This document shows, one piece after another, positions 1 through 64,000 of a stretch of DNA of 64,000 bases; position 1 is the first letter of the stretch, and every line of letters starts with the position of its first letter. The translations under genes and the position numbers were made by a program. The notes under the pieces are model-generated. The model worked only from the letters and a program-made list of their open reading frames with translations. It was not told the DNA's origin and made no database searches. Origin of the DNA: Eledone cirrhosa (lineage: Eukaryota); assembly GCA_964016885.1 (NCBI GenBank), contig OZ024741.1:216008001-216072000 (forward strand). The letters are read 5' to 3'.

Positions 1-11
1 GTGTACAGTGT

Positions 12-1519
<1,508 letters not shown>

Positions 1520-1546
1520 TAACTCGTGTGCCTCCTCTCCGCATTT

Positions 1547-1706
<160 letters not shown>

Positions 1707-1744
1707 TATAATGTACACACACACACACATACACACACACACAC

Positions 1745-1983
1745 ACGGAGGAGACTGAGGTTAGGTGGACATGCTCACCGACATCCAGAGTTGACACTGC
1801 ACTCAGTGCTCCTGTGGGAGCCCCTGCATGGACATACTGGAAGTGGAAGACCAAGGTTAAAGTATCTAGTTGGCCTAAGAACAGACACTGGTCTGTTGGA
1901 GTCGCAGGACATGGCAGCGATAATGAGGGATAGAGACCGCTGGAGTGAACTCGTCCATGGATCTCGGGAATTTTACCCGCCCT

Positions 1984-1985
<2 letters not shown>
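1745..1985 (+). mobile_element. RTE-clade LINE 3' stub
   Basis: [11 protein letters not shown]...GRPRLKY...[11 protein letters not shown] matches the RTE ORF C-terminal pattern RLRxxGH...GRP...DRxxW. Confidence 0.7.
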
Positions 1986-3165
<1,180 letters not shown>

Positions 3166-3659
3166 TATATATATATAAAGTTGTAGTTCCTGTCTGTTTG
3201 TTTGTTTCTTTGTTTTTCACGAACTCCTCCTATGGTTTTCGAGATAGACCTCATAACTATATATATTCTGAAACGACATTGCCCGGGGTACATGGATAAT
3301 TATATTTTATTTTAATCAAAGGGTTCCCCGGCGGCACAAACCCTCGCTGAAAATATTTTGCCTTCGATTTATATGAAATGATAAGATCTGATGCCTATTC
3401 ACAAGTTTTGAATTGATATTTTGAAAAAAATTCTTTACAAGAAACAAAATAAGAATAAGATTTAATAATGTAATTTTGATTTGATATATTACAAAAAATA
3501 ATATTTTCCAATGTTTCATGCATTACATTTTACATTGAGTAATATTGAAATGCAGGGGTTTTCTCCATAAATTATATCACTGATTTAAAATCAATCATCT
3601 TTTTCTTACAAGGCGCCTCTAATTCGGCTAAGTATATATATATATATATATATATATAT

Positions 3660-4475
3660 GTAGGAGGTGAGTTTTATTGTAGTACAATAAAGCAATGCAG
3701 ATATCGGATAAGAAGCACTCTACAGTTTGTGGGACTGGAGTATGCATAATATAAGATCAAAAGATGGTTAAAGGAGTTCAATATATTTAGAAGAAGAGGT
3801 GAAGGACCATCAAAAGGTATCCAATATGAGAGTAAGCGCTCAACCGTTAAGGAGCAAGTAAATGTAGGAGGTGAGTTTTATTGTAGTACAATAAAGCAAT
3901 GCAGATATCGGATAAGAAGCACTCTACAGTTTGTGGGACTGGAGTATGCATAATATAAGATCAAAAGATGGTTAAAGGAGTTCAATATATTTAGAAGAAG
4001 AGGTGAAGGACCATCAAAAGGTATCCAATATGAGAGTAAGCGCTCAACCGTTAAGGAGCAAGTAAATGTAGGAGGTGAGTTTTATTGTAGTACAATAAAG
4101 CAATGCAGATATCGGATAAGAAGCACTCTACAGTTGTACTACAATAAAACTCACCTCCTACATTTACTTGCTCCTTAACGGTTGAGCGCTTACTCTCATA
4201 TTGGATACCTTTTGATGGGCCTTCACCTCTTCTTCTAAATATATTGAACTCCTTTAACCATCTTTTGATCTTATATTATGCATACTCCAGTCCCACAAAC
4301 TGTAGAGTGCTTCTTATCCGATATCTGCATTGCTTTATTGTACTACAATAAAACTCACCTCCTACATTTACTTGCTCCTTAACGGTTGAGCGCTTACTCT
4401 CATATTGGATACCTTTTGATGGTCCTTCACCTCTTCTTCTAAATATATTGAACTCCTTTAACCATCTTTTGATCT

Positions 4476-4483
<8 letters not shown>
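3660..4483. repeat. 204-bp unit: about 2.3 tandem copies followed by about 1.7 inverted copies
   Basis: gtaggaggtgag recurs at 3660, 3864 and 4068. From about 4135 the sequence is the reverse complement of the unit. Both ends abut (TA)n. Confidence 0.95.
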
Positions 4484-4513
<30 letters not shown>

Positions 4514-4551
4514 AGGAGGTTATAGTTCACTTGAAGCATTGTGTAATGAGG

Positions 4552-4984
4552 TATAAACGTTAGAATATGTGTAATAAGGCCAAGACAATGCAGATATGGA
4601 CATAGAAAGAAGAATGCAATAGTGAAAGATATTGATGAGAATTCGTCTTTCACCTTGAATTTATTTAAATGTCCTTAATTTTCGAGATAATATCTCTTCT
4701 TCGGAGGGAAGTAAAAGTCTCAGACCAGCGTCTAAATTTCCAATGAAGCCATGCTTCATTGGAAGCATGGCTTCATTGGAAGCATGGCTTCATTGGAAAT
4801 TTAGACGCTGGTCTGAGACTTTTACTTCCCTCCGAAGAAGAGATATTATCTCGAAAATTAAGGACATTTAAATAAATTCAAGGTGAAAGACGAATTCTCA
4901 TCAATATCTTTCACTATTGCATTCTTCTTTCTATGTCCATATCTGCATTGTCTTGGCCTTATTACACATATTCTAACGTTTATA
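4552..4984. repeat. Fold-back with arms of about 205 bp, derived from a PLE 3' end
   Basis: 4552-4757 is the near-perfect reverse complement of 4779-4984. The apex has a duplicated 17-mer, ggaagcatggcttcatt. The arm is homologous to 47370-47545. Confidence 0.95.
4829..4863 (+). ncRNA. Minimal type-I hammerhead motif, CCGAAGA core (mirror copy 4673-4707 on minus)
   Basis: cct-CCGAAGA-a-gagat/att/atctc-GAAA-attA-agg. Stem I is cct/agg, stem III is the palindrome AAUU, and the cleavage triplet is UUA. Confidence 0.7.
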
Positions 4985-5019
4985 TATATATATATATATA
5001 TACACAATCACACACACCC

Positions 5020-5054
<35 letters not shown>

Positions 5055-5057
<3 letters not shown>

Positions 5058-8000
5058 TGAATGTCAGAGGCCTGGTGAAACTCAGTAACATGAGTAAAAT
5101 TTCCTACCTGGGAGACTTAGCCATAAGCAATCAAGCATTATGCTTGGCACTAACCGAAACGCACATGACAAGCAATATAGCGGGTGCAGAAATACATATA
5201 AATACATATACCGAAATACACTGTATTTCGTTCGGACAGGAAGGAGAGAACTCATGGTGGGGTTGCTCTGTATATCCGTGAAGATGTCACACCAATTGTA
5301 CTGTTGACACATTCAAACTCAGTCTGTGACACACTGATAGTACATATGAAGCAACTACAGACAGTAATATGTGTCACAGATCGGCCGCCCGATGCCCCCA
5401 GTCATGAGGGTAAATTTGAGGATAGCCTAAGTAGGATAGAAGAGGTCCTTGACAAACTGGACCAGGGTCTCAATATTCTACTGCTGGGAGACTTCAACCT
5501 ACCAAAGGTCAAATGGCCTGAGGGCCACCTCCTCCCTGGAATGACGTCAATAGAACAGAGACAGACGGAATCCCTGCTGGCCCTCACACACAGGCTGTTC
5601 ATGGAGCAAGCAATACTCCTCCCAACAAGAGGCGAAAATGTCCTGGACCTCTGTTTTACAAACAACGAAGTGCTCATCCACAATGTAAAGGTGACACCAA
5701 CAATTATCTCGGATCATAACATAGTAGAGCTAATGATATGTGGTCCAAGAGAACCAACAGAGACAAAACCACCAAGAAGTTCCGGGACGTTATCCAGCCT
5801 TAACTTCTACAAGGCTAACTGGAAAAAGATTAAGAGAGAAATCCGGAAGCAAACATGGAGTGAAAACACAAGACACTAACACACATTTTCAACACTTCAT
5901 GACAACGATACACACTATATGCAAAAGGTTTGTCCCGGAGAAAAAGGCAAACAGACACAAAAATCTTATTCCCAGAGATATGAAAATCCTTATGAGACGT
6001 AGAACCAAATTCTCAAACCAGTTGAATAGTCAACAAAACAAAAACAAGAAGGAATCCTATTTGAAATGTGCATTACTTGGCACCGAGATTGCACTCAAGC
6101 TTTCCCATGAGAATGAGAGGGCAAAGAAAGAGAACAGGGCCATAGAAAACATTAAAAAAAACCTAAGGGCTTCTTTAAATTTGCAAAAGAAACTGCCTCA
6201 GTACACTGCAAGATTGGGCCACTCTTCATTAACCGAAAACCCCCAAGAGATATGTGAAATACTGAACGAACAGTACAAAAGTGTGTTCACATGTCCACTG
6301 AGGCACATGCAAATAACGAAGCCAGAGGAGTTCTTTGATGCCACAACACTACATGAAGAAATGGCAACCATCAACCACATAGACATAACGGAGGAGGATG
6401 TGGTGTACGCCATTGATGAAATTAGAACAGACTCGGCTGCTGGACCTGATGGATTCCCAGCAGTTCTCTTAAAAATATGTAAGCGGGCCTTAGCAACTCC
6501 ACTGAAGATGCTCTTCAGAAGCTCCTTGGCTAGCGGTGTACTACCCAGGGAGCTGAAAGAAGGCACAATATGCCCTATCCATAAAGGAGGTAGCAGAGCG
6601 GAGGCCAAAAACTATAGGCCAGTCTCCCTGACGTCGCATATCAGTAAGGTCATGGAGCGAGTTGTCAGAAAGAAACTGATCACTTTCCTCGAGGAAAATG
6701 ACCGCCTGACTAGCACGCAACATGGCTTCCGCCCAGGAAGAAGCTGCCTTACACAGCTGCTACATCACTACGACTGGGTACTGAAACAACTACTAGACAG
6801 CTCACATGTGGACGTGATATATCTTGACTTTGCGAAGGCCTTTGACAAGGTCGACCACGGAATGATATGTCACAAACTACACGGACTCGGCATAACTGGA
6901 AAAGTAGGTGAGTGGCTGCATGACTTCCTAAGGGACAGAAGCCAGGCAGTCGCAGCAAATGGGGGCCTCTCAAAGGAAACACCAATAACAAGTGGGGTGC
7001 CCCAGGGGACAGTCCTGGGACCACTACTGTTTTTGGTGGCTCTCTCAGACATGCCCTCTGTAGTACATACAACAACATCCCTCACTAGCTATGCTGATGA
7101 CACTAAGGTAGCACAGGCAATCAAAAACCCGGCTGACGCTGCCCTTTTACAGTAGGATCTGGATGCCATATACAAATGGGCGGAAGTAAACAACATGCAG
7201 TTTAATGCTGGCAAATTCCAAGCCCTACAATACAAACCTCCAAACAAACCTGCAAACACAAATATAGTAGAACACAACTACACAGGACCAGGAGGGACCG
7301 ATATCCCCGTGTCAAAATCGATACGAGACCTGGGCATAGACATGAGCGATGATGCATCTTTTTCTTCACACATCATGAAAGTGGCGACAATGTACAGACG
7401 ACTAGCTGGCTGGATCTTGAGGACTTTCCGGACAAGAGATCGAGACACCATGTTGCCACTATGGAGGACATTTGTCCTAAGCTGCCTGGACTACTGCTCC
7501 CAGTTGTGGTCATCCCATAGTGTCAAACTAACCACGGAGCTTGAGGCAATCCAGCGAAGCTACACCAAGAGGATTGCCAAGATGAGGGAGACAAGCTACT
7601 GGGAGAGGCTAAAGGAACTGAACCTCTACTCCTTGGAACGAAGACGGGAGAGATACGCAGTGATCTACATGTGGAAAATCCTGGAGGGACTAGCACCAAA
7701 CTTTGGCATTGGGAGCTGGACCAACCGTCGAACAGGACGTCACTGTGTGGTGCCAAAGGTTCCGTCTTCCACATCTAGAATAAGGAGCAGGTATTGCAAT
7801 AGCCTGGGATTCAAGGGCCCTCAACTCTTCAACAAGCTGCCGAGGGATCTGAGAGATTTGCATGACGTGGAGGTGGATGTCTTCAAGAAACATCTCGACA
7901 CCTTGTTATCCAGGATCCCGGATGAGCCCACAGCAAGACACGAGGGAAACCTAAGGGCAGCAGCAACAAACTCCCTCTTACACCAGTGGCCAACCTATAC

Positions 8001-8078
8001 AGGCTGGAGATAAAATGTGTAGCAACAAGGGCGGTGCCCCAGCATGGCCTCAGTCGGATGGCTGAAACAGGTAAAAGA

Positions 8079-8080
<2 letters not shown>
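5055..8080 (+). mobile_element. Decayed CR1/L2-group LINE (APE endonuclease plus RT) inserted in (TA)n
   Basis: APE motifs: LNVRGL, LTETH, GDFNLP, LDLCF, SDHN. RT motifs: YRPVSLTS, QHGFRPGRSC, YLDFAKAFDKV, GVPQGTVLGPLLF, YADDTK. There are frameshifts and a stop at about 7153. Confidence 0.92.
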
Positions 8081-8109
<29 letters not shown>

Positions 8110-8111
<2 letters not shown>

Positions 8112-9590
8112 CAATTTTGTTAACATTATTTTGAAACCACTATGTATTCACATACCCAGTTTCATCCGGCATAATATCGACTTCCTGTCCCATCTTCCCA
8201 AAACCACGGAACTGAATTCACTTCTACTTAGTTTTGATGTGGTAAGCCTTTACACCAACATTACACATGATTTAGCAATAAAGGCGGTTAAATACTGGGT
8301 GGAAAAACATAGAGAAGTGATTCCCACCAGATTCCCAGCGCCATTTATATTATACGCAATCAAATTTATTCTGGAAAACAACGCTTTCTTCTTCGATGGA
8401 GAGAATAACATCTAAATTAGAGGCATAGCGATGGGAACGAAGTTTGCTCCCGTTTACGTGAACTCTGTAATGAGATATTTAGAACAACAAATAGAGGAAA
8501 CATATAGCACTAACTTTAGAAAGTACATTGAAAAGTCTAAGAAGAGATACCTTGACGACTGTTTCATCTTCTGGACAGAATCTCTAGATACTCTGGATGA
8601 GTTCAATATCCTCCTGAATAACCTACACTCATCTGTCCAATTCACAAAAGAGATGAGTAGTACGAAATTACCATTCCTAGATATAATGGTAATCAAAAAC
8701 GACACCACCATTACCACGGATATATATTATAAACACAGACACCCATCAATATCTGAATTTTAAGTCGTGCCATCCACCTCATACAAAATGCAACATCCCA
8801 TACTGCCTAGCCAGAATAATTTGTACCATTGTAGAAGATACGAATACCAGGAACAAATGCCTAACAGAACTGAGAGAATTGTTGCTCAAACAAAAATACC
8901 CATCTCTACTTATATAAAATGGCATACAGCGGGCTATAAAAATACCTATACAACAACTTAGGACAACCCAAGGAAGAAGAAACCAAGAACTGGTCAAACC
9001 ATTTATAATGATACACAACCCATGTCACCAGAATATCTTCAACACTGCCAAAGCAAACCTACCGATCATTGCTCAAAGTAATAAATTAAAAGGTTTAATC
9101 ACAGACCGATCTTTGACCCTTAGTAAAAGAGAGCCGAAAAAGTTGAAGCAATTATTAACAAAGGCAAAGTTTACCCTTAACAACAAAGACCAATCATTCA
9201 CTGTATCTAAATGCAATGATAGTCGATGAGGCACATGTCAATCCATACACACTGGTCAATATATGAACACAAAAACTGGAAAAATATTCCCAAATGCAAA
9301 TATGATCTGCAAAAGCAGAAATATATTTTACTGCATTAAATGCCCGAATTGTGAAAAACTATATGTCGGTCAAACTGGAAATGCACTATCGGAACGTGCA
9401 CTGGTGCACCGACAGCAAATCAGAGACCCAAATGTCCGTCAGATGTCCCTGAGTAACCATCTAGCAACATGTGGTCAGAAAATATTTATAATATTTCCAT
9501 TCTAGAAATTACACAGCACAAGTGAAATCAAGAGAAAAATTAAAGAAAAGAATTTTATTGATAAATTCCAACCCAAGCTAAATGAACAAT
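8110..9590 (+). pseudogene. Penelope-like (Neptune-type) RT plus GIY-YIG, 5'-truncated and disrupted
   Basis: SFDVVSLYTNI, MGTKFAP, RYLDDCF, LPFLD, DIYYK, and NIFYCIKCPNCEKLYVGQTG, spread over several frames. Confidence 0.9.
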
Positions 9591-10120
9591 AATAATGCTT
9601 AGGGGTATTACTTCTACTATGACTACGCCTACGACCATGTCGACTACCACTACTAACAACAACAACAACAACAATAATAATAATAAAAGTGATGTCGATG
9701 GTGATGATTACTGAAGACTTTTTATAAAAACCCTAGAAAATGCTATTTTCATCATTTCTAAAAATAGCAAAACAATTGATGCTTTGGATTAGACATGCTC
9801 AACCAACCGTGACGCCTAAACCAGTAATCCAGTGACACTACACACCGATTGGTCGAAATACCGTTGAAAATTGCAAACTTGACTGTCACCACAGAATATG
9901 TACCGAAAGCATGAAAGTACTTGTTCAATTAACACTTAACATTTAATATTCTACCATACTATTTCATTATAATATCATTATAATTTTAAAGGATTGTAAA
10001 TAAAACAAGTAAATCAGACAAAGTTGGAATTCATTTTATTAATATATATATATATATAATTTGAAAGTGAGGTTTTTTTTACAAAATGAAAAAAAACGAG
10101 GTGTCCTACACGAGTGAAAG

Positions 10121-10409
10121 TATAAGGAAAAAAGATGAAATCGAAAATGCAACTGGAGTCTTTTTTTTTAAATATATATTTATTTGGTTCCTTTACCGGT
10201 TTCTCAGTTCTTCTGCTTTTCAAAAGTAGAATTGAGATGGAGGGTCTGTGGTTTTTCTCACAACAGATGTGAGAAAAACCACAAAGCCTCCATCTCAATT
10301 CTACTTTTGAAAAGCAGAAGAACTGAGAAACCGGTAAAGGAACCAAATAAATATATATTTAAAAAAAAAGACTCCAGTTGCATTTTCGATTTCATCTTTT
10401 TTCCTTATA
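10121..10409. repeat. Fold-back with arms of about 140 bp (family shared with 24349-24655)
   Basis: 10121-10262 versus 10269-10409 are reverse complements with a few mismatches. The left arm extends about 60 bp further to a (TA)n tract. Confidence 0.95.
10304..10339 (+). ncRNA. Hammerhead motif with U3-A8 core variant (mirror copy 10191-10226 on minus)
   Basis: ctt-TTGAAAA-gcag/aagaa/ctga-GAAA-ccggtA-aag. Stem III is the palindrome ACCGGU, the site is GUA, and stem I is ctt/aag. The paralogue at 24.4-24.5 kb has a perfect gcag/ctgc stem II. Confidence 0.65.
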
Positions 10410-10446
10410 TATATGGAGAGAGAGTGAGAGAGAGAGAGAGAGAGGG

Positions 10447-10538
<92 letters not shown>

Positions 10539-10623
10539 GAGATGACTAATGAAACCAAGCAAATACAAGGATGCGAAAATACAAAGTCTTATTAGGTTCA
10601 GGCTTTGAGGAAGCGGAGAAGGA

Positions 10624-10657
10624 TTCTACGTTTCGGACGGAAGTCCTTCATCAGGAA
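10624..10657 (-). ncRNA. Minimal type-I hammerhead ribozyme
   Basis: Minus strand: ttc-CTGATGA-a-ggac/ttcc/gtcc-GAAA-cgtA-gaa. Confidence 0.8.
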
Positions 10658-11595
10658 AGTTCGAATAAGGCGAGAACAGGTATGTACATGAAGTTAGGAA
10701 AGGTGTCATTAGAAGAGATTGATAGGTTGGGGGTTGTAGGGGAGAGGTCCGGCATTTTGATGGGGGGGGGGGGGGGGCAAAGTGGCGGGTGTCAGGTGTT
10801 TCATGGGTGTAGCTGTGTGTGTATGTATGAGAGAGGGACAGAGAGAGACAGTCAGACAAACAGAGAGAAATGAGCTTTTGTAATTGGCTTGAAGAATTGT
10901 ACAAAGTGTATAAAATAATGTTGTGTTTAAAAGCTACCACGATATGAATTGGATGATAACAATGATATCGAGATGTAAGCTTGCAGTTCTTTATATGTTT
11001 TTAGATTTCGGGAAAAAATCCCTTTATTAAAAGATTAATACACGAAACTACTTTGCAGTAGTATATCTTTTTGACTCTCCTTATCTTAAGATCTTCATCC
11101 TCGTTGATATATGCTTGATCTGTTCACCAACTATTGTGGATTTTATAAATAATTTTGTTAAACATTTTCCAGTTTCAGAGTGGAATGGCACTAATGATAG
11201 AAGAGCAATTAACAAAGTAACTGGGTGGGTCTCATAAATTATCTCCGGATGATGGCGGTCCGAAAGCGATTATTAAATATGACTAAAAGCTTTATTACCT
11301 GTGTAGATTCTTGGGAGAATTCCTCCTACTTTATACATCTAATAGTTTTTATTCCAATACCAGTCACCTTGTGCAGATATTAAATCATATTATAGTATTT
11401 CTAACTTCTTCATATGTTTTTCTTCTTCCATGTGATAATGGTTAAGTGATCTGTAAACGTGGCAATCTCATTTTCTCTTATCAATTTATTCCTTTTTAAA
11501 CACCTTTCAGCATTTCACTTCTTTCTCCAGCAATCTGGGCAAGTATAATAATGAAAATAATAATAACAACAACAACAATAATTATAATAATAATA

Positions 11596-11794
11596 ATTGT
11601 TTCTACTTTTGGCACAAGGCCAGCGATTATCCCAGTACATTACTGGTACTTTATTTTATCGACCCCGTAAGGATGAAAGGCAAAGTTAACCTTGGCGGGA
11701 TTTGAACTCAGAACGTAAAGGGACGTAACTATGCTGTAAAGAACTGATACTACCAATTCACCGCCCGTATAAAAACAACAACAACAACAACAAA

Positions 11795-11863
<69 letters not shown>

Positions 11864-12050
11864 TGTTTCTACTTTAGGCACAAGGCCAGCAATTATCCAG
11901 TGCATTACTGGTACTTTATTTTATCGACCCCGTAAGGATGAAAGGCAAAGTCAACCTCGGCGGGATTTGAACTCAGATCGTAAAGAGACGTAACTATGCT
12001 GGAAAGCATGGCGTCTGACCCTCTACCGATACTGCCAATCCACCGCCCCG
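11596..12050 (-). mobile_element. Two tandem tRNA-derived SINE copies (11596-11767, 11862-12050) separated by (AAT)n
   Basis: Minus strand has an A-box-like tggcagtatcggtag, a B-box gagttcaaatccc, a core gcctttcatccttacggggtcgataaaataaagtacc, and a tail ggccttgtgcc.aaagtagaaac. Confidence 0.85.
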
Positions 12051-12103
12051 TAATAATAATAATAAGAATAATAATAATAATAATAATGATGATGATGATG
12101 ATG

Positions 12104-12201
<98 letters not shown>

Positions 12202-12805
12202 TACAACCATCTTAGTCTTTGCTGTTTGACCAGTGAAATATTTACAGCTAGTGTCCTGACATTTGGCATTACCGACAGCAGGAATCGGCACAACTATATT
12301 AACGGCGATTAGAAGAACAGAGAAAGAATTACAAATTGGTCCGTTTTTGCGGTCATTAAGCATTTATATTGCCTTATGGTACCATTCACTTATTGTCGAC
12401 CACCAAGAGGATTCTTCCCTTTGTGCAATGGAGCCTGCTAAAGTTAGCGATTATATTTTGTGGCATAATTGAAGGTGGTCGTTCTGCCATTACGACTGAC
12501 TGACACATGATCACATGATCACAGTGAAAAGGGAGACTTCAGATATCGTTTGTTCATGCAACACTGGATATCGTTGGCTTTTATGATTAAAGTGTGAATA
12601 TCGGTAGGAAGAGGGTGAAATAACGAACAACGTGAATTGGTTAGCCATTTAAAATCCTAAATAATTTTAGCTCGGGGAAAGAACGAGGAAATAAAGTTTA
12701 GTGGAGCAGCACAAGCAATATGGCTGAAATAAAGATCACCAGCTGGTGACTTACTTTTCTACAAGTCAACTTCGTCTGCTGAAATAACTGCTAAATAATT
12801 TGAGT

Positions 12806-12960
12806 GCAGGCATGGCAGTCTAGTTAAGGAGATTGTTTAACAACAACCTTAGTTTGAGAGTTCAATTCCATTGTGCATGGCAGGCACATTAGGTAAACAT
12901 TTCGGATTTACCAAAGCCTTGTACGTGGAATTTTGTAGACGGAAAACGTAGAAACCCGCC
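12806..12960 (+). mobile_element. Degenerate tRNA-derived SINE (second family)
   Basis: gcaggcatggc...gagttcaattcc...caaagccttgt...ttgtagacggaaa...gaaacccg. A related copy lies on minus at about 63745-63865. Confidence 0.55.
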
Positions 12961-13489
12961 ATATATATATATTTCTATGTGTGTGTGTGCGTGTGTGAGA
13001 GAGACAGAGAGAGAGAGGGGGAGAGAAAGAGAGAGAGAGATAGAGAGAGAGGGGAGAGAGAGAGAGTCGAAAAGGAAAAGCAGCGTAGGGGAATGATACA
13101 GTACAATGAAGATATATATTAGTTTAACACTTGATATAGTAGGGAAAGAGTCTTTGCGTTTCGGGCGTTAGTCCGTCATGTATATATATATATGTGTATA
13201 AAAGTGTATGTATGTGTGTGTGTGTGTGTTTGTGTGTGCGTGCGTGTGTATGTGTTAGGAAGCTTGTGTGTATTCGTGTTTACGTTTATGTCTGTGCTTA
13301 TTACCCGAGTAAGAAAATATTTACTAAGAATACAATTTCATTGGTGAGAAAATGTTAAAAGACAAACTCAAAAGACATCTAGAAAAACATAGACAACAAC
13401 CCAGAAGAGGAGAATGCGTCCTATTAGTTTATAAACCAAATAGCAAACATACTATGCACACACATACACACACACTCACAGACACACAG

Positions 13490-13520
<31 letters not shown>

Positions 13521-13542
13521 AATATATATATATATATGTATA

Positions 13543-13598
<56 letters not shown>

Positions 13599-14034
13599 CA
13601 TATATATATGTATATATATATATACATATATATATACTTTTTTTATATATAGAGAGAGAGAGAGAAAGAGAGAGAGAGATAGAGAGAGAGAAAGTGAAAG
13701 AGAAAGAGAGAGTCACTTTCATGAATGTACTCACACGACTGAAAACCAACATACATATACAATCACATACATATACCTACACATACATATACACATACAC
13801 ATACACATACACACAAGTACTAAATGTATAACACAAATATAATAAAATACTAGTCGGCTTGGCGATAACAATAAGCAAGAAAGACGAACATAAAATGGCG
13901 GCGCAGTAAATAAATTCGGTGTTTGTAGTCATGTGTATACATAGTTGCATACAAATAGTGAAATTCAAACGCCATACTTCCTGCTGGAGAAACTAAAGCT
14001 GTGTTAAGACCATCATTATAATTCTATCCATGTT

Positions 14035-14249
14035 CTAACATCAACTACATCATCAGCAACAACATCAACAACATCATCATCAGCAACATCAACTACATCA
14101 ACAACAACAACATCATCAGCAACGAAAACAACTACAACAACAAAAACAACTACACCGACAACAACAACACACAAAAACAACAACATCAATAAGTACCACA
14201 AAGAAAACAACAAAAACAACAAAATCAACAAAGACCACAACAACTGCAG

Positions 14250-14325
<76 letters not shown>

Positions 14326-15080
14326 AACAGCAGCAACAACAACAGCAACAACAACAACAACAACAGCAACATCAACGAAAACAACAACACCAACCACTAC
14401 TACTACAAAAACAACTACAACAACAACGAAGACAACAACAACCACAACGAGGCAACTAAAATAAGTAATCAAATAAAATGAAATAATAAAGAAAAGAAGA
14501 GAGGGGGAAAGGAAAGAAGACAGATTGAAAGGAAAGAAGAGAGAGTGAAAGGAAAGAAGAGAGAGAGTGAAAGGAAAGAAGAGAGAGTGAAAGGAAAGAG
14601 AGAGTGAAAGGAAAGAGAGAGTGAAAGGAAAGAGAGAGAGTGGAAGGAAAGAAGAGAGTGAAAGGAAAGAGAGAGTGAAAGGAAAGAGAGAGAGTGGAAG
14701 GAAAGAAGAGAGAGTGAAAGGAAAGAGAGAGAGTGGAAGGAAAGAAGAGAGAGTGAAAGGAAAGAAGAGAGAGTGAAAGGAAAGAAGAGAGAGTGAAAGG
14801 AAAGAGAGAGTGAAAGGAAAGAGAGAGTGAAAGGAAAGAATAGAGAGTGAAAGGAAAGAGAGAGAGTGGAAGGAAAGAAAAGAGAGTGAAAGGAAAGAAG
14901 AGAGAGTGAAAGGAAAGAAGAGAGAGTGAAAGGAAAGAAGAGAGAGTGAAAGGAAAGAGAGAGTGAAAGGAAAGAGCGAGAGTGAAAGGAAAGAAGAGTG
15001 AAAGGAAAGAAGAGTGAAAGGAAAGAAGAGTGAAAGGAAAGAAAAGAGAGTGAAAGGAAAGAGAGTGAAAGGAAAGAGAG
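14035..15080. repeat. (ACA)n-type repeat followed by a polypurine minisatellite (gagagtgaaaggaaa)n
   Basis: Directly visible. The minisatellite spans about 14490-15080. Confidence 0.95.
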
Positions 15081-15418
15081 ACGTTATCTGTTGTGTTCTA
15101 CCGTGGTTGGACATTTTACGGTCGATAAAATGAATTATCGGACTTAGCGTTTCACTTCGTACTACTAACTCGGTTACATTTATTTTGCTTCTTTCTTTTT
15201 TCTTTCTTCTTCTTCTTCTTCTTCTTCTTCTTCTTCTTCTTCTTCTTCTTCTTCTTCTTCTTCTTCCCTACAGCCTCCTCTTCCTCATCCTGATCTTCAT
15301 CCTCCTTTTTTCTTCCTCCTCTTTCTTATCATTATTTGTTTAATCCGCCATTCATTTTCATCCGTTGTCATTTACATGTTATATATTGATGTTTACTAGG
15401 GAAATCATGTATGTATAT

Positions 15419-15498
<80 letters not shown>

Positions 15499-46619: not shown

Positions 46620-46703
46620 ATATAATTGGTGTTGGATGCTTAAATCGTCCGTATGCGGCGGTCGGCCGTATGAACACTCGATGTTCTCATAGAGCAGAGT
46701 ATG

Positions 46704-47057
46704 ATATCACAGAAAAAAAGAGAATCAGTGTTGCGACGAATGGAATTTATTGGACATATTACAATCGTTTCTCTGGAGACCAGCGCGAGGCACGATCGAT
46801 GTGATGATCTAACCTGACTCTGAAAATCGCAAGGTTCTCAGATACGTCTTGATTCTACGAAGCAGATTTTTTTATGGAAAATCTGATAGGAAATTCTGCT
46901 TCGTAGAATCAAGACGTATCTAAGACCCTTGCGATTTTCAGAGTCAGGTTCGATCATCACATCGATCGTGCCTCGAGCTGGTCGCCAGAGAAACGATTGT
47001 AATATGTCCTATAAATTCCATTCGTCGCAACACTGATTCTCTTTTTTTCTGTGATAT
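46704..47057. repeat. Fold-back with arms of about 165 bp ending at (TA)n
   Basis: 46704-46869 versus 46891-47057 are reverse complements with scattered mismatches. Confidence 0.95.
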
Positions 47058-47224
47058 ATATATATATATATTGTTATACTTTGGGAGGGTCATGTTCCCA
47101 ATAAGAAACACACGCACCAGTTGCTTTCACTTCAATTTATTATAAATTAAATTTATAAATTTAGGAATTTATAAATTTCCGGTTGGTTGGTTGGTTCCAC
47201 AACCAGACGATTGTTCATATATTG

Positions 47225-47265
47225 TCAAAGCTCTTTCGTCACACATTCTGTGACCTCTTCAGTGA
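47225..47265 (-). ncRNA. Minimal hammerhead motif in a module of about 250 bp between TA tracts
   Basis: Minus strand: tca-CTGAAGA-g-gtcaca/gaatg/tgtgac-GAAA-gagctT-tga. Confidence 0.75.
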
Positions 47266-47320
47266 TTCTTTTCTTTGTTTTTGTGCCTCTCCTTTGTTCT
47301 GTCCTACGCCATCTTGTTTT

Positions 47321-47369
<49 letters not shown>

Positions 47370-47373
<4 letters not shown>

Positions 47374-48896
47374 GTTTGTATTTGTAAAGCCAAAACAATG
47401 CATGTGTGGATATAGAATATAAATGCAAATGCAAAAGATATTGTTGACAATTAGTCTTTTACCTTAAATTTATTTAAGTATCCTTAATTTTCGAGATAAT
47501 ATCTCTTCTTCGGAGAGAAGTAAAGCTGTAAACCAGCATTCTAAATAGCTTGCAAGTCATGCTGACAGGAAATGGTATAGAGAATCTGTTCTATCTCTAA
47601 TGTCAAAGAGTGAAGGTTAGGTGGATAAAGAGTAGTCTCCCTTTAAAAGGGGTTTTGTACATGTATGTTTAAGTGTGTGGGAGAATACGTGAAGGTGTAA
47701 GTATGTGTGTGTGTGTGTGAGTGTGAGAAGATATGTCTATACGTGAATGTGGGGGATAGATGCTCTATCGCGTTAAAACTGGTCTTTGTGTGTGTATGTG
47801 TGTGAGAGAGAATAAGTGGAGGTGTAAGCGTGTGTGTGTGTGTGTGTGTGTGCGTGTGTGAGTGCGTGTGTGTGTGAGAGGGGGTGTAAGTATGGGGCTA
47901 GGTGCTCTATTAAGTTATAAATTGGGTATTGAGTTCTAGTCTATTATTGATTGGTGGTTGTGTTTTGTCTATAATCAATGCTTCCTTAATTCTAAGATTG
48001 CCGAAGTTTCTTTCCTTAGTTTCTATCCTAGCTGTTCTGTTTTTGTCGGTGTTTTTGCATTTCACTAGGTGTTTCTTAAATGAGGAAGCGTTAGTATTGA
48101 GGTGTTCTTTTATTCTTATGTGAAGTGGTCTGGTGGTGCTACCTACGTAGAAGTTGCTTCATTTGTCGCACTATAATCTGTATACGACGTAAGCCTGGTG
48201 GCATAGGTCTGTCTCGTTGATGGGGCAGTTGGCTAGCCTGCAGCGGCTGTCATGTCTGGTGGAGTGTCTTTTGGTTAGCCGTCCGCGTAGACAAGGTCCT
48301 GAGTTAGCTAGTTGGATATCTATTCCCTCTTGTCTGATGGCTCTGCGGATGGCTGTTGTTGTTTCCTCACTGAAGTGTGGGAGCTTCAGGAAGCAGGTGT
48401 TAGTGCCTTGGGTGTGGTGTCCTCTGTTGTTTCTGGCACGGTTCGTGGTGGACGTCGTGTATTCGTTCAGTTTGAGTACTTCCAGGAAATGTGTGGTGTG
48501 TGTCTCTAGGTCTCTAGCGTCAATGCATTTGTTCCCGATACATGTTAGTTCGTTCCTTATATAGCCGAACTTAGCGCTGGCTGGGAGGGCCGATCTGAAA
48601 TGTACAAACAGGTCCCTGCTGGCGGCTTTTTTATAGAAGCATGTGTGGATGTTGCTTTCCTCTGTTATCCTGAGCTGGAAGTCCAGTAGGGATAAGGATC
48701 CGCGGTCATCGGGGTGTTCCATGCTGAACTTTATACTGGCGTCCATGCTGGAGAATGTCGTGTATATTTTATCCGTTTCCTCACGGGATGATGTAAGGAT
48801 GAGTATGTCATCTACATATCGGGTGAAGAAGGTATGGGAATGGCAGGTGTTGAGGGCTCGGCATTCTAGCTGGTTCATATAGGTGATGGCCAGCAG
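47370..48896 (-). mobile_element. 5'-truncated Penelope-like element (RT, GIY-YIG 47910-48895) with a 3' HHR at 47482-47516
   Basis: RYVDDIL, LSLLDF, YKK, AYVVYRL, FYVGSTTRPLHIRIKEH, EALII. The 3' UTR carries CCGAAGA-a-gagat/att/atctc-GAAA and ends at (TA)n. Confidence 0.9.
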
Positions 48897-48906
48897 GTGA
48901 AAAGAT

Positions 48907-48990
48907 CCTTCTGACGAGAGTTTATCTTTGCAATGGATGCCGTAAGGACTGTCCGTTTATTTTTGAGACTCGAAACCGATTCGGTAAAGG
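48907..48990 (+). ncRNA. Canonical-core type-I hammerhead ribozyme with a long stem II
   Basis: cctt-CTGACGA-gagttt...agactc-GAAAccg/att/cggtA-aagg. Confidence 0.88.
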
Positions 48991-49390
48991 TAACCATGGT
49001 GAGTAAAGTTAATTTTTTTTAATTTATTTTGAAACTTTTTCTTATTGCTAAACCTGATTATATATGATCTGGCTCGTTAATTTATTAACCTGCCATTGAA
49101 CCACATTGGCATATGGTTGGACAATACATGTGTCCCTAAGCGCCTTGTGCGTGTAGGGATATATACTTTATTATTATTATTCTCCTCTTGGTCGAGAAAC
49201 AAATTTGGTCGCTGTGATTGCTGCTAGTTATAGCGAGGTAAGACTGATCTCCCTGCCTTTGCTTCTATCTTTACACACGGCACTTGAAGGAATTGCTTCC
49301 ACTTCATTTATTCTCATCTCGGGAACAATTTTGAATAGCGCCAGTTCGTAATTTGAACTCGGGAATTTTATATTCTCCGAGTGAAAAGAT

Positions 49391-49474
49391 CCTTCTGACG
49401 AGAGTTTACCTTTGCAATGGATGCCGTAAGGACTGTCCGTTTATTTTTGAGACTCGAAACCGATTCGGTAAAGG
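49391..49474 (+). ncRNA. Second copy of the hammerhead ribozyme
   Basis: Same motif 484 nt downstream. Confidence 0.88.
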
Positions 49475-50246
49475 TAACCATAGTGAGTAAAGTTAATTTT
49501 TTAAAATTTATTTTGAAACTTTTTCTTATTTGCTAAACCTGATTATATATGTTCTGGCTCGTTAATTTATTAACCTGCCATTGAACCACATTGGCATATG
49601 GTTGGACAATACATGTGTCCCTAAGCGCCTTGTGCGTGTAGGGATATATACTTTATTATATATATATATATATATATATATATTGAATTCGTTTCCTCAT
49701 AATTAGGGTTTCACTGCGATATTCTTCGATTATTGGGGGGGCGGGGGTAATGTTCCCCGTAATCTAGTATTTAAAACGGGCTTCTCCTTCTGTCGTTTTC
49801 ATTAGTCGGTTTCTAGGTATTAAAAAGAAACTTTGTTAACAAGTTTTTGATTAAAGTTGTCTCCCTTTAACTTTCCAAATCGTTGGCTCTGACATTTTTC
49901 ATTTGTAGACTTCATTATTATATACATATTAGTTGGGATTGGTTCTTCTAGAAATCTCAATTCATTCTTTTGTGTTGTTTTTGGAACGCAGCAACATATC
50001 AACATCTTCCAAGCAACTTTACCTATTTGCTTCAAAGCAAAAGCTTGCATTCAATTAAAGATATATTTTAGAATAATAAAGCATTGGGTGCAATAATATT
50101 CCGTCAGTTCACTGAGTAAAATACTTAATAGGTTCGTGTTCACTCAATAAGTAACAGATTAAAGAAAACGATAGAAACTTCGCCATATTGTTCTCTCGCC
50201 AGACATAGAGACAAGCATTTCCCCAGACATAAATACATAAGGATGA

Positions 50247-50303
<57 letters not shown>

Positions 50304-51389
50304 AAACGAGCCACATGTACATATATACAAAAAGGAAGATCGACAGACATACGTTCATATAATATAGCGGGCAGACTTATATAAATAAATAAATACATAC
50401 GTATCTACATGCACTCATACATATATATATATACATACATGCATAGTACATGCATGCATACATATATGCTTACATACAAACATACATACATACATAGATA
50501 CACATATACATGCACATATATACATACATACGTACATATACACATACATACATATATACAAACATACATACAAACACACATACAAACATAAAGAGATACA
50601 GGCACAAAGCTAGCGAGACATTCAAACATACGGAGATACAGACACAATCTAGCGAGACATACAGACATACACACAATAATTCTACCAGACATACAGACCA
50701 ACAAAGAGATCGCCAGAGGTAACCGTAGTAATATACAAGTAATTCTCCAGACACAAGAATATATACTAACATACACGCAAGTTCAAGCTGATCGGAGGTT
50801 GGTATAAGCCATGGTTGGTAGGCTGATTCTAGTAAGTGTAAAACGGTATCGAATATTGCATTTGCACTCAATCACATGCGTCAAAGGATATATAGGTCTT
50901 TGATGTAGGAAACGGTAGTAAATTACATTTTCTCACCAGAACAAGAAATAAGTAAACACGTTGGCTACTAAACGAATCAAAGAAACAATTGCTCGCAGAA
51001 ATATGCTACAAGATTAGACAAATCTTTCAAAAAAAATTCCTCTTTTTCTTTTAATGTCTACGAATATTGTTATTGTTTTATGTTCGTTCTTGATTATCTT
51101 CTTCTTCTTCTTCTTCTTCTTCTTCTTTTTCTTCTTCTTCTTCTTCTTCTTCTTCTTCTTCTTCTTCTTCTTCTTCTTCTTCTTCTTCTTCTTCTTCTTC
51201 TTCCTCCTCCTCCTCATCCTCCTTCTCCTCCTCCTCCTCCTTCTTCTTCTTCTTCTTCTTCTTCTTCTTCTTCTTCTTCTTCTTCTTCTCATTAGTATCA
51301 TTTGTCTTATATAATTACCTATAGGCATTGCATTACTGAGGATTCATGCCACCCTCTAGGACTCATGCCACACTCCCACTGTTTTTAGA

Positions 51390-52594
<1,205 letters not shown>

Positions 52595-52989
52595 GTATAG
52601 AAATTATTGTGAGCATGAAGCCAACAGAATTCCATAATATATAAGTGACTATAACGTCAAAATGGAAAAATAATTAACGTAAGATGTGGGAAAATAATTC
52701 AAACTCAATTAAAAATAAATCAAGACAGATTTATCCACAGATTTTGTGAAATCCAGGGATATATATATATGTGTGTGTCCGTGTGTCCGTGTCTGTCTGT
52801 GTGCATGTGTGTCTGTGTGTATGTCTCTGTTTGTGTTTGTCTGTGTGTGTATATGTGTGTGCGTGTCTGTGTGTGTATATGTGTGTGCGTGTATGTGTGT
52901 GTAGTGAGTTTCCTTAGACGAGATAAATGAAAAAGAGTGTTTTATGTAATGTACGGAGCTAAAGTATGTTATTTTGAAGAAATTCCTTA

Positions 52990-53164
52990 CATGCTACCTC
53001 AGGTTTCAAAGACTACTCTAACATAGGTCTTAGAGACCGTATATCTTCTTGTGTTGCTTATCTTACAGCTAATACCAGAAAATGCCTATAAGATAAGCAA
53101 CACGAGCAGATATATGGTCTCTAAGACCTATGTTAGAGTAGTCTTTGAAACATGAGGTAGCATG
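52990..53164. repeat. Fold-back with arms of about 76 bp
   Basis: catgctacctca...ttgcttatctta / taagataagcaa...tgaggtagcatg. Confidence 0.9.
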
Positions 53165-53414
53165 CAGATATGTTGAAAATGTATTCATAATAATAATTGT
53201 TTCTACGTTTAGCACAAGGCCAGCAATTAATCAGTACATTACTGGTACTTTATTTTATCGACCCCGTAAGAATGAAAGGCAAAGTTAACCTCGGCTGAAA
53301 TTTCAACTCAGATCATAAAGGGACTTAACTCTATGCTTCAAAGCATGGTGTCCGACTCTCTACCGATACTGCCAATCCACCGCCCTTTTCATAATAATAA
53401 TAATAATAATAATA

Positions 53415-53467
<53 letters not shown>

Positions 53468-53687
53468 TGTGTGTGTTTGCACGCTCGTGTGTCTGTATGT
53501 GTATATGTGTGTGTGGTGAGTATAAATATATTTCGATTGAATGTTCTTCTTCTTCGTGGTGAACTGGAGAGGTGTTACTTTTCATGTATTATATTTCATC
53601 TGTTTTGAGTTTTGTTCTTGTTTATTTTTATTTTTATTATTTTTGTTTTCGTGGCTTTTTAGTTTAGCATCTATCTATCTATCTATC

Positions 53688-55688
53688 TCCGGCTCCTCGA
53701 TTATTGGATATATTACGTGTTAACAGTAAGTGTTTGTCTGTATTCTTGTGTTATTGTGTTAATTAACCCCCTTGCCTGGGTCTTCGGACATTAGGGTTAA
53801 TTTATTTCACCCCTTTTGGGGTGAAATTTTTCATCCTAAAAATCTTGTGATTGTCTCTACGCTAGTGGTAATGGAAGCCATTACCACAGGTAACGATGAC
53901 ACGCCCACTAAACAAACTGAAGGAGAGCGGGTAGCGGAAGCAACAAGCCTCCGCACTGAAAGAATAATGATTATTAGAAACATTGAAAAAATGGAGCCTA
54001 ACCCTAGTGAAAAAAATGTAAAAAAAATTGACTCGGAGTAATTGCCAACATTAATGGATGCCGTTTCGATTTTTCACGGTGCCACGCCCACCAGCAAAGG
54101 TGAAAGAGAAGTAGTAGCTGTGACTACAAGTCTCTTGGATACTGAAAATATAAGTGAACATTTTCAAAAAATGGAGTCTAACCCCAACGGGGAAAAAAAT
54201 GTGAACGCATACACCAACATAAATAACACAGACACAACAAAAAATGAAAATTGTAACAACAAAAAACAAGAAAACCACATTTCGACAAATGTAAACAGAG
54301 AGGGGTCGAACAAAATGACGTTCGCACAAACCATAAAAAAACTACTGTGTATGAACCTATTGAGATTTCGAACATGGCCCAGCAAATGGAAAATGCACGG
54401 AAGTATATAACTTTGGAGGAGAATGGTCTATTTTCTTTAAATTCTCCCCAGAGCTAAAAACAATTATTTATAGGACAATATCAAACAAAACCCGTAAGCC
54501 AGTACAACTCTCACAAACAGAGATTGAACTGGCTTTAAAAGATCATCTGAAAAACATTGTATTCATTCGGAAGGATAGGCTCTACAGTAGTCTATCCATC
54601 CGAATGAAAGATAAATTGACGGCCGAAAAACATTCCCTGGCCCCAATTGTGTCCCCCTTATTTACCTTCTTCCCCACTTATTTGGGAAGAAAAACACAAA
54701 GATTGACCATACACAGTATCGATCCAGATATTGATTTCTGGGCGGTACTGTGTGGCCTCCTCGACTTGAAAGTGGATGCAATAATTTCGGTAGGTAAGTC
54801 TTCCAGCAACGTGTTCGGTGGAACTAGCCTGCAAGTTCTGGTGCAAATGCAGCCAGAACGAATTGCTAGGATCCCCGACCGCATATTGCTGGATAGGCTT
54901 GCCTACTTACACATCACAGTGGAGGGTAGACGACTCACTTGTTACCTCTGTGGTGGCTACCGAGGGGCGCTGCCCGTTCGAGAAAAGCTCTACAGACACG
55001 GGCACCCGGGTAGGGACCCCTCAAAAAATATCTGTCCCAGATGCGTGCGCGACGAGGAAACCGTTGCGCACGCATAGCTACACTGCTCGGGCGTTGCCGA
55101 TCTGTGAGGCTATGTCGAAACGACTACTGTCACGGGTGGGACCAATCCGGTTGACCGCTGAGTCCATTGTAACGATCAAGCCGCCTCTCCCTTCAAAAAT
55201 GAAGGAGAGGCGGTCTTCCTCTGTGTAATAGCCATGGTGAAAGAGGTGGTATGGTACACACGTTTGAAAGGGCTGAGGTCGGACACCTTTCTCTCCGGCC
55301 AACATCTGGTCCTTTTCTTTAAATACCATTTTAAGAGAAGGATCAGAATGGAGAGAGAGGTGCTCTACCCCACCAAGTTTTATGAAAGGTGGGTGAAAGT
55401 AGCGACAATGGCCCGTGTGAATGGGCCTTCTCTCTTTATCAGCCTGTAGGTGGAAAGGTGGAAGTGCAAAGGAGCACCCCCTCTCTGTGCTCCTGGGGAA
55501 AAGGGTTACACACTTTTTCGGGGGGCGGGGGGTTGTAACCCCCAAAATGCCTCCTCCCTGTTGAGGACTGTATTGTTAATTTTTTTATATTTGTTATTTG
55601 TTTTTTTTTTACTCGTTCCTTTATGTAAATTCCCCCCTTGTATTTGTCCCCTTCTTTTGTGCCCTCGTGGCAAATAAATAGAAACTGA
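53688..55688 (+). mobile_element. Internally deleted Tx1-like LINE flanked by (ATCT)n
   Basis: ORF1 (FTFFPTY...VEGRRLTCYLCG) is fused directly to the ORF2 tail (YRGALPVREK...CPRC). atctatct tracts lie at about 53670 and 55689. Confidence 0.88.
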
Positions 55689-55705
55689 TCTATCTATCTA
55701 TCTAT

Positions 55706-57870
55706 CACCCCGTCTAGTGCATTTGGCAGCAGAACGGGAGAATTCCCAGTTCTACAGGCAAGGGCGTAGTAACGCTGATCAGGAAAGACGAGAACATGGG
55801 GACGAAATTAACAACTTCAGGCCCATAACTCTGCTCAACACAGAGTTAAAGATTTTGGCCCAGGTGCTAGCGACGAGGTTGGCGCTTGTTGTCGAGAACC
55901 TGGTTGGGAAAGCGCAAACGTGTGCAATCTCGACCAGGTCCATACACGACAACCTCCACCTCATTCGATACATCATAGAGAGGGTGGGTAGTAAACCCGG
56001 CTTCGGTGGGGCTCTGATCAATTTGGATCAGTCTAAGGCATTCGATAGGGTCGACCATCGATACTTGGAAGCGGTTCTCAAGGCGGCCGGTTTCGGTCCC
56101 GTTTTCAGAGGCTGGATCGAGGCGATGCACACCAGCATCTGCTCGAGGGTCAAGGTGAACGGCTACCTATCAGAGTCGTTCGCAATCACGCGTTCCATTC
56201 GACAGAGGTGCCCTCTCTCTTCCATTCTGTATGTATTGACTCTAGAGCCACTACTGCGGAAATTGGAGCTGTTGCAGGGCATCCCTCTAGAACCAGGTCT
56301 GCGCAAAGCGGGGTCGGATTATGCCGACGACGTGGCACAATGGTGTCGAGCATCTCGGAAATCGGGGTGATCGGCAACTTATTGAAAGAATCCGAAACAC
56401 TGACGGGAGCAAAACTAAACCCAGACAAGTGTGTCGGATTGCAACTCCGTACGTGGAGTGGTAAACTGATGACGTCCGACAGCGTCGTTGGACGCTGGAC
56501 GGACGGACCGGGGAAATTGCCCGGGTTCTGGTTCGGTCCAGACCTCCAGGTGGATAAAAACTGGAACGAGGTCACGGCCAACGTGTTTGCGCTCACCCAG
56601 AAGTAGGCAGAGTGTAAACTGTCCTTGAAAGGTGAAGAGGAGGTGGCGAACACATTCATCGCGTCCGTCATTTACTACCGCTTGACCGTCGTGCCTTGTC
56701 CCTGTGAATACTTCACCAAGATAGAAGCATGCTCTTCCAGTTCCTTTGGAAGAAGCAGGTTCCACTGGTGAGGAGATCCCTCTGCTGTCAGCACCCTTCC
56801 AACGGAGGGCTGGGATGGCGTTGCTGATGATGCGCAAAAATGCGCTGAGGCTACGGCATCTCCTGGTATTCCTCACCGACCCCCAACCGGTGTTGGCACC
56901 GTTTGTGAGACAGGCTTTCCCACAGCTCGTCTCGCTAACGGAGCTGCAGTCCTGGGTCAAGGAAAGACCGAAAATGATGGGCGCCTGGCACATTGAATGC
57001 GCTCAGGCGCTCACAGTCCTCTGGCAAGCGGGCGCAGCAATCAGTGGAGACTACTTCGATATTCTATAGACGGCGACGACGTGCTTGGAGAGACTCTGGG
57101 CGTCGAAGACGATGAGCTCAACAGTCTGTTTGGTAGGACTTTCCGCCCGGGACCTATGGACAACTTCCAGAGGTCCCTGGCCTGGCAGTGCTACCGAGGA
57201 GCTCTACCGGTTCGTGACATGAGCTACAAGCACGGATGTGTCCAAGATGCGCGCAGGACATTGAAACAGTCCTACACGCAATTGTACACTGCCCGGGCGT
57301 AACCGACCTATGGAACTATGCAGAACAACTGCTGCCGCGTATGGGACAAATCCAGTTGACTGCCGAGTCCATAGTAAGGATCAAACCGCCAGCCTCTTTC
57401 AAAAACGAAAGTACAGTGGCTATGGTGAAAGAAGTTATATGGTGGACAAGATTGAGAGGACTGAGGACAGATGCCTTTCTCTCCGGACAACAATTGATTC
57501 CCTTCTTTAAGTATCACTTTAGAAGGAGAATCAGAGTGGAGAGAGAGGCACTGAACCCCGGTAAATTTACCGAAAGGTGGGTGAATGAAGCGAAAATGGC
57601 CCGAGTGATTGGGCCTTCTCTGTTTATAAGCCTGTAGGTTAAAGAAGAGAGCAAAAGGAAGAAAGGAGCACTTGCACAACACGCTCCTGGAGTTGAGGGT
57701 TGTTCTATCGACGGTGTATTAAACAACCCATTTGTGGAGCCTCCCCCCTATTGGGGATTTCGATTGTTGTAATTGTTTGTTTCTATATTTTTTACACAAC
57801 TGTATGTAAAATCCCCGGAATGTCTTTGTATTGTCCCCTTTTCTTGTGCGCCCTTGTGTCAAATAAAGAA
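55706..57870 (+). mobile_element. 5'-truncated Tx1-like LINE, close relative of 24655-26800
   Basis: NFRPITLLNT, LDQSKAFDRV, CPLS..LY, YADDV. The 3' UTR is nearly colinear with the reverse complement of 24655-24860. Confidence 0.92.
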
Positions 57871-58369
57871 ATATATCTATATATTTAGAGAATTGTTTTG
57901 TTGAAATCTATGATGATTTTTTTCTTCACTTGAAGCTGCTAAAACGACGCAATAAAAACGAAATTTTTTTCTTTTCAAAATCTATATTATAATGATTGTA
58001 AGTTTTGTTTGTGTCTGTCAGTCACACAAACGCTACAATCTGTAAAAAAAATCTCGTCCAATTTTAATTTCAATTTAGAATTTACTAAAGGATTATAAGT
58101 AAAACAAGAAAACGGGGATAACGGAAATATTCTAAATATTCTAAATATATTTATTCATCTCAGTAATATTTCTCTTGAAGCGGTTTTTTCTGTTTCTATT
58201 CATCTAAAAAGCCCTCTATCATAATTTCGCATGATATCCTTTATTAAGTTATGTTGGAAATGCCGACTTAATAATGATAAATTTAGTTATATTACTGAAT
58301 CCCGCAATATTTTTATTATTAAACATTTTTCTTTTTTAAAGCATGCAGCGATTGTGAAGGGGTTGGAGC

Positions 58370-58590
58370 TGGATTGGACGTACACTCAGTATCCAACACC
58401 CCACGCCAAGCCTTGACCTGGAACCCCCAGAGTAAGAGGAAGAGAGGCAGCTGGAGGAGTGACACTTAGGCAGAATTAAGAAAATTGGAAGCCAACTGGA
58501 GTGGAGTGGCGAGAGCAGGTCGGGATCGCGTACGATAGTGGAGGGTCGTTAATGGCCTATGCTCCACAGAGAACGATGGAGCTGAATGAA
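58370..58590 (+). mobile_element. RTE-clade LINE 3' stub
   Basis: My translation gives QALTWNPQSKRKRG...WR...DRVR...VNGLCST, the typical RTE C-terminus. Confidence 0.75.
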
Positions 58591-60071
58591 TAAATGATAT
58601 GGTAACGAAAGGGTTAAGTATAAATAAGGGTTTCTTGTATAGGCACAAGGCCAGCAATTTTGGGGGAGGGGAAAATCGATTAGATCGACCCCAATGCGTG
58701 ACTGGTACTTTATTTTATCGACCCTGTAAGGATAAAAGGCAAAGTTAACCTCGGCAGGATTTGAACTCAAATCATAAAGGGCCGAAACTCTATGCTGCAA
58801 AGCATGACGTCCGACCCCCTACCGATACTGCCAATCCACATAATCCATATTATTCTGTATTTTATACAGACCTCGGTGGACGCAACACAAAAAAATGTTT
58901 AAGAAATTCGTTTTGTAATGATTTGTTCCCGGTTGAATCCCACCACGAGTCATCTTGTTCAAATGAATCTCCTCGTGAATTACGTTAAAGATACACGTGT
59001 CTGTGGAATATTCAGTCATACGTTTATAGTAAAAGAACTGTTCCAGTAATTCAAAGAACCAGTCAAATCACACACCATGTCACGGTGAATCTCCCTGAGA
59101 ATTACATTAAATATAGACATGTCCGTGGAATTTTCAGCTACATACAAGCAGGCTGTTTGCGTTGATCGAATAACTAACTAAAACACTCGTCGTCAAAACC
59201 GACGCAAGCCCATTCCATTCTAATTCCCTCCATTCGGTACATACCTCAGATTGTTATTAAGCAGTTAATTTAACATACAACGTGTCTTTCCAACACGTTC
59301 ATTTGCTTGTAATATAAATATGATATTAGTGTAATAATATACAGTAATGTATGTTCTATAGTCTTCATTAACATTCAGTTACTAATTTCAGAAAACTATA
59401 TATCTTATTTCACAATGATTTACTAATAATTCTGCTGCTTAATTAGTCAACAAAATCCAATCAAATGGAGCTTGAAATAGCACCTATAATTTAATATATT
59501 GGGAAATCAATCTTACTTTGTTGTAAACAATTGACGATGGGGAAACAAGTCTTCGCTTATTGAACATGAAATATGTTTGCCTTCCAGCGACTTGCAAATA
59601 GAGAAAGATAAAATGGTGGCCAGACGAAATCTAAATAGATATTGTATTTACAATATGATTCAAATTTACACAACAAACGTCTGCAACGTAAGCCTATATA
59701 GATTACTTATCGGAACTAAAATTATGAGGAAACGCACAAGATTTATAATGTGTTTGGTGATATCTTAACATGTGACAATAGTGTGAAAGAGGGAGCGAGT
59801 GGGTGTGGGTGTGTGCTTTTGTATGTGTGTGTTTGTGTGGGTGTGGGTGTGTCCGTGTGGAGATAAGAGAGTCAAAGAAAGAGAATGATAAAGTATGACA
59901 GATAGAGGATGGCGTAGAGACTGAGACACAGAGAGGGAGAGAGAGCGAGAGAGAGAGTGAGAGAGAGAGAGAGAGATAGAGAGTGCGAAAGAGAGAGTGA
60001 GAGAGAATGATAAAGTGAGTGTGTGTGTGAGATAGAGGATGGCGTAGAGAGAGAGAGAGAGAATGTGTGTG

Positions 60072-60107
<36 letters not shown>

Positions 60108-60714
60108 GAGATAAGGGAGTCAAAGAGAGAAAGAGAGTGATTAAGTGAGTGTGAGAGATAGAGGATGGCGCAGAGAGAGAGAGAGAGAATGATAAAGTAT
60201 GTGTGATAGATAGAGGATGGCGTAGAAAGAGTGAGAACGAGAGAGAGGGAGAGAGAGAATATGTGGGGGGGGGGCAGAGAGAATGAAGGAGTGAGTGTGA
60301 GAGAGAGAGTGGGAGTATGTGTGTGTAGGAGAGAGGGAATCTAAAACAGACGGCGAGAGTAAGAGAGGTGTGTGTGAGTGTGTTTGTATGTGTAAGTTAG
60401 TGTGTCTGTGTCTGTGTGTGTGTGAGTGTGTATGTGAGTGAATGTGTATGTGTATATGCGTCTGTGTGCGTCTGTGTGTGAGAGTATGAATGTATATATG
60501 TGTCTCTGAGTTTGTGTGAGCAAGTGTATCTGTGTGTGTGTGTGTATATATGTGTATGGGTATGTGTGTGAGCGAGTGTATCTGTATGTGTGTGTATATG
60601 TGTCTGAGTGTGTGTGTGAGCGAGTGTATTTGTGTGTGTGAGCGAGTGTATCTGTCTGTGTGTGTGTGTGTCTGGGTGTTTGAGCGAGTGTATCTGTGTG
60701 TGTGTGTATATGTG

Positions 60715-60775
<61 letters not shown>

Positions 60776-60856
60776 TCGTGTGTATCTGTGTGTATGTGTA
60801 TGTATGTGTCTGTATGTGTGAGTGTGAATGTATATATCTGTGTGTGAGTGAATGTA

Positions 60857-60893
<37 letters not shown>

Positions 60894-61017
60894 CTAGATG
60901 TGTGTGTATGTGAGTGTAGGAGAGACAAAGAGAGAAAGGTAAGTATAATTATTTGCGTAGAATTGAAGAATGAATTAGTAGAGATAGGAATGGAATAACT
61001 TTCAGTACACTGAAAAG

Positions 61018-61064
<47 letters not shown>

Positions 61065-61096
61065 AAAGAATAGAGGTGTAACACACAAGTTATTAA

Positions 61097-61478
61097 TATA
61101 TTGGTAAATGGAATAGAAAATGCTGACAAATTGTTCACAGTGAAAAATAGTTTAATTAGGAATAAATGAGAATTAGTAATTGTATTGGTTAGTATTCAGT
61201 TTTGGTTTTAAGTATTACGGGTTGCGCATTTCTAATGCTTTTCAAAAATAATTTTGAGATAGAGCGTCCGTTATGTTTGCTCTGATCTGAGCAAACAACA
61301 GAGCAAACATAACGGACGCTCTATCTCAATATTATTTTTGAAAAGCATTAGAAATGCGCAACCCGTAAAACTTAAAACCAAAACTGAATACTAACCAATA
61401 CAATTACTAATTCTCATTTATTCCTAATTAAACTATTTTTCACTGTGAACAATTTGTCAGCATTTTCTATTCCGTTTA

Positions 61479-61486
<8 letters not shown>
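61097..61486. repeat. Fold-back with arms of about 188 bp, carrying an atypical HHR-like motif at 61335-61370
   Basis: 61097-61284 versus 61299-61486. Motif: ttt-TTGAAAA-gcatt/aga/aatgc-GCAA-cccgtA-aaa. Confidence 0.93.
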
Positions 61487-61573
<87 letters not shown>

Positions 61574-61730
61574 ATTAGGTATTAGGATTGGTGCTCTAAA
61601 ATGAATGTATGTATAGTATATTTGGCAATATACTGTATGTTTAATTAAAAACATTTAGAAGACCATACGCTATCGGATTTAAAGTAGTGACTATGTCACT
61701 TACTTATTTTCGGCAAAAGAAGGGAGAAAA

Positions 61731-61769
61731 GCTAACAGTCTGTTTCACGCTGTTGGCGATCATCAGAGC
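61731..61769 (-). ncRNA. Hammerhead ribozyme inside a module with 300-bp-spaced direct repeats (61579, 61879)
   Basis: Minus strand: gct-CTGATGA-t-cgc/caaca/gcg-t-GAAAcag/a/ctgtT-agc. Confidence 0.8.
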
Positions 61770-62023
61770 AACGCTCTCCCCGTTTTCGCCGAAAATTATA
61801 GAAGACGGATTCTCATATAATTCCAGTAATAATCAGGAGCTGATTATACAGAGCGATTGCTGGTCTAACAAAAATTAAGTATTAGGATTGGTGCTCTGAA
61901 ATAGAGATGTGTACATGAATATATATGTATATATATACATATATATATTCATATATATATGTGTGTGTGTGTAAGAATGCACACCTACACACATATATAT
62001 ATACACATTATATATATATAGAT

Positions 62024-62054
<31 letters not shown>

Positions 62055-62143
62055 CATATGTACGTATGGGTTATATTGAACATGTTATGCTCGATATAAC
62101 CCATACGTACATATGTATATATATATGTGTGTGTGTGTGTGTG

Positions 62144-62182
<39 letters not shown>

Positions 62183-62186
<4 letters not shown>

Positions 62187-62357
62187 CCATCCCGCCCGTC
62201 CCCTTAATCTATTTTATTTCTCATGCTTTCTTCTGATGACGGACTAGCGTCCGAAACGTTAAGACCCTCTTCCTGCTATATCAAGTGTTAACCTAATATA
62301 CACCTTCCATATACTGTACCGATTGTGTTGTTATTTCTGTTTACCTTTTACATACAT
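62183..62357 (+). mobile_element. HHR-bearing short element of about 175 bp between TA tracts (HHR 62229-62264)
   Basis: tctt-CTGATGA-c-ggac/tagc/gtcc-GAAA-cgtT-aaga. Paralogue of 38046-38225. Confidence 0.85.
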
Positions 62358-62359
62358 CT

Positions 62360-62392
<33 letters not shown>

Positions 62393-62477
62393 GTAATAAT
62401 AATAAAATTGAAGACTAAAATCCAAAGAGGGTTCGATAAGGAAAATATATATCAAATATATAAGAACCGAAGAGCAA

Positions 62478-63330
62478 ATATTTATTAAAATAACAGATTA
62501 AAGTTTAAGCAAAGAATCGCTGCTTTCACCCTTAACGGGATCTTCTGAAACTAACAAAGTCAATCTGTAAACGCAGAACTGGATATTTCAAAAAACGTTG
62601 CAACCGGAGGAAGACAGGAAGACGATACTTTGGTTCGTGGTAACGTTCGCTGGCAAAGAACGGGAAAAAACGAATAATACGTCATTAATAGGAGCGGTGA
62701 AAAACAATTACGCGCAAAGACAGAACCACCATTATGGTATAAAAGAGGTCGTAGACTAATGTTCTCTTAGGTGGTGCATAGAGACGTTCTCTGGCAATGA
62801 ACGAAAAAACGAAGATAATAAGTGATATGTGGAGCGTGGAGAACAATAGCAAGCAAAGACAAAACCAGGTAAATGGTATAGCAGAAGTCGTAGACTAAAA
62901 TTCTAACTAGGAGACCAAATGAATCTCCGCTACAGAGTGAAAGCAACGATTCTTTGCTTAAACTTTAATCTGTTATTTTAATAAATATAGTATGTTGAGA
63001 GAGATATAGTGTGCCATCAATAAAACAAGGAAAACCACCAGTGTATGGAATCTATAACCTATGGAAGGCTGGGTAGACACAAAATAATTAAAGATATAAA
63101 TTAAAATGCATATACACACCTCTATAACTATAATATAGGCTATTCTATTTCAGTCAACAACTTCCAGGCGAAACAGATCTCTTTGGATTTGAACGCGTGT
63201 GTTATATATTTATAGAGGTGCATTTTAATTTATATCTTTAATTATTGTGTGTCTACCCAGCCTTCCATAGGTTAGAGTTTCCATGCACTGGTGGTTTTCC
63301 CTGTTTTATTGATGGCACACTATCTCTCTC
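62478..63330. repeat. Two adjacent inverted-repeat structures (62478-62530 / 62937-62989 and 62997-63127 / 63211-63330)
   Basis: Reverse-complement arm pairs are visible. An HHR-like remnant, CAGAAGA-t-ccc/gttaa/ggg-t-GAAA, lies on minus at about 62520-62550. Confidence 0.85.
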
Positions 63331-63443
63331 TAGCGTGTTACCCTTTCAACATATTGTATTTTAAAGAGCTCGGGATTCCTTTTCCTTTGAGCACATTATT
63401 TACAGGGAATAACGAGAGTCTATGGCTCCGTTAATTTATCGTG

Positions 63444-63496
<53 letters not shown>

Positions 63497-63708
63497 GAGA
63501 AGAAAGAATACTGCGCGATTGCACATGAGTTACATGTGATAAAAATAGTCCTTCGTCAGTGATTTTCCAACCTTCATTGGTATTTCATCGCATTAAAAAT
63601 CATATACCTCCGGTTGGTGCGAGCAATAGCTAAATAAAGCTATTGGGACAAGTAAATCGCGTAAAGCGAGTGAGACAAGTAAACAACATAGAAGGATGAA
63701 AGAAGAAC

Positions 63709-63741
<33 letters not shown>

Positions 63742-64000
63742 AGTTTGTTTGTTTTTATGCGTGTGTCTACGACAGGTTTCCATATTTCACTCACAAGTCA
63801 CAGGCTACAGTTGTAGACAATTGCTGAAGTGGTCACACAGTGGAACTGTACTCGAAACCACATAGCCATGATTCATACTTATTTACTCATATATTTTGCT
63901 CAGATACGATTGGTTATTGCGACCCAAATTAATGAGCTCCTATAATTAGAGTAATGAAAGAACATAATTAAATCAATGAGAACAGGGGATCAATTTAATG

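Follow-up and report, generated by a model that had tools for sequence, protein, structure and literature searches.

The segment 4512–4984 of the window (the whole stretch of 64,000 nucleotides of Eledone cirrhosa DNA that was analysed) was a hairpin of about 470 bases, and these positions were the true bounds of the insertion. The hairpin is best read as a single insertion without an ORF, made by an endonuclease-bearing PLE and composed of two head-to-head pseudo-LTR copies. Its origin from a PLE was close to certain, and a route in which the two arms were primed separately was mildly favoured, with a probability of roughly 0.55. Judged from the sequence, the best evidence for the PLE origin was a one-sided tail holding the inferred start of the PLE ORF.

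Structure of the insertion and its tail

The inverted repeat was returned as 4552–4766/4770–4984 by the repeat search of the window, and the comparison of arm with arm gave 100% identity over 203 nt (4552–4754 versus 4782–4984). The first-pass annotation had placed the element at 4552–4984, which omitted the 40-nt tail. The features are given in Table 1. Head-to-head pseudo-LTRs with outward 3' ends and a palindromic junction were present, and no ORF lay between the inverted repeats; of the PLE ORF, the first 9 codons alone were found. Arm and PLE had both been described as ending in AACGTTT followed by (TA)n. This held for the right arm and for the PLE, but not for the left arm, in which AACGTT-TATA was followed by 40 non-repetitive bases and then by (TA)n. 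The junction with TA had also been called precise; it was not precise to the base, as 4 nt (TATA) at the short end were common to element and target. Any target-site duplication would be masked by the (TA)n target. Elsewhere in the 64-kb window, no additional copies of the arm or the tail were found except the PLE remnant at 47366–47566 (−), which was 78% identical to the arm. The neighbouring fold-back 3655–4488 had a 204-nt tandem unit and an 86-nt one-sided tail, and it shared a (TA)n tract with the insertion; no hammerhead was found in it.

Table 1. Positions of the hairpin insertion, the PLE remnant and their adjoining features in the window
Feature	Position	Strand
(TA)n tract, long (tail) end; also the end of fold-back 3655–4488	4481–4511	.
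One-sided tail, 40 nt; ATG at 4539 starts MLQVNYNLL, inferred ORF start of the parent PLE	4512–4551	−
Left arm, pseudo-LTR (3' UTR end) copy with outward-pointing 3' end	4552–4757	−
Hammerhead-like motif, minimal type I, U4C core, left copy	4673–4707	−
Apex: 5-bp mini-hairpin at 4745–4757, then 34 extra nt as two 17-nt units at 4758–4791	4745–4798	+
Right arm, pseudo-LTR copy, finishing at the short end (internal TATA)	4782–4984	+
Hammerhead-like motif, minimal type I, U4C core, right copy; cut predicted after 4860	4829–4863	+
(TA)n tract, short end; first 4 nt common with the element	4981–5002	.
(TA)n tract bordering the PLE remnant on its 3' side	47327–47370	.
Arm homologue (78%) within the PLE 3' UTR, with the same short end	47371–47566	−
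Same U4C hammerhead-like motif, 400 nt past the ORF end	47482–47516	−
PLE ORF, 5'-truncated: RT end, Cys linker, GIY-YIG; two in-frame stops, no frameshift	47913–48890	−
Partial tandem, 484-nt unit, unrelated to the PLE; canonical-core hammerheads at 48911 and 49395; head-to-head with the remnant; ends in (TA)n	48897–49643	+

The tail (4551 to 4512) consisted of 40 unique bases between the left arm and (TA)n and directly followed the arm end AACGTTTATA. Among 28 full-length relatives of the RT found in the window (740–960 aa), the N-terminus was alignable in 14 and had the form MLLxxN[YF]x[IL]L. Against a profile of those N-termini, MLQVNYNLL ranked third of the 86,481 six-frame 9-mers in the window and first of the 1,577 that start with M, and its score was attained by 10 of 20,000 random 44-nt windows; these ranks refer to a peptide of only 9 residues and to profile columns picked after the tail peptide had been seen. 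The N-terminal search with one relative returned just one more protein. We infer that the ORFs of the parent PLE group begin with MLQVNYNLL as a conserved start, and the 40-nt extension reads as a PLE tail. Such tails are 30–40 bp long and often occur at a single end (PMC8557442), extend into the ORF start (PMC3846280) and sit between two RT start sites (PMC11167929). An inverted 55-nt pair at 62478–62532 and 62934–62988 encoded ILCLNFNLL, the two top matches of the profile, with no preceding ATG. They may be ORF starts that have decayed in a related PLE, or else false positives of the profile.

At the apex, the left arm ended in the mini-hairpin GAAGC-CAT-GCTTC, which lay at the turn of the fold-back and was followed by the two 17-nt units. 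An exact 29-nt direct repeat, as present here, occurred in 1 of 1000 random windows. Two other fold-backs had weaker apex duplications, of 9 nt at 61091 (null 4%) and of 10 nt with one mismatch at 46708. Slippage following snap-back, repeated copying at the 5' boundary of the template, a donor tandem or host repair could each have produced the 17-nt units.

The PLE remnant and the hammerhead-like motif

The arm had been reported as colinear with the 3' UTR of the RT/GIY-YIG element as far as 47545. This was borne out, and the match continued about 20 nt beyond, covering 47366–47566 (−) with 165 of 211 columns identical (78%) and a local score of 190, where 1000 shuffles gave no more than 32. 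The homologous stretch was the 3' UTR of the ORF remnant 48890–47913 (−). A C-terminal GIY-YIG domain was detected in the remnant (Pfam PF01541, 24.9 bits; cut-off 22.6), together with the partial end of an RT (RVT_1, 19.9 bits, under its cut-off); both domains were carried by its full-length relatives. A total of 1198 proteins matched the remnant at E up to 0.001, and the best homologue among 6 matches was an Octopus bimaculoides protein with 57% identity. The Cys linker, CX4CX7C, resembled by eye the Nematis/PNL2_SM rows in fig. S2 of PMC8557442 and departed from an exact CX2-5CxxC. On this by-eye reading of the linker, the endonuclease-bearing parent PLE was probably a member of the Nematis group.

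The 1.5-kb remnant terminated at the same short end as the hairpin and had no partner arm within the window. Because the identity was only 78%, the arms would derive from a sister subfamily and not from this copy. The proposal that the hairpin was the 3' end of a PLE present in the window therefore stood as regards the PLE-derived 3' UTR and failed as regards that copy, which was 22% different. Most of this divergence probably arose between active subfamilies, because 2 stops in 326 codons point to a decay of only 5–9%, albeit with a wide 95% interval reaching 20–31%. Decay after insertion as its sole source was disfavoured, as 22% decay would give 5–8 stops.

The remnant was joined by its 5' side, at 48896/48897, to the partial tandem, whose hammerheads at 48911 and 49395 were of type I with a canonical core, a long loop II and a full helix III. 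The composite 47371–49643 had (TA)n at both outer ends. The tandem was retrozyme-like and fitted the definition of a retrozyme better than 4512–4984 did. A head-to-head joint of two unrelated RNAs, as at this position, was not found in the searchable literature.

On the PLE sense strand, the hammerhead-like motif comprised the core CCGAAGA, one A left unpaired, a helix II of 5 bp beginning with G-C, GAA, the palindromic AAUU, A and a 3-bp helix I. The traits of the minimal type I were present, namely GAAA...UH, an unpaired base after A9, G10.1-C11.1 and a palindromic helix III (hammerhead numbering). The expected core is CUGAnGA, whereas CCGAAGA (U4C) was found in all 3 copies; helix I, expected to have 4–5 bp, had 3 bp beside the core and a possible 7-bp outer stem. 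A descriptor that tolerated a single deviation in the core, and had been relaxed with prior knowledge of the U4C motif, matched 6 sites in the window (3 of this motif and 3 with a canonical core); 30 of 30 dinucleotide shuffles gave no match. No hammerhead match was obtained from Rfam on the window (150 matches listed of 206), on the arm or on a control with a canonical core; because the control was missed too, this result was uninformative. A covariance model built from 4 canonical-core motifs of the window recovered all 4 and a fifth, decayed copy. With the same model, the arm motif scored 10 bits (E 2.5), and the copy at 47.5 kb was absent from its list.

Better conservation of the motif than of its flanks had been claimed, and the one pairwise comparison made, arm versus remnant, agreed with it: the motif span was identical at 34 of 35 positions and the flanks at 131 of 176 (Fisher one-sided p = 0.001). 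A 35-nt identical run at 4830–4864 coincided with the motif at 4829–4863, and the segment quoted in the first-pass annotation was its antisense strand; the permutation probability of an identical run of 35 or more anywhere was 0.0036. Among 16 helix pairs compared, 14 were invariant, 2 had one-sided changes that kept the pairing and none had compensatory changes. No excess folding stability of the motif over shuffles was found (z 0.15 and −0.53). Constraint on a coding sequence was rejected as an explanation of the conserved run, since in each copy all three sense frames reach a stop within the motif or shortly past it. The suggestion of selection on the motif thus remained plausible, as the run fitted the motif bounds, the frames were stopped and most of the divergence was probably between active lineages, and was limited by the single comparison and the lack of compensatory changes. 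Selection would have acted on the motif segment in the parent elements rather than in the hairpin, where the motif would be a passenger, kept since it mattered in autonomous parents. It need not have been for catalysis, which is putative.

The U4C change gives a much lower activity in vitro and still allows viroid infectivity (PMC3088659), and U4 was present in every core among the rows seen of the hammerhead table in PMC8557442. A U4C PLE hammerhead kept in two subfamilies was not found in the searchable literature; the variant may be in print. The retention of such a core in two subfamilies is relevant to the question whether cleavage by PLE hammerheads is required at all. The predicted cleavage site lay 137 nt ahead of the AUG. 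The hairpin RNA folded at −374 kcal/mol. In a read-through RNA, the antisense arm would be made first and the motif would be buried in a duplex of about 200 bp. Because of this order and because the motifs lie on opposite strands, neither a ribozyme nor a cis dimer would be expected in that RNA.

Past the hammerhead, in 4862–4984 versus 47371–47483, a hand count found substitutions commoner at the third codon positions of one frame, which was open to the ATG in the arm and had a stop in the PLE copy. Donor-like sites AAG-GT(A/G)A were kept in both, and the region is possibly a 5' UTR intron.

Fold-backs of the window and formation of the hairpin

Ten fold-backs were collected by an inverted-repeat search and self-BLAST with microsatellites masked. 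One end was at most 2 nt from (TA)n in 8 of them, compared with 2.3% of random positions within 10 nt; the fold-backs at 52990 and 62998 did not adjoin (TA)n. Among the 8, TA microhomology of 3–6 nt was present at the short end in 7 (null 5–7% for 3 nt or more), a one-sided extension in 7, and a tail of 35–86 nt followed by (TA)n at the other end in 6. The fold-backs at 10121 and 24352 had a common tail sequence and the same turning point. The architecture of head-to-head arms plus tail recurred in several unrelated families within the 64 kb; PLE homology applies to 4512–4984, and the other families were counted by architecture. By descriptor and covariance model, a credible full hammerhead was found in 4512–4984 only and in none of the other 9 fold-backs; the descriptor match at 24453 had an implausible core, and GAAAC, present in 6 of the 9, may be chance or a half motif. 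The claimed link of fold-backs, hammerheads, PLEs and TA thus applied to the PLE family of the hairpin and was weak for fold-backs generally, as 1 of the 10 carried a credible motif. Many below-threshold Rfam microRNA matches fell on the other fold-backs (among the 150 matches listed of 206). In annotation, such hairpins resemble MITEs or microRNA precursors, yet they are retrotransposon ends. The fold-backs 10121–10409, 24352–24603 and 61091–61492 were related, and the first two carried GAAACCGGTA-AAGG, resembling the 3' halves of both hammerheads of the tandem (48911 and 49395).

In the favoured route, the GIY-YIG domain would nick both strands of a (TA)n tract, and from each 3' OH a cDNA would be started at an internal position of the RNA close to the ORF start. 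Priming at the short end would use an internal UAUA, located 12 nt ahead of the AUG and able to pair with the target, and priming at the long end a site 40 nt further on, giving the tail. Both cDNAs would halt about 50 nt upstream of the hammerhead, one cDNA end would slip back twice by 17 nt, and the cDNA 3' ends would then anneal via the 5-bp complement GAAGC/GCTTC. In PMC11167929, purified PAc protein cleaved and extended both strands and started at two internal sites bracketing the tail, which speaks for two primers; initiation was there seen at RNA non-homologous to the cut DNA, unlike the TATA match proposed here. The alternative, rather unlikely, is a single primer with snap-back, in which the long-end cDNA folds on GAAGC-CAT-GCTTC, slips twice, is extended along itself up to the internal TATA and there pairs with the opposite strand of the target. 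The one-sided tail and the short-end microhomology would be directly explained in this way, the mini-hairpin sits at the turn, and palindromes at inverted junctions were taken as self-priming in PMC3846280. Moreover, one-sided tails in 7 of 8 fold-backs are not predicted by a free choice of start site by two primers and favour snap-back. For a single locus, the sequence is the same under both routes. Two primers nevertheless fitted better because the remnant had the short end without a tail-bearing partner arm, and because its head-to-head partner was a different element, the unrelated tandem. In snap-back, the short end is the end of the second strand, a mere copy of the tail-bearing first strand. 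The joint could also have formed when a deletion later brought two insertions together.

Microhomology-mediated repair, which can add templated insertions, typically leaves short repeated insertions and microhomology. A single 5'-truncated PLE end with its tail could accordingly have been inserted and later duplicated in inverse orientation by such repair at (TA)n, with the apex repeats as templated insertions. The 100% identity of the arms and the short repeated insertions with microhomology agree with this course. It was judged improbable, as the same architecture occurred in several unrelated families in 64 kb, the short end was common with a copy that was not folded, and inverted pseudo-LTRs are a regular PLE product. 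The lack of any difference between the arms would also suit a fold-back artefact of the library or assembly, which was held very improbable because apex and tail were asymmetric, the arms of the other fold-backs in the window had diverged (80–98%) and two separate loci had a common tail. A MITE of a TA-targeting DNA transposon, with its arm captured in the PLE 3' UTR, was scarcely credible. It would account for the near-perfect inverted repeat and for TA at both arm ends, but the one-sided tail encodes the inferred PLE ORF start, the hammerhead motif of the arm is of the PLE type, the arm itself forms the extreme end of the PLE, and the ends are asymmetric, symmetric terminal inverted repeats bounding the whole element being absent.

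Strong-stop DNA is a known product of reverse transcription, telomerase realigns at the template boundary, and the PLE RT is a sister enzyme of telomerase. In a more doubtful reading of this kind, the RT would start near the ORF start and run about 200 nt to a fixed RNA 5' end, from which it would normally jump to the downstream pseudo-LTR; failed cDNAs from opposite nicks would be joined, and the 17-nt units would be telomerase-like repeat additions, with the nascent TTC realigning on GAA 17 nt back. The window lends this run-off thin support through the common turn of 10121 and 24352, the weak duplications at 61091 and 46708 and the one mixed head-to-head joint. If it is true, octopus fold-backs would form a vast natural archive of PLE intermediates and a main source of the perfect dsRNA heavily edited by octopus.

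Comparison with known systems and other elements of the window

Head-to-head pseudo-LTRs, junction palindromes, one-sided tails, pseudo-LTR hammerheads and (TA)n targeting are already published PLE traits. Endonuclease-bearing PLEs (PMC8557442, fig. 2 legend; PMC3846280, Pen2a_Av) have the head-to-head inverted pseudo-LTR, the junction palindrome, the 30–40 bp tail at one end overlapping the ORF start and (TA)n targets in common with 4512–4984. The hairpin differs from them in having no ORF between the repeats, the AUG in the tail and not in the pseudo-LTR, and two extra 17-nt apex units. In PMC8557442, (TA)n targets are reported for Naiad, Hydra and Neptune, and Octopus families of Naiad and Hydra with a (TA)n preference are listed. 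The minimal hammerheads of metazoan PLEs (PMC4209133) are likewise of type I, with an unpaired base between 9 and 10.1, G10.1-C11.1, a palindromic helix III (AAUU) and a place on the sense strand of the pseudo-LTR. The present motif departs from those families in its U4C core, its helix I of 3 bp by the core (4–5 bp there) and its helix II of 5 bp. Opposite-strand hammerhead pairs about 100–700 bp apart are known in Schistosoma (PMC4209133).

PAc, the Poseidon element of Anolis carolinensis (PMC11167929), shares with the hairpin two RT starts near the ORF start that bracket the tail, an AT-rich target and a hammerhead about 100–150 nt upstream. It differs in that its hammerhead overlaps the start codon and initiation occurs at RNA non-homologous to the target, whereas here the cut is predicted well before the AUG and TATA is common with the target. 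PAc ribozyme mutants still inserted in vitro (PMC11167929). Non-LTR retrozymes (bioRxiv 10.64898/2026.07.22.740005) are also non-coding, hammerhead-bearing PLE derivatives, but they are direct tandems with same-strand ribozymes, whereas 4512–4984 is an inverted pair with motifs on opposite strands.

Among titles and abstract openings, a scope outside which most subscription papers and Repbase lay, no account was found of such octopus fold-backs, of two extra 17-nt apex units or of apex reiteration. The origin of tandem and inverted PLE ends and the choice of microsatellites are named as an open question in PMC8557442, and the later steps of the PLE cycle lie beyond the assays of PMC11167929. 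With about 10 fold-backs in 64 kb, the genome allows two primers and snap-back to be separated by junction counts. Octopus has unusually many near-perfect duplex loci and hyper-editing, with repeats unannotated (PMC5625713), and PLE fold-backs may be candidates for those loci.

Several other elements were seen in the window. At 21849–24032 (−), an uninterrupted ORF of 727 codons was RT/GIY-YIG-like and carried DKT and a CxCX5C linker, which are marks of the Hydra PLE clade; Pfam gave no match on this ORF. Further PLE endonuclease remnants were recognized by eye from linker or core at 51360–52213 (+), about 850–1368 (−) and 9293–9589 (+), of which one was Hydra-like and two were Neptune- or Naiad-like. 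Minimal hammerheads with a canonical core, two of them decayed, were dispersed in short microsatellite-ending elements at 38096 (+), 62233 (+), 10654 (−), 30897 (−), 13145–13190 (−) and 19440 (−). The stretches 5202–8763 (+), 25134–28178 (−), 54956–57845 and 31938–34031 (+) held endonuclease/RT ORFs of LINE-like type, one of which recurred as an 86% copy in inverse orientation, and an LTR remnant with an integrase. An abundant interspersed repeat of 150–200 nt, SINE-like in size and 81–94% identical between copies, occurred at 11598–12048, 42523–42838, 44380–44520, 45159–45742, 53182–53387 and 58622–58844.
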